64,000 nucleotides of DNA from an uncultured Acidobacteriota bacterium (GCA_963796275.1 CAWCKY010000006.1:2144001-2208000), one strand, 5' to 3'. Positions 1 to 64,000 are shown, numbered from the stretch's first letter. The notes: generated from the sequence alone by a model not told the origin. Numbers and translations: made by a program.

Positions 1-1135
1 TCACGCTGGTGAGCAGCGTGACGGCCATCGTAAAGCAGATGACGCGCCAATCCAGGTTGAACTTCATCCAGAACGGGAAATCTATCGGTATCGCGGCGAG
101 CACCAGATCCCGCCCCCACCACGCCAGCGCAAGGCCGAACCCACCACCCAATAGGCCGAGCAATAAACACTCGACCAGCATTTGTCGGATGAGCCGCGTA
201 CGTCCAGCACCCAATGCCGCCCGTACAGCGGTCTCGAGCTGGCGGGTGCTCGCGCGTGCCGTCAGCAGGTTGGCCACATTAGCGCAGGCGATCAGCAATA
301 CCATCCCGACTACACCGAGCAACAGCGGTAGCGATGTTTGATAATCGCTCGTCAGGGCTTCCCGCATCGCGGTCAGTCGCACGCCCATGCCTTCGTTAGT
401 GATCGGGTTCTGTTCCTCGATACGGCGGGCGACGGCAGTCATATCGGCATTTGCTTGCTCCAGCGTGATGCCGGGTTTGAGCCGCGCCACCGCGCTCAGT
501 CCGTGATCGTTGCGGGTCCACATCTGAGTATTGAGTGCCAGCGGCACCCATAGCTCCGCGTTGTCCGGGAACTTGAATTGCGGTGGCATGACGCCGATCA
601 CCACACGCGCACGATTGTGAAGGTTGATCTTCTGGCCGATGATTTCAGGTTTTGCGCCGAAGCGTGTGGTCCAAAGACTGTAACCGAGAATGACGACGCC
701 ATCTTGCCCCGGTTGATCTTCGGTGGCGGTGAAGCTACGCCCCAAGAGAGGCGGAATGCCCAAAATCTCAAACGTGTTAAAAGAGATTTGAGAACCCTGC
801 AATTGCACCGGGTCGGTGCCGCCAGTCAACGTAAAGTCGTCTCCCCCATAGGCGGCAATGCCCGTAAAAACTCGATTTTGCTCGCGCCAATCAACAAAGT
901 TGGGAAACGATACGCCAAACGAACCGCTGCGTTTTGATGAAAACTCGTCCAGCATCACCAATCGGGCGGCATCATCATAGGGTAACGGCCGCAACAAAAT
1001 TCCGTTGATGAAGCTGAAGATCGTACTGGTCGCGCCAATGCCGAGCGCCAGCGTCAACATGGTAATAAAAGTAAAGCCGGGGTTTCTCAGCATCAGCCGC
1101 CCACCGTACCGCATATCTTGCCAAAAGGTTTGCAT
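1..1135 (-). CDS. ADOP/MacB-FtsX family ABC permease, 5' part (continues past the window start)
   Basis: Not in the ORF track. The minus strand from ATG at 1135 reads [41 protein letters not shown] and later [16 protein letters not shown], matching the two neighbouring paralogs. RBS GAGGGAG precedes the start. Confidence 0.9.
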   Translation of the reverse strand, partial: MQTFWQDMRYGGRLMLRNPGFTFITMLTLALGIGATSTIFSFINGILLRPLPYDDAARLVMLDEFSSKRSGSFGVSFPNFVDWREQNRVFTGIAAYGGDDFTLTGGTDPVQLQGSQISFNTFEILGIPPLLGRSFTATEDQPGQDGVVILGYSLWTTRFGAKPEIIGQKINLHNRARVVIGVMPPQFKFPDNAELWVPLALNTQMWTRNDHGLSAVARLKPGITLEQANADMTAVARRIEEQNPITNEGMGVRLTAMREALTSDYQTSLPLLLGVVGMVLLIACANVANLLTARASTRQLETAVRAALGAGRTRLIRQMLVECLLLGLLGGGFGLALAWWGRDLVLAAIPIDFPFWMKFNLDWRVICFTMAVTLLTSV

Positions 1136-1290
1136 AATCTCCCTCAAAATCGATTTCTTATTGCGTTTAACTTAAAAGTATCCGTAATAGCATCCTAACT
1201 GCGCATTTCTTTAACAATATGGGAAATTGGACGCATTCTCTGGCGCAGAGTTTTCTTGCGAACTGTAAAATAACGGCGTCGCAGCGGCAT

Positions 1291-3738
1291 CTATTCACAC
1301 CGCAATGCGATCATCGGGTCCACTTTTGTCGCTCGCCATGCCGGTATCCAGCATGCCGCCAACGCCACGAACGCCAGCAACAGTGCGATCGCGATAAACG
1401 TCAGCGGGTCGGTCGCGTCCACACCGAAAAGCAAACTCACCATCAAACGTGTCGCCGCAATCGCTGCCACCAACCCGAGGACGATACCGATTCCAGCCAA
1501 CGACATCCCCTGCCGTACGATCATCCGCAGCACGTCGCGCTTCTGGGCGCCCAGCGCGACGCGGATGCCGATCTCGCTCGTGCGTTGCGCCACTGTGTAA
1601 GACATCACGCCATAGATGCCCACGCTGGCCAGCAGCAGCGCGATTACGGCGAAGAGGCCGAGCATCAGCATGGCGAAGCGTCGCCGCGCCAGCGATTCCG
1701 AGAGCCAATGTTCCATCGTCTTTACATCGTAAAGCGGAAGGTTCGGATCCAGCGCCCGCGCTTCCCGCGTGACGGCGGCTGCCAGGCTCAGCGGGCCGGC
1801 GGTGGTGCGCACAGCAATGGACAACGAACCGGCGCCGCTCTGCAGGTGCGGCGTATAGAGAGCGACGCGTGAATCGGTCTCCAGCGCGTACTGCTTGACG
1901 TTCCCCACCACACCGACGACGGTCATCCATGGCGCGGTTGAATCGGCACCGCCATACTTCAACCGCTTGCCGATGGGGTCAACGTTGGGCCAGTACGTGC
2001 GTGCCATGTTCTCGTCAACGATCACGACACGCGCCGACTCTTTCGTATCCTGCCCGGTGAAGAACCGCCCGCTGATGAGCGGGATCTTCATCGTATCGAA
2101 ATAATCAGCGCTGGCGGTGCGCAGATCGGATTGGATCATCCCCTGACCCGAAGACGCGTCATATCCTTCAATCGTGATACTGCCCCAGCCGACGCCGCCA
2201 AGCGGTAAAACACTAACACCACCGGCCGCTTCGACACCCGGCAATCGTCGGACGCGCTCCCAAAATTGCTGGTAAAAATTCATGCGGCGAGGTTCATCCG
2301 AGTAAGCAGGGCCGATCAGAACCAGCCGCATCGTGAGAAGGTTTCGGGACGCGAAGCCGGGATCGACCTGCTGCACGCGGATGAAGCTGCGGATCAACAG
2401 GCCCGCGCCGATCAATAAAACCAGAGACAAAGCGATTTCGGTCACGACCAGCAAATTCCGCAAACGATGATGACCGCCGATCAGGCTGCGCCCGCCTTCT
2501 TTGAGAGTCTCGCTCAAATTCACCCGCGAACTGCGGAGCGCCGGAGCCAGTCCGAATAAAATGCCCGTCAGCACGGCGACGGCAGTGGTGAACGCCAACA
2601 CACGATCGTCTATGCCGATGGAGGCCAGGCGCGGGATGTCGCCCGGATTGAGCCAGCGCAACAGCCCTAATCCCCAAACCGCCAGCAGCAGGCCGAACGC
2701 GCCGCCTATCAACGAGAGCAGCGTGCTTTCGGTCAACAGCTGCCGCATCACGCGCCAGCGGCCCGCACCGAGCGCCGTGCGGATCGCCATCTCTCTTTCA
2801 CGCGTCGCCGCGCGCGCAAGCAGCAGGTTGGCCACGTTGGCGCAGGCGATCAATAACACACAGCCTACCGCACAGAGCAGAATGTAGAGCGCCAGCCGAA
2901 CATCGCCTACCACCTGTTCCAGCAGCGGGCGGATGCTGTAACTGAAGCGGCGGTTCTGCGGATAGCTATTGGGGAATTGTTGTTCCAAACGGCGGACGGC
3001 CAGATTCATTTCGGTCTGCGCCTGGGCGAAGGTCGCGCCCGGTTTCAATCGCGCCAGAACGTTGTAATTCTCGTCGCCGTGGTTGGTCATCTGCTTTGGG
3101 CTAAGCGGTAAGGGGAGCAACAACTCCGCCTGCGTCACCGCGCCCACCGTCGGCATGACATCGTGGCCGAGGGAAAAATCGGGCGGCATCACGCCTACGA
3201 CGAGGTGGTCGCGACTGTTTATCGTGAGCGTCTGGCCCAACGCCTTCGGATCGCCGCCGAACCGGCGCTGCCAGAGGGAATAACTGAGGATCACGGTCGG
3301 CGTTTTATCTTGCGCATCTTCTTCGGGCAGGAAGACGCGTCCCAGCATCGCCTGCGCGCCGAGCAGTGAAAATACGGCGGAAGAAGCGCGCACCGCGCCC
3401 AACCGCTCGGGTTCAGCTCCGCCCGTCAGAATGACATTGCCCCCGTGAGCCAGGGCAAGTTGTTCGAAGACGCTGTTTTCGGATTTGAGCGCGGAGAACT
3501 GTCCCGGCGAGGGCCAATCGAGCGCGACGTTCGCGCCTGGTGAATGCGTCCAGATGAGCGCCAGCCGCTCGGAATTTCGGTAGGGCAGGGGATTGAGCAA
3601 TAGTCCGTTGACGATGCTGAAGATCGCGGTATTCGCACCGATGCCCAGCGCCAGCGCGATGATGGCTATCAAGGTGAAACCGGGATATTTGAACAACATG
3701 CGCGCGCCGAAGCGCAGGTCTTGCCATAAGGTCTGCAT
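1291..3738 (-). CDS. ADOP (acidobacterial duplicated orphan permease) / MacB-FtsX family ABC permease
   Basis: Motifs [63 protein letters not shown] and C-terminal [13 protein letters not shown]. Start moved to the ATG at 3738, which follows an AAGGAG RBS. Confidence 0.93.
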
Positions 3739-3751
3739 TCGCACTCTCCTT

Positions 3752-6172
3752 TCAGTCACATCTCAGCGCGACCATCGGATCCACCTTCGTCGCTCGCCGC
3801 GCCGGAATCCAGCAGGCGATCAAGGCTACCATCAATAACGCAAAGGCGATCACGCTGAAGGTCATCGCATCTGCCGGATGCACGCCGAACAGCATACTTT
3901 CCAGCAAACGTGTCAAAGCAAGCGCCGCCACCAGGCCCAATCCGATCCCGATCAGCGCCAGCATCAAGCCCTGCTTGAGAATCAGCGCCAGCACATCACG
4001 AGTCTGTGCACCCAAGGCAATCCGAATGCCGAGTTCGTGCGTGCGTTGCCTGACCGCATACGAGATCACGCCGTAGATGCCGATCGCCGCCAGCAACAAT
4101 GCGAGCGCCGCAAAGCTCGCCAGCAAGACCAGCGTCAGTCTGCGCTGCGCCAGCGAATAGCCGAGCAATTGATCCATCGTAAAGATCGAATAGACCGGTA
4201 TGTCACGGTCGATCGCACGAATCGCCTCTTCGACCGCGGTCGCGATCGCGGCCGCATCGCGTTCGGCGCGCACGGCCAGTCCCAAATATTCATAGGGCAT
4301 CTGCGAATAGAGCAGGTACATCTGCATCGGAGTGGCGCGGTCTACGCCGTCCATCTTGACGTCATTCACGACGCCGATCACCTCCCGCCAGGGCTCATCG
4401 CCTTCGGGAAGGTCTGGTTTGATGCGCTTGCCGATGGGGTCATCGTTCGGCCAAATGCGGCGTGCCAGCGCTTCGTTGATCACTGTAACCGGCGCGGATT
4501 CCGGCGTGTCGGCGGGGCTGAACAATCGTCCGCGCAGCAGTCGCATGCCCATCGTCTCGAAGTAATTCGGACTCACACGGATGCGATCCGATTCCGGCAT
4601 ATCGGCGCGCGAGGGGACCGGTTTGTCGGCGGCCATAAAAACTCCACCCCAATTCGAGCCGTTTATCGGAAACGAGCGCGTCAGTGCGGCGGAACGTACG
4701 CCCGGCAAGGCGTTTATCCGGGCCAGACCTTCGTCATAAAAAACGCGCATTGTTTGTGGATTGTATTTTCCCTCCGGCAGATTCAGCTCCATCGTCAACA
4801 GGTTGTCGGCATCGAAGCCGAGATCGACGTGCAGCAGGTTGAACATCGATCGGACCAGCAATCCTGCGCCCACCAGCAACACGAGCGACAAGCCGACTTC
4901 GGCAATCACCAGGGCTTTGCGCGTCCCTTCGCGCGCCGCCCCCGTCGTCAGACGTCCGCCGTCTTTCAGCGAGGTCTGTAAATCGGTATTCGAGGCTTGT
5001 AAGGCAGGCAGCAGCCCGCACAACAGACTGGTCAGCGCGGCGACGCCGATCGTGAAGAGCAGCACGGCGTTATCCAATCCGACGCGGCTGAGTTGTGGAA
5101 TCTGGGGCGGTGCCAATTCCAACAAGCCATCCAACATCCAACGCCCTATCAACAATCCGCACGCGCCGCCCAACCCGGCGATCAACAGGCTTTCGCTGAG
5201 CAACTGGCGGACGATGCGCCAGCGCCCCGCGCCCAATGCCATGCGCACCGCGAGTTCTTTCTGCCGCTCAGCCGCGCGCACCAGCAACAGATTGGCGACG
5301 TTAATGCAGGCGATCAGCAGGATAAAACCGACTGCGCCGAGTAGGACCCACAGAGATTGGCGCACGCTCTCCGACATCACATCCTGCAACCGCTCGACCT
5401 GAGCGCTCCTGCCTTCATTGACGTTTGGATATTCGCGCGCCAGTTGTTGACCGATCGCACCCATTTCGCTGTTCGCCTGCTCCACAGTCACGCCGGGCTT
5501 CAAACGCGCTACAGCATAGAAGTCAAAGGCATGGTTCCCACGACCTGCGTGGGCGGAATCTGGCGAGAGAACGAGACCCAGCGGGGTGTACACATCCGCC
5601 GCTTCGAAGTATTCGAAACTAGGCGGCAGCACACCTATTACCGTGTATATCTCGTCGGTCAGCCGCAGGGTTTTCCCGATGACATCCGCCCCACCGCCCA
5701 GACGTCCTTGCCAGAAGCCGTGACTGACAATGACCGTACGCGCGGCGCCATAGCGATCGTCGGCTTCGGTGAACATGCGGCCGCGTTGCGGGTTGATGCC
5801 GAGCAAGGGAAAGAAATTCCAGTTGACCGTGTATCCAAGAACACGCTCTGATCTGTCTCCGCCCGTCAGAGTAAAAGATTGCAACCATCCCACCGCCATT
5901 CCTTCAAACGATTGCGCACGCGCCCTCCAATCAGCATAGTTCGGGTGCGACGCTGACTGTCGCTCGCCCGCCGGCAATTTTTCCGACAACAGCACCAGCC
6001 GCTCCGATTCGATATACGGCAGCGGACGTAGCAGCAGCGCGTGCACCACACTGAAGATGGCCGTGTTCGCGCCGATGCCCAATGCCAGCGTCAGTATGGC
6101 AATCAAAGTGAATCCAGGTCGCTTCCATAATATTCGCGAACCGTAGCGCAGGTCTTGCCATAGATTATTCAT
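3752..6172 (-). CDS. ADOP / MacB-FtsX family ABC permease
   Basis: Same hallmark motifs: [53 protein letters not shown]. Confidence 0.93.
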
Positions 6173-6364
6173 ACACATTGAATAATCAAACGCTGAGCCA
6201 GTATTGGAGCAAAGCTAAATGGCTGAATTGCTTGGGTTAGAGAGAGGGGCTGGGGGCTCTGACTCTTATGTCGTGCGATTTTGGGACTACTCCGTCCCGG
6301 AAGCGGGAAATTGGGGACAGCAAACTGCATCATCCAAAGTGCAGTCGAATGTCGCCTGCGACAA

Positions 6365-6730
6365 CTACTTCGTTGGCAGCCCTGGGATCTCCATAACTGG
6401 CCGAATTTCAACGGCGCCTACTCTTGCCCCTGGAATCCGTGCGGCTATGCTCATCGCTTCTTCGATATCTTTCGCATCAATAAGGAAGTAGCCACCCAGC
6501 TGTTCACGCGTCTCCGCGAATGGACCGTCGGTTACAAGCCGATTGCCTGCGCGCACGCGGACGGTCGTTGCCGTCGACGTTGGTTGCAATCGGGCGGCGG
6601 ACAAGTATTGCCCGCCCAAGTTGATCTCATTCGCAAGTTTTACGGACTCCTTAACCATCTGCTGGCGTTCGTCTTCAGCTACCTTTTCCCAGATATGCTG
6701 GTCAATGTAAATTAGCAACAAATATCTCAT
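6365..6730 (-). CDS. YciI/DGPF family protein
   Basis: Signature VTDGPFAETREQLGGYFLI and AVEIRPV. Confidence 0.9.
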   Translation of the reverse strand: MRYLLLIYIDQHIWEKVAEDERQQMVKESVKLANEINLGGQYLSAARLQPTSTATTVRVRAGNRLVTDGPFAETREQLGGYFLIDAKDIEEAMSIAARIPGARVGAVEIRPVMEIPGLPTK

Positions 6731-6766
6731 CTTTTAATCTCTAATCAGTAAGTTGAGCGGGTATGC

Positions 6767-7243
6767 CTACTCTATATAACGCGCCAGCTTCTCAAGTGAT
6801 GACCGTGTGCCGGCGTCATTATCCTCGGGTTTGATGCCTGGCGGTATGTTCTCAAATACGATGGTCACTTCTGTTCCGCCGTCTTTATCCTCAAAGGTGG
6901 CAACCATGGTAATCTCACCGGAGAAGGCTGGATCCATCGTGTCAAAGGTAATCGCCTGGACGATTCTGGTCGAGGGCGTGAGCTCCACGAATCGTGACGT
7001 GAATCGGTCTTCAAGCTCCGAAGTTTTGCCGCGGTAATGTTGTTCTGATGAGGGATAGAAAAGCGACATCCGATACCCTCCACCCACGCGAGCGTCGAAT
7101 TCGTGGACCTTTCCGGTCATCTCATCAGGCGAAAGCCAGACAGCCAGAGCAGCAGGATCGGTAAACGCTCGATAAAGAGCTGCCCGCGAGGCCTTGATGA
7201 CTCTCGAAGTCCGCGTGCTGGAAGCTGAGTTCACTTCTGCCAT
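6767..7243 (-). CDS. SRPBCC/AHSA1 (START-like) domain protein
   Basis: SRVIKASRAALYRAFTDP..LAVW, FDARVGGGYRMSL, C-terminal SLEKLARYIE. Start chosen at the ATG at 7243. Confidence 0.85.
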   Translation of the reverse strand: MAEVNSASSTRTSRVIKASRAALYRAFTDPAALAVWLSPDEMTGKVHEFDARVGGGYRMSLFYPSSEQHYRGKTSELEDRFTSRFVELTPSTRIVQAITFDTMDPAFSGEITMVATFEDKDGGTEVTIVFENIPPGIKPEDNDAGTRSSLEKLARYIE

Positions 7244-7296
7244 CAATCTATCCTTCAGAATACTTTCAGAAATACTTTCGCGCGATCTGGAGATGT

Positions 7297-9147
7297 TCAA
7301 CGGCTCGCGAGGGACAGCCGGAACGCGGCCATCTCCTCGCCGTTGCGAACGAGTACGAGGTCGCCGATCAGCACCGGATGGTTCCAGGTCTTTCCCTCTA
7401 TCGCTTTGAATCGTGCGATCTCCGTGAACTGATCGGGTGTCGCACTGACCAGCGCCAGCTCACCATCCTCCGACAGCACCAGCATAACGTCCTGGTCGGG
7501 TAACAGAATAATCTGGCCGTGTCCATATCGTCCGCCTTTCCACTTGCGCTTGCCGTCCGTGAGATCGATGCACGCCAGGATGCTGCCGTCGAAGCCGAAT
7601 GCGTGCCCCTTGTGAACGACGAAATCGTTGTAGTAAGGCTTCAGCCCATTCGAAGTCCAGCGCTCCTCGACGCTCCATCCATCGGCTCCGCGCGCAATAG
7701 CGATGCGACGCATGCCGACCTCGACGCCGAATCCAGAGCCGCTGCCGATCAGGATGTCGCGGCCCGCGATCACGGCCGGCTGCACGATCCCGTCGCTCTT
7801 CCACGCGTGCTTCCAGAGTAACTTACCGTCATCCGGGGCGACGCCGATCGCGCCTTCTCCATTCAGCAGCAGGACCTGCGCGACTCCGTCGATAGTTGAG
7901 AGATGCGGCGAGCTGTAACCCCCGCCGCCGGTCGGTCCAAACCATCGCGGGTTGCCGGTGGCGACGTCATAGGCCGCGAGGTCACCTGCGGCGGCGACGA
8001 TGACGACGTCGCCGACCACCAGCGGTGAGCTCGCAAAGCCCCAACTCGGGATTTTCGTCTTGGTGTCCGACGCCGCGTTGCGCGACCAGACGACGGAACC
8101 GTTGCGGGCGTCGAGCGCGTTCAGGATTCCCGTCGCGCCGAATGTGTGGACGCGACCATTGCTGAGGGTAGGCGTGGCGCGCGGACCGGCGCCGGCATTA
8201 GACTCCCAGAACCGGGCCGGGTCGCGGTGTCTCCATACCGGGTCGCCGGTGGTCAGGTTATAGCAGGAGACGATCTCCTCCTCGCCGCGCTGCTCCTGGG
8301 TGTAGAGGAGATTCCCGCGGACAGCGAACGACGACCAGCCCGGTCCTATCGTCCGGCGCCATAGCTCGACCGGCGGCGACTTCGACCAGTCGGTCTCGAC
8401 CCGCACACCGCGAATGATGTCGTTGCGCTCAGGCCCGCGAAAGCCGGGCCAATCGACGCGCGGTCTCGCTGCTGCCGGATCGGCGGGGAGCGGGGTCGAT
8501 TTTTCATTGCTGACTGTCGCGAGGTCGCGCTTGGCCGGGGTCTCGGCGGCTGCTGTAACCGGCGTGGGACTCGGAGTGGCGATGGGCGCCGGCGGTTCGT
8601 CGGTGGCCTGGGCCAGGAGTCGCTCCTCGGGAGTCTTCGTCCACCGCCAGTGTAGATCAGAATCTCCTTCGCCGGTCATGCCGCCGGTCCGTATAAACGC
8701 CAACAATCCGCACGAGAGCAGGATGGCAGATGCTATCGAAGCCCGTCGCAGTTTGCTCGAGAGGCGAAGGCTCGCCACCGCCGATGCTACCAACGCGATG
8801 CTAAGGATCGGGATGGCGAATATGGGAAGCATCATCCCCATCATGCCGTTCGCAATCGACGCGTGAACGATGTGGGATGTCGCGTACAGCGCGATTACTA
8901 TCAGAACGATGGCGCCCAGCCGCTCGGACCAGGGTGCACGGCTGAAGAAAAGCCACCAGACGAGAACGATCAACCCGCCTGCCAGTCCGCCAATTATAAT
9001 ATTTGCATTGGAAAAGATGAGGGGGGCGACAAACATCGCCAACAACTGTAGCGTCACGGCGAGCACGCCGGGCCAAACCCGCAACAGCTTCTGAGAACCA
9101 GGGGGATCGGTCTGATTTATAGCTATGCCTATTATGCTGATAATCAT
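7297..9147 (-). CDS. Membrane-anchored PQQ-like/BamB-type beta-propeller protein
   Basis: About five N-terminal TM segments, a Pro/Ala linker, then DWPGFRGPERN, GWSSFAV, GPRATPT, FASSPLV, YSSP and TWNHPVL repeats. Start codon uncertain. Confidence 0.85.
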   Translation of the reverse strand: MIISIIGIAINQTDPPGSQKLLRVWPGVLAVTLQLLAMFVAPLIFSNANIIIGGLAGGLIVLVWWLFFSRAPWSERLGAIVLIVIALYATSHIVHASIANGMMGMMLPIFAIPILSIALVASAVASLRLSSKLRRASIASAILLSCGLLAFIRTGGMTGEGDSDLHWRWTKTPEERLLAQATDEPPAPIATPSPTPVTAAAETPAKRDLATVSNEKSTPLPADPAAARPRVDWPGFRGPERNDIIRGVRVETDWSKSPPVELWRRTIGPGWSSFAVRGNLLYTQEQRGEEEIVSCYNLTTGDPVWRHRDPARFWESNAGAGPRATPTLSNGRVHTFGATGILNALDARNGSVVWSRNAASDTKTKIPSWGFASSPLVVGDVVIVAAAGDLAAYDVATGNPRWFGPTGGGGYSSPHLSTIDGVAQVLLLNGEGAIGVAPDDGKLLWKHAWKSDGIVQPAVIAGRDILIGSGSGFGVEVGMRRIAIARGADGWSVEERWTSNGLKPYYNDFVVHKGHAFGFDGSILACIDLTDGKRKWKGGRYGHGQIILLPDQDVMLVLSEDGELALVSATPDQFTEIARFKAIEGKTWNHPVLIGDLVLVRNGEEMAAFRLSLASR

Positions 9148-9291
9148 ACCGATCTATACTCTACCAATAACCCTTTTGTTCCCAAGTTTGTCGGCGGCGC
9201 CCCCCATTTCAAAGATGGTCATAACTCATCGAATCTTAAATTAGAGGAGTGTGCAAATTAAAGCTGGTTATTATCAACAGTTTTCTGATTG

Positions 9292-9445
9292 GCTCCGGAG
9301 GAGCCCGATGTATATAGCCTTCGATTACCCAAGTCTCACAAGCTGCAGAGGAGCGACATACAGGCATTCATATGTCGCTCCTCCAGAGTTTATGAGATGT
9401 GGGAAAACGAGATATATAGATATCCCGCGCCTCTGGCGCTCAGGA
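9292..9445. repeat. Palindromic MITE/REP-like element (GCTCCGGAGGAGC family)
   Basis: GGCTCCGGAGGAGCC palindrome plus the inverted pair GAGGAGCGACATA / TATGTCGCTCCTC, ending in TATAGATATCCCGCGCCTCTGGCG. A related partial copy lies at about 17620-17692. Confidence 0.65.
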
Positions 9446-9523
9446 ACAATAACATTGATTCACTGATCTTATTGCACACTCTTCAACTAATAATCGATGA
9501 ATCAAGGTGCGTTTGATATCCCC

Positions 9524-10000
9524 TCAGGCGATATTGCCACAGGCAGTCTCGGCCCGTTTATTTATCTCTTCCGGAGTCAAATCTTCTATATGCGTGGCGA
9601 ATGACCATTGATGTCCGAACGGGTCTGCCACAACACCATAGCGATCGCCCCAGAACATATCCGTCAACGGCATCTTCACCTGGGCGCCGGCAGCCACGGC
9701 TTGATTGAAAAATGCATCGACGTCTTCTACATAGAGGTGCATCGTGACCGGAGATCCGCCGGTACTTAGCGGCCCGAGACAACCCATACCCGGAACTTCA
9801 TCCGCGAGAAAGAGACGCGAGTCTCCGATGACGAGTTCCGCGTGCAAAACGGATTTGCCATCCGGCCCGGTTAAGCGGCTGGTTTCTCGAGCCTTGAACG
9901 CTTTTCGATAAAATTCGATAGCTTGATTCGCACCTTTCACTATCAGATGAGGGGTTATCGTATGGTAGCCCTCGGGGATTGCAGTTGGTTGATTCTTCAT
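9524..10000 (-). CDS. VOC/glyoxalase (PhnB-like) family protein
   Basis: IPEGYHTITPHL, AIEFY..AF, HAEL.IGDS, DMFWGDRYG.V.DPFGH.W. Confidence 0.9.
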   Translation of the reverse strand: MKNQPTAIPEGYHTITPHLIVKGANQAIEFYRKAFKARETSRLTGPDGKSVLHAELVIGDSRLFLADEVPGMGCLGPLSTGGSPVTMHLYVEDVDAFFNQAVAAGAQVKMPLTDMFWGDRYGVVADPFGHQWSFATHIEDLTPEEINKRAETACGNIA

Positions 10001-10122
10001 GTTTTGTTTCCTTTCACAGAGTTGTTGTTATTTCAGCAGTTATTGCAGGTCGAATCGATCGAAAGCATTATCGTGAAACGGCTCGTTTTCATTGAATCAT
10101 CGCCGCACCACAGTTAGCGCGC

Positions 10123-10572
10123 TTAAACCGCGGCTGAAAGTCGAGTACTGGGAGCTTCGTTCCGACGTCCCGCAGCTTTGCGGTACGTCGCCGCCCGCCC
10201 ACGGCCGTAAGCGATAGCAGCCGCGAGTATCCCGACTGTTGCAGGTATCCCCGCAAACGCGGTCCCACCGCCGATCAAGGTGATCGCTGTCGCTCCGATC
10301 ATGATGATGACCAATCCCACGGCGGCCAGCGGCGTCAAGACCGGTCGTATGCGCAATAGCCACGGCAGGATCAAGCCGATCGCGCCGAGCGCCTCGGCCA
10401 CGCCGATAAATCGCACGAACAATCCCGGCAGCGCCACCGGCCCTTGGAGCGACTCGAGGGGCAGGACGAGCTTTATTCCACCGGCCCAGAGAAAGAGCAG
10501 CGCAAGCGACCATTGAATGGTCCAAAGGGCATAATTCTTTATTCTGGTTTCTTTGTATTGATTTGAGTTCAT
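10123..10572 (-). CDS. DoxX family membrane protein
   Basis: ALWTIQWSLALLFLWAGGIKL, FIGVAEALGAIGLILP, LTPLAAVGLVIIMIGA. ATG at 10572 follows an AGGAG RBS. Confidence 0.85.
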   Translation of the reverse strand: MNSNQYKETRIKNYALWTIQWSLALLFLWAGGIKLVLPLESLQGPVALPGLFVRFIGVAEALGAIGLILPWLLRIRPVLTPLAAVGLVIIMIGATAITLIGGGTAFAGIPATVGILAAAIAYGRGRAATYRKAAGRRNEAPSTRLSAAV

Positions 10573-10634
10573 TGTCTTATCTCCTGTTGGTTCTAGCGAA
10601 AAGTTTAGATTGATCATCTTGTTTCCGTCAGTTA

Positions 10635-10661
10635 ATCGAATGGCAGGCGGCCTAATCGACA
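10635..10661 (-). promoter_or_regulatory. Putative ECF42-type sigma-factor promoter
   Basis: Minus strand reads TGTCGA-N17-CGAT about 60-90 bp upstream of doxX. It resembles the TGTCGA / CGA promoter described for ECF42 regulons, which contain DGPF genes. Confidence 0.55.
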
Positions 10662-11057
10662 TTTCGGTAGAAAAAATTTGTCGAAAAGTGTTCCCGTCGC
10701 AATGTTTATTACCGAGCAGTTGTGGAAAACGGCCGAGTGAAGATCAGTTGAGAGATTCGGATAGGCGAGCCGCGTGTCTAACGTGCCCTAAAACCGTTGT
10801 CGTTAAAAACGTATTTTCTTTGTCGCGTAGCGACGGCGTGAATTTAGACGTGATGTATTTGAGTAAATAATGAACCGACTATGTGTCTGCCCCGGGTTCG
10901 CGCTGCTTCGCGCCGGGGCAGACCTGTGTGTCAGATGGCTATATGTTGGGCTCAAATCATTATGATTTAAGCGGGCCCCACCCGATGAAGATACGGATTG
11001 GTAAGGCAGGGCTGATAAATATCATTGAATATCGCGCCTCGATTTCGCGTCTTCTTT

Positions 11058-12563
11058 TCAGGTTTGACGGCCGAGTTCGTAAAGAAACTCGACGTACGAA
11101 CGCGTCGCGCCGTCAAGCCCCTGCACTTTGGGATTGGCCGATTCGATAACGTAGAATTCATCCGGCGCGTGCGCTCCGCCGCCGTGGCCCAAACCGAAAT
11201 GTCCCGCGGGCAGCCGCAGCGGATCGCCGGTGAAGACATACCCGGGCCATGAGCCAGCTAGCCGCGGCATGATGATCGGATCGATTCCCGCCCGCCGATA
11301 TACGGCCGCCTGCGCTCGCACCAGTCCAGAGTCCGCGGCCGTGCTGGTGGGGTCATATCCGCCCGTCATATTCACTTCAATGTCGCCGAAGCCGTGTTTT
11401 GCCAGATGCGCTTTGAGCGCTGAGAGCGCTTCAGCCGCGGTCATATCCGGCACTAACCGCAGATCCAGCTTCGCCACCGCTTTATGAGGCAGAATGGTCT
11501 TGCCTCCCGGACCGGTATAGCCGCCGACCAGACCTTCAATATTGACTGTCGGCTTGGAGACCAACATTTCGAGCGATTCGCGCCAGCTCACATCGCGGAT
11601 CCAGCGATCCACGCCGAGCTGCTTCTTCGTCGCCGCTTCGTCGATCCGGCCCGCAGCCACGGCGATCATTTTCTTCTCCGCATCCGAAAGCGGGCGCGCC
11701 TTGTCGGCGAAGCGTTCAATCGCGGGAGTATTTCCGTCGGCCGAGACGAGCGTGTTGAGCGCCTTCACGAGATGCCATGCCGGACTATCCAATCGGGCCT
11801 TGTTGCTTGAGTGAGTATCACGCTTCGGGCCACGCCCCCAGCGCTCGCCGGTTGCCACCAGCTCGAGCTCTATAATCCCTTTTGCGCCCAGATTGATGGT
11901 GACTTCGCCTTTCGGATCCTGTGATGGAAAAGGCATGAACACGCCGCTACAGCGCTTAAACGCTGAGAGAACTTCAGGCCGCTTGATCACCTGCAGAAAA
12001 TGCGGCGATCCGATCTCTTCCTCTCCTTCCGCCACAAACACCAGATTGACCGGCAGCTTCTTGCCCGCGCCGCGGATGGCATTGAGCGCAGCCAGGAAGG
12101 TGGCTTCCGGCCCTTTCTGATTGACGGCCCCCCGTCCGATCATCACTTTGCCGAGGCCCGGTTTATCAACCAGCGCCGCTTCAAAAGGTGGAGATGACCA
12201 CTCGGCGGGATCGACCTGCTTCACGTCATACATAAAGTAAATGCCCAGCGTGGCCGGAGCGCCTGCGTCCAACGTGGCAAATATCCCCGGTTGTCCATCG
12301 GTCGGTATTTTAGCCACCTGAGAGAACCCTGCTTCGCGCAGCATTTCCATAGTCATATCACAACCCTCTGTCATGCCGCGGTTCTCGGCTGCGATCGAAG
12401 GCTGCCGGATCCATTGTTGGAGGCGCCGCACGGTCTCATCATGCCGTTTTTCAATCTGCGACCATATCGGCTGCATTTCGGAATCATCTGCTTGCTTATG
12501 CTGCGGCATCGTGACGGATACTGCGCCAAGGGCAGCGGTTTTAACAAAGTCTCTTCGATTCAT
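11058..12563 (-). CDS. Tat-exported M20/M25/M40 family metallo-hydrolase
   Basis: Tat motif MNRRDFVK. Motifs YFMYDVKQ, GRGAVNQKGP, EGEEEIGS and GAHAPDE. Confidence 0.88.
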   Translation of the reverse strand: MNRRDFVKTAALGAVSVTMPQHKQADDSEMQPIWSQIEKRHDETVRRLQQWIRQPSIAAENRGMTEGCDMTMEMLREAGFSQVAKIPTDGQPGIFATLDAGAPATLGIYFMYDVKQVDPAEWSSPPFEAALVDKPGLGKVMIGRGAVNQKGPEATFLAALNAIRGAGKKLPVNLVFVAEGEEEIGSPHFLQVIKRPEVLSAFKRCSGVFMPFPSQDPKGEVTINLGAKGIIELELVATGERWGRGPKRDTHSSNKARLDSPAWHLVKALNTLVSADGNTPAIERFADKARPLSDAEKKMIAVAAGRIDEAATKKQLGVDRWIRDVSWRESLEMLVSKPTVNIEGLVGGYTGPGGKTILPHKAVAKLDLRLVPDMTAAEALSALKAHLAKHGFGDIEVNMTGGYDPTSTAADSGLVRAQAAVYRRAGIDPIIMPRLAGSWPGYVFTGDPLRLPAGHFGLGHGGGAHAPDEFYVIESANPKVQGLDGATRSYVEFLYELGRQT

Positions 12564-12880
12564 AGGATTTTAGCTTCCTCATCAGAAATGGTCTTCAGTT
12601 TATAGTTATTGTCTCCGGTACCAGCAAACTGGATATGGGAACGGTAACCATTCCAGCAACGGCTCCTGATAGCTTCAATTTGCGATGCTCTGAAGCGGGC
12701 GCATCGCTCACCTGGCGGTCGGACCAGCATGCTCGGCATTAAACTTGAAAATGGCAATTGCTTCCGTCAAATTTTTTGCCGCATCGAGTATTATCCCGGT
12801 GTTTTGCTGAATGTCCTGGATATATGACATTCTTAATACGATATACACATATATACAACATATATAAGATATTTAATGAT

Positions 12881-13666
12881 ATGAAACCTCAATATCTCCA
12901 CAACGCAGCCGCCGTGCTATGGCAGAACTGGGTCCAATCTACGCGCATTGACGAACTGCCGGCGCCTTGCCGGCCCGACGATCGCGCCGCGGGATATGCA
13001 ATTCAGGCAGAACTTGCCAGGCTGTCCGGGCAAGCCGTAGTCGGTTGGAAGATCGCTGCGACCAGTCTGGCCGGGCAATCGCACATTGGCGTGGATGGAC
13101 CTCTTGCGGGACGATTGCTGTCCCAACGAGTCCTGGCGGGCGGCGCCCATATTTCTCTCGCCGGCAATCTGATGCGCGTCGCCGAAGCAGAATTCGCATT
13201 CCGCTTCGGCAAGTCTCTGCCCAAAAGGGAAGCACCTTATCTGATTGAAGAGGTCCTCAAGGCAGTCGAATCGCTGCATCCGTCGATCGAGGTCCCCGAC
13301 TCGCGCTATCACGATTTTTCCAGAGTTGGCGCGCCTCAGTTGATCGCCGATAATGCCTGCGCCTGCTGGTTCATTTTAGGAGCAGCTGCCAGCGCGGATT
13401 GGCGTGAACAGAATCTCCAGAAGCATAAAGTTATGGCCTACCGCAACGGTATGCCGGCCGCCGAGGGCATCGGCGCCAACGTACTCGGTGATCCACGCAT
13501 AGCATTGACCTGGATTGCTAATGAGTTGCGCGAGTTCGGCGACGGATTGCTCGCGGGGGAGGTGGTTACGACAGGTACATGTATTACTCCAATACATGTT
13601 ATGCCAAATGACCGGCTGCGTGTTGATTTTGGCGCATTTGGTATAGTAGAAGCGGTATTCGAATAA
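12881..13666 (+). CDS. 2-keto-4-pentenoate hydratase / fumarylacetoacetate hydrolase family
   Basis: GYAIQ, VVGWKIAATS, VAEAEFAF, IEVPDSRY, LIADNA, ANVLGDP, GEVVTTGTC. Start chosen at ATG 12881. Confidence 0.87.
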   Translation: MKPQYLHNAAAVLWQNWVQSTRIDELPAPCRPDDRAAGYAIQAELARLSGQAVVGWKIAATSLAGQSHIGVDGPLAGRLLSQRVLAGGAHISLAGNLMRVAEAEFAFRFGKSLPKREAPYLIEEVLKAVESLHPSIEVPDSRYHDFSRVGAPQLIADNACACWFILGAAASADWREQNLQKHKVMAYRNGMPAAEGIGANVLGDPRIALTWIANELREFGDGLLAGEVVTTGTCITPIHVMPNDRLRVDFGAFGIVEAVFE

Positions 13667-14088
13667 ATTGGCGACATCAAAATGAAGTAGCAAGTGAATG
13701 GCAATGATTATTTATTGCCTGATGAGTGTAGGTATTGTAATATTATCATTGTAGTAATTTTTACAGTGCGCTCTTACTGATTTTGACCCTCAAACAGAAC
13801 AAACCCCCGAAAACATAGCTCCGGTAATCTGTTACTTATACTTAGCGCGTCCCGCAATCCTACTCTGACCTTGCAGAGGAGGGAGGTCGAAGAGCGGCGA
13901 TATCAGTTGGGAAATCCAGCTACGAAGCGACCGCTGTATAGATAGGTAGTAAGTATGCTTTCTATAGAACAAAAATGATCTCGGATTGTGGCCCTAACGG
14001 ATAAATTCACGCGCGGTTCTTATAAACCCAATTTCACTGCTCCGGGCAATAATGCCTGGGGTTTTCACCTTAACTGGAGGACAAATAC

Positions 14089-15510
14089 GTGAAACATATC
14101 AAATCCATAGTCTTCGGCTTATGCCTGTTGACGATTTTCTCCATCCCCGCATTAGCCCAACAAAAAACACTATATGAGCGCCTGGGCGGCAAAGACGCGA
14201 TCTCAGCGGTGGTTGATGACTTCGCCGGGAACGTGCTCGGTGATCCTCGCATCAACAAGAAATTCGCCAGGACCGATCCGGCGCGTCTGCTCGCCAACCT
14301 CAAAGATTTCGTCTGCTTCGCGACTGGTGGCCCGTGCCAGTATACCGGTCTCGATATGAAGACATCTCACAAGAATATGGCGACAACGGCGGGCGAGTTT
14401 AATGCTCTGGTCGAAGACCTGGTCAAGACTCTGGATAAGTTCAAAGTTCCGGATAAAGAGAAGAATGAGCTGCTCGGCGCGTTGGCTGCGTTGAAGGGTG
14501 ACATCGTAGAGAACCCGTCGAATGCGACCGGAACGGAACTGCCCGCCAACTTTAGTCCCGCTCCGCCACTGGGAGCAAAAGCTGCTGCTCCTGTCGCGTC
14601 CACCCAGTCAAAAACACTATTCGATCGCCTGGGCGGCAAAGACGCGATCTCCGCGGTGGTTGATGACTTCGCCAGTAACGTGCTAGCTGATCCTCGCATC
14701 AACAAGAAATTCGCCAGGACCGATCCGAACCGCCTGCTCATCAACCTCAAAGATTTCGTCTGCTTCGCGACTGGTGGCCCGTGCAAATATACCGGTCTCG
14801 ACATGAAGACATCTCATAAGAATATGGGGACAACGGCAGGCGAGTTCAGCGCTCTGGTCGAAGACCTGATCAAGACTCTGACTAAGTTCAAAGTTCCGGA
14901 AAAAGAGAAGGGTGAGCTGCTCGGCGCGTTGGCTGCGTTGAGGGGCGACATCGTCGAGAACGAATCGATCTTTACCGGCACGGAACTGCCCGCCAGCTTT
15001 AACCCCGCTCCGCCACTGGGAGGAGCTCCAACCGCTTCCGCCGCGTCAAAAAACGGAACGCTCTATGATCGTCTCGGTGGGATGCCGGCAATCTCAGCGG
15101 TAGTTGATGACTTCGCCAAGAACGTGCTCGGCGACGCTCGCATCAACAAAAAATTCGCCAGAAGCGACGCGACGCGACTGGTCTCCAATCTCAAAGATTT
15201 CGTGTGCAGCGCTACGGGCGGCCCCTGCCAGTACAATGGTCTGAGCATGAAAAAATCGCATGACAAGATGCGTGTTACGGGCGGCGAGTTCAACGCTCTG
15301 GTCGAAGACCTGGTCAAGTCTCTCGACAAATTCCGGGTCGGGGAAAGAGAGAAGAATGAACTGCTCAGCGCGTTGGCCGGGTTGAAGGGCGACATCGTCA
15401 AGGAGAAGTACGACACGTCCGAGACCGGCACGGAACTGCCCAAGGGCTTCAAACCTGCTCCGCCAATCGGAGTCACAAAAGGTTCGAAGGCGATGAAGAA
15501 GAAGAACTAA
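14089..15510 (+). CDS. Secreted protein with three tandem group-1 truncated haemoglobin (2/2 globin, GlbN-like) domains
   Basis: GTG start after a GGAGG RBS and a Sec signal ending in ALA|QQ. Three copies of TL(Y/F)x[13 protein letters not shown]...D.RINKKF...FVC.ATGGPC.Y.G..MK.SH..M....GEF.ALVEDL...L.KF.V...EK.ELL. Confidence 0.92.
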
Positions 15511-15515
15511 GTATA

Positions 15516-15750
15516 GCCGGAGCTGCCTTACCGCAGATAATCCGGGTCGCGACAACGCATTTGCTGTGTCGTGTGCGGCAGACTCGGATTCCGGCGCAAC
15601 TCGCTAACCGGGTTAATGCCGAATTAACCGGCCGTATTCATACAGCCGGTTAAGGCGGCATAATCCGGTTCGAGCCGTTTTTGCGCTAATGCCAGAAACG
15701 GTTTGCGCCTTTGCCGCCCTTGTTCGGATGTAACGAGGCCCGGCGGGGAG
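15516..15750. other. Multi-hairpin structured intergenic segment (candidate ncRNA, 3' UTR or terminator block)
   Basis: Nested complementary arms: AACCGG/CCGGTT (15606/15665), ATGCCG/CGGCAT (15616/15656), TTAACCGGC/GCCGGTTAA (15624/15645), GCCGGA/TCCGGC (15516/15590), GGCGCAA/TTGCGCC and CCGTTTTTG/CAGAAACGG. Confidence 0.45.
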
Positions 15751-15799
15751 TAGTGTTTCCTTTCCCAGGTTCTGGGTGATCGTCGCCTATGCCGCGCAT

Positions 15800-17332
15800 T
15801 CATCTGGAATTATTTTTTGTACAGGTGAAATTCTCCGCCTTGCTGCTATCGCCGCTGCCCTTATATTTCGCCACTTCGGGATACGCGCAATGCGGCCGGG
15901 TGAACGCTGTTGAGCCTTTCTCGATACGCGAACCTGCCAGCGCGCCAGGAGCGATGCCTCTCTCCACCCAATCCACCAGGGGCGCAAACCAATCGACGCG
16001 ATCGCAGCCCACGCCGCCCGCGCAATGGAACATGCCGGGAACCATGTAGAGCTTATAGAATTCCTTCGTCTGTTTTTCACCCATCCTCTTAAGCACAGAC
16101 TCGTAATAGTCCACCGACATTTGCGGATTGACGAGAGCATCGGCCCAGCCATGATAGTGAATGATTTTTCCGCCACGTTTTCTGACTTTGGTCATATCGG
16201 GATCGATCGCGTCTATCATCGCGGAAATGCGGGCGAGCCTGGCCGGATCGGTGTCGAAGTTGAATGATTTGTAACTCCAATCCGGGCCGAGCGGTGGCCT
16301 GGCCATGAACCGCATGAAGGTTTCGCCGAATATCAATCCCACGCCCGGCTCCGCTCCGATGCTTCCGATCCACGCGCTGCGGCCGCCGGGCGGTGCGATC
16401 TCTGCGCCCACGGGCTGCCCCGGATAGAGGGGCTTGCCGGCGGAAGTTCTGACGCCGCCGTAGACCTTCTTCAGACCGTCGATTTGACCATTCGTGAAGC
16501 AGTCCTTTCCCTCTTTGTCATCGGTGCATTTCGGCAGATCGGCCGCCGGATCGAAACGGCAGCGGCGCGGGTCTGCGATCAGGCCGTCTTTCAGGCCATC
16601 CACTTCGTCGCATTTGTTATAAACCGCCGCAGCTAGCAGGGGCAGCTTCTCGACCGCGATCCGCCCCGGTTCACTCGTCACCGCCTGCGCGTTCCAGATG
16701 CCCCGCATCTGCTCGCCGGAAATCTTCAGTACCGGGGCGCCGATGATATATCCGTCGAAGTCTTCGGGATAGCGTTGGGCTTCCATCAATCCTTGCCGTC
16801 CGCCAGTCGAGCAGCCCACCCAGTAGGAATACTTCGGTTCGCTGCCGTAATATGCCTTGATGATCTGCCTGGCCAGCGCGGCAGTGTTGTGGACGGCGAG
16901 ATAGGCATAATCGAGCAACTTCCTTTCGGCGTGCTGATTGTTGGGGCCCGGATTGGCAAATGTCGCCAGCGGCTCTTTCGCCGCGTCGTGGCCGGTGTCG
17001 GTCGAGGCCGTGGCGTAGCCTTTCTGCAGCCCTGTATTCATCGGACCGTGGCTGATCTGTCCGGCGTAACCGCCGCCTCCCACCATATAAAAGCGGTTAT
17101 TCCAGTTGGCGGGAAGCTTGACGGCAAATTTCGCTTCTGGCCAGATCGTGCCGCGCACGTCGCAGTGCTCAGGCGCGTTCGCGTTCGCGGCGACCAGCCT
17201 GGCCGATTCGATCTTCACTTCTGAACCGAATGATTTGGCGGCGAGCGCGGAACAGCCCGCCCCATCGGCGCGGCTTGAGGCAGCGCGTGAAGCTAACAGC
17301 ATCAGAATGATGAAAATAACGCGAGTGTTCAT
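15800..17332 (-). CDS. Secreted tannase/feruloyl esterase family alpha/beta hydrolase
   Basis: Signal peptide, WNNRFYMVGGGG, STDTGH, nucleophile motif GCSTGGRQG, HGWADALV, PGMFHCAGG and RPHCAYP. Confidence 0.92.
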   Translation of the reverse strand: MNTRVIFIILMLLASRAASSRADGAGCSALAAKSFGSEVKIESARLVAANANAPEHCDVRGTIWPEAKFAVKLPANWNNRFYMVGGGGYAGQISHGPMNTGLQKGYATASTDTGHDAAKEPLATFANPGPNNQHAERKLLDYAYLAVHNTAALARQIIKAYYGSEPKYSYWVGCSTGGRQGLMEAQRYPEDFDGYIIGAPVLKISGEQMRGIWNAQAVTSEPGRIAVEKLPLLAAAVYNKCDEVDGLKDGLIADPRRCRFDPAADLPKCTDDKEGKDCFTNGQIDGLKKVYGGVRTSAGKPLYPGQPVGAEIAPPGGRSAWIGSIGAEPGVGLIFGETFMRFMARPPLGPDWSYKSFNFDTDPARLARISAMIDAIDPDMTKVRKRGGKIIHYHGWADALVNPQMSVDYYESVLKRMGEKQTKEFYKLYMVPGMFHCAGGVGCDRVDWFAPLVDWVERGIAPGALAGSRIEKGSTAFTRPHCAYPEVAKYKGSGDSSKAENFTCTKNNSR

Positions 17333-17619
17333 GTTCACCTCTATAGCAGGCTCAGCGGCATCGAGTGAAGCGCCGGATGAGCGGGATGTGCCGTGCGCGT
17401 TGATGCTGTCACCTTAAGCCGGTCCCGACGTCGCCAGCTGGACCAGCGACAGCTGCCAACTGTAGGTCCGCGTCGCGGGCACGTGGGATTAATCTTTAGG
17501 TCTTTTGGTTCAACATCGCGCACGAGCGATTGCCTGATTGTTCCGGATCATACATGCCCATCGAGTTTCTTACAAAGGATGAGGCAATGGCGATATCTTC
17601 CGTGGACGTGTGATGCCGT

Positions 17620-17692
17620 TTATATGCTGCTCCTCCGGAGCTGGGCGCTATTACGAAAAAAATCTATAGACTTATCGCGCCTCTGGCGTTCC
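17620..17692. repeat. Partial copy of the GCTCCGGAGGAGC palindromic element
   Basis: TATATGCTGCTCCTCCGGAGCT...TCTATAGACTTATCGCGCCTCTGGCG resembles 9370-9440. Confidence 0.55.
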
Positions 17693-18161
17693 CGAATAAA
17701 CGAATCTCCAGCAGCATCAGCAAGTCCCTGCTCCCGCCGAAAGTATGGTTAGTGAGAGTGGCGATGATGTACCATATGGCGCCCGCGTCAGACGATCATA
17801 ATCTACCTGATAAATGAGCGGACGGATGACATGAGACTTGTCTTTGGTATGCATTTAGTGCATAAACGTGTGGTACCCAACTCCTCGAATCAAGCTTATC
17901 ATTCCACCTTCCTTGGGGGTGGCTATTGCATTACTAAAAAGATATAGATCATGGTGTGCGTGTAATCTGGTCTTGGATCGGGCGCGAGGCGATATCGATT
18001 TTCCAACCGAATGTGCCGATTTCGTGTGGGACGGGTGGTGTGGTGAGCCGGAAGCATGACCCGTATGCGAGCGAGACGGGCGAGATGACGCTGGCTTTGA
18101 TCATCGAACGAACTGAATCGAAAGATTCGGCGGTTGAATCAATGATCCCACAGGAGCAAGT

Positions 18162-19229
18162 ATGAAAAGACAGACCATCTTACTGTTGCTCGCGGCGCTT
18201 ATCATGTGTGCCGCGGCCTTCGCCGTTTTCTCGTATGTGAAGAACGGGCGGAGAACGGTCACGATGAGTGACGAGCTGTATGAGATAGCGGCCACCGATT
18301 ATTACCCCACGTTCTCGCGCGCGCACCCTGTGCTCAAACGCGTGCGTCCGGGCGATACGGTCGTCACCAAAACGATTGACGCCGGCGGCCAGGACGAGAG
18401 CGGTGTCCGCCGCGCCTTTGTCAGCAACCCGCTCACCGGGCCTTTTTACATTGAGGGCGCCGAGCCGAACGATGCCCTCATCGTCCGCTTCACTAAGGTG
18501 AAGATGAATCGCTCGTGGGGCTGGACCACCTACCGACTCGGCTTGTTTTCATTGACGCCCGAATCTATCGAAAGTCCCTATACCTATCCGAACCGTTACA
18601 AAGAAGATCTGGTACATCTCGGGCGATCCAATCTGGTGCGATGGGAAATCGATCTTGAAAACCAGACCGTGCGGTTGAAGGAACCCGCGAGCCAGGTCAT
18701 CAAGCTGGAGTTTCCTGCCAGACCGATGGTGGGTTGCGTGGGCGTTGCTCCGGACGGCGACTTCGCTCCGACTTCCGGTCCCTCGGGGAACTACGGCGGC
18801 AATCTCGATTACAACGAGATAGTCGAGGGCTCTGTCGTGATGTTACCGGTTTATCATCCCGGTGCGCTGCTTTTCATCGGTGACGGGCATGCGCTCCAGG
18901 CCGACGGAGAACCGACGGGCACGGGGATCGAAACCTCGATGGACGTCGAGTTCACGGTGGACGTTCGCAAGAAGGCCAGACTGACAGGCCCGCGCGTCGA
19001 AACCGGCGAATATATCATCAGCATCGGCAGCCAGCCGGAATTCGTCAGCACGCTCGATCGCGCCTTGAAAATAGCGACGAGCGATATGGTGAGCTGGTTG
19101 GTGACGGACTATAAACTGGAGCCCTGGGCGGCCCACTTGCTCATCGGCTACCAGGGCGAATACGACGTGGTGACAGCCGCCGGGTCGATGGCGCTGAAGA
19201 TTCACAAGAAGTACCTGCCACCTCGGTAA
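18162..19229 (+). CDS. Acetamidase/formamidase family protein with N-terminal signal or anchor
   Basis: HPVL.RVRPGDTVVTKTIDAGG, NPLTGPFYIEGAEP.D.L, YGGNLDY, GDGHALQADGE.TGTGIETS. Confidence 0.88.
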   Translation: MKRQTILLLLAALIMCAAAFAVFSYVKNGRRTVTMSDELYEIAATDYYPTFSRAHPVLKRVRPGDTVVTKTIDAGGQDESGVRRAFVSNPLTGPFYIEGAEPNDALIVRFTKVKMNRSWGWTTYRLGLFSLTPESIESPYTYPNRYKEDLVHLGRSNLVRWEIDLENQTVRLKEPASQVIKLEFPARPMVGCVGVAPDGDFAPTSGPSGNYGGNLDYNEIVEGSVVMLPVYHPGALLFIGDGHALQADGEPTGTGIETSMDVEFTVDVRKKARLTGPRVETGEYIISIGSQPEFVSTLDRALKIATSDMVSWLVTDYKLEPWAAHLLIGYQGEYDVVTAAGSMALKIHKKYLPPR

Positions 19230-19310
19230 TCGGTAGTCGGTAGTCGGTTCGCAGGGTAAGGATGCATCTGGGCTAAAACCGACAACCGACAACCGGCAAC
19301 CGACAACCGA
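19223..19310. repeat. Inverted pair of 7-bp tandem repeats
   Basis: About four TCGGTA(A/G)-type units at 19223-19249 face about five AACCG(A/G)C units at 19277-19310. Confidence 0.75.
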
Positions 19311-19324
19311 TTAAGGAGACATCA

Positions 19325-20242
19325 ATGATGAAAACGAGGACTTTGCGAGCGGCTGTCGGCGTCGCGACCTGTCTGGCGATCTGGCTGTTGGTGTTTACTC
19401 AAGCGATGGCGCAGTATCAGGCCTCGCCCTCGGCTACGGCGCAGGCGATTACCGAGAATCCGGTGAAGAAAGCTTTGAAAGAGGGGAAGGTCGTGATCGG
19501 CGCAACCGTGACGGCGGCCAATCCGGATGTCGCGGCAACGCTGGCCGGCGTGGGGTTCGATTTCTTATGGATCGAAATGGAGCACAGCCCGTTGACGCTC
19601 GAAACCGTGCGATCCATGATTTTGACCACCCGCGGCCTGAAAGCTATGCCTTTCACGCGGGTGCCGGTAAATGAACCGTGGATGGCTAAACGAGCGCTCG
19701 ACATAGGCAGCCTCGGTGTGATCTTCCCGTTCACCAGCTCGCGCGAATTGGCCGAACAGGCGGTGAAATCCTGCAAGTATCCGCCGCAAGGCATACGCGG
19801 CTACGGCCCGACGATGGCTGCGTCGCGTTGGGGAATGAGCGGGAGCGATTATGCGAAGTTCGCCAATGAGAATGTTCTGGTGGTGGTCATCATCGAACAG
19901 AAGCAGGCTATTGATAATATCGATGAGATAGCTTCCGTGCCGGGCATCGACGTGCTGTTCATCGGCGCCAACGACCTGTCGTACTCGCTGGGCGTGGGCG
20001 GCAAGACGAATGACCCGATGGTCGAAGCGGCAGTGAGCAAAGTCCTCGCTGCGGGTAAAAAGCATAACGTGCCGGTGGGCTACCCGGCGGGCAACCCCAC
20101 CGAGATCAACAAACGCATCGCGCAAGGCTTCCGCTTTTTTCAGGCCCCCAGCGATTTGAATCTAATGGCGGCCGGCGCCCGCGATCTGCTCTCCCGCATA
20201 CAGCGGGAAGAGGGCGGGGCATCGAAATCAGATTCCAAGTAA
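19325..20242 (+). CDS. HpcH/HpaI class II aldolase family protein with Sec-type signal peptide
   Basis: GFDFLWIEMEHSP, KRALDIG, KYPPQGIRG, IIEQKQAIDNIDEIASVPGIDVLFIGANDLS. N-terminus has a hydrophobic stretch ending AMA|Q. Confidence 0.9.
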   Translation: MMKTRTLRAAVGVATCLAIWLLVFTQAMAQYQASPSATAQAITENPVKKALKEGKVVIGATVTAANPDVAATLAGVGFDFLWIEMEHSPLTLETVRSMILTTRGLKAMPFTRVPVNEPWMAKRALDIGSLGVIFPFTSSRELAEQAVKSCKYPPQGIRGYGPTMAASRWGMSGSDYAKFANENVLVVVIIEQKQAIDNIDEIASVPGIDVLFIGANDLSYSLGVGGKTNDPMVEAAVSKVLAAGKKHNVPVGYPAGNPTEINKRIAQGFRFFQAPSDLNLMAAGARDLLSRIQREEGGASKSDSK

Positions 20243-20340
20243 TAATAACGATCTGCCCCACCGCAACCCGCCTCAATGCTTTATTCGGGGTTGCAGAATT
20301 CGCGAAAACTTTATAAAAAATTTCCGGAGCCCAGCTCAAT

Positions 20341-21510
20341 ATGAAGAGAATCCATCATCTACTTGCCGTATCGCTATGCTGTGTATTGCTATGCTGCCTG
20401 AATATGGCAGCGTTCTCCGGTGCCGATCAGGAGAAGCGACCGCTCAGGCTAGCCGTAGCAGGCCTGAGCCACGGGCATGCCCCGTTAATCCTCGGCCGCA
20501 AGGATCGCGGCGACGTGCAACTCACCGGCATTTACGAAAAGAATCGCGAGGTCGCCGAGCGATACGCCAACCGCTATAAATTAGCGTCGTCGCTCTTTTT
20601 CACCGATCTGGAGAAGATGCTCGACGAGGTAAAACCGCAAGCCGTGGCCGCTTTCGGGACGACTTTCGATCATCTGGCCGTCGTGCAAGCCTGCGCGCCC
20701 CGCGGCATACACGTGATGGTGGAGAAGCCGCTGGCGGCGAGCTTGCAGCACGCACTCGAAATCGAGGCGCTGGCGAAGAAGCACCGCATCCACGTGATCA
20801 CCAATTACGAGACGACCTGGTATGCGAGCAATCAAGCTGTTTACGATTTTGCTCATAAGGAAAAGGCCCTCGGCCCGCTGCGCAAGATCGTCGTGCACGA
20901 CGGGCATCAGGGCCCGCAGGAGATCAAGGTCCCGCCGGAATTCCTTAAATGGCTGAATGATCCGGTATTGAACGGAGGCGGTGCGCTGATGGACTTCGGC
21001 TGTTACGGAGCCAATCTCGCCACCTGGCTGATGAAAGGAGAAGAACCCCTGACCGTCACGGCGGTGACGCAACAATTCAAGCCCGAGATATATCCGAAGG
21101 TCGATGACGAAGCCACGATCGTGCTGGCCTATTGCGATGCGCAGGCGATCATTCAGGCTTCCTGGAACTGGCCGGTCAACCGCAAGGATATGGAAGTGTA
21201 TGGGCGCGACGGCTACGCACATGCGCTGGACGCGCGCAACGTCAGACTGAGAAAACCGGGCGAACAGCAGGAGACCCCTCTCAAGCTGGCGGGGAAATCG
21301 GATCCCCTGGATGATCCCTTCGCTTACTTCGCAGCGGTGGTACGCGGCGATATCCAGATCGGTCAGAATGACTTGTCTTCATTCGCGAATAATATGACTG
21401 TCATGCGGATACTCGATGCGGCCAAGCGATCGGCGGCTACCGGTAAAACGGTGAAGCTGGCGACCGCCCGATGTGCTGGACAGAATGGGCGAGGGACGGC
21501 CAATCAATAG
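20341..21510 (+). CDS. Gfo/Idh/MocA family oxidoreductase with putative signal peptide
   Basis: LRLAVAGLSHGH, GIHVMVEKPLA, GGGALMDFGCYG, VDDEATIVL. Confidence 0.9.
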   Translation: MKRIHHLLAVSLCCVLLCCLNMAAFSGADQEKRPLRLAVAGLSHGHAPLILGRKDRGDVQLTGIYEKNREVAERYANRYKLASSLFFTDLEKMLDEVKPQAVAAFGTTFDHLAVVQACAPRGIHVMVEKPLAASLQHALEIEALAKKHRIHVITNYETTWYASNQAVYDFAHKEKALGPLRKIVVHDGHQGPQEIKVPPEFLKWLNDPVLNGGGALMDFGCYGANLATWLMKGEEPLTVTAVTQQFKPEIYPKVDDEATIVLAYCDAQAIIQASWNWPVNRKDMEVYGRDGYAHALDARNVRLRKPGEQQETPLKLAGKSDPLDDPFAYFAAVVRGDIQIGQNDLSSFANNMTVMRILDAAKRSAATGKTVKLATARCAGQNGRGTANQ

Positions 21511-21535
21511 TCGTCCACGCGATAACGACAAGAGG

Positions 21536-23836
21536 TTAAATCGGAAAGAGCAGATCGCAATTTGCGCCGGATCGGCCCGGCCCATTGGATGAATCATCGT
21601 TGGCGATGACGCCGACCTCTTTGGCGGCGGCTTTGAGCCGGGCAGCGTACTCCTGCCGATCATAGTGAGCCGTGCCATTGCGATTGGTTGTACTGACCCG
21701 GTCGGCTTTCTTCTTCGCCTTTGCATTCGTGATCACATATCCGATCTTTTCGCCGGGGTGTACCTTAACTCCATCGTCGATCAGTTCGCGGGCGGCGAGT
21801 GCGGCTCGCGTTTCGACTTCGTATTCTTTGATCTCGCGGCTCAAGACCTGCTCGATGATCAGCAGGCGAGGGTCGACCTGCCCGCTTTCCAGTTGGGCGA
21901 GGCGAGCCTCGTAGATTGGGCGCGCTTCCTGCCGGCGCTGATGAAGCTCTTCGATGTCGCGCGCCTGAGACATCACGGCGAGCATCTCTTCCTGCGCCTC
22001 TCTGATGAACTGCGGCGTATCGTGTCGCCGGCAAGCCAGGCCGCGAATTTTCATGCTGCCATCGGTGAATACCCCGTAAAATCTCGCCGCCACCGGACGT
22101 GTTGATTTGACCTTCGACGGGGCGAAGACCAGCCAGCGATAAACGCCTTCGATGCTCATCTCGATTCCGGTTGCGCCGGTGATCGTTTCGCAGAGCCTCG
22201 GCAATTCTTCTTCGGTCAGGCCTTCCTTCATTATCCAAAGGCTGTCGGTCAGCGCGTGCAGCATCTCGAAGCCGGCATCTTCGGCTATCTCTTTCGCTCG
22301 CAGCAGCGTCTCCCGCCCCCAGGCCGTCACGGCCTCGTGCGCTTCGATGCGCCCCATCCGCGCGTTTTTATAACCCATATACCCGAAGCAGGTGACCAGC
22401 ATCCATTTGATCGCCGCGCGCCGGGCGTCGTAAATCGCCCGCGTCCGCTCATCCACGCTCTTCATCAACTGTTTGTAAACCCGACGCCGCTCGACCAGCG
22501 GCTCGAGCGTGAGCGGGATCAATCCGCGGCGCTTCTCGCAAATGTTGTAGCCGGCTTCGGGCACGGCGCTGTTCCGGCAGCACGAACAGAGCACGGTTTC
22601 GGGCGAAATGTTGCGCGTGACCATCAATGATGGATACATCGAGGCGAAATCTATCTCGGCTATGTTTTCGTATTCGCCGATCCTCGGTTGAAACGTCAAC
22701 CCGCCTTTGTCCACGGTCAGCAGCTGCAAAGCGGTCTTCGCTTTCTCGGGCTCATTCTTGCGCCAGGGGACCAGGATGCCGTCGTTGATGGCGCGATCCA
22801 TTTGCAGCGACGTCATGGCGGTTCCCGGCGACCGGCGCGCCGTTCTCTGCACGGGCAGCCGCGAGAGCCTGGCCAGCTCCAGCAGCCCCTCCAACCCGGT
22901 TTCGCCGTGCGCGAATGAGCTCTCGCGATCGATGTGCCAGCGCCCGCGGAGCGGATAACTCGGCGGTTTGTAGACGATGTTGCCGTAGCTGAAATAGGTG
23001 CGGCCTTCCGTCTCGATCTTGCGCTCGGTGACGACGCGATCGCGATCGAGCAGCAATTGCAGCTTTTCGCTTTGGGCGACCTGCAGCAATGCGGGAAGCA
23101 GCACCGAGTCGCCGCGCTCGCTCAGGATCAGGTCGGGGTCGTATCGCTCGATCATCCCGTTGAAGGCGGCGATCGCTTGCGCGCCGAGGGCAGGGTGGAG
23201 AACCGTCTCATCGCTCTCCGTCGCAATGAGGATGCGGCTCGCCCTGGTCAACGGGCGCATCCGCTCGCCGCGCATTCGCATCACGCGCAGCGGCGGCAGC
23301 GGGTGATCGATCTTCCACGCCGAGTCGGTTGCGGCGATTTCGATTACGGCGCCGCGCTCGTCGACGCGGGCTTCGAGGCGGCAGAGGGGAAAAAGTTTGG
23401 TCAGATAGAGGTAATGTTGCGGCGTCGGAATATCGAGGTTGTAGAAGCTGATCTCGCGATCCAGATTCGCCGCGATGTCGCGCAGCTTCGACAGGTGCGA
23501 CGAATCGGAGATGTTGAGCTGAATCACCTCGATCTCTTCGCCGCTCCAGAACTCGCGCTTGCGGGCCCAGCACAGTCCGGCGATCAGGTCGCGTTTGCAC
23601 ATATCCGCCGCGAGCTGTTTCAGTCTTCCTCGGTCGCCGTAAGCGTAAACCGGCGGATAGAATTCATCGGTCAACCGGTGCAACCGCCCATCGTCGTCAT
23701 AAACCCACAGAGTCACCCAGGGGCCGAGCTCGTCGATATCGAAGAGCCATCCCTCGATTCGATTGCCGGCGGTGGGCGATCCTTTGAGAAGCTTATTGGG
23801 TACGGGAAAGGGATGATGCGGCTCACTTCTTCGCAT
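21536..23836 (-). CDS. Family B DNA polymerase, archaeal PolB2/Dpo2-like (degenerate exonuclease)
   Basis: Motif A EIDFASMYPS..NISPET, motif B AIKWMLVTCFGYMGYKNARMG, motif C HALTDSLW (first Asp of YGDTDS lost), and KIRGL..RRHDTP.F. No recognisable Exo I-III acidic motifs. Start uncertain (23836 ATG or 23848). Confidence 0.9.
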   Translation of the reverse strand: MRRSEPHHPFPVPNKLLKGSPTAGNRIEGWLFDIDELGPWVTLWVYDDDGRLHRLTDEFYPPVYAYGDRGRLKQLAADMCKRDLIAGLCWARKREFWSGEEIEVIQLNISDSSHLSKLRDIAANLDREISFYNLDIPTPQHYLYLTKLFPLCRLEARVDERGAVIEIAATDSAWKIDHPLPPLRVMRMRGERMRPLTRASRILIATESDETVLHPALGAQAIAAFNGMIERYDPDLILSERGDSVLLPALLQVAQSEKLQLLLDRDRVVTERKIETEGRTYFSYGNIVYKPPSYPLRGRWHIDRESSFAHGETGLEGLLELARLSRLPVQRTARRSPGTAMTSLQMDRAINDGILVPWRKNEPEKAKTALQLLTVDKGGLTFQPRIGEYENIAEIDFASMYPSLMVTRNISPETVLCSCCRNSAVPEAGYNICEKRRGLIPLTLEPLVERRRVYKQLMKSVDERTRAIYDARRAAIKWMLVTCFGYMGYKNARMGRIEAHEAVTAWGRETLLRAKEIAEDAGFEMLHALTDSLWIMKEGLTEEELPRLCETITGATGIEMSIEGVYRWLVFAPSKVKSTRPVAARFYGVFTDGSMKIRGLACRRHDTPQFIREAQEEMLAVMSQARDIEELHQRRQEARPIYEARLAQLESGQVDPRLLIIEQVLSREIKEYEVETRAALAARELIDDGVKVHPGEKIGYVITNAKAKKKADRVSTTNRNGTAHYDRQEYAARLKAAAKEVGVIANDDSSNGPGRSGANCDLLFPI

Positions 23837-24098
23837 TCCGCAACTCACTTTCCAATTCGTCCACGCGGGTTCGCAAATGCTTCTCTTCTCTGAGCATTTC
23901 GATCAGCATGGAGATGAAGACCGATTCCATCGGTTCGGGATTGGCCGCCTGCACGGCCGCCTGCACGTGCAGGCGCGCGCGTTCAAACAGCTCATCGAAA
24001 AGCTCCTGATCCCGCTTGCGCAGCGAGCGCCTGAACTGTCCCAAACGTTTTTGCTGTTCGGCCAACACCATACTGAATGGCAGGACCGTTCTTCCCAT
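23823..24098 (-). CDS. Small alpha-helical PolB2-associated protein (arCOG07300/PPB2-like)
   Basis: MGRTVLPF...FRRSLRKRDQELFDELF..AR.H..A......PMESVFISMLIE plus a coiled-coil tail. GGGAGG RBS. Overlaps the polB start. Confidence 0.78.
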   Translation of the reverse strand: MGRTVLPFSMVLAEQQKRLGQFRRSLRKRDQELFDELFERARLHVQAAVQAANPEPMESVFISMLIEMLREEKHLRTRVDELESELRNAKK

Positions 24099-24138
24099 TA
24101 GCCACCTCCCGATCTCGAGATGTAAGGACAACTCGGGT

Positions 24139-24185
24139 TACGGGGCATATATACGGGGCATAAATTGCTAAAGAGTCGCTGTCAA
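24139..24185 (-). promoter_or_regulatory. Possible internal promoter/operator: TTGACA plus 11-bp direct repeat
   Basis: TACGGGGCATA occurs at 24139-24149 and 24152-24162. A perfect TTGACA lies on the minus strand at 24185-24180. The -10 element is poor. Confidence 0.35.
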
Positions 24186-24216
24186 CGGTTGGGGCTATGA
24201 CGAACGACGCTCTTCA

Positions 24217-24816
24217 CTATGCGATCAACGAACGACCGCTACTATTTTCGAGCGTAAATGTGCGCTCTCCCTCCAGCCGGATCACCACGTTCGAGGCGCG
24301 GATGAGATCGGTCAGAAAGTGAGCGCGTTGAGGCTGGTCCGGCGTCTCGCTCTGCGCGAGCAGCAATGCCAGCCCTTCCCGCGATAACTCGCGCAAACGC
24401 CACAGCGAACGGTAAAACATGCGAGCCGCGTCGGTATGCGTGACATCTTCGTCGAGGAAGGTCGTGCAGATGCCGGAGACGATGACGACGGAGTAGGTGT
24501 CCTCCAGGGTGTCGGGGAGTTCGAGGCGATGAATCAGTTCATCGAGCTGGTAGGCCGTAAACGCGCGGGTGACCAGGATGCGTCCCAGAACCTCTTCCGG
24601 GTTTTTCTGTTGTGATCTGGCGCACCTGGCGACGATGTAGGGGTCGAACCGGTTGTCGCCGCAAAGGTAGAGAGACGGTTTGTGTTCGCAAGCCAGCTGC
24701 GCGGCCAGGTGTACGCCCAACGCCGAGGCATGGCCGCCGTACACGGTGACCATGCGCGATGGAAGAATCGAAGCGCGCACCGCACGCGGCGCAGAGCTGA
24801 TCGGTAGAGTTCGCAT
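24217..24816 (-). CDS. Inactivated RecA/RadA-fold protein (iRadA, ImuA-analogous)
   Basis: Degenerate P-loop VTVYGGHASALG (no GKT), YLCGDNRFDPY, ILVTRAFTAYQL, Walker-B-like VVIVSGI..FLDEDV. GGAGG RBS. Confidence 0.72.
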   Translation of the reverse strand: MRTLPISSAPRAVRASILPSRMVTVYGGHASALGVHLAAQLACEHKPSLYLCGDNRFDPYIVARCARSQQKNPEEVLGRILVTRAFTAYQLDELIHRLELPDTLEDTYSVVIVSGICTTFLDEDVTHTDAARMFYRSLWRLRELSREGLALLLAQSETPDQPQRAHFLTDLIRASNVVIRLEGERTFTLENSSGRSLIA

Positions 24817-25305
24817 GACAAAACCTCCAACGTAATCGAACTACTCGTGCCTGCGAACCACTTGAACTTCATACCCCGCACGCGACGTCTTAGGAATCGC
24901 CCGTGATTTTTTGCTTGGAAAGTCTGTTTGCCTGATGAGGTGGAAACCGCAAACCGACGGTCAGGGGACATTATCGAAGTTCGCCGAAAATTACAAGCTG
25001 AGAGAGGGCGGCCCGCCCTGTTCTTCACGGTTCGGTAAGGATGAAAAGCCGCAATGAACCGCTCTAAACCTCCGGCTTCAATGACAATTGCATGGAACGC
25101 GCCGATGGCTATATCGAGAATGTAATTTTAAAGGTAATTTTAAAATGAAGGTTGTGTAAAAAGAAAGACAAATAGCATAAACAGCCCGGAGTTCAGAGCG
25201 GGGGACGCGCAATGTCCGGCTTTTGATTCGCCGGTATCGTTTGCAGCCTGCTTTGGTAGTCTATTCCGCCATAGGCGCGGGCCCGATTGCGGGAATCAGC
25301 AGCGT

Positions 25306-25818
25306 TCAGTTTGACCCGGTTTTGTTACTCGGGTCATCGGCCGGATTCACCCAGATGGTCTTGAATGGACCGATGCCGTGAAGTTGGATTATGGTCTCCC
25401 CTTCGGCCCACACGAAGTGTCGCATCTCTCTCGGCATCATCAAGTATGAGCCGGCAGGCAGAGATGTGGCCCCCGCGCGATCGAACTTCTCTCCCATTCC
25501 GGCGTGGAGAGTTCCCGTCATTACGGTGAGGTGCTCGTCTATCGGATGCCAGTGCGGTGGCACTTGCAGGCCATCCCTGAGTTTCAGCCGGATGACGAAT
25601 GGCGCGCCCTCTTTTGCAGGATCTCCCGATAAGACTGCAATCTCCAGCCCCGGCGAGCGCGGCTTCCATTCAACCTTATCCGGTGTGACCTTTTTGCCGT
25701 GCGCTTGAGCTTTATCGGCAGGCGATGCCGAGGTCTGTTGTCTCTGAGCTATGGTAGATGGCGAATAGACCAATTGACTGAGAACAAATAGAAACATGAA
25801 CGCTAGATACTTTTTCAT
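25306..25818 (-). CDS. Secreted cupin domain protein (DUF4437-like)
   Basis: Signal peptide, AVLSGDP...PFVIRLK, VPPHWHPIDEHLTV, MRHF, IQLHGIGPF. Confidence 0.85.
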   Translation of the reverse strand: MKKYLAFMFLFVLSQLVYSPSTIAQRQQTSASPADKAQAHGKKVTPDKVEWKPRSPGLEIAVLSGDPAKEGAPFVIRLKLRDGLQVPPHWHPIDEHLTVMTGTLHAGMGEKFDRAGATSLPAGSYLMMPREMRHFVWAEGETIIQLHGIGPFKTIWVNPADDPSNKTGSN

Positions 25819-26776
25819 ATCTTAATCCTTTAGCTATATTCTATTAGATATATTCTATGCGTCGCGACTTCGGCCGAATGCTACCGAATGCTTAGAGAAT
25901 TCCGGCCTCTTCATTTCCTCTTATTTATTGCTCAGGTACCCTATCCCATAATTGGCTCAGGGGTAAGAGCCAATAGGCTGATTTTGTATAAGACCACTTT
26001 ATAGAAAAGTATGATGAATTAGATGAGGGAATTCCGGCTGACTCATGCAGACGCGCGTCTATTCTGGCGCTCAAGCCTGATGACACCTAGTTCTGTCGAA
26101 CTACGAACCGATACGCGAACACAATCCCCCGGGGCTCGATCAGGCGAATGTGGAGCCAGGTCAATTCAGTGGGAGAGTTTGCGAGACTACGTCTATAAGC
26201 TCATCCACGAATTTCGGCCCTTTCGCCTCTATCAAGTCAAGTGTCCACAGAACCGCAGCAGCAATCCGCGGCCACTCACTCTCGATGAAAAAACTAATTA
26301 GCGGCAGATGAGCAAATGATGGAGTGGATAGTGCAATCTGGGTGGATAAGTATTTATGAAATTAGTTGGCGGTAATTGCATTGTTACTCGGTTACTCGAC
26401 ATATCGCGCATGATCGAGACAATTACATTGTGTTATTAACGAGTATTGATAATACAGCCATTTTTCCATTTTATTGATGTTAGTTACCTGGTGTCTAACT
26501 GTTACATTTAACGGTAAGTTGATTGATCAATGAAGTTCATAAGGATAGGCTTTCCCCACGCTATCAAAGCAATAGCTTTTCTCAATATAGCCTTATAATT
26601 AAAACTTTCTGGGATTCTAGAACAGCCGAAATTGGTTACTAGGCTCATTCCTGCATGAGATCACTAAATTCCAATTATTGGGGGATGAGGCATTCAAGTG
26701 GCTAAAACTAACTAGAGACAAAGTGCAAATTACAGCAAATTTCAGATGAGTGAGCATATCTTGGGTAGCGGAGGCT

Positions 26777-26828
26777 TTGGAGTGCGGTTGCTTACCAAAG
26801 CGGTTGCAAGCAAGCAACCGCACTCCAA
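26777..26828. repeat. REP-like inverted repeat (GGAGTGCGG family)
   Basis: TTGGAGTGCGGTTGCTT / AAGCAACCGCACTCCAA form a perfect 17-bp inverted pair. A relative lies at 52931-53000. Confidence 0.75.
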
Positions 26829-27072
26829 GGTGCTCTGCAATCCTCAACCCCGCATACTCATCTGAAATCCGCAGTAAAAGAGTATTTTAAAGGAAATGTT
26901 AGTTTAATTCGGCGTTGGCTTTGTTTAATTCTACTTGCTGGTAAAATCGAAATACTTGGGTTATTCGAGTAATAGGTTACAGCGTGGCTGTTTCATAATC
27001 GGAAGCAGAATCCCGCAATCCATCGACTTCACGCCTACCTTGGTAGTGCGCATTAATAAAGAATGAGGAAAT

Positions 27073-30000
27073 ATGAGTTCACATCCTTTTCCGAAGGGGA
27101 ATGTTATTGTTTTGGTGCTCTGCCTGCTGGCGGTGACGCTGAATTTGAGCGCGCAGTCAACGAGCGGTTCAATGAGCGGTACAATTTTGGATAACAGTGG
27201 TGCGGCGATCGCGAATGCGAGGGTCGTCGTGACTGATCAGAGCAAAAAAGTTTCATTTTCCGCCGTCACTGATGGCGAAGGTCGATTCGCGTTCACGCTA
27301 TTACAGCCTGGGCGGTACAACGTTACGGTGGAAAGCGCCGGTTTCCGAAAACTTGAATTGAAAGACGTCGTGCTCAATGCGAACGACAAGCTTTCGGTGG
27401 GCGAGTTGAAAATGGATATCGGAACCCTCGAACAAGTGATAGAGGTGGTATCCGAGGGCCAGCTGCTTAAAACGGAGAGCGGTGAACGTTCGGACGCGCT
27501 CGTCGGCGAGCAACTGCAAAACGTCGCGGTCAACAGCCGGACCTATCTGGCGCTGGCTGCGGTGACGCCGGGCGTCGTCGTCACCGGGAACAATTTTCAG
27601 ACCGCGGGCCACGCCGGGCTCGGCGATATTTCAGCTAACGGCGCGCGCCCCAATCAGAACCAGCTGACGCTCAATGGCGTCGGGAACGTCGATACGGGAA
27701 ATAATGGCGATCAATTGGCGACCATCAGCCTGGATTCCGTGCAGGAATATAAGATTCTCACGAGCAACTACCAGGCCGAGTATGGACGTTCGGCGGGCGC
27801 GCAGATCAACGTCGTGACCAAGAGCGGCACCAGAGAGTTTCATGGCAGCGGCTACCTCTTCCACCGTCACGAAGGGCTCAATGCCAACAATTGGAAGAAC
27901 AACCGTGATAGTCTGGGTCGCAACCTCTACCGGTTCAATAATACCGGGTATACGATTGGCGGGCCGATCAAACTTCCGAAGAAGGTCTTCGGGCCGCTCG
28001 CCAGGTTGGGAGAGGACAAGCTTTTCTTTTTCTGGAGCCAGGAATACCAGCGCCAGTTGCAGCCGCAAGGCAGACGTGACGTAACCGTTCCGACGGCGCT
28101 CGAGCGCATGGGCGATTTTTCGAATAGCGTCGACCTGAATGGTAACAAGGTCTTTATCAAGGACCCGCTGCTGCCGGGCCTCTGTAATGCTACCGATCAG
28201 ACCGCTTGTTTCAGTGATGGAGGCGTGCCCAACAAAATTCCGCAGAGCCGTCTCTATACTCCGGGCCTCGCTATTCTCAACATGTTCCCAATGCCGAACA
28301 ATCTGAGTTCGAGTACCCAGGGCTTCAACTTCACCACTCAGATTCCGAACTCCTATCCGAGGCGCGAAGACCTGCTGCGCATCGATGCCAATTTGAGCGA
28401 CAGGTGGAAGGTCTTTGGCCACATTTTGAATAATTTCGATTCCGTGACGAGTGATTACGGTTCGTTCGTTCTCGGATCGAACACGCCGTTCGGCACCCCG
28501 ATCACCGACATCCGGCCCGGCCGCAGCTATGCGGTAGGTGTGACCACGATCATCAATCCGACGATGACCAACGAATTCACGTGGGGGTACGGCCACAACC
28601 AGATCAACATCGACCCGGTCAATGACGGCCTGACCAGGAGCGCAAACGGACTGAGCGGCCTTCCGGTCCTATTTCCGGGCGCCATCCAGAATGATTTCAT
28701 CCCGCAATTCCAATTCAACGGCACACGGATCAACAATGAGCCGAACTTCGGGACCAACAACGCTCCTTTCTTCAACTACAACACGACCATCGACTTCGTC
28801 GACAACGTCAGCAAGGTCTGGAAACAGCACGTTTTCAAGGCCGGCTTCTACATCCAGCGCAGCCGCAAGGACCAGACCTCTTTTGCGAATGCCAATGGAC
28901 AGATCAATTTCGGCGACAATACCGGCAACCGATTCGATACCGGGTATGGTTTCGCCAATGCCGCGGTTGGAGTCTTCTCTTCCTTTAATCAGGCATCGCA
29001 GTACGCCACCGGCAGGTATCGTTATACCAACCTCGAGTTCTACCTGCAGGACACCTGGAAGGCAACGCGCAGGGTGACGCTCGATTACGGTATGCGCCTC
29101 TACTGGATTCAACCGCAGTTCGATTCAGCTCTCCAGACCGCGACATTTTTACCGGAGCAGTATGATCCGAGCAGAGCCGTCCGCCTCTATCGCCCCGCGT
29201 TCAATGGGGCTGCCATCGATCCCGTTACCGGGGAGATGCGCTTGGCATCCGACATCGGCAAGATCGTGCCCAACTCGGGGGACCTCTTCAATGGCATCGC
29301 GCAGGCGGGCACGGATGTGAGCAAGTACCTGATGGAGAACCGGGGTATCCAATATGGGCCTCGTTTCGGCATCGCATTCGACGTCACCGGCAAACAGAAC
29401 ATCGTGGTGCGAGCCGGAGCGGGAATCTACTACGACCGGTTCCAGGGGAATGAAACATTCGATATGTTGACTAACCCGCCCACTACGTTGGCTCCGACAC
29501 TGGTCAATGATTTCATCACGAACATCAACCCGATCGCAGACGTCAATTCGGGCAGTGTGCTCTTCGCTCCGTTCGGATTACATGCTTTCAGTTTCGAGGG
29601 GAAACTGCCGACCGTCTACAACTACAGCTTCAGCGTGCAAACCAAGTTGCCGTACGAGATGCTGCTGGATGTGGCCTATGTCGGTTCGCTCTCGCGCCAT
29701 CTGCTCCAGCGCTTGAATATCAATGCCATTCCTTACGGAGCGACTTTCTTGGCGCAGAATCAGGATCCGACGAAGGGCGGTGGTACACTCGGCTCGAGCG
29801 CTTTCGACGTCAACTTCCTCCGCCCATATCAGGGCTACGGAGATATCACGCTTCATCAGATGGGCGGCACATCAAACTACAATTCGCTTCAGGTGGGACT
29901 CAACCGCCGTTTCGCCAGGGGATTGTTCTTCGGGACGGCTTACACGTGGAGCAAAGCGCTGACCACGGTGAGCGGCGACGGCGATTTCATCCGGATCGAT

Positions 30001-30663
30001 GGCAACACGCGTCTGGCCAATTATGGTCCGGCCGGCTTCGATCGGCGCCACAATTTCACGTTAAATTACATCTATGAGGTGCCGGGCGTCAGCAGGTATT
30101 TGGGTCGCGCCGATAATTCGGTGACGCGGGCGATCTTCAACGGCTGGCAGATCTCCGGCATCACGAGGTTCCAGAGCGGCGGTCCCTATGCTGTAGGGTT
30201 CAACGTTCCCAACATTAACAACCAGAACATCACCGGTTCGTATACCGAAGGTGCCCGTGTGAATCTGTCTGGCGACCCGATGCAGGGAACATCGGATGAT
30301 CCCTATAATCGTCTGAATCCGGCCGCGTTCTCTGTTCCGGAAGTGGGCAGCATCGGGCTCGGCGCCCCGGTGAACTATCTGACGGGTCCGGGAGTCAACA
30401 GCTGGGATATGTCGTTACAGAAGTCTTTCTCCTTCAAGGAGAAGCTGCGACTTCAGTTACGCGCAGATGCCTTCAATGTTTTCAACCATACCCAATTCGA
30501 TGGGATTAACAGCAATATCACCTTCACCAATCTGACCGATCGAACGCCCACCAACCTCCCGTTCAATGCGGACGGCTCGTTGAGGGACAGGAACGGTTTC
30601 GGTACGGTGGCGAACGCGCGCGACCCGCGCATTATGCAGTTGGTTCTCAGGTTGCAGTTCTAA
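27073..30663 (+). CDS. Oar-type TonB-dependent receptor with carboxypeptidase-regulatory-like N-domain
   Basis: Signal peptide, SMSGTILDNSGAAI, NYQAEYGRSAGAQINVVTKSGT.EFHGS, YLQDTWK, AFNVFNHTQF, C-terminal RIMQLVLRLQF. Confidence 0.93.
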   Translation: MSSHPFPKGNVIVLVLCLLAVTLNLSAQSTSGSMSGTILDNSGAAIANARVVVTDQSKKVSFSAVTDGEGRFAFTLLQPGRYNVTVESAGFRKLELKDVVLNANDKLSVGELKMDIGTLEQVIEVVSEGQLLKTESGERSDALVGEQLQNVAVNSRTYLALAAVTPGVVVTGNNFQTAGHAGLGDISANGARPNQNQLTLNGVGNVDTGNNGDQLATISLDSVQEYKILTSNYQAEYGRSAGAQINVVTKSGTREFHGSGYLFHRHEGLNANNWKNNRDSLGRNLYRFNNTGYTIGGPIKLPKKVFGPLARLGEDKLFFFWSQEYQRQLQPQGRRDVTVPTALERMGDFSNSVDLNGNKVFIKDPLLPGLCNATDQTACFSDGGVPNKIPQSRLYTPGLAILNMFPMPNNLSSSTQGFNFTTQIPNSYPRREDLLRIDANLSDRWKVFGHILNNFDSVTSDYGSFVLGSNTPFGTPITDIRPGRSYAVGVTTIINPTMTNEFTWGYGHNQINIDPVNDGLTRSANGLSGLPVLFPGAIQNDFIPQFQFNGTRINNEPNFGTNNAPFFNYNTTIDFVDNVSKVWKQHVFKAGFYIQRSRKDQTSFANANGQINFGDNTGNRFDTGYGFANAAVGVFSSFNQASQYATGRYRYTNLEFYLQDTWKATRRVTLDYGMRLYWIQPQFDSALQTATFLPEQYDPSRAVRLYRPAFNGAAIDPVTGEMRLASDIGKIVPNSGDLFNGIAQAGTDVSKYLMENRGIQYGPRFGIAFDVTGKQNIVVRAGAGIYYDRFQGNETFDMLTNPPTTLAPTLVNDFITNINPIADVNSGSVLFAPFGLHAFSFEGKLPTVYNYSFSVQTKLPYEMLLDVAYVGSLSRHLLQRLNINAIPYGATFLAQNQDPTKGGGTLGSSAFDVNFLRPYQGYGDITLHQMGGTSNYNSLQVGLNRRFARGLFFGTAYTWSKALTTVSGDGDFIRIDGNTRLANYGPAGFDRRHNFTLNYIYEVPGVSRYLGRADNSVTRAIFNGWQISGITRFQSGGPYAVGFNVPNINNQNITGSYTEGARVNLSGDPMQGTSDDPYNRLNPAAFSVPEVGSIGLGAPVNYLTGPGVNSWDMSLQKSFSFKEKLRLQLRADAFNVFNHTQFDGINSNITFTNLTDRTPTNLPFNADGSLRDRNGFGTVANARDPRIMQLVLRLQF

Positions 30664-31201
30664 ACCAGAGCAGACATCCTGGGAGAGTGAGTTCACCACG
30701 GATTTTCACGATGCGATGGATCGACACGGATTATCCGCGACTTTCCTTCGCATTCGTGACTGTCCGTTGTGAATATTTGCTGAGCGAGTCAAAGCAGTCG
30801 TCTGAATCCACATCATTGCAAAGCTTCCAGCCCTACACGTGCAAAGAATGCATCGTGGTTACAGCTGGATCTGCTCTTGCATCTCTCCCCTTTCCTAGCC
30901 GTCGGGTTTCTTTGGCTTAAAGCTTTTCCTCGAGGACGGAGTCGCAAGAGAGCGACACAAGGTTGAGTTGCGATATATCACCTGCAGCGCGAAATATCGC
31001 CATCCCCGCCATTTGCAGCGGCCCCCTTGAAGAATCTGGTGAGAAGCTGCGTAGTTTGATGTAATATCAGCGTGCATTTACATCTACCAGCCCTCAGTCC
31101 TGCGCAAACAATGAGCCTGCCGTCAAATTACGTCTGGTCGAAACAGCGAAATTTTCTGGCTTTTTAACAAGCAAAATCGATAGAAGGACGTTGGAACCCC
31201 C

Positions 31202-34205
<3,004 letters not shown>

Positions 34206-34224
34206 TGTTACGGCGAGATACGGT

Positions 34225-34372
34225 GTTCGGAGTTCCGCCTTCAGGCGGTAAGAAAGAGCAAGCCAAAGAAAAAGACCGCGTAAACGCGGAACTCCAAATG
34301 TATGTTGGGAGTTCCGCCTTCAGGCGGTCAGGTAACGTGCGAAAAGAAAGGCCGGGTAAACGCGGAACTTCA
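34225..34372. repeat. Two REP-doublet units (same family as the 55.9-56.5 kb array)
   Basis: GTTCGGAGTTCCGCCTTCAGGCGG ... CCGCGTAAACGCGGAACTCCAAA, then a second, slightly degenerate unit. Lies between convergent genes. Confidence 0.85.
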
Positions 34373-34400
34373 TACGCGATCTGTTAGGTACACAGAATAC

Positions 34401-35039
34401 TCAATTGGGTTTCCGGTTATTGAGTTGTTGGCGGAGCGGCGCCTGCGCCAGAAATATTGACAGCCCTAAACCGGCTCCCAGAAACAACCCGTAGATAACT
34501 CCCCACAGCAGCATCCCGGTCTCTCCGCGGATCGACCTGTCAATAAGCTCGCCGAGGAAATAGCCCGCGGAATTTGCGATAAACAGTACGGCGAACTGCT
34601 TGAAGAAGGTTTTCATGACGCCGAATGCCAGTACGATGACGAGCGCCATCAGAAGGGAGCCGATAATGGAACCTGCCCATGCTCCGGCGTCTCCTCGGAG
34701 AGTGAAATAGGAAACCACCCATCCGGCCGCATAAAGGAGAAAAGCTATTCCGTATAGAAGCTGGAACCGTCGCCATCGGTCCGGGCCGATCACCAGAGAG
34801 CTCAGAAAGGTGCCTCCGAGAAAAATGAAAAGGATGGTCCATACGAAATAAGCGCCGATCAAGCCCAGGTTCCGGTACATCCACCGCTCGGCAAAGGCCA
34901 CTGTGGCAAAGACGCACAGGCTGGCGAGACAGAAGCCTAAACTGCCGATCAGGAGGGACCGGCTTAACGTTGGGATTGAATTGTCACCCTGGCGCATCCT
35001 CGCCATCACTCGATCAGCGGTCAGACCGAATATCTCCAT
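34401..35039 (-). CDS. Hypothetical integral membrane protein (about 6-7 TM helices)
   Basis: Consecutive hydrophobic Gly-rich segments and a GGAGG RBS. Lies just downstream of the wHTH regulator on the same strand. Confidence 0.75.
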   Translation of the reverse strand: MEIFGLTADRVMARMRQGDNSIPTLSRSLLIGSLGFCLASLCVFATVAFAERWMYRNLGLIGAYFVWTILFIFLGGTFLSSLVIGPDRWRRFQLLYGIAFLLYAAGWVVSYFTLRGDAGAWAGSIIGSLLMALVIVLAFGVMKTFFKQFAVLFIANSAGYFLGELIDRSIRGETGMLLWGVIYGLFLGAGLGLSIFLAQAPLRQQLNNRKPN

Positions 35040-35101
35040 GAAAAATAACCTCCATGCGAAAGAAGCAGTGAAGAAGAGGGAAGAAGAGTATGTTATTGCC
35101 T

Positions 35102-37426
35102 TTATCGGAACTCACTGATGAGAATGATATTGTTGATGGTCACGCCGCGATCGAAAGCCAGGTTTTTACCGTCGGGTGACCAGGCTATGCGAAAAATCTG
35201 ATCTTCCTTGAAACTTGTTATCTGCCTCGGCCGGCCGCCATCAATCGGCTGGAGCCATATATTGGAGACTCCCGCATCGGTTACGACGTAAGTCAGCGCG
35301 CGCCCGTCCGGTGTCCAGCGCAGTAATTCATAAGTGGGCAGCGGCGTATCGCAAAATTTCATTTTCGGATCCCCTCCTTCGAAAGGAAGAACCGCCAGGA
35401 CTAAACGCTTTGTCTCCTCATCGAGCATTTGGCAGGCGATTGACTTTCCATCAGGAGAGACCTCGGGACTGTTCGATGTGTAGTGAGTCAGTTGCAGCGG
35501 CTCGCCTCCTTCAATCGACACCCTCCATAATGTCCGTTTGCCTGACTCGTCATACGACGAATAGACTACCCATCGTCCATCAGGCGAGAGGCTGGGTAGA
35601 TGATCGCCCTTACCTTGCGTCAGTTGCCTTGGGTTTCGGCCGTCCGCGTCCATTCGCCAGAGGTAGGATGTACCTGAGCCTCTTGAGACGAAGACGATAT
35701 GGCGACCATCGTTCGAGACTACCGGGAGAACATCGCGGCTGGCATTGAAGGTCAATTGCGTCTGGTTACCGCCATCGGCATCCATGATCCAGATGTCTGC
35801 ATTTCCGCTCGCATGTGAGCCATAGACCAAACGGCCGTCGGAGGTCCAGCAAAAGCCGAAATTTTCACTGTAATTGTCTTCATATCCCTTTCTGATCAGT
35901 CGTGCGCGGTTGGCGGCTCCGTTCGGCGCGACCCAGAGACGCGAAATCCGTTCCGATCGCATGGTGGCCATTATATCGGCTTGAGCCGCGATACTTGCCT
36001 TACCATAGCTGCCCAGGTCATCAGTTACTTTAATTACCTCGCCGCTCGGATAAGAAAGGTACCAGAGCTGATTGGCATACACCGGCCATTCCTGGTACCA
36101 GGCGCTAATCACCACCCCGCTCCCGTCCTTAAGCCAGTCTGCTGATTCGATCCAATTCCATGTTTGAGACCCCAATCTGGTCTCGTTTCCATCCGCCGCA
36201 TTTACAGTGACGACATACATATTGGATTCGCCGGGGCTTCTCCTTCCGGCGACTGTGGCAATCGTCTTTCCATCCGGTGACCAGGCCAGCCCTTTATATG
36301 AGAATAGCTCAGGCTTCTTGCGGACGGCCAATTGTTGCTCTCCGCTTCCATCAACATTCGCGCTTATCAGGATAGACTCTTTCTGTTCATCGGTCGTCCG
36401 TATGAATGCGAAGCGTTTGCCGTCGGGCGAGAAGGTGATCGCGCCGTCTACCGAGGCCAGTATCTTTCTGGGATTGCCGCCGAGAACCGGAGCTTGATAA
36501 AGAGTGCCGTTATACTGATCTTTTTCCTGAACGACATAGTGGATAAAGGTGCCGTCCGGCGAGAAAGTCACTCCACGGTAGGTTACTGCGGCTGGCGGGA
36601 CCACTTCCACCTCAGAGGTCGAATTCACATGTCGTACTCGGATGCTCTGCCGCCCTGCATCATCGAGAACATAGGCCACATAGTTACCTTTGGGTGAAAG
36701 CCCCGGCAGTTGCGCATTCCCGGAAGTGGTCAACTTTCTGACCTGCGGAACCTTCTTGAACGGCGCGTCCGATTTGCCAATGAGCGGATTTCTTCGATTG
36801 AGATAATACAGACCGACGGCGACTACAGCCAATAGAACGACTGCTGCGATCCCCATCTTTTTCCAGTTGTATCCTACATCGGGTCGTTGTTTTATGATCT
36901 CGTCCGGAGCTTGGGGGCGCGGAGCAATGCTGATCAATTCCTGCTGCCCGATCACGATTGCTTCCTTCCCATTTACCTCCCCATTGGTCTGCCCATTCAT
37001 ATGCGAACCTTCGTCGCCGTTATTATCATGCGCTTCAAGATCGCCAACCGCTCCAATGTGATGATGGGGAACTCCTCCACCCAATTCTCCATTCACCATT
37101 CTGATCTCCCCAATAAAGCGATAGCCGCGCCTGGGGATGGTCTCGATATATTGCTGGTTGGCCGCACTCTCGCCTAAAGCCTTCCGGAGCTGGAAGATGG
37201 CCTGTGTCAAATTGCCCTCCTCGACGAAGCAATCGGGCCAGAGGCGATTCATTAAATCGTTCTTTTCCAGGACACGGCCGGAGTTTTCGACCAACACATA
37301 GAGAGCCTCAAAGACTTTTGGAGGTAATGCGACGGGCGCGCCGTCGCGGAGCAGGAGACGATTGGTGACATCGACCTGGAATGGACCAAATTGGTAGAAA
37401 TAATGAGCCTGCCTGGGAACTGACAT
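35102..37426 (-). CDS. Transmembrane one-component regulator: OmpR/CadC-type winged helix, TM helix and TolB-like (PD40) beta-propellers
   Basis: YQFGPFQVD...LPPKVFEAL..LVE...VLEK..LM..LWPD.FVEEGNL...I..LRKALG....YIETIPRRGYRF, one TM segment, repeated (F/W)SPDG motifs. Confidence 0.92.
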   Translation of the reverse strand: MSVPRQAHYFYQFGPFQVDVTNRLLLRDGAPVALPPKVFEALYVLVENSGRVLEKNDLMNRLWPDCFVEEGNLTQAIFQLRKALGESAANQQYIETIPRRGYRFIGEIRMVNGELGGGVPHHHIGAVGDLEAHDNNGDEGSHMNGQTNGEVNGKEAIVIGQQELISIAPRPQAPDEIIKQRPDVGYNWKKMGIAAVVLLAVVAVGLYYLNRRNPLIGKSDAPFKKVPQVRKLTTSGNAQLPGLSPKGNYVAYVLDDAGRQSIRVRHVNSTSEVEVVPPAAVTYRGVTFSPDGTFIHYVVQEKDQYNGTLYQAPVLGGNPRKILASVDGAITFSPDGKRFAFIRTTDEQKESILISANVDGSGEQQLAVRKKPELFSYKGLAWSPDGKTIATVAGRRSPGESNMYVVTVNAADGNETRLGSQTWNWIESADWLKDGSGVVISAWYQEWPVYANQLWYLSYPSGEVIKVTDDLGSYGKASIAAQADIMATMRSERISRLWVAPNGAANRARLIRKGYEDNYSENFGFCWTSDGRLVYGSHASGNADIWIMDADGGNQTQLTFNASRDVLPVVSNDGRHIVFVSRGSGTSYLWRMDADGRNPRQLTQGKGDHLPSLSPDGRWVVYSSYDESGKRTLWRVSIEGGEPLQLTHYTSNSPEVSPDGKSIACQMLDEETKRLVLAVLPFEGGDPKMKFCDTPLPTYELLRWTPDGRALTYVVTDAGVSNIWLQPIDGGRPRQITSFKEDQIFRIAWSPDGKNLAFDRGVTINNIILISEFR

Positions 37427-37570
37427 CAGGAAACCTCTCTCAAGTAAACCGTAAAGAGATTAATAACAACTCCTTGAGGACATCAATCAAGGGTTCAATT
37501 TAGAATTTTAACCGAAATCAAACTATTTGATGAGTCATATTGATCGCTCCATCAGCGCACGGAACCAAAT

Positions 37571-37705
37571 AAAATCTATGTGAGCGCAGGCATCTTGCCT
37601 GCCGGCAGTTCCCCCGCGAGCGGTGGAGCGCTTCACGCTAGCTGTTTGGTGGAGCGCTTCATAGAAGCTGCATGTAGGCAAGATGCCTGCGCTCACATAG
37701 ATTTT
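37571..37705. repeat. MITE/REPIN-like element with 30-bp terminal inverted repeats
   Basis: AAAATCTATGTGAGCGCAGGCATCTTGCCT (37571-37600) is the reverse complement of 37676-37705. Each arm contains an internal GCAGGCATCTTGCCT hairpin. Confidence 0.8.
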
Positions 37706-37852
37706 ACCGGAACCGCACGCGGAAGTATGTCAGGTTGCTCCAATCCCGTACGCTTGAATGTGCGGCCTGCGAATTACGCCCCGCCCATATGAAGAATGAG
37801 AATTTTGTATTCACCTCGTTTAACGAGTAACTAATTGTTTTGGAGATATTTA

Positions 37853-38314
37853 ATGAGCGCGCTCAATGGACTGTTGACTTGCGCCGGAATTTGGCGCGGC
37901 ACAAATAGGCTAAAAGATCCACACACCAACTCACCTGAGGATTCTTTCTCAAGTGCCATTGTGACTCCTATTCTGGGCGGCCGGTTTGTTCGCATCGACT
38001 ATACGTGGGTTTTTTACGGTGATCCGCAGGCCGGATCATTACTGCTGGGTTACGAAAGGAAGCGCGATGTGGTCACAGCATATTGGATCGATACCTGGCA
38101 CCTGAATGATAGGATTATGGTATGTACGGGCGCTGCTCTCGATGGTGAGTTACGCGTGCTCGGATCGTATGCTCAGCCCTCGGGCCAAGATTGGGGATGG
38201 CGTATCGTTATTGCACCGCAGGAGGCGAAGAAGTTCAGCATAACGATGTTCAATGTAGAGCCCAATGGGAGCGAATCGTTTGCCGTCGAATCGCACTTTC
38301 GAAGAGTAGAATAA
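37853..38314 (+). CDS. DUF1579-like protein
   Basis: G.W.G.N.L, ILGGRFVRIDYTW, WIDTWH, GSY......WGWRI, MFNV.P.G.E. ATG at 37853 follows GGAG. Confidence 0.7.
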   Translation: MSALNGLLTCAGIWRGTNRLKDPHTNSPEDSFSSAIVTPILGGRFVRIDYTWVFYGDPQAGSLLLGYERKRDVVTAYWIDTWHLNDRIMVCTGAALDGELRVLGSYAQPSGQDWGWRIVIAPQEAKKFSITMFNVEPNGSESFAVESHFRRVE

Positions 38315-38401
38315 ATAATTGATAATTGATAATTGATAGTTAGTATAGCTTGTTGCCACAGTACGTATGAACTATCAACTAAACTATCAACTATCAACTA
38401 A
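38315..38401. repeat. Inverted pair of 7-bp tandem repeats
   Basis: (ATAATTG)x3 followed by ATAGTT faces ACTATCA-type units at 38370-38401. Confidence 0.75.
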
Positions 38402-38633
38402 TCCCACTGCTTCGATTTTCGCTGCAATCATGAATACCCCAATCGCGAATAGTTTCGACGGTCTCACTCGGTTGCGCGCAGTATGCGACGGTATCACCGG
38501 TGCAGATGATCGAGCTCGGCGGAATCGCGAGCTCTTCGGCGATTGCGCGCAGAGCCGCCAGAGCTTGGAGGTTTCCATATGGGCCGCCGAAGAAGAGCAG
38601 TGAACGGTGTGACGATTCAGGTTGTCGAGTCAT
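38394..38633 (-). pseudogene. Truncated calcineurin-like metallophosphoesterase (N-terminal about 65 aa)
   Basis: LLFFGGPYGNLQAL and IICTGDTVAY resemble motifs I and II. The sequence ends before a recognisable GN(H) motif, running into the heptamer repeat. Confidence 0.65.
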
Positions 38634-39663
38634 GTTTGACGGATTGTTTGTTTGCCGGGATCAATACTTCCTCATGGAATTTATCGCAGCCCACGCAGAG
38701 ATTCTGATATAGCCTGCCAGACGGCAGTTTGACGGTCGAAGCCTCGATGAATTTTTCCATCGTCCAGCCGTGAGAAATTCCCATCCGTTCGGGATGTCCC
38801 ATCGATAAGGCTTCGTAGACCGGGTTGCCGACGTGACGCTCCAGTATGGCTTCCAGTTTTTCTTCGAGCAGGTTGCCGATCGGCGCTTTCGTCTTGATGC
38901 AGCACGGAAAGACATTGCCATTGGGCTCGACCGATACCTCCGAGCCTTGATACCGGTACTGCAAAAAGTTGAGCGCGCCGGACCAACGGTTGCAGAAGTT
39001 GTCGCGCAGCGTCGCCTTCGATAATTCATTCTGCCGGGCTCGCCCGCGCGGCCACAGCGGGCCGATCCATGCGTCTTCGGTCGCGCCGAAAAATGAGAAA
39101 CAGGTTCTTCCCATCTCGGCCTGGCCCGCGCTTTCGGCTACCAGCGGCTTGAACACCATCCCGCGAGATTCAAAGATTCGCGTCAACCTGGCGACGAGCT
39201 TATCCTGCGCTTCTTTGGTCTCCAGTCCATCGTGGTGATGGTCGATCCCGGAGACCGATATCTGCCAGACGTGATGGGCCAGCAGTTCATCAACTATCTG
39301 TTCGGTGACGAGGTCGCCCGTCGTCTGGACGATGAGCTTCACCTCGTCACCGTATTTTTGATCGAGCAGGTCGAGGGCTGAATAGAGCACGCGCTCGCGC
39401 ACAGGCTCCAGAAGAATCTCGCCGCCCGCCAGAATGACGCGCCCGATCTTTTCCCGCGGACGGCCCGTGTCGGGATCGCAGTCATTGAGGTCGAGATAGG
39501 TCATCCGGTCGGGAAAATTCTCGATGATGCGCGCGTGGTTCTCCACGCTCTCGCCTACAACGCGATCCCGCTCCGGGCCGTAATATGGCCGGAACCTGTC
39601 TTCGTAACAGTGATGACAGGTCCGGTGGCAGAGAAATGTCGCGACGTAATAGATCGATTCCAT
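38617..39663 (-). CDS. Radical SAM protein with SPASM/twitch-like C-terminal domain
   Basis: CHRTCHHC (CxxxCxxC), ILAGGEILL, and C-terminal FCNRW..., VEPNGNVFPCC, IGNL, CVGC. Confidence 0.9.
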   Translation of the reverse strand: MESIYYVATFLCHRTCHHCYEDRFRPYYGPERDRVVGESVENHARIIENFPDRMTYLDLNDCDPDTGRPREKIGRVILAGGEILLEPVRERVLYSALDLLDQKYGDEVKLIVQTTGDLVTEQIVDELLAHHVWQISVSGIDHHHDGLETKEAQDKLVARLTRIFESRGMVFKPLVAESAGQAEMGRTCFSFFGATEDAWIGPLWPRGRARQNELSKATLRDNFCNRWSGALNFLQYRYQGSEVSVEPNGNVFPCCIKTKAPIGNLLEEKLEAILERHVGNPVYEALSMGHPERMGISHGWTMEKFIEASTVKLPSGRLYQNLCVGCDKFHEEVLIPANKQSVKHDSTT

Positions 39664-42600
39664 TCAAAACCTCACCTTCGCCACGAATTGGACGACACGC
39701 GGCGCGGTGGAGTTACTGACGTATCGTCCGAAGGTATCGTTACTGCGCGAACTCACCGGAAGAGTGAAGTTCGGATGGTTGAACAGATTGAAGAATTCCG
39801 CGCGGAACTCGATGGCGCCGGCTTCGCCGAACGGCGTGAATTTGAGATTTCTGAGCAAGGCGAAATCTGTGTTGAAAAAGTTGTCGGCGCGCAGCGTGTT
39901 GCGACCGACCGAACCTAACTGACCCGATGGAGGCGCCGCAAAGGCCGCCGGATTGAAGGCGAAGCCGGCGGGTACATTCTCTTTGGGATCGCTGATCTGG
40001 TTCAGGCGGCGATTGGATGTCCCGGTCAGCGGGTCGAGCGCGCCGACCGTGACCGAAAATGGCTGCCCCGATTGATAGGTCAGGATGCCGTTGATCTGCC
40101 AGTCGCTCACCAGGGCCCGGACAATCGCGGGCGCGCCGTTGAAGCGCCGGTCGCGTCCGAAGGGAAGCGCCCAGGTCGAGCTGAAGACGAGCTTGTGCGG
40201 GACGTCGAAGTTCGACAACCCTCGCTGCGCCGCCAGATTGTAGGAATCCTGCGCCAGGTCATCGGCGCCCGTCCCGATGCCGCTGACGTCATCGATCGAC
40301 CTCGACCAGGTGTAAGCTGCAAGAAAAGAAGCGCCGTTGCTCAGCCGCCGTTCCAGCCTCGTCTGCATCGAATGATAAATCGCCTGCCCGTTGAACTGCT
40401 GGCTGATCACGTCGTTCGAGAACCGTGCGCCGGCGGGAAGGCTCGGATTGTTGAATGGACGCGAACCGACGGCCATTCCGAATTGCGTCGCCGCCGGGCT
40501 GTTCACCGCCACGATCTGATTGATGTTGACAGTGCGCGACGCATTCATCCCACGTCGCCCGACGTAGGCGACCTCGGCGAGCAGGTTCTTCCCCAGTTCA
40601 TGCTGAACGTTGACGTTGTATTGAATCGCGTAAGGCGTCCGGTAATTTACGTCGATCGCGCCCGCGCCAGTGGCCGCGCCACTGCCGAGCAACGACAGGA
40701 AGGTTTGGGTTGGCGTACTGTCGAGCGGGAAGTCTAATGGTGTGCGGGCGCTGCCACTCTGGTTTCGGATGTTTGTAATGGCGAACGGAGCATTCGATCT
40801 CGCCGTGCGAAAACGATCTTGAAACGTCCCGTTGTCGTGATAGATGCCGGCGCCGCCGCGCACCGTCCATTTGCCGTCATCGGCCAACCGGTAAGCGAAA
40901 CCGGCGCGCGGCGCGAAATTGTTCTTGTCGATATTATGCAAACGCGGCAGTTCGGGTGAGCCGACGACGAAGTTGCCGAGCCCGGGAAGCAGGTTCGACA
41001 GCAACCCATTAACTTCCGTGATCGGAGTGTCGATCTCGTAGCGCAAGCCCAAATTCAAGGTGAGGCGATCGTTCACGCGCCATTCATCCTGCGCATAACC
41101 GATGAACGCCATCGTGCGGAATCCGCGCGACGGATTGGATGAACTGATCGAGATCAGCGCAGGCAGGCCGAGCAGGAAATCAGCCAGTGCTGCTATCGCT
41201 GCATTGCCCGGGACGGCCGGGTTGATCTCGCCATTACGCGCGCCGCTAAAAGTGAGCGATCCACGCAAGTCTCGATACTGGCTTTGATTCGTGTGCGAGC
41301 GGCTCACCTCGCCCCCGAATTTGAAACCGTGCCTCCCGCGATTCCAGGAGAGATTGTCCATGAATTGATACATTGTGCGACCGGTGGTCGATGCGCCCAG
41401 ATTGTCCGTCAGTGGTTGACCGCCCGTGCCGCCGAACCCGGGTACGCGGATGATGGGAAGTCCGCGTCCGAATTCATTCTGAACCACACCGTTCGGTAAC
41501 CCGATGGTCGCGGGGTCGATAGTCGTCCCGCTCGGAATCGGGTTGCGCTGGCGATTGAGGCCGAAGCGCAATTCGTTAGTGAAATTCCCGCCGATAAGCC
41601 GCGTGTGCGCGACGGAGACCGATTGCCTGCGCTCGGGGTTCGGGAACGGGAACGCGGGCAGAGAAGACGATATGAAAAAGATGTCGAATGGGTAGAACTG
41701 ACGCTGGTCGTCGTAAAGATAGCGCACTGAGACCTGATCGCGATCCGTGATACGGTGATCGGTCCGGATGGTGAATGCGTCTTCGTCCATCTTTTGAATC
41801 CCGTTTGCGATGTAATTGGCGCCGGCGATGCTGGCGTTCGGCAGCGGAATGAAACCATCCAGCACGGCGCGCGAGATGGGAGCGATGCGGCCAGCCAGAT
41901 TCAGCGTGGCCGGCGCCGCAGGCTCACCATTGGGATCGGTGATGGAGTTGTAATTCAGCACACCGGATCGTTGCGCGGCGGTAGGCACGTTGCTGGCGAA
42001 CGGCCCCGTGCCCTGGCGCAGCTTATTGGCTTCCCAGTTACCGAAAATGAAATGACCGTTGCGGCGAAGCGGGCCGCCGATACTGACGCCGAACTGATTC
42101 AGCTTCAAAACCGTGCGCGGCAGACCATTGGCGTTATTGAAGAAATCATTCGAGTCGAGCGCGTCGTTGCGAAAATACTCATATACCGTCCCGTGCCAGG
42201 CGTTTGTCCCCGACTTGGTTACCAGGTTGACGATTGAGCCGGAAAAGCGCCCGTATTCGGCATTGAACAGACTCGTCTGGATCTGAAATTCGCGTGTCGC
42301 TTCTATCAGCGGCGGAAAGGCTATCACTCCCTGTTCGGGGACGTTGATGTCCACTCCGTCCAGGAAAAATCCGTTCGCGCGTGATGGGGCGCCATTGACG
42401 TTGAATGCACCTCCGTTGCCGTCGGTTGGAGTGGCAAGTCCAAACTGATTGAATGCGGAAGAGCGGTAACCGCCGGAAGCCGTTACGCCGGGTGCCGTGA
42501 GCGCCAATTCCTGCAATTGGCGCCCATTGAGCGGGAGCGCATTGACTCGTTCGGAAGGAACCACGCTTGAGAGCGTCGATAAGGCGCTATCCGTGATGGG

Positions 42601-42978
42601 CGCTTCGATCGTGACTGCTTCATTGACCTGCCCGGCTGTGAGCGCGACATCGACTCTACGTTCGTCTCCGACACGTAGTATCAGGTCAGACTGCTCGCCC
42701 GTCTTGAATCCCGATGATTCCACTTTGAGCGAGTATTTTCCGGCGGAAAGCAATGCCACGCGATAATCACCATTACTGTCGGTCGCGACAGTGCGAGAGA
42801 GACTAGTTTCGCTGGACGTGACGATTATCCTCGCCCCCGAGATCGCAGCTCCAGCCTGATCCGAGACTTTCCCCAGCAGGGTTGCATGATATCCCTGCGC
42901 GTACGCGCCACCACTAATAATTTGCAAGGCTATAAAGGCTAAAGTAGTTATGAGTGTGAATATGAAATGTTTTTTCAT
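39664..42978 (-). CDS. Oar-type TonB-dependent receptor
   Basis: Signal peptide, LPLNGR, NAEYGRFSG.IVNLVTKSGTN.WHG, YAQDEWRV, EFFNLFNHPNF, PRVVQFVAKVRF. Confidence 0.93.
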   Translation of the reverse strand: MKKHFIFTLITTLAFIALQIISGGAYAQGYHATLLGKVSDQAGAAISGARIIVTSSETSLSRTVATDSNGDYRVALLSAGKYSLKVESSGFKTGEQSDLILRVGDERRVDVALTAGQVNEAVTIEAPITDSALSTLSSVVPSERVNALPLNGRQLQELALTAPGVTASGGYRSSAFNQFGLATPTDGNGGAFNVNGAPSRANGFFLDGVDINVPEQGVIAFPPLIEATREFQIQTSLFNAEYGRFSGSIVNLVTKSGTNAWHGTVYEYFRNDALDSNDFFNNANGLPRTVLKLNQFGVSIGGPLRRNGHFIFGNWEANKLRQGTGPFASNVPTAAQRSGVLNYNSITDPNGEPAAPATLNLAGRIAPISRAVLDGFIPLPNASIAGANYIANGIQKMDEDAFTIRTDHRITDRDQVSVRYLYDDQRQFYPFDIFFISSSLPAFPFPNPERRQSVSVAHTRLIGGNFTNELRFGLNRQRNPIPSGTTIDPATIGLPNGVVQNEFGRGLPIIRVPGFGGTGGQPLTDNLGASTTGRTMYQFMDNLSWNRGRHGFKFGGEVSRSHTNQSQYRDLRGSLTFSGARNGEINPAVPGNAAIAALADFLLGLPALISISSSNPSRGFRTMAFIGYAQDEWRVNDRLTLNLGLRYEIDTPITEVNGLLSNLLPGLGNFVVGSPELPRLHNIDKNNFAPRAGFAYRLADDGKWTVRGGAGIYHDNGTFQDRFRTARSNAPFAITNIRNQSGSARTPLDFPLDSTPTQTFLSLLGSGAATGAGAIDVNYRTPYAIQYNVNVQHELGKNLLAEVAYVGRRGMNASRTVNINQIVAVNSPAATQFGMAVGSRPFNNPSLPAGARFSNDVISQQFNGQAIYHSMQTRLERRLSNGASFLAAYTWSRSIDDVSGIGTGADDLAQDSYNLAAQRGLSNFDVPHKLVFSSTWALPFGRDRRFNGAPAIVRALVSDWQINGILTYQSGQPFSVTVGALDPLTGTSNRRLNQISDPKENVPAGFAFNPAAFAAPPSGQLGSVGRNTLRADNFFNTDFALLRNLKFTPFGEAGAIEFRAEFFNLFNHPNFTLPVSSRSNDTFGRYVSNSTAPRVVQFVAKVRF

Positions 42979-43521
42979 GAGTAGACAGATAAGAAATGAG
43001 GATTAACCACGAAAACACAAAAAAGAGATACAACCATATATCTAAGTGTCTTTTGTCTACTTTACCAGTACGGGCATGTTCTGAGCCAGGTTTCAATAAA
43101 ATGAGATTTCGTTTCAAGCTCGAATGGGCGCGGCATCGGTGTGGCGGGAACTCTTTTATCTCTTGGAGGCGGTATAATTGATGACCTACGCCAATCCGAG
43201 GGCGCGTAGCCAATATACGTATACGGCGTTCGGGACTTGCGATATCCGCGCGTGATCCAGTGCCGGACTGAAGCTGAATTTCTAGGCCGAGAAGTTGTAT
43301 CCCTTACAATGTTCAAGAAAAATAAATCAAAAAAAATAAATGGATATCTTTTTACTTATCCGATCTTTGTTGATTTGTGAATGTTGTCAACTGAACCATC
43401 GGAAATAATCCTACGAAAGCGCCGTCGTTCTTGCGGCGCGGCGTCCAGATCGATAGACTGCGAAGACAAAATAACCAAAAAGTAACCGAATACTTGGAAG
43501 CAGAGACTTTCTGGAGAATCA

Positions 43522-44799
43522 ATGAAAATCAAACGAAGCACACTTATCTTCATAGGATTGATCGCCTCAGGGCTGTTCATCGCCGTCTATAGTCAAACCC
43601 AGAACCCCGTGGAGTTTTCCACGCCGCCGGGAAGCGGCAAACGGATCGTATTAACCTCGAAGGGGTTGCCCAAACCATTCGCTTCAGAATCCGTTCGCAA
43701 TGGTCCAAAAATTATTCCCCAACCATCGGGCGCGAGGTTGGAACTTCCGCCGGGCTTCGAACTTTCGGTATTCAGTGAAGGTGGGTACAACAATCCGCGC
43801 TGGATAAAAGAAGGACCGAACGGCGACCTTTTTCTGGCTGATGAGCGGGAAAAGACGATCTATCTTTTGCGCGATGCCAATAAGGACGGCAAGATCGACA
43901 ATGAGACCGAACGATTCACTTTCGCCACGGGTCTGGATCGGCCCTTCGGCATGGCCGTACAGAAAATCGGGGCTCAAACGTGGTTCTACGTCGGAAATAC
44001 CGGTTCTGTCGTTCGATTCAAATATACGCCGGGAGAGACAAAGGTCGAGGGAGAAGCCGAGAAACTGTTAGAGGTTCCCATCGGCGGACACTGGACGCGC
44101 GATATTCTATTCAGCCGAGACGGCAAAAAAATGTATGTTTCCGTCGGGTCAGAGTCGAACGTGAATGAAGGCGAAGATCCGCGCCGGGCAGCGATCAATG
44201 AATATAACCCGGATGGTTCGGGGCACCGTATCTTCGCGTCGGGCATTCGCAATCCGGTCGGGTTGGCCTGGAATCCCGCGAATGGTCAGCTCTGGACAGC
44301 CGTCAATGAACGCGATCTGCTCGGTGACGATCTCGTTCCCGAATACGCCACCTCGGTGAAAGACGGCGGTTTTTATGGATGGCCGGATTCGTACATGGGC
44401 CAGAACGCGGATCCGCGGGTTAAGAACCCGCGCAAGGAATTGGTGGCAAGAGCTCTCGTTCCTGATGTCCTCATCGAACCGCACTCGGCGGCGCTCGGCA
44501 TCGTCTTTTACACGGGGAAAATGTTCCCCAAAGAATACCAGGGGGACGCCTTCGTCGCGCTTCATGGATCCTGGAATCGTTCGAGACGCAGCGGCTACAA
44601 AGTCATTCGCATCCCCTTCGCAAATGGAAAACCTGAAGGCGGCTATGAAAACTTTCTGATGGGATGGGTTCCTGATGAAACCGGTGCAAGTGTGTGGGGC
44701 CGACCCGTCGGCGTCACAATGATTCGCGATGGATCCCTGCTGGTCGTCGATGACGGCGGTAAAAAGATCTGGCGTGTGGCCTATTCCGGGAAGAAATAG
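43522..44799 (+). CDS. Sorbosone/PQQ-dependent sugar dehydrogenase family protein (exported)
   Basis: LPPGF, GLDRPFGM, HWTRDI, YVSVGS.SN, ASGIRNPVGL, VNERDLLGDDLVPEY, ALHGSWNRS, GRPVGV. Confidence 0.9.
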   Translation: MKIKRSTLIFIGLIASGLFIAVYSQTQNPVEFSTPPGSGKRIVLTSKGLPKPFASESVRNGPKIIPQPSGARLELPPGFELSVFSEGGYNNPRWIKEGPNGDLFLADEREKTIYLLRDANKDGKIDNETERFTFATGLDRPFGMAVQKIGAQTWFYVGNTGSVVRFKYTPGETKVEGEAEKLLEVPIGGHWTRDILFSRDGKKMYVSVGSESNVNEGEDPRRAAINEYNPDGSGHRIFASGIRNPVGLAWNPANGQLWTAVNERDLLGDDLVPEYATSVKDGGFYGWPDSYMGQNADPRVKNPRKELVARALVPDVLIEPHSAALGIVFYTGKMFPKEYQGDAFVALHGSWNRSRRSGYKVIRIPFANGKPEGGYENFLMGWVPDETGASVWGRPVGVTMIRDGSLLVVDDGGKKIWRVAYSGKK

Positions 44800-45006
44800 A
44801 CTGACGCTAACAATGCAAGCGAGCTTATCCGTGGTGGGCAACCAGAAATGCGCAGTCCTGTCGCCTGGATGGGGCCGGTGACTTCGTAATGGTTGTCCAC
44901 TCACTGCCGATGGTAGTGGTCTGTATTGTTAGCCGGAATAGTACGCGAGCCGTTTGAGTCGATATTGGTGGAACGCCGCGGAAAGTGTAACTTCCCAACC
45001 TGCTAC

Positions 45007-45582
45007 CTATTGACTGTCAGGCTGTACCGCCAGGGAAATGGCATCTTTTAATACCTTTCTGCCATCTCTCTCATCATAACCGACAACTCGCTTGATCATT
45101 GTCCCATTCGAATGAAAGACAAAGGTTTGCGGAATGCTGATTGCCGTTTCAGCCCGATTGAAAAAGTAATATAGCGAGAGTGGAGTGAAAGCCACTTCGT
45201 AGTCGATCGAAAATTCGCTCATAAAATCTTTGACCGCTTTGACGTTCTTATGGTCTTCGTAGGTCAACCCTAGAACGATCAGACCGTCCTTCTTATATTC
45301 TCGAGCGAGATCGACAAGGTGCGGAATTTCCTGGCGACACGGACCACACCAGGTTGCCCAGATATTCAGGACGACCGGTTTGCCCTCACCGAGCAGCGTA
45401 TTGAGGTCGGTGCGTTTGCCATCCAGGGTTCTAATCTTAATATTCTTCGCACGAAGACCATCTAATGATGGTGATACTGATATCGGTGAAATTCTTTGCG
45501 GGAAGGTAAAGGGGCTCAGTGAAAATGCGATAACGATCGCAAGTAAACCCCCTTTCAAACCTGCGGCTGAGGCTAATTTCAT
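45007..45582 (-). CDS. TlpA-type thiol-disulfide reductase
   Basis: GKPVVLNIWATWCGPCRQEIPHL, cis-Pro motif IPQTF, N-terminal anchor. Start chosen at ATG 45582. Confidence 0.9.
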   Translation of the reverse strand: MKLASAAGLKGGLLAIVIAFSLSPFTFPQRISPISVSPSLDGLRAKNIKIRTLDGKRTDLNTLLGEGKPVVLNIWATWCGPCRQEIPHLVDLAREYKKDGLIVLGLTYEDHKNVKAVKDFMSEFSIDYEVAFTPLSLYYFFNRAETAISIPQTFVFHSNGTMIKRVVGYDERDGRKVLKDAISLAVQPDSQ

Positions 45583-45840
45583 TCGGGTTCGCCTTTCGTT
45601 AACCGAAAATTTGCCGGTACGACTTTTCTTTCCGCTCGACCTTTTGGCCAAGTTGAGTGCGGGCAATTATACAAAACATTTTTAAAACTTGAACCACAAC
45701 ATCGAGTACATCGGGAATTAACTCGATCGCGGCGAATATTTGCGTCGATTCGTTCTGCCGTTGCTTCATATAAAAATCTATTTGAAAGAAGTTCTATTGC
45801 AAGTTCATGGATGCAGGCTTAGGATCGCGGCAAGCCGAGC

Positions 45841-46011
45841 TTCCGGGGGGACGAGCGCAACCGCGCTATTCGCTGTACACGATGGAAGTCTGTGGCGACA
45901 GAGAACCAACCTTGGAAACTGTACGACATTGAAGCCGACCGCAGCGAAATGAACAACCTGGCGACGAATCATCCCGAGAAGGTGAAAGCGTTGTTCAAAT
46001 GGGCTGTGTGA
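45841..46011 (+). pseudogene. Remnant C-terminus of an arylsulfatase gene
   Basis: Not in the ORF track. The frame reads FRGDERNRAIRCTRWKSV...PWKLYDIEADRSEMNNLATNHPEKVKAL, like the sulfatase tail GNRAVR.G.WKLV...WELYDL..DR.E..DLA..HPE.VKEL. No start codon. Confidence 0.7.
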
Positions 46012-46063
46012 GCGTGCGCTATTTGCTGCCGCTGGACGCGTGGCGGGCAGCGGAGAGGCGGCG

Positions 46064-47407
46064 ATGAAATCATTATGGCAAATCGTAGTTGTCGCGGCGC
46101 TGATTGCCGCCAGTGACACAGGCGTTGGCGCATTAAAGAGCCCGAGCGGCGCGGCCTCTCCGCCGAACATCGTTATGATCGTTTCGGACGATCACGGCTG
46201 GACGGATTATGGGTTCATGGGACATCCGCACATAAAGACGCCGAACCTGGATAAGCTGGCATCGCAGTCGCTGACCTTCACGCGCGGTTATGTGCCGACA
46301 GCGCTCTGTTCGCCCAGCCTGGCGTCTCTCATCACCGGGCGATATCCACATGAGCATCTCATCACCTACAACGATCCGCCGGCACCCCCGGGCGGCAAGC
46401 AAGGCGATTGGCGAAACCGGCCCGAATATGTTGCCGCGTGGAACGAGATGCGCTCCTTCATCACGCGCTTTCCAACTCTCCCACGATTATTGCGACAGAA
46501 GGGTTATCTCAGCCTGCAAACCGGCAAGTGGTGGCTGGGGGATTACGCGAACGGCGGCTTCACCGACGGGATGAGCCACGGCGATAAGGAGCGTGGCGGG
46601 CGTCACGGTGATATCGGGCTGGATATCGGGCGGAAGACGATGCAGCCGATCTACGATTTCATCGGCAAAGCGCGCCGGGAGCAGAAGCCTTTCTTCGTCT
46701 GGTACGCGCCTATACTGCCGCACAGCCCTCACAACGCGCCCCAGCATCTGATAGAGAAATATAAAGGCAAGGCGCCGAGTGTGCAGCACGCACGGTATTG
46801 GGCGAACGTAGAATGGTTCGACGAAACCTGCGGGCAGTTGCTCGATCACATCGACCGGGCAGGGATGGCGGAAAACACCATCGTCATTTATGTGACCGAC
46901 AACGGTTGGGTGCAGGGGCCAGACGCCGATGCTCAGAGTCTGCGTTCCAAGCGGACACCGTATGAAGCCGGAGTGCGCACTCCGATCATGATCCGCTGGC
47001 CGGGCAAGGTGAAGCCTGGCAGATCGGCCAGGCTGGCGACATCACTCGATATATTACCGACAGCGCTCGCCGCCGCCGGAGTGAAGCCTCAGGCCCGATT
47101 GCCCGGCATCAATCTACTCGATGCGAAGTCCGTCAGTTCGCGCACCACGATTTATGGGGCGTGCTTCACGCATGACGCGGTGGATCTGCGCGACCCTTCG
47201 GCCAATGTGTTATCGCGCTGGGTGATTGAGGGTGACTGGAAACTGATCGCCCCGGTCGCGGGCAGGGAAGGCGAGGATGTTCCGCCGAACAGGCTTCAGC
47301 TATACAACGTGGTAGATGATCCGATGGAAAGCAGTAACTTGACAGATAAAGAAGCATCGCGCGTCGAAGCATTACGGCGAAAACTGGACACTTGGTGGAA
47401 GCCGTAA
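46064..47407 (+). CDS. Secreted S1 (formylglycine-type) sulfatase with variant CSPSL motif
   Basis: PNIVMIVSDDHG, KTPNLDKLA, LCSPSLASLITGRYP, TGKWW, PHSPH, TDNG, YEAGVRTP. Confidence 0.9.
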   Translation: MKSLWQIVVVAALIAASDTGVGALKSPSGAASPPNIVMIVSDDHGWTDYGFMGHPHIKTPNLDKLASQSLTFTRGYVPTALCSPSLASLITGRYPHEHLITYNDPPAPPGGKQGDWRNRPEYVAAWNEMRSFITRFPTLPRLLRQKGYLSLQTGKWWLGDYANGGFTDGMSHGDKERGGRHGDIGLDIGRKTMQPIYDFIGKARREQKPFFVWYAPILPHSPHNAPQHLIEKYKGKAPSVQHARYWANVEWFDETCGQLLDHIDRAGMAENTIVIYVTDNGWVQGPDADAQSLRSKRTPYEAGVRTPIMIRWPGKVKPGRSARLATSLDILPTALAAAGVKPQARLPGINLLDAKSVSSRTTIYGACFTHDAVDLRDPSANVLSRWVIEGDWKLIAPVAGREGEDVPPNRLQLYNVVDDPMESSNLTDKEASRVEALRRKLDTWWKP

Positions 47408-47590
47408 ATTCACGCTCGAATCGGAGCAGCACCGATCTTGGCGGTACGTTGAATGGGGAGGCGGCGGTGCGATGCTCTTCGACCGCGCCAACAACCCACA
47501 CGAGCAAGACAGTTGCAAAGATGAAAAGAGTTGCTTAAGCGGTTGAACTATACGGTCTAAAAAGACATCTCTATCTCCGGAACGAAAACC

Positions 47591-49243
47591 ATGAGCATTC
47601 AGCGCGTTCTATTCACTATTTTCTCGCTTATCCTGATATGGCAGTCGCCCGCCGGTAGGGCGCAACGAAGTCCTGCGCGGCCCAACATCCTCTTCTGTTT
47701 CGCCGATGACTGGGGGCGTTATGCCAGCATCTATGCGACGCTGGACAGGCAGCCTTCGCTCAATCAGATCGTCAAAACGCCTAATATCGATCGGATTGCG
47801 CGCGAGGGCGTGCTCTTTCGGCGCGCCTTCGTCAATGCGCCGTCGTGCACGCCGAGCCGCAGTTCGCTGCTATCAGGGCGCTACTTCTTCAACACGGGAC
47901 GCGGCGCGATTTTGCAAACGGCCGAATGGGATTCTTCCATTCCCAGCTACCCTCATTTATTGCGCGACGCCGGTTATCACATCGGAGAGACGTACAAGGT
48001 TTGGAGTCCCGGCGCGCCGGTGGATGCGCCGTTCGGTGCGGGAAAGCACGCGTATGAGAAATCTGGCAATTTACCGAATAATTTCTCGGAGAACGTGACG
48101 AAGATGATGGACGAGGGCCAGACGCTCGAAGCGGCGCGCGCAAATATCTACGATCAGGTGCGCGGCAACTTCGCCGCATTTCTGGCCGATCGCAAAGCGG
48201 AGCAGCCATGGCATTACTGGTTCGGCGCGACGACGACGCATCGTCGCTGGATCAAAGGCTCGGGCAAAAAATTGTGGGGGATCGAACCCGACGATTTGAA
48301 AGGGAAGTTGCCGCCCTTCCTGCCAGACGTGCCCGAAGTGCGCGAAGATGTCGCCGATTACCTGGGCGAAGTGCAGGCATGGGATGCCTACGTCGGATTG
48401 CTACTGAAAAAACTGGAAGAGGCCGGAGAACTGGAGAATACATTGATCGTTGTCAGCGGCGACCACGGTATGCCCGGCGTGACGAATGGCAAATGCAACC
48501 TCTATGACTTTGGCACGAATGTGGCGATGGTGGCACGCCTGCCCAAGGGAATGGGCGGCAAGAGCGGGCGCGTCGTCGATGATCTGATCAGTCTGGTCGA
48601 TCTTGCTCCCACGTTTTTAGAAGCGGCGGGAGTAACCGTACCCGCAGGAATGAACGCGCGCAGCTTCCTCGACGTGCTGAGGTCGGATAAAAACGGTCAG
48701 GTGGATGCCAGCCGCAACTGGGTGATCAGCGGGCGTGAACGCCATGTGGCATTCGCCAACGAAAACAATCTACCGTACCCGCAACGCGCGCTGCGCACTC
48801 GGGAATTTCTCTACATCCGCAACTTCGCGCCGGAACGCTGGCCGCTCGGCACACCCTCTCGAGTCACGGAGACGAGCGCTCCCGGGCAGGATGAACTGGA
48901 GAGCGAGACATACGCCGCCTTTGCCGATATGGATGCCGGCCCGACCAAGGCCTGGCTGGTGCTGCATCGCGGCGACGCACAGTGGAAGCGTTTTTACGAA
49001 ATCGCTTTTGCCCGTCGGCCAGCCGAAGAGCTGTATGACTTAATCAAGGATCCGCATCAGCTCAAAAATGTCGCCGCCGATCCCGCTTACGCGAAAGATC
49101 GCGCGAGACTTCAGGCGCAGTTGATGAAGATTCTGACCGATGCCGGTGACCCGCGCGTGACGGGTGACGGAAAGACGTTCGAACGCCCGCCGTTTACCAA
49201 TCCGAGTCCGCAAGAAAAACAAAGAAGGCCGAATAGCCACTGA
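47591..49243 (+). CDS. Secreted S1 sulfatase (N-sulfoglucosamine sulfohydrolase-like)
   Basis: RPNILFCFADDWG, SCTPSRSSLLSG, SGDHGMP, KCNLYDFGT, GRERH, RPAEELYDL.KDP.QL.N. Confidence 0.92.
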   Translation: MSIQRVLFTIFSLILIWQSPAGRAQRSPARPNILFCFADDWGRYASIYATLDRQPSLNQIVKTPNIDRIAREGVLFRRAFVNAPSCTPSRSSLLSGRYFFNTGRGAILQTAEWDSSIPSYPHLLRDAGYHIGETYKVWSPGAPVDAPFGAGKHAYEKSGNLPNNFSENVTKMMDEGQTLEAARANIYDQVRGNFAAFLADRKAEQPWHYWFGATTTHRRWIKGSGKKLWGIEPDDLKGKLPPFLPDVPEVREDVADYLGEVQAWDAYVGLLLKKLEEAGELENTLIVVSGDHGMPGVTNGKCNLYDFGTNVAMVARLPKGMGGKSGRVVDDLISLVDLAPTFLEAAGVTVPAGMNARSFLDVLRSDKNGQVDASRNWVISGRERHVAFANENNLPYPQRALRTREFLYIRNFAPERWPLGTPSRVTETSAPGQDELESETYAAFADMDAGPTKAWLVLHRGDAQWKRFYEIAFARRPAEELYDLIKDPHQLKNVAADPAYAKDRARLQAQLMKILTDAGDPRVTGDGKTFERPPFTNPSPQEKQRRPNSH

Positions 49244-49358
49244 TAATCCGGCAAAGGGTGACAGGTGCGAAATAGGGCAAACGAAGCAAATAGGTTTTTG
49301 TTCGGTTTGTCGTTTTGCCTTGTTGGTTCCCTGTTAGCTTTAAGAATAGAGGCAAGAC

Positions 49359-52300
49359 ATGGCACGAAATAAACGCTCAACCCTGTTCATTTTATTGCTC
49401 TTTGCGATCGCCAGCCCAGATCTTTCGATGGCACAATCGCCGCAAGCGACGATCTCCGGCATCGTCACCGACACGACCGGAGCAGTTGTTCCCGGCGTTC
49501 AAGTGATAGCGATCAATCCCGCCACGACACAGCGCACGACTGCGGTGACCAACGATCGGGGATTTTTCGTCCTGACGCAGCTTCCTATCGGAGATCACAC
49601 AATCGAGGCGGAAAAGACCGGTTTCAAGAAATTCGTGCGGCAGGGATTGACTCTGACCACGGGCGCGACGCTCCCGCTCGATATTCAGCTCGAAATCGGC
49701 TCCGCCACTGATACGGTAACGATCACCGGCGAAACTCCGTTGTTGCAAACGCGAACCTCCGATGTAAGCACATTGATCGAATCGAAGACCGTGCAGGATT
49801 TGCCGCTCGGCGACCGGCGCACGCTCAATATCATCAAGTTGACGGGAGCGGCAGTCTTCGTCAATTACGACAGCGGCGCCAAGCCGAACTTCTCGCTCGC
49901 CGGCGGACGCACGCAATCGCAGATGTTCTGGATTGACGGCGGATCGGGCCAGAACATGCGTCTGGGCATCGGGCAGGTGGACATTGACCCACCGGTCGAG
50001 ACCGTGCAGGAGGTCAAGGTGCTTTCGAACAATTACGCGGCGGAATACGGCGGTTCGGCGGGCGGCGTGATCATCGCCACGACCAAATCGGGCGGTAATC
50101 AATTTCACGGCTCGTTGTTCGAGTATCTGCGGAATGATGCGCTGGACGCGGTCAATTTCTTCGCGCCGGTAATGAATGGCGAGAGACAGAAGGCGCCGCT
50201 GCGTTACAACGTATTTGGCGGCACGCTCGGCGGCCCCGTCTGGCTGCCCAAGAAAGTCTTCGGTCCCGCCGGCTACGATGGCCACAACAAGACATTTTTC
50301 TTCTTCGCATATGAAGGCACACGCCGGCTGGAGGGGCTTACGCGCACGATGACGGTTCCGACGCTGCTGCAACGGCAGGGCGATTTTTCCGAGATGCTTG
50401 GTGCCCTGCAATGCGCCAACGCGGCGGGCGCCACAGGCAATTGCGGCGGTGCGTTTACCTCGCCATATTTCGTCTCCGACACCGAGGGGAATCGCGTGCA
50501 GGGCCGCGCCGGAATGATCTTCGATCCGGCAACCAATCGCGGGGAAGGTGGGCGTACCGTCCGCACGCAATTCGCCGGAAACAAAATTCCGTCGGATCGC
50601 CTAGACCAGGTGGCGTTGAATCTTCTCGAATTTTATCCGATTCCCAGTCAGGCGCCGTCCGGTGTGACGGGCGCTAATAATTTCAGTGGGAACTACCAGC
50701 AGATTCTTGGGCGCAACAACTACACGGTGAAGCTGGATCACAACTTCACCGAACGCGATCGCCTCAACTTCCGCTATCTCTACAACAGCGACGATCGCAA
50801 TTTCACGACTGTCTTTCCGAACATAGTGGCAGAGACCAACACGCGCGCGCTGCGCCACCAGAACTATTTTTACTGGGGCTACACGCGGACGTTCAGTCCG
50901 ACGGTCATCAACGAATTGCGCTACACTTACAGCAATCGCATCAATCACGAGCAATCATTCGGGCTGGGCGAATCCTGGGCGACGCGGCTCGGGGTGAATG
51001 GTGTTCCCGACGGCGCCTTTCCGCGGATCAACGTCGCGGGCGTGACGTCGCTCGGAGCTGCAATGCACGAGCGAGCGCAGCTCCCCATTCAACAACATCA
51101 ATTCGTCAACAACCTCTCGGTCACGCGCGGGCGCCACTCGCTGAAGATGGGCGTGGAGTTCCGCGAATCGCTCAATTACGAGACCAACCGCACATCGATC
51201 GCGGGGCAGTTCAACTTCACCACCTTGCTGACTGGACAGCCGGGCAACGCCGCGACGGGCATCGGCCTGGCGAGTTTTCTGCTCGGTTATCCGAATGGCG
51301 TGACTTTTCGCGAGACCGAGGCGTTGGATCGCTACAGCTGGTATCTGGCGGGATTTTTCCAGGACGACTGGACGATCAATCAATCGCTGACGCTCAATTT
51401 CGGCTTGCGCTGGGAGACCGACACGCCGATCACCGATCGCGACAACCGCATGAACAGCTTCGATCCGCGGGCGATCAACCCAGTTTCGGGGACACGAGGC
51501 GTCGTCAAATTCGCCGGGCAGGAAGGCTGGCCAGCGCAGCCGTACGAGACCGACTGGAACAACTTCGGACCGCGCCTCGGCTTCGCGTGGCGCCCATTCG
51601 GACGGCAAAGGACCGTCATTCGCGGCGGCGCAGGCATCTTCTTTGCGCATCCGTTCGATCGCGGCGCGCCCAATTCTGCTTCACTCGGCTTTGAAAGTTC
51701 GGCCAGCATAAACACGCAGGACAACGGACTGACTGCTCCCTTCCTGCTGCGTGAAGGCGTACCGGAGTTGTCCTTGAGCGGCGCGGAACGTAATGACAGT
51801 TTGGGGGCGGTGCGCGTCGGGCAGGCAGCGACGACGGCGGTGACTTTCTTCGAGCAGGATCGCCGCACGGGATATTCCGGGCAATTCAATCTCAACATTC
51901 AACAGGAGCTGCCGGGGCAGATCATCTTCGAGGCCGGATACCTCGGCAATCTGTCGCGCAAGCTGGCGAGCGCCAACATCACCATCAATCAGATCACGCC
52001 GGAGCGTCTGGCCGAGATCGCTGCCCGGCCAGATGCTGCGCAGCGCGTCGGCCGCCAGATCGATCGCCCCTACCCGCAGTTCTCCGGCGTCTCACTGGTT
52101 GCGCCTGCATTCGGCATCTCGAACTATCACGCTCTCGTGTTGCGCGCGGAGAAACGATTCGCGGCCGGGTTCAATTTCCTGACTACCTACACCTGGTCGA
52201 AATTTTTGAACAACACCGACGATGGCGGCGCCGCACTGGGCGACGATCCTTCATACTCGAACTATTATGACCGCGGTTCCGATTACGGCCCATCGGGCAA

Positions 52301-52841
52301 TGACGTCCGCCACCGCTTTACGGTCAGTTCGGTCTACGAACTGCCGGTCGGGCGCGGCAAACGCTACCTGGCAAATGGTCCGCTGGGGTTGATCGCTGGG
52401 AACTGGTCTGTAGGTATGTTGGCGCTGATGCAATCGGGCCCGCCGGCGACCGTCACGACCCAGACCAACAATACCAATGCCTTTTCCGCGGGCGGACAGC
52501 GTGCCGACAATCTGCACGATCCGAATCTGAGCTCGTCCGAGCGGACGCTCGACCGCTGGTTCGACAAATCGGCCTTCGCTCAACCAGCCGAATTCGCCTT
52601 CGGTACAAGCGGGCGCGGCACGATTCGCGGCGACGGTGTGATCAACTTCGACATTTCGCTGCTCAAGAATTTCTTCTTCGCGGAACAGAAAGGATTCCAG
52701 ATCAGGTTGGAGATGTTCAACGCGTTCAACCATCCCGATTTCGGATTGCCTAGCACGACCTTCGGCGATCCGGGGTTCGGCGAGGTCTCGAGTGCGCGCA
52801 CCGGACGAACCATTCAGGTGGGCTTGCGCTTGGTTTTCTGA
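49359..52841 (+). CDS. Oar-type TonB-dependent receptor
   Basis: Signal peptide, ISGIVTDTTGAVVPG, YAAEYGGSAGG....TTKSG.NQFHGSLFEYLRNDALDA, FFQDDW, EMFNAFNHPDF, RTIQVGLRLVF. Confidence 0.93.
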   Translation: MARNKRSTLFILLLFAIASPDLSMAQSPQATISGIVTDTTGAVVPGVQVIAINPATTQRTTAVTNDRGFFVLTQLPIGDHTIEAEKTGFKKFVRQGLTLTTGATLPLDIQLEIGSATDTVTITGETPLLQTRTSDVSTLIESKTVQDLPLGDRRTLNIIKLTGAAVFVNYDSGAKPNFSLAGGRTQSQMFWIDGGSGQNMRLGIGQVDIDPPVETVQEVKVLSNNYAAEYGGSAGGVIIATTKSGGNQFHGSLFEYLRNDALDAVNFFAPVMNGERQKAPLRYNVFGGTLGGPVWLPKKVFGPAGYDGHNKTFFFFAYEGTRRLEGLTRTMTVPTLLQRQGDFSEMLGALQCANAAGATGNCGGAFTSPYFVSDTEGNRVQGRAGMIFDPATNRGEGGRTVRTQFAGNKIPSDRLDQVALNLLEFYPIPSQAPSGVTGANNFSGNYQQILGRNNYTVKLDHNFTERDRLNFRYLYNSDDRNFTTVFPNIVAETNTRALRHQNYFYWGYTRTFSPTVINELRYTYSNRINHEQSFGLGESWATRLGVNGVPDGAFPRINVAGVTSLGAAMHERAQLPIQQHQFVNNLSVTRGRHSLKMGVEFRESLNYETNRTSIAGQFNFTTLLTGQPGNAATGIGLASFLLGYPNGVTFRETEALDRYSWYLAGFFQDDWTINQSLTLNFGLRWETDTPITDRDNRMNSFDPRAINPVSGTRGVVKFAGQEGWPAQPYETDWNNFGPRLGFAWRPFGRQRTVIRGGAGIFFAHPFDRGAPNSASLGFESSASINTQDNGLTAPFLLREGVPELSLSGAERNDSLGAVRVGQAATTAVTFFEQDRRTGYSGQFNLNIQQELPGQIIFEAGYLGNLSRKLASANITINQITPERLAEIAARPDAAQRVGRQIDRPYPQFSGVSLVAPAFGISNYHALVLRAEKRFAAGFNFLTTYTWSKFLNNTDDGGAALGDDPSYSNYYDRGSDYGPSGNDVRHRFTVSSVYELPVGRGKRYLANGPLGLIAGNWSVGMLALMQSGPPATVTTQTNNTNAFSAGGQRADNLHDPNLSSSERTLDRWFDKSAFAQPAEFAFGTSGRGTIRGDGVINFDISLLKNFFFAEQKGFQIRLEMFNAFNHPDFGLPSTTFGDPGFGEVSSARTGRTIQVGLRLVF

Positions 52842-52930
52842 ACTGCCGATACTATGGTTAGTGCTATTGTGTACAAAAATTCTAGAATTTCCTGGGAATT
52901 CGTATCTGCGATCTGCGTACTGGGCTGGGA

Positions 52931-53000
52931 TGGCGGAGCCGTTCGGAGTGCGGTAGCTTGGCTTGGCAAGCAAGCTACCGCACTCTAAAAGGCTCCGCCA
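52931..53000. repeat. REP-like long inverted repeat (GGAGTGCGG family)
   Basis: TGGCGGAGCC...GAGTGCGGTAGCTTG / CAAGCTACCGCACTC...GGCTCCGCCA. Confidence 0.75.
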
Positions 53001-53090
53001 CCTCTGAATATCAGTTGAACTTGTCTCGATTTCCGAAGAAATCGAGGAGTCTTGTGACACAGTAGCATTAGTTGCGGAAAGGACTGATAA

Positions 53091-53924
53091 ATGAGAACGC
53101 TTAAATTACCGTCAGGAAGAGTCGTGCCCGTCCTCGGGCAGGGAACCTGGGAGATGGGTGTGAAGAGCAAGCGGCGGCAGGACGAGGTCGCCGCGCTACG
53201 GCAGGGCCTTGATCTCGGGATGAATCTGATCGATACGGCGGAGATGTATGCCGAGGGCGGCGCCGAGGAAGTCGTCGCCGAAGCGATCGCCGGCCGGCGT
53301 GAAGAGGTCTTTGTCGTCAGCAAAGTCTATCCCCACAACGCTACGCGCCGGGGCGCCGTCGAGGCTTGTGAGCGAAGCCTCGAGCGGCTCAAGACCGATC
53401 ACATCGACCTTTATCTGCTTCATTGGCGCGGATCGGTGCCGCTCGCTGAAACATTGGAGGCATTTCAACGGCTCAAGGAGTCAGGAAAGATAATGGACTA
53501 TGGCGTGAGCAACTTCGACGTCTCTGATATGGAGGAGGCGAGCGACCATCCTGGTGGCGATGCGATTGCCACAGATCAAGTCCTCTATAATCTCGCACGC
53601 CGCGGAGTTGAATGGGATTTACTCCCGTGGTGCCGCAGGGGCGGCATACCTTTGATGGCCTACTCTCCGATCGAACAGGGGCGCATATTGGACGATACTG
53701 CGCTGAAGGCGATCGCCTCTCGCCACCAGGCCACCACTGCACAGATAGCGCTAGCCTGGATTCTTCGACAGGACGGGATAATCGCCATTCCGAAGTCCAG
53801 CCGGCTCGAGCACATCCGTGAGAATCATGCATCCCTGAATGTCATTCTCACGGAGAATGACCTGGCCGATCTCGAACGGGAATTCCCTCCACCACGTGTA
53901 AAAAAGCCGCTGGACGTGCTTTGA
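53091..53924 (+). CDS. Aldo/keto reductase
   Basis: LGQGTW, IDTAEMY..G.AE, VVSKVYP, IDLYLLHW, GVSNF, AYSP, IPKS. Confidence 0.93.
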   Translation: MRTLKLPSGRVVPVLGQGTWEMGVKSKRRQDEVAALRQGLDLGMNLIDTAEMYAEGGAEEVVAEAIAGRREEVFVVSKVYPHNATRRGAVEACERSLERLKTDHIDLYLLHWRGSVPLAETLEAFQRLKESGKIMDYGVSNFDVSDMEEASDHPGGDAIATDQVLYNLARRGVEWDLLPWCRRGGIPLMAYSPIEQGRILDDTALKAIASRHQATTAQIALAWILRQDGIIAIPKSSRLEHIRENHASLNVILTENDLADLEREFPPPRVKKPLDVL

Positions 53925-54213
53925 ACCGTGTCGTGACATGAAATGAATAGGAGAATAATGTATCGACCGGACCAAAAATGACTCCGCGCAACATCCAGCT
54001 GAAGACAATAGGCAGAACGAATCGTAATTTTTATAAATACAGTGATTGAGATTAAGTTGACGAGTAAGAAGAGCCAGATATGAATTGCTCTTTCCCCCAA
54101 TCGATTTTATAGTGGGCTGAAATCGCCAGTGATGGCAGGGCTGTAATGACAACTCACCGCGAAATATTTAAGTAATAACTCAAGATAAAGCAGACTTAGG
54201 GGGGACCGCTGAC

Positions 54214-54996
54214 ATGCATAGGGGACGATCGATCATAGTGCTTTGCTTTCTAACTTTTCTATTCGGTATTGCAAATGTGGAGGGTTCCACCGCTGCTCAG
54301 GACCCACCACCACCACCTCCACCTCCACCTCCACAGAAGATGCCTGCCCCAATGGTAGAGGATGACACCGGGTTTGAATCTATTTTCGATGGCAAGACAT
54401 TGAAGGATTGGGATGGTGATCCGACGTACTGGTCGGTTGAAAACGGCAGCCTCGTGGGTGTGACGAAGCCGGAGACGCTTCCTAAATACAATCGGTTTAT
54501 CATCTGGCGTGGCGGTGAAACCGCCGATTTTGAATTGAAGTTGGAGTATAGAATCAATGCTCAGGGGAACAGCGGAATCAACTACCGCAGTACCGAACTG
54601 CCGGGCCACAAATGGGTGATGCGCGGCTATCAGGCCGACATTGATGGGCAGAACAGATACACGGGCCAGAACTATGAGGAGCGCGGACGCACGTTTCTCG
54701 CTCTGCGAGGCCAGTATTCTTACATCGGAGAAGGAAAAACACCGACGATGATGGCATCAGTCGGAGATCGCGAGCAGTTGAAAGAGTATGTCAAGGAAGA
54801 TTGGAACAGCTATCACCTCATAATCCGAGGGAATTTGATGATCCATATTTTAAACGGACATGTGATGTCGGTCGTGCTCGATGACGATGTCCGGAACCGG
54901 CAGATGAGTGGAAAACTGGGAATGCAGGTCCACGTCGGGCCTCCGATGAAAGTGGAGTTCCGCAACATTCGGATCAAAAGATTAACAAGCCATTGA
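54214..54996 (+). CDS. Secreted DUF1080 (3-keto-disaccharide hydrolase/lyase-like) protein
   Basis: IFDGKTLKDW, DFELKLEY, GNSGINYR, GYQADID, WN.Y.L, QVH.GP...VEFRNIRIK. A run of 10 Pro follows the signal peptide. Confidence 0.88.
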   Translation: MHRGRSIIVLCFLTFLFGIANVEGSTAAQDPPPPPPPPPPQKMPAPMVEDDTGFESIFDGKTLKDWDGDPTYWSVENGSLVGVTKPETLPKYNRFIIWRGGETADFELKLEYRINAQGNSGINYRSTELPGHKWVMRGYQADIDGQNRYTGQNYEERGRTFLALRGQYSYIGEGKTPTMMASVGDREQLKEYVKEDWNSYHLIIRGNLMIHILNGHVMSVVLDDDVRNRQMSGKLGMQVHVGPPMKVEFRNIRIKRLTSH

Positions 54997-55043
54997 TTTC
55001 GGATGATCCGATCATCGGCATCAGTTAAGGAGAACAACCGGCA

Positions 55044-55820
55044 ATGACTACAAAGAAAAATGATCCGGAGACCGGGATGGCGAGGCGGCAGTTGACGCAC
55101 GGCGATTTGCTGGAACTGCGCCGCTGGAATACTCCGACGGTCTATAACGGATGGGAACAGATAACAAAACATGATGCGGGGCGCGATGGTTTCAATCTCG
55201 AAGAGACCGTTGACTTCATGCCACAGATGGGCGCGATGGTCGGCTATGCGGTGACCGTCGTTTGCCAGCCGGGTAATCCCGCGCATCGGAAAAATAACCC
55301 TGATGGATGGAACGAGTATCGCCGGTATATGGCGAGCGTGCCAGGACCGAAGATCGTCGTCGTGCAGGATTTGGACAAGCCGCAATTTGTCGGTTCATTT
55401 TGGGGCGAGGTCAACGCAAACGCACATCATGCGCTGGGTTGCGTCGGGACGATTGTGGACGGATGCATACGCGACGTGGACGAGATGTGTTATGCCGGCT
55501 TCAAAGCCTTAGCCAGAAGATTGTGCATCGGCCATGCTTACTCGTGGCCAGTGCGATGGGGCTGCGAGGTGGAGGTCTTCGGGCGACAGGTGAAACCGGG
55601 ACAATTGATCCACGCCGACAAGCACGGTTTCATGGTTATCCCCGAGGAAGACGAAGCGCTTCTGCTCGAAGCGACGCGCTTTATGGATGCCAATGAATGC
55701 CAGACGGTGATTGCGGCCGCGCGTGAATCAGCCGGGCTGCCGCTCGAAGAGGTCGTGGCGCGCCTCGACGGAGCGAAACGCGAGTTCATCGCGAATATCA
55801 AGGCGAAATTTGCCAAGTGA
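55044..55820 (+). CDS. RraA/HMG-aldolase family protein
   Basis: NTPTVYNG, MVGYAVT, IVVVQD, WGEVNA, G.IVDG.IRDVDE, PGQLIHADKHG. Confidence 0.85.
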   Translation: MTTKKNDPETGMARRQLTHGDLLELRRWNTPTVYNGWEQITKHDAGRDGFNLEETVDFMPQMGAMVGYAVTVVCQPGNPAHRKNNPDGWNEYRRYMASVPGPKIVVVQDLDKPQFVGSFWGEVNANAHHALGCVGTIVDGCIRDVDEMCYAGFKALARRLCIGHAYSWPVRWGCEVEVFGRQVKPGQLIHADKHGFMVIPEEDEALLLEATRFMDANECQTVIAAARESAGLPLEEVVARLDGAKREFIANIKAKFAK

Positions 55821-55861
55821 TGTGGGGTAAATCGCGAATAGATAATGCTTTCAGGTTAACT

Positions 55862-56466
55862 CTGACCGCCTGAAGGCGGAAAGCGGAACAGATCGCGTTT
55901 GGAGTTCCGCGTTTACGCGGTCTTTATCTTCCGGATGATTTCCTGACGTGCCTGAAGCGGAAAGCGGAACAGATCGCGTTTGGAGTTCCGCGTTTACGCG
56001 GTCTTTATTTATCCGGATGATTCCTGACCGCCCTGAAGGCGGAAAGCGGAACAGATCGCGTTTGGAGTTCCGCGTTTACGCGGTCTTTATCTTCCGGATG
56101 ATTTCCTGACGTGCCTGAAGCGGAAAGCGGAACAGATCGCGTTTGGAGTTCCGCGTTTACGCGGTCTTTTTCTTTTCGCACGATATCCCGACCGCCTGAA
56201 GGCGGAACTCCGAACATCGCGTTTGGAGTTCCGCGTTTACGCGGTCTTTATTTATCCGGATGATTCCTGACCGCCTGAAGGCGGAACTCCGAACATCGCG
56301 TTTGGAGTTCCGCGTTTACGCGGTCTTTATTTATCCGGATAATTCCTGACCGCCTGAAGGCGGAACTCCGAACATCGCGTTTGGAGTTCCGCGTTTACGC
56401 GGTCTTTATCATTTCGGAATATTTCCTGACCGCCTGAAGGCGGAACTCCGAACTTCGCGTTTGGAA
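55862..56466. repeat. Tandem array of about 7.5 units of 79-82 bp, each a doublet of REP-like palindromes (BIME/REPIN-like)
   Basis: Units begin at about 55862, 55943, 56024, 56106, 56188, 56267, 56346 and 56426. Each has CCGCCTGAAGGCGG (or a variant) and GTTTGGAGTTCCGCGTTTACGCGG in opposite orientations. Confidence 0.92.
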
Positions 56467-56836
56467 TTGATGCAATGCGGCTTGTTGCCTCATCAAAAAT
56501 CTCTCTGAAAATTATATTGCAAGTTCGAGAATGCGGGCTTACAATGAAAATCCGCAGACGAGATTACAGTCGATCTCCCCATAAGTAATCAGCTCTGTCA
56601 ATACTCCCTTATTAACTCCTATAGCACTGCCTTGTGTTCGACCTGGAAGTGCCCGAAAAATACCTCCTTTGTTCACTCCCGATACTGGCAAAGCTACTCC
56701 AATGCTCTGCCTGTCTAACAATTGACCGGCTAGGTTAGGCCGACGAGTTTCTTCTCTGCTTGGTACCGCGCATCAAGGCAGAAGTATCTGCACGGGTGAT
56801 GTGGGCTATCGGCAGCAATAGTAATGGAGTGAATAC

Positions 56837-57892
56837 ATGGCCACAAAATCATCACGTCTTAGCGAACGGCCACCGGATGTGAGAGAGGTCCATATAGTCT
56901 GGCTCACTGCCGGTCTGGGATGCGACGGCGACACGATCTCGATCACTGCCGCCGAGCAGCCCAGCATTGAAGACCTCCTGCTGGGGGCGATTCCGGGAAT
57001 TCCAAAGGTCCATCTGCATAATCCGGTTCTCGCGCCGGAGGTAGGCGACGATTTTATGGATTATTTCTATCAGGCCGAACGAGGCGAGATCGATCCATTC
57101 GTCTTCGTCGTTGAGGGGTCGATTCCAAACGAACGGATCAAGGATGAAGGATATTGGGCGGCGCAGGGGACTGATCCCGTAACGGGCCAACCGATCACTA
57201 CGTGCGAATGGATCGATCGCCTGGCGCCGAAAGCGTGGGCGGTCGTCGCCGCCGGAACCTGCGCGACATACGGCGGGATTCATGCGATGGCGGGGAACCC
57301 GACAGGCTGCATGGGGTTGGCCGATTATCTCGGCTGGGGCTTCCGCTCGCAGGCCGGCATTCCCGTGGTAAACGTGCCGGGTTGCCCGGTGCAACCCGAT
57401 AATTTTATGGAGACGGTTCTCTACCTCCTCTATCAGGCAGCGGGGCTCTCGCCCATGATTCCGCTCGATGACCAACTGCGCCCGACATGGCTATTCGCGA
57501 AGACGGTACATGAAGGCTGCGATCGCGCGGGCTACTACGAGCAGGGCGATTTCGCTCTCGAATATGGATCGCCCAAGTGTCTGGTCAAGATCGGCTGTTG
57601 GGGGCCCGTCGTTAACTGCAACGTGACCAAGCGCGGGTGGATGCGGGGCGCCGGAGGTTGTCCGAATGTGGGCGGCATCTGCATCGGTTGCACGATGCCC
57701 GGGTTCCCAGACAAGTTCATGCCGTTTATGGATGAGCCGCCGGGCGCCGCCGTTTCAACAGGCGCCGTGGGGTTTTATGGCGGAGCTATACGCGCTCTGC
57801 GCAGCATTACCAACTCGACTGTCAACAAGGAACCGAAGTGGCGGCATCCGGGAACGCACCTCGAGACCGGCTATCGGCCGATCTCTTTCTGA
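56837..57892 (+). CDS. hhyS: Group 1h [NiFe]-hydrogenase small subunit
   Basis: WLTAGLGCDGDT, FVVEGSIP, GTCATYGGI, NVPGCP, HEGCDRAGYYEQG, CLVKIGCWGP, GGICIGCTMPGFPDKF. No Tat signal. Confidence 0.93.
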   Translation: MATKSSRLSERPPDVREVHIVWLTAGLGCDGDTISITAAEQPSIEDLLLGAIPGIPKVHLHNPVLAPEVGDDFMDYFYQAERGEIDPFVFVVEGSIPNERIKDEGYWAAQGTDPVTGQPITTCEWIDRLAPKAWAVVAAGTCATYGGIHAMAGNPTGCMGLADYLGWGFRSQAGIPVVNVPGCPVQPDNFMETVLYLLYQAAGLSPMIPLDDQLRPTWLFAKTVHEGCDRAGYYEQGDFALEYGSPKCLVKIGCWGPVVNCNVTKRGWMRGAGGCPNVGGICIGCTMPGFPDKFMPFMDEPPGAAVSTGAVGFYGGAIRALRSITNSTVNKEPKWRHPGTHLETGYRPISF

Positions 57893-57914
57893 AGTGCAAG
57901 GAGGTAATCAGATA

Positions 57915-59711
57915 ATGGCTACTGTAGGTCAGATGAAGAAGAACGTCCTGCCGGAGACTCCGGGACTGGTAGAGATGAACTGGGATCCGATCACGCGAAT
58001 CGTCGGAAGCCTCGGCATCTTCACCAAGATAGACTTCAAAAATCGAACCGTTGCCGAGTGCTATAGCACATCGTCGATCTTTCGCGGATATAGCATCTTT
58101 ATGAAGGGCAAGGATCCACGCGACGCGCATTTCATCACCAGTCGGATCTGCGGCATCTGCGGCGACAACCATGCGACCTGTGCTACCTACGCACAGAACA
58201 TGGCCTTCGGCGTGCGGCCCCCAGCGCTCGGAGAATGGATCATCAATCTCGGCGAAGCGGCGGAGTACATGTTCGACCATAATATCTTTCAAGATAATCT
58301 CGTCGGCGTGGATTTCTGCGAGCAGATCGTCAAGGAGACCAATCCGAGCGTCTGGGAGAAAGCGCAGAAGAAGGAGGCCCGGGGCGCGAAGCTGCACGGC
58401 TATCGGACTATTGCCGACATCATGACGGCGCTCAACCCGTTCAGCGGTGAATTCTACCGCGAGGCGTTGGCGATGAGCCGACTGACGCGCGAGATGTTCT
58501 GCTTGATGGAAGGACGCCACGTTCATCCTTCGACGCTCTATCCGGGCGGTATCGGCACGGTGCCGACGATTCAGGTCTTCACCGATTACCTCGTTCGCCT
58601 GATGAAGTACGTGGAGTTCATGAAGAAGGTCGTGCCGCTGCACGATGACCTGTTCGACTTCTTCTACGAAGCACTCCCCGGTTACGAGAAGGTCGGCGAA
58701 CGGCGCATCTTGCTCGGTTGCTGGGGGGCGTTCAATGATCCCGAGGTCTGCGATTACAGCTATCGGAACATGGATGAGTGGGGACGCGCGATGTTCGTAT
58801 CGCCGAGCGTCATTGTGGACGGAAAGGTCATCACCAATAACCTCGTCGATATCAACCTCGGCATCCGAATACTGCTCGGAACATCGTATTACGAAGACTG
58901 GCAGAACGAAGAGCGGTTCGTCACGCTCGACCCGCTGGGAAATGCGGTAGATCAGAGACATCCCTGGAATCAGACGACGATTCCGAAGCCGCAGAAACGG
59001 GACTTCACGGGAAATTACACGTGGGTCATGTCTCCGCGCTGGTACGACTGGCGAACGGGCGAATACCTCGCGCTCGACACTGGCGGCGGGCCGATCGCGC
59101 GCCTGTGGGCGACAGCGCTCAACAATCTGGTGGACATCGGCTATGTCAAAGCCACCGGCCATAGCGTCAAAATCTATCTCCCCAAGACGGCGCTGCTGCC
59201 CGAAACCGAATACGAATGGAAGATCCCCAAATGGTCGAACGCTATCGAGCGCGACCGCGCCAGAACGTACTTTCAGGCCTACGCCGCTGCCTGCGCGCTC
59301 TACTTTGTAGAACAGGCGCTCGCGGAAGTACGGGCCGGTCGTACGGCCACCTGGTCAGAATTTAAAGTGCCGCGCGATGCGATCGGCTGCGGATTCCATG
59401 AAGCCGTGCGCGGCGTGCTTTCACACCATGTCGTCATCCGCGACGGCAAGATCGCGAACTACCACCCCTATCCGCCGACCCCCTGGAACGCTAGCCCGCG
59501 TGACATCTATGGGACGCCGGGGCCATATGAGGACGCCGTGCAGGGCACGCCGATCTTCGAAGAGAACCCACCCGAAAAGTTTAAGGGCATTGACATCATG
59601 CGCGCCGTCCGCAGCTTCGACCCATGCCTGCCTTGCGGTGTTCATATGTATCTCGGCAACGGGCGGGTCTTGGAGACGAGGCACTCGCCAATGTTCGGCG
59701 CAATGAAGTAA
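57915..59711 (+). CDS. hhyL: Group 1h [NiFe]-hydrogenase large subunit
   Basis: WDPITRIVGSL, L1 motif TSRICGICGDNH, L2 motif SFDPCLPCGVH followed by a cleavable tail. Start at ATG 57915 after GGAGG. Confidence 0.95.
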   Translation: MATVGQMKKNVLPETPGLVEMNWDPITRIVGSLGIFTKIDFKNRTVAECYSTSSIFRGYSIFMKGKDPRDAHFITSRICGICGDNHATCATYAQNMAFGVRPPALGEWIINLGEAAEYMFDHNIFQDNLVGVDFCEQIVKETNPSVWEKAQKKEARGAKLHGYRTIADIMTALNPFSGEFYREALAMSRLTREMFCLMEGRHVHPSTLYPGGIGTVPTIQVFTDYLVRLMKYVEFMKKVVPLHDDLFDFFYEALPGYEKVGERRILLGCWGAFNDPEVCDYSYRNMDEWGRAMFVSPSVIVDGKVITNNLVDINLGIRILLGTSYYEDWQNEERFVTLDPLGNAVDQRHPWNQTTIPKPQKRDFTGNYTWVMSPRWYDWRTGEYLALDTGGGPIARLWATALNNLVDIGYVKATGHSVKIYLPKTALLPETEYEWKIPKWSNAIERDRARTYFQAYAAACALYFVEQALAEVRAGRTATWSEFKVPRDAIGCGFHEAVRGVLSHHVVIRDGKIANYHPYPPTPWNASPRDIYGTPGPYEDAVQGTPIFEENPPEKFKGIDIMRAVRSFDPCLPCGVHMYLGNGRVLETRHSPMFGAMK

Positions 59712-59737
59712 AGGAGAAGATCAGACGGAGCGCGATC

Positions 59738-60310
59738 ATGGTGGATTTTGACCGGGGTGATATACAGCGGCGGTTGCAACGGATCGAAGAGCTGGTACGC
59801 ACGCTTGAATCGGTCGAAGCTTCTAATGCCTCGAGCGTGCGTTCCAGCGCTCTGGAACTGATGCGGTCTTTAATGGAGTTGCATGGCGCGGGGATCGAGC
59901 GGATGATGGAAATTGCCTTCGACTCAGGCGCAGGCGGAGGCGAGATCATTGACCGGCTTGCCGGGGATGATCTGGTGGCGAAGCTCTTGCTGCTCTATGA
60001 CCTGCACCCTCACGGGATGGAGACACGGGCGAGCCGAGCGCTCGAGGGCGTGCGCCCGCACCTGAAGTCGCACGGAGGTAACGTCGAACTGCTGGGCGTG
60101 GTAGACGGGGTTATCAGGTTGCGCCTGCAAGGTAACTGTAACGGGTGTCCGTCATCATCTGAGACATTGCGGCGACTGATCGAGCAGGCGATTTATGAAG
60201 CCGCCCCAGATGCGCGGGCGATCGAGGTCGAAAGCGTCGCCGACGGCGCGGGGAAGCAGCTTGCGGACGGGTTGGTGCAATTGCGAGGGCCGTTGCCCCC
60301 AAGTCCCTAG
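59738..60310 (+). CDS. NifU-like Fe-S protein of the group 1h cluster (HhyE-like)
   Basis: LMELHGAGIER, LLLLYDLHP, VRPHLKSHGGNVEL, LRLQGNCNGCPSS. Confidence 0.87.
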   Translation: MVDFDRGDIQRRLQRIEELVRTLESVEASNASSVRSSALELMRSLMELHGAGIERMMEIAFDSGAGGGEIIDRLAGDDLVAKLLLLYDLHPHGMETRASRALEGVRPHLKSHGGNVELLGVVDGVIRLRLQGNCNGCPSSSETLRRLIEQAIYEAAPDARAIEVESVADGAGKQLADGLVQLRGPLPPSP

Positions 60311-60346
60311 GCGTCCAATGCTATTTGACAAATTTTGACACGATGA

Positions 60347-60550
60347 AAACCCTGACGGGGCGCAATTACATTTCCCAGAAGGAGGCGAAGCGGAGCCGGT
60401 GGGATGCGTCACCAGGAATTATCAGGTTCTGAAAGTGCGTGTGAGAGACCGATTTAAGCGCTTTACAGGATTTGACGCCCCGCTTATGCAACGGGAGCTT
60501 CGCTTCGCTCTCCCCTGGTTTTAATTTCGCTCCCCGTTGTAGCTCAGGGT
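60347..60550. repeat. Degenerate palindromic MITE-like insertion inside the hydrogenase cluster
   Basis: Imperfect inverted arms ACCCTGACGGGGCGCAATTA...GGCGAAGCGGAGC / GCTTCGCTTCGC...TTAATTTCGCTCCCCGTT...TCAGGGT. Confidence 0.5.
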
Positions 60551-60609
60551 CGCAGCATCATATCTCTCATATCAAACATTTATGTCTTACATAAAAAAGG
60601 AGCACTACT

Positions 60610-60834
60610 ATGGCTAAACAACAACCGGCAACTGAAAAGGTAGACCATTTGCTGGGGACAGACAGGGGCGAAGAACAGGTTATCAGGCATGGCAGGGAAG
60701 CTGGCCGTATCCGCGAAGGCGGCAGTGGCGCAAACCGGCCGATCGGAAAGTCCACGCCGCGCGATGTGACCAGCATCAACCCGGAGGATCGCAGGCCAAT
60801 AGACCCGGAAAGTCCATTTTTGATTCCGGCCTGA
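60610..60834 (+). CDS. Small hydrophilic hypothetical protein in the hydrogenase cluster
   Basis: AAGGAG RBS, ATG start, 16 bp upstream of the next ORF. C-terminus STPRDVTSINPEDRRPIDPESPFLIPA. Confidence 0.7.
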   Translation: MAKQQPATEKVDHLLGTDRGEEQVIRHGREAGRIREGGSGANRPIGKSTPRDVTSINPEDRRPIDPESPFLIPA

Positions 60835-60850
60835 ACTGTAGACCAGCATA

Positions 60851-61492
60851 ATGGAACCAGTAATGAGCGACAACCCGCTGTCGACACTGCGCCGGATCGC
60901 TCGCGGGCGTGAACGCGCGCGGGACGAGCTGTGCGAGCTCTGCAGCGCAGTTATATCCAACGCGCACCAACACCTGATCGAGCCGGAAAATCGAAAACTG
61001 GTCTGTGTTTGCGACGCATGCGCGATCCTTTTCGGCAATCAGGGCGAGACGAAATATCGCCGCGTACCCCGGCGGACGCGCTTATTGCTCGATTTTCGTC
61101 TGAGCGACATCCAGTGGCAGAACCTGCAGATCCCGATACGACTGGCATTCATCTTTCACGACAGCGCGGCCCACCAATCCATCGCTCTATATCCAAGCCC
61201 GGCCGGACCAACCGAATCATGGCTCGAAGCGGCCGCGTGGGGTGAAATCGCAGAGCAGAATCCGTCGTTGCAAAAGATGGAGCCGGACGTTGAAGCCCTT
61301 CTCATCAATAGAATGGGGAGCGCAGGCGAATACTATATCGCGCCGATTGACGAGTGCTTCCGGCTGACCGGACTATTGCGGGCGCACTGGAGCGGACTGT
61401 CGGGAGGGGCAAAGGTATGGGAAGAGGTCGCGCGTTTCTTCGTCGAATTGCAAAAACAGGCTATTGTGTGGGAGGAGGAGTCCTGTGCCTGA
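60851..61492 (+). CDS. DUF5947-like group 1h accessory protein (HhaA-like)
   Basis: CELC.....HQHL....R.LVCVCDACAILF, W..LQIP..LAF, YPSPAGPTES.L, PDVEALL, PIDECF.L.G..R.HW.GLSGG. Confidence 0.82.
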   Translation: MEPVMSDNPLSTLRRIARGRERARDELCELCSAVISNAHQHLIEPENRKLVCVCDACAILFGNQGETKYRRVPRRTRLLLDFRLSDIQWQNLQIPIRLAFIFHDSAAHQSIALYPSPAGPTESWLEAAAWGEIAEQNPSLQKMEPDVEALLINRMGSAGEYYIAPIDECFRLTGLLRAHWSGLSGGAKVWEEVARFFVELQKQAIVWEEESCA

Positions 61493-62168
61493 TCTCGATT
61501 TTCAGATAGATACAGTTGAGCCGCTGCGCAACGCAGCAGCGCCGACGTTGGTCTTCAAGCTTCAGGCGACTAACGCTACGGCGGAGACGATTCATACCGT
61601 GCTCTTGAGCTGCCAGATCATGCTCGAAGTGACGCGGCGACGTTACAACGAAGACGAGCGGGAAAAATTGCTCGATCTGTTCGGCCAACCGGAACTGTGG
61701 GACAGGTCGTTGCGGAGCCTGTTCTGGACGAATGTCGGCGTCACGGTCCCTACCTTCACCAATCGTACGATTGTTAATATGAACGTTCCCTGTACCTTTG
61801 ACGTCAATGTCGCCGCGACCAAGTATTTCTCCGGTCTGGGGGAAGGTGACGTCCCTCTGCTGCTGCTCTTCAGCGGAACGATATTTTACGCGGGAGAAAA
61901 CCGCGCATTGCAGGTAACGCAGCTCCCCTGGGAGAAGGAAGCATTCTTTCGGTTGCCGGTGCGCGTTTGGCGGGAGATGATAGATATCTATTACCCGAAC
62001 AGCGTCTGGCTGAATTTGCGCCGCGATGTATTCGAACGGCTCAACCGTTACAAGACCCGGCGCGGCATCCCGACATTCGAGCAAGCTCTCGAACGGGTAA
62101 TTCCGGATGTCAATCTTGAAAACGGGCGCCCTCCGACAAAGGACTCTGGAGGAGAGGATATTCATTGA
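61485..62168 (+). CDS. DUF6084-like group 1h accessory protein (HhaB-like)
   Basis: GTG at 61485 after GGAGGAG. AAAPTLVFKL, CQI.LE..RRRY...E...L.DLFG, VPCTFD.NVAATKYF, PLLLLFSGTIFY, PWEKEA.FRLPV.VW. Confidence 0.82.
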   Translation: MPDLDFQIDTVEPLRNAAAPTLVFKLQATNATAETIHTVLLSCQIMLEVTRRRYNEDEREKLLDLFGQPELWDRSLRSLFWTNVGVTVPTFTNRTIVNMNVPCTFDVNVAATKYFSGLGEGDVPLLLLFSGTIFYAGENRALQVTQLPWEKEAFFRLPVRVWREMIDIYYPNSVWLNLRRDVFERLNRYKTRRGIPTFEQALERVIPDVNLENGRPPTKDSGGEDIH

Positions 62169-63148
62169 TGAACTTCGAACTCGTGGAAAGCATAGCCCGA
62201 GCCGTCCTTTACGAGGGCTATCTGCTCTACCCGTACCGCCCGTCTGCTGTCAAGAATCGCCAGAGGTTCAACTTCGGCGTGGTATATCCACGGAGCTACG
62301 GTCTGGTGAACAGCGAGCCATGGTGGATGCAGACCGAGTGCCTGGTGACAGGAACCGAACAAACGCGTATTGAAGCGCGCGTGCGCTTCCTGCATCTGCT
62401 GTCGCGCGAAAAAGCCGGCGACCGGTCGAGTTGGCAGGAGGCAGTCGAGCGTGATGTGATCGCGCCTGAGATTTTTTTGAGCGAGCGTGATAGTCCGCGC
62501 GAACGAGTTCGGTACGAGTTTCCGCGTGAGGTGAAGAACGACGAAGGCGTCGTGCGCCGGCAGGAACTGGTCGCTGTCATGCTTGAAATCGCGCAGGAAC
62601 CGGTGGCCGAGCGGCTTTTTCGGCTCACGGTGCGCATCATGAATGTGACCCCGTTTGACGCGGCATCGCTGAACGGATCGGGAGGCGATGATGAAAAGGC
62701 TCGCAATGAAGCGCGCGCTGAGATGATGCTGCGTGCGCTCATCTCCACCCATACGATACTGAGCGTTCAAGACGGCGAGTTTATCTCGCTCCTCGATCCC
62801 CCCGGCGAATGGCGTGAAGCCGCCGGCGCTTGCCGCAACATCGGAACATACCCGGTGCTGGTCGGGGAGGAGGGCGTTCGTGATTGTCTGCTCTCATCGC
62901 CGATCATCCTGTACGACTATCCGCAGATTGCACCAGAGAGCGCGGGCGAGCTCTTCGACGGCACGGAGATTGACGAAATCCTTACGCTCCGCATTCTCAC
63001 GTTGACCGACGAAGAGAAACGTGAGATGGGCGAGAGCGACGAAAGGGCGCGTCAGATTCTCGAACGCAGCGAGGCCCTGACCGACGAGCAACTCCTGAAA
63101 TTGCACGGCACGCTCCGAAGCCCGCATAGCGGGGGAAAACATGAATGA
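62165..63148 (+). CDS. Group 1h accessory protein (HhaC-like, N-terminal part)
   Basis: IARAVLYEGYLLYPYR.SAVKN.QR..FGV, QTECL, LSSPIILYDYPQIAPES.G.LFD.TEIDEILTLR..TLTDEEK.E. Confidence 0.82.
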   Translation: MMNFELVESIARAVLYEGYLLYPYRPSAVKNRQRFNFGVVYPRSYGLVNSEPWWMQTECLVTGTEQTRIEARVRFLHLLSREKAGDRSSWQEAVERDVIAPEIFLSERDSPRERVRYEFPREVKNDEGVVRRQELVAVMLEIAQEPVAERLFRLTVRIMNVTPFDAASLNGSGGDDEKARNEARAEMMLRALISTHTILSVQDGEFISLLDPPGEWREAAGACRNIGTYPVLVGEEGVRDCLLSSPIILYDYPQIAPESAGELFDGTEIDEILTLRILTLTDEEKREMGESDERARQILERSEALTDEQLLKLHGTLRSPHSGGKHE

Positions 63149-63467
63149 ATGGGAATGGCAACTGCTCGAAGACCACACGCCGCTCGATTCCATCACCGCC
63201 GGTGGTGTTGAACTGAGAGCCGGCGATCGCGTCCGTTTGCGGCCCCGCGCGGGCGGTGACGTGCTCGATCTCGCGCTGGCAGATCGAATGGCGACGATTG
63301 AAAGTATCGAGCAGGATTATGATGGAAACATTCACCTCGCGGTCGTGGTGGATGACGATCCGGGCAAGGACCTGGGCCTGCTCAGGCAGCCGGGACATCG
63401 GTTTTTCTTCACGCCGGAGGAGGTCGAGCCGCTTCAACTCGAGGAACTCGGACGGGAAAACCGATGA
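63141..63467 (+). CDS. Group 1h accessory protein (HhaC C-terminal-like domain as a separate gene)
   Basis: GDRVRLRP, D..L..R.ATI..IEQD.DG..HLAV..DDDPG.DL, RFFF.PEEVEPL. Overlaps both neighbours. Confidence 0.75.
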   Translation: MNEWEWQLLEDHTPLDSITAGGVELRAGDRVRLRPRAGGDVLDLALADRMATIESIEQDYDGNIHLAVVVDDDPGKDLGLLRQPGHRFFFTPEEVEPLQLEELGRENR

Positions 63468-63982
63468 CAGATGCACGGATTCTCATTGCCGGAATCGGCA
63501 ATATCTTTCTGGGTGATGACGGCTTCGGTTGCGAGGTGACCGCACGGCTGGCCCGTCGCGCGTGGCCGGAAGGCGTGCGCGTGGTGGATTTCGGAATCCG
63601 CGGGCTCGATCTGGCCTACGCTTTGTTGGACGGCTATGACGCGGCGATATTGATTGATGCTGCGCCCCGCGGCGGCGACCCCGGGACGGTATACATCATC
63701 GAACCTGACCCAGGAGAGTTGAACGAACAATGCGCACCGGAGACGAGTCTATCACTGGTCGACGCGCATGCGATGAGTCCGCTCAAGGTGCTTTCGCTGG
63801 TCAGGTCGATGGGCGGAGGATGCGACCGTGTTTTGGTGGTTGGCTGTGAACCATCGACGCTCGTCGACCTGGAAGAAGGGCAAATGGCCCTGAGCGAACC
63901 GGTCGCCGCGGCAGTCGATGAAGCGGTCGACGCCGTCGAATCGCTGGTGAGCAAGTTGTTGGCAGGTGGTAATAACAGGTAA
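63464..63982 (+). CDS. Hydrogenase maturation endopeptidase (HupD/HyaD family)
   Basis: ILIAGIGNIFLGDDGFGCEV, VVDFGIRGLDLAY, ILIDA, DAHAM.P, VVGCEP. Confidence 0.92.
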   Translation: MTDARILIAGIGNIFLGDDGFGCEVTARLARRAWPEGVRVVDFGIRGLDLAYALLDGYDAAILIDAAPRGGDPGTVYIIEPDPGELNEQCAPETSLSLVDAHAMSPLKVLSLVRSMGGGCDRVLVVGCEPSTLVDLEEGQMALSEPVAAAVDEAVDAVESLVSKLLAGGNNR

Positions 63983-64000
63983 CAGTAATTAAAAGGCATT

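What the first reader, a model, noticed from the sequence alone, without database searches (positions are those of the whole stretch)
21536..24816. Archaeal-type PolB2 cassette in a bacterium: inactive RadA-like protein, small helical partner and exonuclease-degenerate PolB
Seen in sequence: three co-oriented genes, with the small gene overlapping the polB start. The polymerase has intact motif A (DFASMYPS) but motif B KWMLVTCFG instead of KxxxNSxYG and motif C HALTDS instead of YGDTDS, and no recognisable exonuclease carboxylates. The RecA-fold protein has lost its Walker A Lys. Established: these substitutions and partner genes typify the archaeal PolB2 group, whose Sulfolobales member Dpo2 is damage-inducible and contributes to mutagenic damage tolerance. 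Bacterial members are known from genomics but, to my knowledge, are largely uncharacterised. Inference: this is a bacterial mutasome functionally parallel to ImuA-ImuB-DnaE2 but built on a B-family enzyme. No phage, integrase or casposon genes flank it.
Basis: partly seen in the sequence, partly recalled or inferred. Interest (0 to 1): 0.85.

Follow-up and report, generated by a model that had tools for sequence, protein, structure and literature searches.

The report
Bacterial PolB2 translesion polymerase operon
Three neighbouring genes in a soil acidobacterium encode an archaeal-type, proofreading-less DNA polymerase and its two helper proteins, a damage-tolerance machine whose bacterial form has been described in print but never tested at the bench.

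Summary
Three co-oriented minus-strand genes lie exactly where stated:
- an inactive RadA-like protein, iRadA (24217-24816);
- a 91-aa helical protein, PPB2, starting MGRT (23823-24098);
- a B-family polymerase, PolB2 (21536-23836).
All quoted motifs are present.

The interpretation also holds. The polymerase sits in a 100%-supported clade with bacterial and Bathyarchaeia PolB2, apart from other archaeal PolB paralogues and E. coli Pol II. The order iRadA-PPB2-PolB2 recurs in 61 of 65 species loci with enough upstream DNA. A model places PPB2 against both PolB2 and iRadA (ipSAE 0.70, best control 0.00).

It is not new. Makarova et al. 2014 and Timinskas et al. 2025 describe this bacterial operon, its MGRT arm, its clamp motifs and its link to lexA.

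What this locus adds:
- Its promoter resembles the lexA promoter of a related lexA-iRadA-PPB2-PolB2 cassette and carries TTCG direct repeats like the family's lexA promoters. The lexA gene itself appears to have been deleted.
- The PolB2 C-terminus carries a conserved [LP]LFP clamp-like tail.
- No dnaE2 was found in this genome.

Verdict: new member of a known kind.

The parts
24217..24816 (-). iRadA: catalytically inactive RadA/Rad51-core protein, 199 aa
   Evidence: ORF; translation. Pfam Rad51 E 2e-4, below cut-off. A family profile hits archaeal RadA at 4e-13. The AF2 model has pLDDT 90.8 and matches DMC1/Rad51/RadA cores, Foldseek E about 1e-9, TMq 0.70. GGAGG lies before the ATG.
24715..24738 (-). 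Degenerate Walker A position of iRadA (G27-GHASAL-G34; no Lys/Thr)
   Evidence: No conserved GK[TS] anywhere in the 34-row family alignment.
23823..24098 (-). PPB2: small helical partner, 91 aa, N-terminal MGRT arm
   Evidence: x-G-R-[TN] start in 67 of 69 PPB2 hits from other species; M1 G2 R3 invariant in A2. AF2 pLDDT 87.2, helices 8-18, 20-24, 28-50, 56-90. A source annotates homologues with PF26485.
21536..23836 (-). PolB2: B-family polymerase, proofreading site lost; 766 aa from ATG 23836 (the ORF runs up to GTG 23848)
   Evidence: Pfam DNA_pol_B 4.7e-35. NCBIfam NF004416 418 bits and NF004418 367 bits, against Pol II models at 59 bits or less. Tree.
22628..22651 (-). Motif A, DFASMYPS (D400 invariant)
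22382..22408 (-). Motif B variant, KWMLVTCFG
   Evidence: K481, W482, F488, G489 conserved across PolB2 representatives.
22241..22258 (-). Motif C variant, HALTDS (first Asp of DxD is Leu; D535 invariant)
   Evidence: Loss of the first Asp is typical of PolB2.
22696..22711 (-). D380-K381-G-G: the conserved D(K/R) motif; predicted contact site for PPB2
   Evidence: D380, G382 and G383 invariant. PolB2 residues 374-389 touch PPB2 in the model. The match to the paper's DK motif is my inference from its distance to motif C.
21539..21556 (-). C-terminal DLLFPI: candidate beta-clamp-binding tail
   Evidence: [LP]LFP is kept after a variable acidic linker in 27 of 27 closest homologues (P0004-P0030). 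Comparable Q..LF tails occur on PolB2 or iRadA in other phyla. The paper reports clamp motifs on one or the other.
24968..24998 (-). Candidate LexA-controlled promoter: TTGTAA (-35), TTTTCGG-CGAAC-TTCGA, TAATGT (-10)
   Evidence: 24/31 identical to the promoter of the G011 lexA-iRadA-PPB2-PolB2 cassette. Conserved in 5 family loci. Same layout as the family's chromosomal lexA promoters. Against: the consensus scan calls no sigma-70 site here.
24841..24932 (-). Probable remnant of the 3' end of a deleted lexA gene (approximate limits)
   Evidence: 30/38 match to the last codons of G011 lexA plus RBS, collinear with the promoter match: 110 nt apart here, 625 nt apart in G011. By eye.
24099..24216 (-). 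Enlarged iRadA-PPB2 spacer with a duplicated ATGCCCCGTA (24152-24161, 24139-24148)
   Evidence: The spacer is 62-121 nt in the six nearest loci and 2-21 nt (none in one locus) in six more distant ones. No Rfam hit; fold z -1.7. Function unknown.
21510..21529 (-). Terminator-like hairpin just after the PolB2 stop
   Evidence: Weak: 6 such sites in the region against 4.3 expected.

Best explanation
The locus is a bacterial PolB2 'mutasome' operon in a Blastocatellia (Acidobacteriota) genome.

How it most likely works (inferred):
1. One transcript runs from a promoter about 150 nt upstream of iRadA and encodes iRadA, PPB2 and PolB2. PPB2 and PolB2 are translationally coupled through a 14-nt overlap.
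2. The three proteins assemble. PolB2 is the catalytic subunit, with no proofreading. An ATPase-dead RadA core docks on it. PPB2 (a trimer in the published models) inserts its MGRT N-terminal arm at the PolB2/iRadA junction near the DKGG loop.
3. The complex is brought to the sliding clamp by the C-terminal [LP]LFP tail of PolB2. It extends distorted or mismatched primer ends past lesions, as shown for the archaeal homologue Dpo2.
4. Expression is probably held down by LexA through TTCG direct repeats between the -35 and -10 boxes, and released after DNA damage.
5. In this lineage the cassette's own lexA gene seems to have been deleted, so control would fall to the chromosomal LexA.

Shown here: gene content, motifs, phylogeny, synteny, folds, and a supported model of PPB2 docking.

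Inferred: polymerase activity, clamp use, LexA control, mutagenic role.
For: Identity.
- NCBIfam's best models are the two 'type B DNA polymerase' models that also best match the Bathyarchaeia PolB2.
- In the tree, the window sits in a 48-row clade (100% SH-aLRT) of bacterial plus Bathyarchaeia PolB2. A 100% branch separates Bacteria from Archaea.

Synteny.
- 9 of 9 family loci that hold the PolB2 N-terminus carry both partners.
- 61 of 65 species loci carry iRadA, then PPB2, then PolB2.

Defining motifs.
- MGRT.
- D380-K381.
- LTD in place of DxD.
- Walker A and B lost.

Folds. iRadA matches the Rad51/RadA core. PPB2 is helical.

Complex.
- PPB2 against PolB2+iRadA scores ipSAE 0.70; the best of 3 controls scores 0.00.
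- That mark was reached by 58 of 80 solved complexes and 2 of 110 mismatched pairs.
- Runs agree in at least 87% of contacts; partner pLDDT is at least 84.
- Contacts: PPB2 2-6, 11, 36-56; PolB2 374-389, 512, 581-585; iRadA 52-84.
- My own alignments and three chains were used, so the calibration counts hold only roughly.

SOS link.
- lexA lies upstream and co-oriented in 21 of 80 loci, 17 of them near full length, including two Acidobacteria. It lies directly before iRadA in family genome G011.
- The window's promoter matches that cassette's promoter.
- It carries TTCGG-N5-TTCGA in the spacer, laid out like the lexA promoter of same-genus genome G002.
- That pattern occurs 333 times in 18.9 Mb of both strands, about 0.005 per 300 nt. 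The pattern was chosen after seeing the site.

Clamp. [LP]LFP tail in 27 of 27 closest homologues.

Literature.
- Read sections: the same operon, MGRT arm, DK motif, clamp motifs and lexA enrichment.
- Passages: the bacterial lexA-linked example.
- Listing and start of abstracts only: Dpo2 as a damage-inducible extender.
Against: - No expression, binding or activity data exist for this or any bacterial member that I could find. No RNA run holds the locus.
- The consensus scan finds no sigma-70 promoter upstream. My -10 box (TAATGT) matches only 3 of 6 positions.
- The TTCG repeats here are spaced 10 bp apart. The strongest repeat pair in the family's lexA promoters is spaced 11 bp (TTTTCGGTATATTTTCGG). 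LexA binding is therefore uncertain.
- The three perfect 18-mers in this genome are at lexA and two small orphan genes, not here.
- With lexA deleted, the operon might be unregulated.
- The clamp tail (CDLLF) departs from the QL[SD]LF consensus, which I recall rather than tested. It is absent from more distant family members.
- PPB2 was modelled as a monomer and iRadA-PolB2 contacts were not scored.
- Distribution is patchy: 8 of 41 relatives hold a match, one of them only a 42-aa fragment and one broken by transposons. The operon is therefore dispensable.
Confidence: 0.75

Rival explanations
1. The polymerase is catalytically dead. The three proteins form a non-enzymatic complex that regulates or remodels stalled forks or replication initiation. 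This is the older view of PolB2.
For: Motif C has lost its first Asp and motif B differs from KxxxNSxYG. The exonuclease site is gone. Makarova et al. 2014 discuss an inactivated polymerase with a regulatory role (passages).
Against: D400 (motif A) and D535 (motif C) are invariant across 32 diverse representatives, as are Y405, P406 and many palm and finger residues. The Timinskas paper states that Sulfolobus PolB2, which also lacks the first Asp, is required for targeted mutagenesis and is active in vitro. Clamp-binding tails make most sense for an enzyme working at primer ends.
Confidence: 0.1
2. The cassette belongs to, or acts as, a mobile or anti-phage element rather than a housekeeping damage-tolerance system.
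For: Distribution among relatives is patchy. The family appears in about ten bacterial phyla and was probably transferred horizontally from archaea. Some 59%-identical homologues carry a C-terminal TIR domain, a hallmark of immune systems.
Against: No integrase, transposase, phage or Cas1 gene was found among the ten flanking ORFs scanned. The recurrent neighbour is lexA, not defence genes. The window's protein has no TIR domain. PADLOC was not searched.
Confidence: 0.05
3. The operon is a decaying relic in this genome. It is intact by ORF but no longer properly expressed, because its dedicated lexA and regulatory context were lost.
For: lexA is apparently deleted upstream. No consensus promoter was found. 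A family relative has the polymerase broken by Tn7-like and integrase insertions, and another holds only a fragment.
Against: All three ORFs are full length with conserved motifs and good ribosome-binding sites. Five family loci that lack lexA keep the same promoter block, which argues for selection. 27 close metagenomic homologues keep even the C-terminal tail.
Confidence: 0.1

Closest known systems
Prokaryotic PolB2 operon / 'PolB2 mutasome' (iRadA-PPB2-PolB2; Makarova et al. 2014, Timinskas et al. 2025; archaeal prototype Sulfolobus Dpo2)
   Same: Same three families in the only gene order reported for bacteria. Also shared: the MGRT arm, the D(K/R) motif, loss of the first Asp of DxD, a dead exonuclease, a dead RadA ATPase lacking its N-terminal domain, a clamp-type tail on one subunit, and a lexA association.
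   Different: Here lexA appears to have been deleted while its promoter block stays. The iRadA-PPB2 spacer is enlarged to 118 nt with a duplicated 10-mer. The clamp-like tail is on PolB2, which the paper says is the rarer case. I could not check whether this genome is already in the paper's supplementary operon list, because supplements are closed.
ImuA-ImuB-DnaE2 SOS mutagenesis cassette
   Same: A three-protein, lexA-linked cassette with a RecA-fold protein of degenerate function, an accessory subunit and an error-prone polymerase. In three same-class genomes a second DnaE lies 3-4.5 kb from lexA on the same strand, which is the position the PolB2 cassette takes in G011. No genome searched held both: 0 of 8 PolB2 holders against 9 of 33 others have a second DnaE.
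   Different: The protein families are unrelated: B-family against C-family polymerase, and PPB2 against ImuB. The complementary pattern is not significant (Fisher p 0.16) and kin are not independent. This is an analogy, not membership.
E. coli Pol V (UmuD'2C-RecA) and Pol II
   Same: Pol V: a polymerase with a small-subunit N-terminal arm, a RecA-family partner and a clamp motif, a parallel drawn. Pol II: B-family, SOS-induced, an extender.
   Different: Pol V is Y-family. This genome has its own UmuC-like and UmuD-like genes elsewhere. Pol II is a single subunit with an active exonuclease, lies far away in the tree and scores 59 bits or less on NCBIfam Pol II models.

Membership tests
PolB2 operon (iRadA-PPB2-PolB2) | The polymerase belongs to the PolB2 clade of B-family polymerases | tested here: met
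   Tree of 58 rows: a 100% clade with Bathyarchaeia and bacterial PolB2, separate from two other archaeal PolB paralogue groups and E. coli Pol II. NCBIfam pattern is the same as for the Bathyarchaeia PolB2. Sulfolobus Dpo2 itself and phage PolBs were not in the tree.
PolB2 operon (iRadA-PPB2-PolB2) | First Asp of the DxD motif usually replaced; second Asp and the motif A Asp kept | tested here: met
   L533-T534-D535. D400 and D535 are invariant in 32 representatives. Criterion taken.
PolB2 operon (iRadA-PPB2-PolB2) | Proofreading exonuclease domain without an active site | tested here: met
   No Pfam exonuclease hit at E<=1. PDB sequence matches start only at residue 282 or later, about 308 for the best ones. 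hhalign shows no carboxylates at Exo I or Exo II, and Exo III falls in a gap. The reference paralogue is atypical at Exo I, so this is not a clean residue-by-residue test.
PolB2 operon (iRadA-PPB2-PolB2) | PPB2: a helical protein of about 90 aa with a conserved N-terminal MGRT arm | tested here: met
   91 aa, MGRTVLPF. M1, G2, R3 invariant and T4 at least 90%. Helical model. No significant PDB fold match: best Foldseek E is 3, with sigma-factor N-terminal domains among the weak rows.
PolB2 operon (iRadA-PPB2-PolB2) | iRadA: a Rad51/RadA ATPase core without the N-terminal domain and without ATPase residues | tested here: met
   199 aa, core only. Profile to archaeal RadA 4e-13; Foldseek E about 1e-9. 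Walker A Lys/Thr and Walker B Asp replaced.
PolB2 operon (iRadA-PPB2-PolB2) | Gene order iRadA-PPB2-PolB2, co-oriented (the only order reported in bacteria) | tested here: met
PolB2 operon (iRadA-PPB2-PolB2) | Conserved D(K/R) loop motif in PolB2 that meets the PPB2 arm | tested here: met
   D380-K381, with D380 invariant. PolB2 374-389 contact PPB2, including residues 2-6, in the model. Equating this with the paper's 253-DK-254 is my positional inference.
PolB2 operon (iRadA-PPB2-PolB2) | The three proteins form one complex | tested here: met
   Prediction only: ipSAE 0.70 against a best control of 0.00; the mark was reached by 58 of 80 solved complexes and 2 of 110 mismatched pairs; at least 87% contact agreement; partner pLDDT at least 84. 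One PPB2 copy was used, and iRadA-PolB2 was not scored.
PolB2 operon (iRadA-PPB2-PolB2) | Beta-clamp-binding motif at the C-terminus of iRadA or PolB2 (present in a fraction of operons) | tested here: inconclusive
   PolB2 ends ...ANCDLLFPI. [LP]LFP is conserved in 27 of 27 closest homologues. iRadA here has none. No clamp docking was run.
PolB2 operon (iRadA-PPB2-PolB2) | DNA-damage-inducible expression (LexA in bacteria) | tested here: inconclusive
   A lexA-type promoter block with TTCG repeats. However, the spacing is 10 bp rather than 11, no perfect box is present and the scan calls no promoter. No RNA data.
PolB2 operon (iRadA-PPB2-PolB2) | Translesion or mismatch extender activity | not testable with these tools
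   Known only for Sulfolobus Dpo2 (listing and abstract starts; statements).
E. coli-type DNA polymerase II | Single-subunit PolB with an active 3'-5' exonuclease, of the Pol II clade | tested here: not met
ImuA-ImuB-DnaE2 cassette | A second C-family polymerase (DnaE2) with ImuB and ImuA | tested here: not met
   Only one PF07733 match in the 94.7%-complete genome. The two Y-family genes are DinB-like and UmuC-like. ImuA was not searched for on its own.

The most novel reading that the evidence does not exclude
In this Blastocatellia lineage the ancestral four-gene cassette lexA-iRadA-PPB2-PolB2 lost its own repressor gene but kept the repressor's promoter and operator. The B-family mutasome would then have been rewired to the chromosomal LexA, or left partly derepressed. 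It would serve as the cell's SOS mutagenesis module in place of ImuA-ImuB-DnaE2, which was found only in relatives that lack PolB2. This would be a natural case of two unrelated mutasomes substituting for each other at the same regulatory node.
Probability: 0.35. Interest if true: 0.45.

Novelty: new member of a known kind. Interest (0 to 1): 0.3.

Why it matters
Bacterial PolB2 mutasomes have been predicted from genomes and structure models but, as far as my two literature searches show, never tested experimentally.

They are widespread. At least 586 species genomes hold a relative, and 887 50%-identity clusters match at E<=1e-30. Many are from soil and sediment phyla in which damage-induced mutagenesis is unstudied.

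This locus is a clean, complete example in a near-complete 9.5-Mb genome. It has a candidate operator, a candidate clamp tail and no dnaE2. That makes it a reasonable choice for first biochemical and genetic tests of:
- how a proofreading-less B-family enzyme, a dead recombinase and a small helical trimer cooperate;
- whether LexA controls them.

It does not open a new category.

Tried and rejected
Things tried that led nowhere.
- Rfam scan of 21300-25400 at E<=1: no match.
- RNA fold of the iRadA-PPB2 spacer: z -1.7, with 11 of 200 shuffles folding as well. Not pursued.
- Foldseek of the PPB2 model against the PDB: nothing at E<=0.001. The sigma-factor likeness reported in the paper shows up only as weak rows.
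- Public sequencing runs: no RNA holder listed.
iRadA-PolB2 and the PPB2 trimer were not scored.

LexA operator work.
- A genome-wide scan for TTCG[GA]N5-6TTCG[GA] filtered to 'intergenic' sites wrongly dropped both the lexA and PolB2 promoters, because spurious ORFs cover them. I abandoned that filter and used the exact 18-mer instead.
- The repeat pattern is not enriched genome-wide relative to neighbouring spacings.
- The upstream regions of recA, dinB, the umuC-like and the umuD-like genes were inspected by eye only. recA has a TTCGG-N6-TTCCG; the others have none.

Rejected reading: a casposon or protein-primed PolB element. No Cas1, integrase or terminal-protein genes were found among the flanking ORFs scanned, and the tree places the enzyme in PolB2.

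Not done.
- Phage PolBs and Sulfolobus Dpo2 were not put in the tree.
- PADLOC and PHROGs were not searched.
- ImuA was not searched for on its own.
- Paper supplements are closed, so I could not see whether this genome is already in the published operon tables.

Full report
**1. What is there**

The polymerase translation contains all three quoted motifs:
- DFASMYPS
- KWMLVTCFG
- HALTDS

Two start codons need correcting.
- The small ORF contains an internal ATG at 24098 preceded by GGAGG. Starting there gives a 91-aa protein beginning MGRTVLPF.
- The 27 closest polymerase homologues start at the residue equal to M5 of the ORF, which is ATG 23836.

With these starts, the polymerase start overlaps the end of the small gene by 14 nt. 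This suggests translational coupling.

The window is part of a 9.46-Mb, 7-contig genome that is 94.7% complete. Sources name the closest homologues Blastocatellia, or Acidobacteria.

**2. The three proteins**

*Polymerase*
- Pfam sees only the polymerase domain of family B (4.7e-35) and no exonuclease domain.
- The best NCBIfam models are two 'type B DNA polymerase' models, at 418 and 367 bits. PolB1-type models score 107-178 bits and Pol II models 59 bits or less.
- The same NCBIfam pattern is seen for a Bathyarchaeia homologue.
- The nearest solved structures are Thermococcales PolBs, E about 6e-45, matching only from about residue 308 onward.

*RecA-fold protein*
- On its own it matches Pfam Rad51 only below threshold.
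- A 34-row family profile hits archaeal RadA at 4e-13.
- Its AF2 model (pLDDT 90.8) matches DMC1, Rad51 and RadA ATPase cores, Foldseek E about 1e-9, TMq about 0.70.
- It has no N-terminal domain.
- The Walker A position reads GGHASALG and the Walker B Asp position is Ser. Neither motif is conserved in the family.

*Small protein*
- It hits nothing in the local Pfam. A source annotates its homologues with PF26485, which is not in the local copy.
- It folds as 3-4 helices, pLDDT 87.2.
- It has no significant PDB fold match.

**3. It is already described**

A full-text search led to Timinskas, Timinskas and Venclovas 2025 (PMC11791011). I read the outline, sections 3.1-3.3 and the Discussion. 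The paper reports:
- PolB2 operons in Archaea and Bacteria encoding PolB2, an inactive RadA (iRadA) and a small helical protein (PPB2, formerly arCOG07300).
- In bacteria, only the order iRadA-PPB2-PolB2.
- A conserved MGRT arm at the PPB2 N-terminus.
- A conserved D(K/R) loop motif in PolB2.
- Usual loss of the first Asp of DxD.
- A decayed exonuclease.
- A beta-clamp motif on either iRadA or PolB2.
- Enrichment of lexA nearby.
- High-confidence models of a PolB2-iRadA-PPB2(x3) pentamer.

Passages of Makarova et al. 2014 (PMC4104785) already describe the bacterial four-gene form with lexA, in Leptospirillum ferriphilum.

Experimental work on Sulfolobus Dpo2 appears in the search listing. I saw titles and abstract starts only.

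I found no paper reporting experiments on a bacterial member in searches. Supplements are closed, so I cannot say whether this genome is in the published operon tables.

**4. Membership tests run here**

*Phylogeny*

The tree used IQ-TREE 'quick', LG+C20+F+G4, with 743 columns and 58 rows:
- the window;
- 5 family relatives;
- 41 of the 80 genome-contig loci: all 6 archaeal, and every second entry of the ordered locus list for the bacterial ones. L053, L095 and L101 were dropped as truncated;
- a second Bathyarchaeia copy;
- 9 other Bathyarchaeia PolB paralogues;
- E. coli Pol II as outgroup.

Results:
- The window falls in a 48-row clade with 100% SH-aLRT support, made only of bacterial and Bathyarchaeia PolB2-like proteins.
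- A 100% branch separates Bacteria from Archaea.
- The tool warns that long branches meet near the outgroups, so the deep order is unsure. The PolB2 clade itself is not affected.

*Conserved residues* (32 representatives at 50% identity or less)
- D380, G382, G383: the DKGG loop.
- D400, Y405, P406: motif A.
- F488, G489: motif B.
- H531, D535: motif C.

*PPB2 arm*
- 67 of 69 PPB2 hits in other species start x-G-R-[TN]. The other 2 are cut by contig ends.
- M1, G2 and R3 are invariant.

*Exonuclease*
- A profile-profile alignment to an archaeal paralogue shows no acidic residues at Exo I, Leu at the Exo II Asp column, and a gap over Exo III.
- The reference is itself unusual at Exo I, so this supports the claim but does not prove it.

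**5. Synteny and distribution**

*Among 41 related genomes, including this one*
- 8 have a match.
- Within the family, 7 of 24. In other families of the class, 0 of 16.
- One match is a 42-aa fragment.
- One gene is split by a Tn7-like transposon and two tyrosine-recombinase genes.

*Partners in the family*
- All 9 loci that hold the polymerase N-terminus carry PPB2 and iRadA upstream in the same order.

*Across phyla*
- The best 80 come from Acidobacteriota, Thermodesulfobacteriota, Myxococcota, Nitrospirota, Chloroflexota, Bacteroidota, Ignavibacteriota, Chlorobiota, Armatimonadota, Sumerlaeota, Methylomirabilota, Spirochaetota and others, plus 6 Bathyarchaeia.
- Of the 65 loci with at least 1100 nt upstream, 61 have iRadA, then PPB2, then PolB2, co-oriented. 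L065, L070, L077 and L081 do not.
- The representative library holds 887 clusters at E<=1e-30.

**6. Complex model**

The chains were PolB2 33-744, iRadA 1-195 and one PPB2, each with my own alignment.
- PPB2 scored ipSAE 0.70, against 0.00 for the best of three controls.
- That mark was reached by 58 of 80 solved complexes and 2 of 110 mismatched pairs.
- Runs agree in at least 87% of contacts. Partner pLDDT is at least 84.
- The job differs from the calibration (own alignments, three chains), so the counts hold only roughly.
- I know of no solved PolB2 complex, so a pass from memory of solved structures seems unlikely.

Contacts:

| Chain | Residues in contact |
|---|---|
| PPB2 | 2-6, 11, 36-56 |
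| PolB2 | 374-389 (around DKGG), 512, 581-585 |
| iRadA | 52-84 (the conserved DGxNRFDPY ... R84 block) |

This is the position the paper describes for the PPB2 arm. The model supports binding but does not show it. The PPB2 trimer and the iRadA-PolB2 interface were not scored.

**7. Regulation**

*Conserved upstream block*
- In five family loci (window, L002, L003, L005, L009) the region 150-200 nt upstream of iRadA holds a conserved block: TTG[TC]AA, then TTT[TC][CA][GA]G, then N5-6, then T[TC][TC]CG, then a -10-like box.

*A relative that still has lexA*
- In family genome G011 a full lexA (201 aa) lies directly before iRadA.
- Its promoter is TTGCAATTTTCGGTAGATTTCGGTAACGT.

*Evidence for a lexA deletion here*
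- blastn aligns the window's upstream DNA to the G011 region in two collinear pieces.
- Piece 1 is the promoter: 24 of 31 identical, E 0.006.
- Piece 2 is the last lexA codons plus the RBS: 30 of 38 identical, E 1e-4.
- The pieces are 110 nt apart here and 625 nt apart in G011. This fits a deletion of about 515 nt of lexA in the window's lineage.

*lexA near the cassette in other species*
- lexA is upstream and co-oriented in 21 of the 80 species loci.
- 17 of these are near full length, including Acidobacteria L052 and L054.

*Origin of the cassette-linked LexA*
- The three acidobacterial cassette-linked LexAs (L021, L052, L054) lie inside the 100%-supported clade that also holds all 17 chromosomal LexAs of the window's class.
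- G011's copy groups with its family's chromosomal LexAs at 97%.
- The cassette repressor is therefore a host-type LexA, and cross-control by the chromosomal copy is plausible.

*Chromosomal lexA promoters of the family*
- They share TTTTCGGTATATTTTCGG, a direct repeat with an 11-bp period over the -10 box.
- Some carry a further TTCG repeat upstream. G002 reads TTGCTTTTTTCGGCGACTTTCGGTATATTTTCGG, against TTGTAATTTTCGGCGAACTTCGATAATGT in the window.
- A direct-repeat SOS box (GTTCN7GTTC) is tabulated for Caulobacter (PMC9578287, passage).
- The title of Mazón et al. 2006, seen only in a reference list, links the Acidobacterium LexA box to the alphaproteobacterial type.

*Against LexA control here*
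- The repeats are 10 bp apart, not 11.
- The three perfect 18-mers in this genome lie at lexA and before two paralogous small orphan genes.
- The loose pattern occurs 333 times genome-wide, about 0.005 per 300 nt. It was defined after the fact.
- The consensus scan finds no sigma-70 site here.

LexA control is therefore likely but unproven.

**8. Clamp tail**

- The window's PolB2 ends ...GANCDLLFPI.
- All 27 closest homologues (P0004-P0030) keep [LP]LFP after a variable acidic linker.
- More distant family members lack it.
- In other phyla, Q..LF-type tails sit on PolB2 (for example QQLDLF, QIPLF) or on iRadA (QPRLF, QLRLF). This is the pattern the paper describes.

**9. Other damage-tolerance genes in this genome**

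- One lexA, plus a UmuD-like S24 protein (109.6 bits against a cut-off of 110).
- One DinB, over the cut-off.
- One UmuC-like gene, below the subfamily cut-off and 23 kb from the UmuD-like gene.
- Only one PolB and only one DnaE-type gene were found, so no dnaE2 was found.

Among the 41 relatives:
- 9 of the 33 genomes without PolB2 have a second DnaE match. 0 of the 8 with PolB2 do.
- Fisher p is 0.16, and kin are not independent. The pattern is suggestive only.
- In three same-class genomes the second DnaE lies 3-4.5 kb from lexA on the same strand. This mirrors where the PolB2 cassette sits in G011.

**10. Verdict**

The locus is a well-preserved bacterial PolB2 mutasome operon, a kind already defined in print by comparative genomics and structure modelling but not yet by experiment in bacteria.

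What is particular here:
- the apparent loss of the cassette's lexA with retention of its promoter block;
- the PolB2-borne clamp-like tail;
- the enlarged iRadA-PPB2 spacer;
- the lack of dnaE2.

Noticed in passing
L022 (G003:C58:133000-149500): In a same-family genome the PolB2 gene is split into three pieces over about 12 kb. The insertions carry a TnsA/Mu-transposase-like fusion, TniB, TniQ, two tyrosine recombinases and a PIN gene. iRadA and PPB2 are still upstream of the first piece.
   Followed up: partly
Proteins P0092, P0108, P0118-P0120, P0123 (homologues, 58-61% identical): Some bacterial PolB2 homologues carry a C-terminal TIR domain, where the window's protein has its clamp-like tail: residues about 745-866 in P0092 and about 743-840 in P0119. 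I did not see this in the sections of the 2025 paper that I read.
   Followed up: partly
P0116 and many representatives of about 1210-1306 aa: Intein-bearing PolB2 genes (LAGLIDADG plus intein splicing domains). Matches break at query residue 488/489, inside motif B.
   Followed up: no
G000:C6:2243858(-) and G000:C7:687105(-); ORFs L150:3807-4118(-) and L151:3534-3923(-): Outside the lexA promoter, the only two perfect copies of the 18-base lexA-promoter repeat in this genome precede two paralogous small ORFs (103 and 129 aa). These have no Pfam match. They may be LexA-controlled small proteins.
   Followed up: partly
G000:C6, about 1767290-1767340, upstream of the UmuC-like gene (L016): A tandem 16-mer GTAAGAAC[CT]TAATTGT lies just before the UmuC-like gene. 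It differs from the TTCG repeats and may be an operator for another repressor.
   Followed up: no
window 24099-24216 (-): The iRadA-PPB2 spacer is 118 nt here, with a duplicated ATGCCCCGTA and conserved GTGCCCCG / TTTGCATCTC blocks in the six nearest loci. It is only 2-21 nt (absent in one locus) in six more distant relatives.
   Followed up: partly
G025:C70, G026:C56, G030:C5: In three same-class genomes that lack PolB2, a second DnaE-type gene lies 3-4.5 kb from lexA on the same strand. This is probably the classical lexA-imuA-imuB-dnaE2 cassette.
   Followed up: no
window 14089-15510 (+): A 473-aa ORF with three separate matches to the bacterial-like globin domain.
   Followed up: no
G011 (C91 and C41): This family genome has two lexA genes: one chromosomal with the canonical promoter, and one at the head of the PolB2 cassette with a variant promoter whose repeats are spaced 10 bp.
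   Followed up: partly
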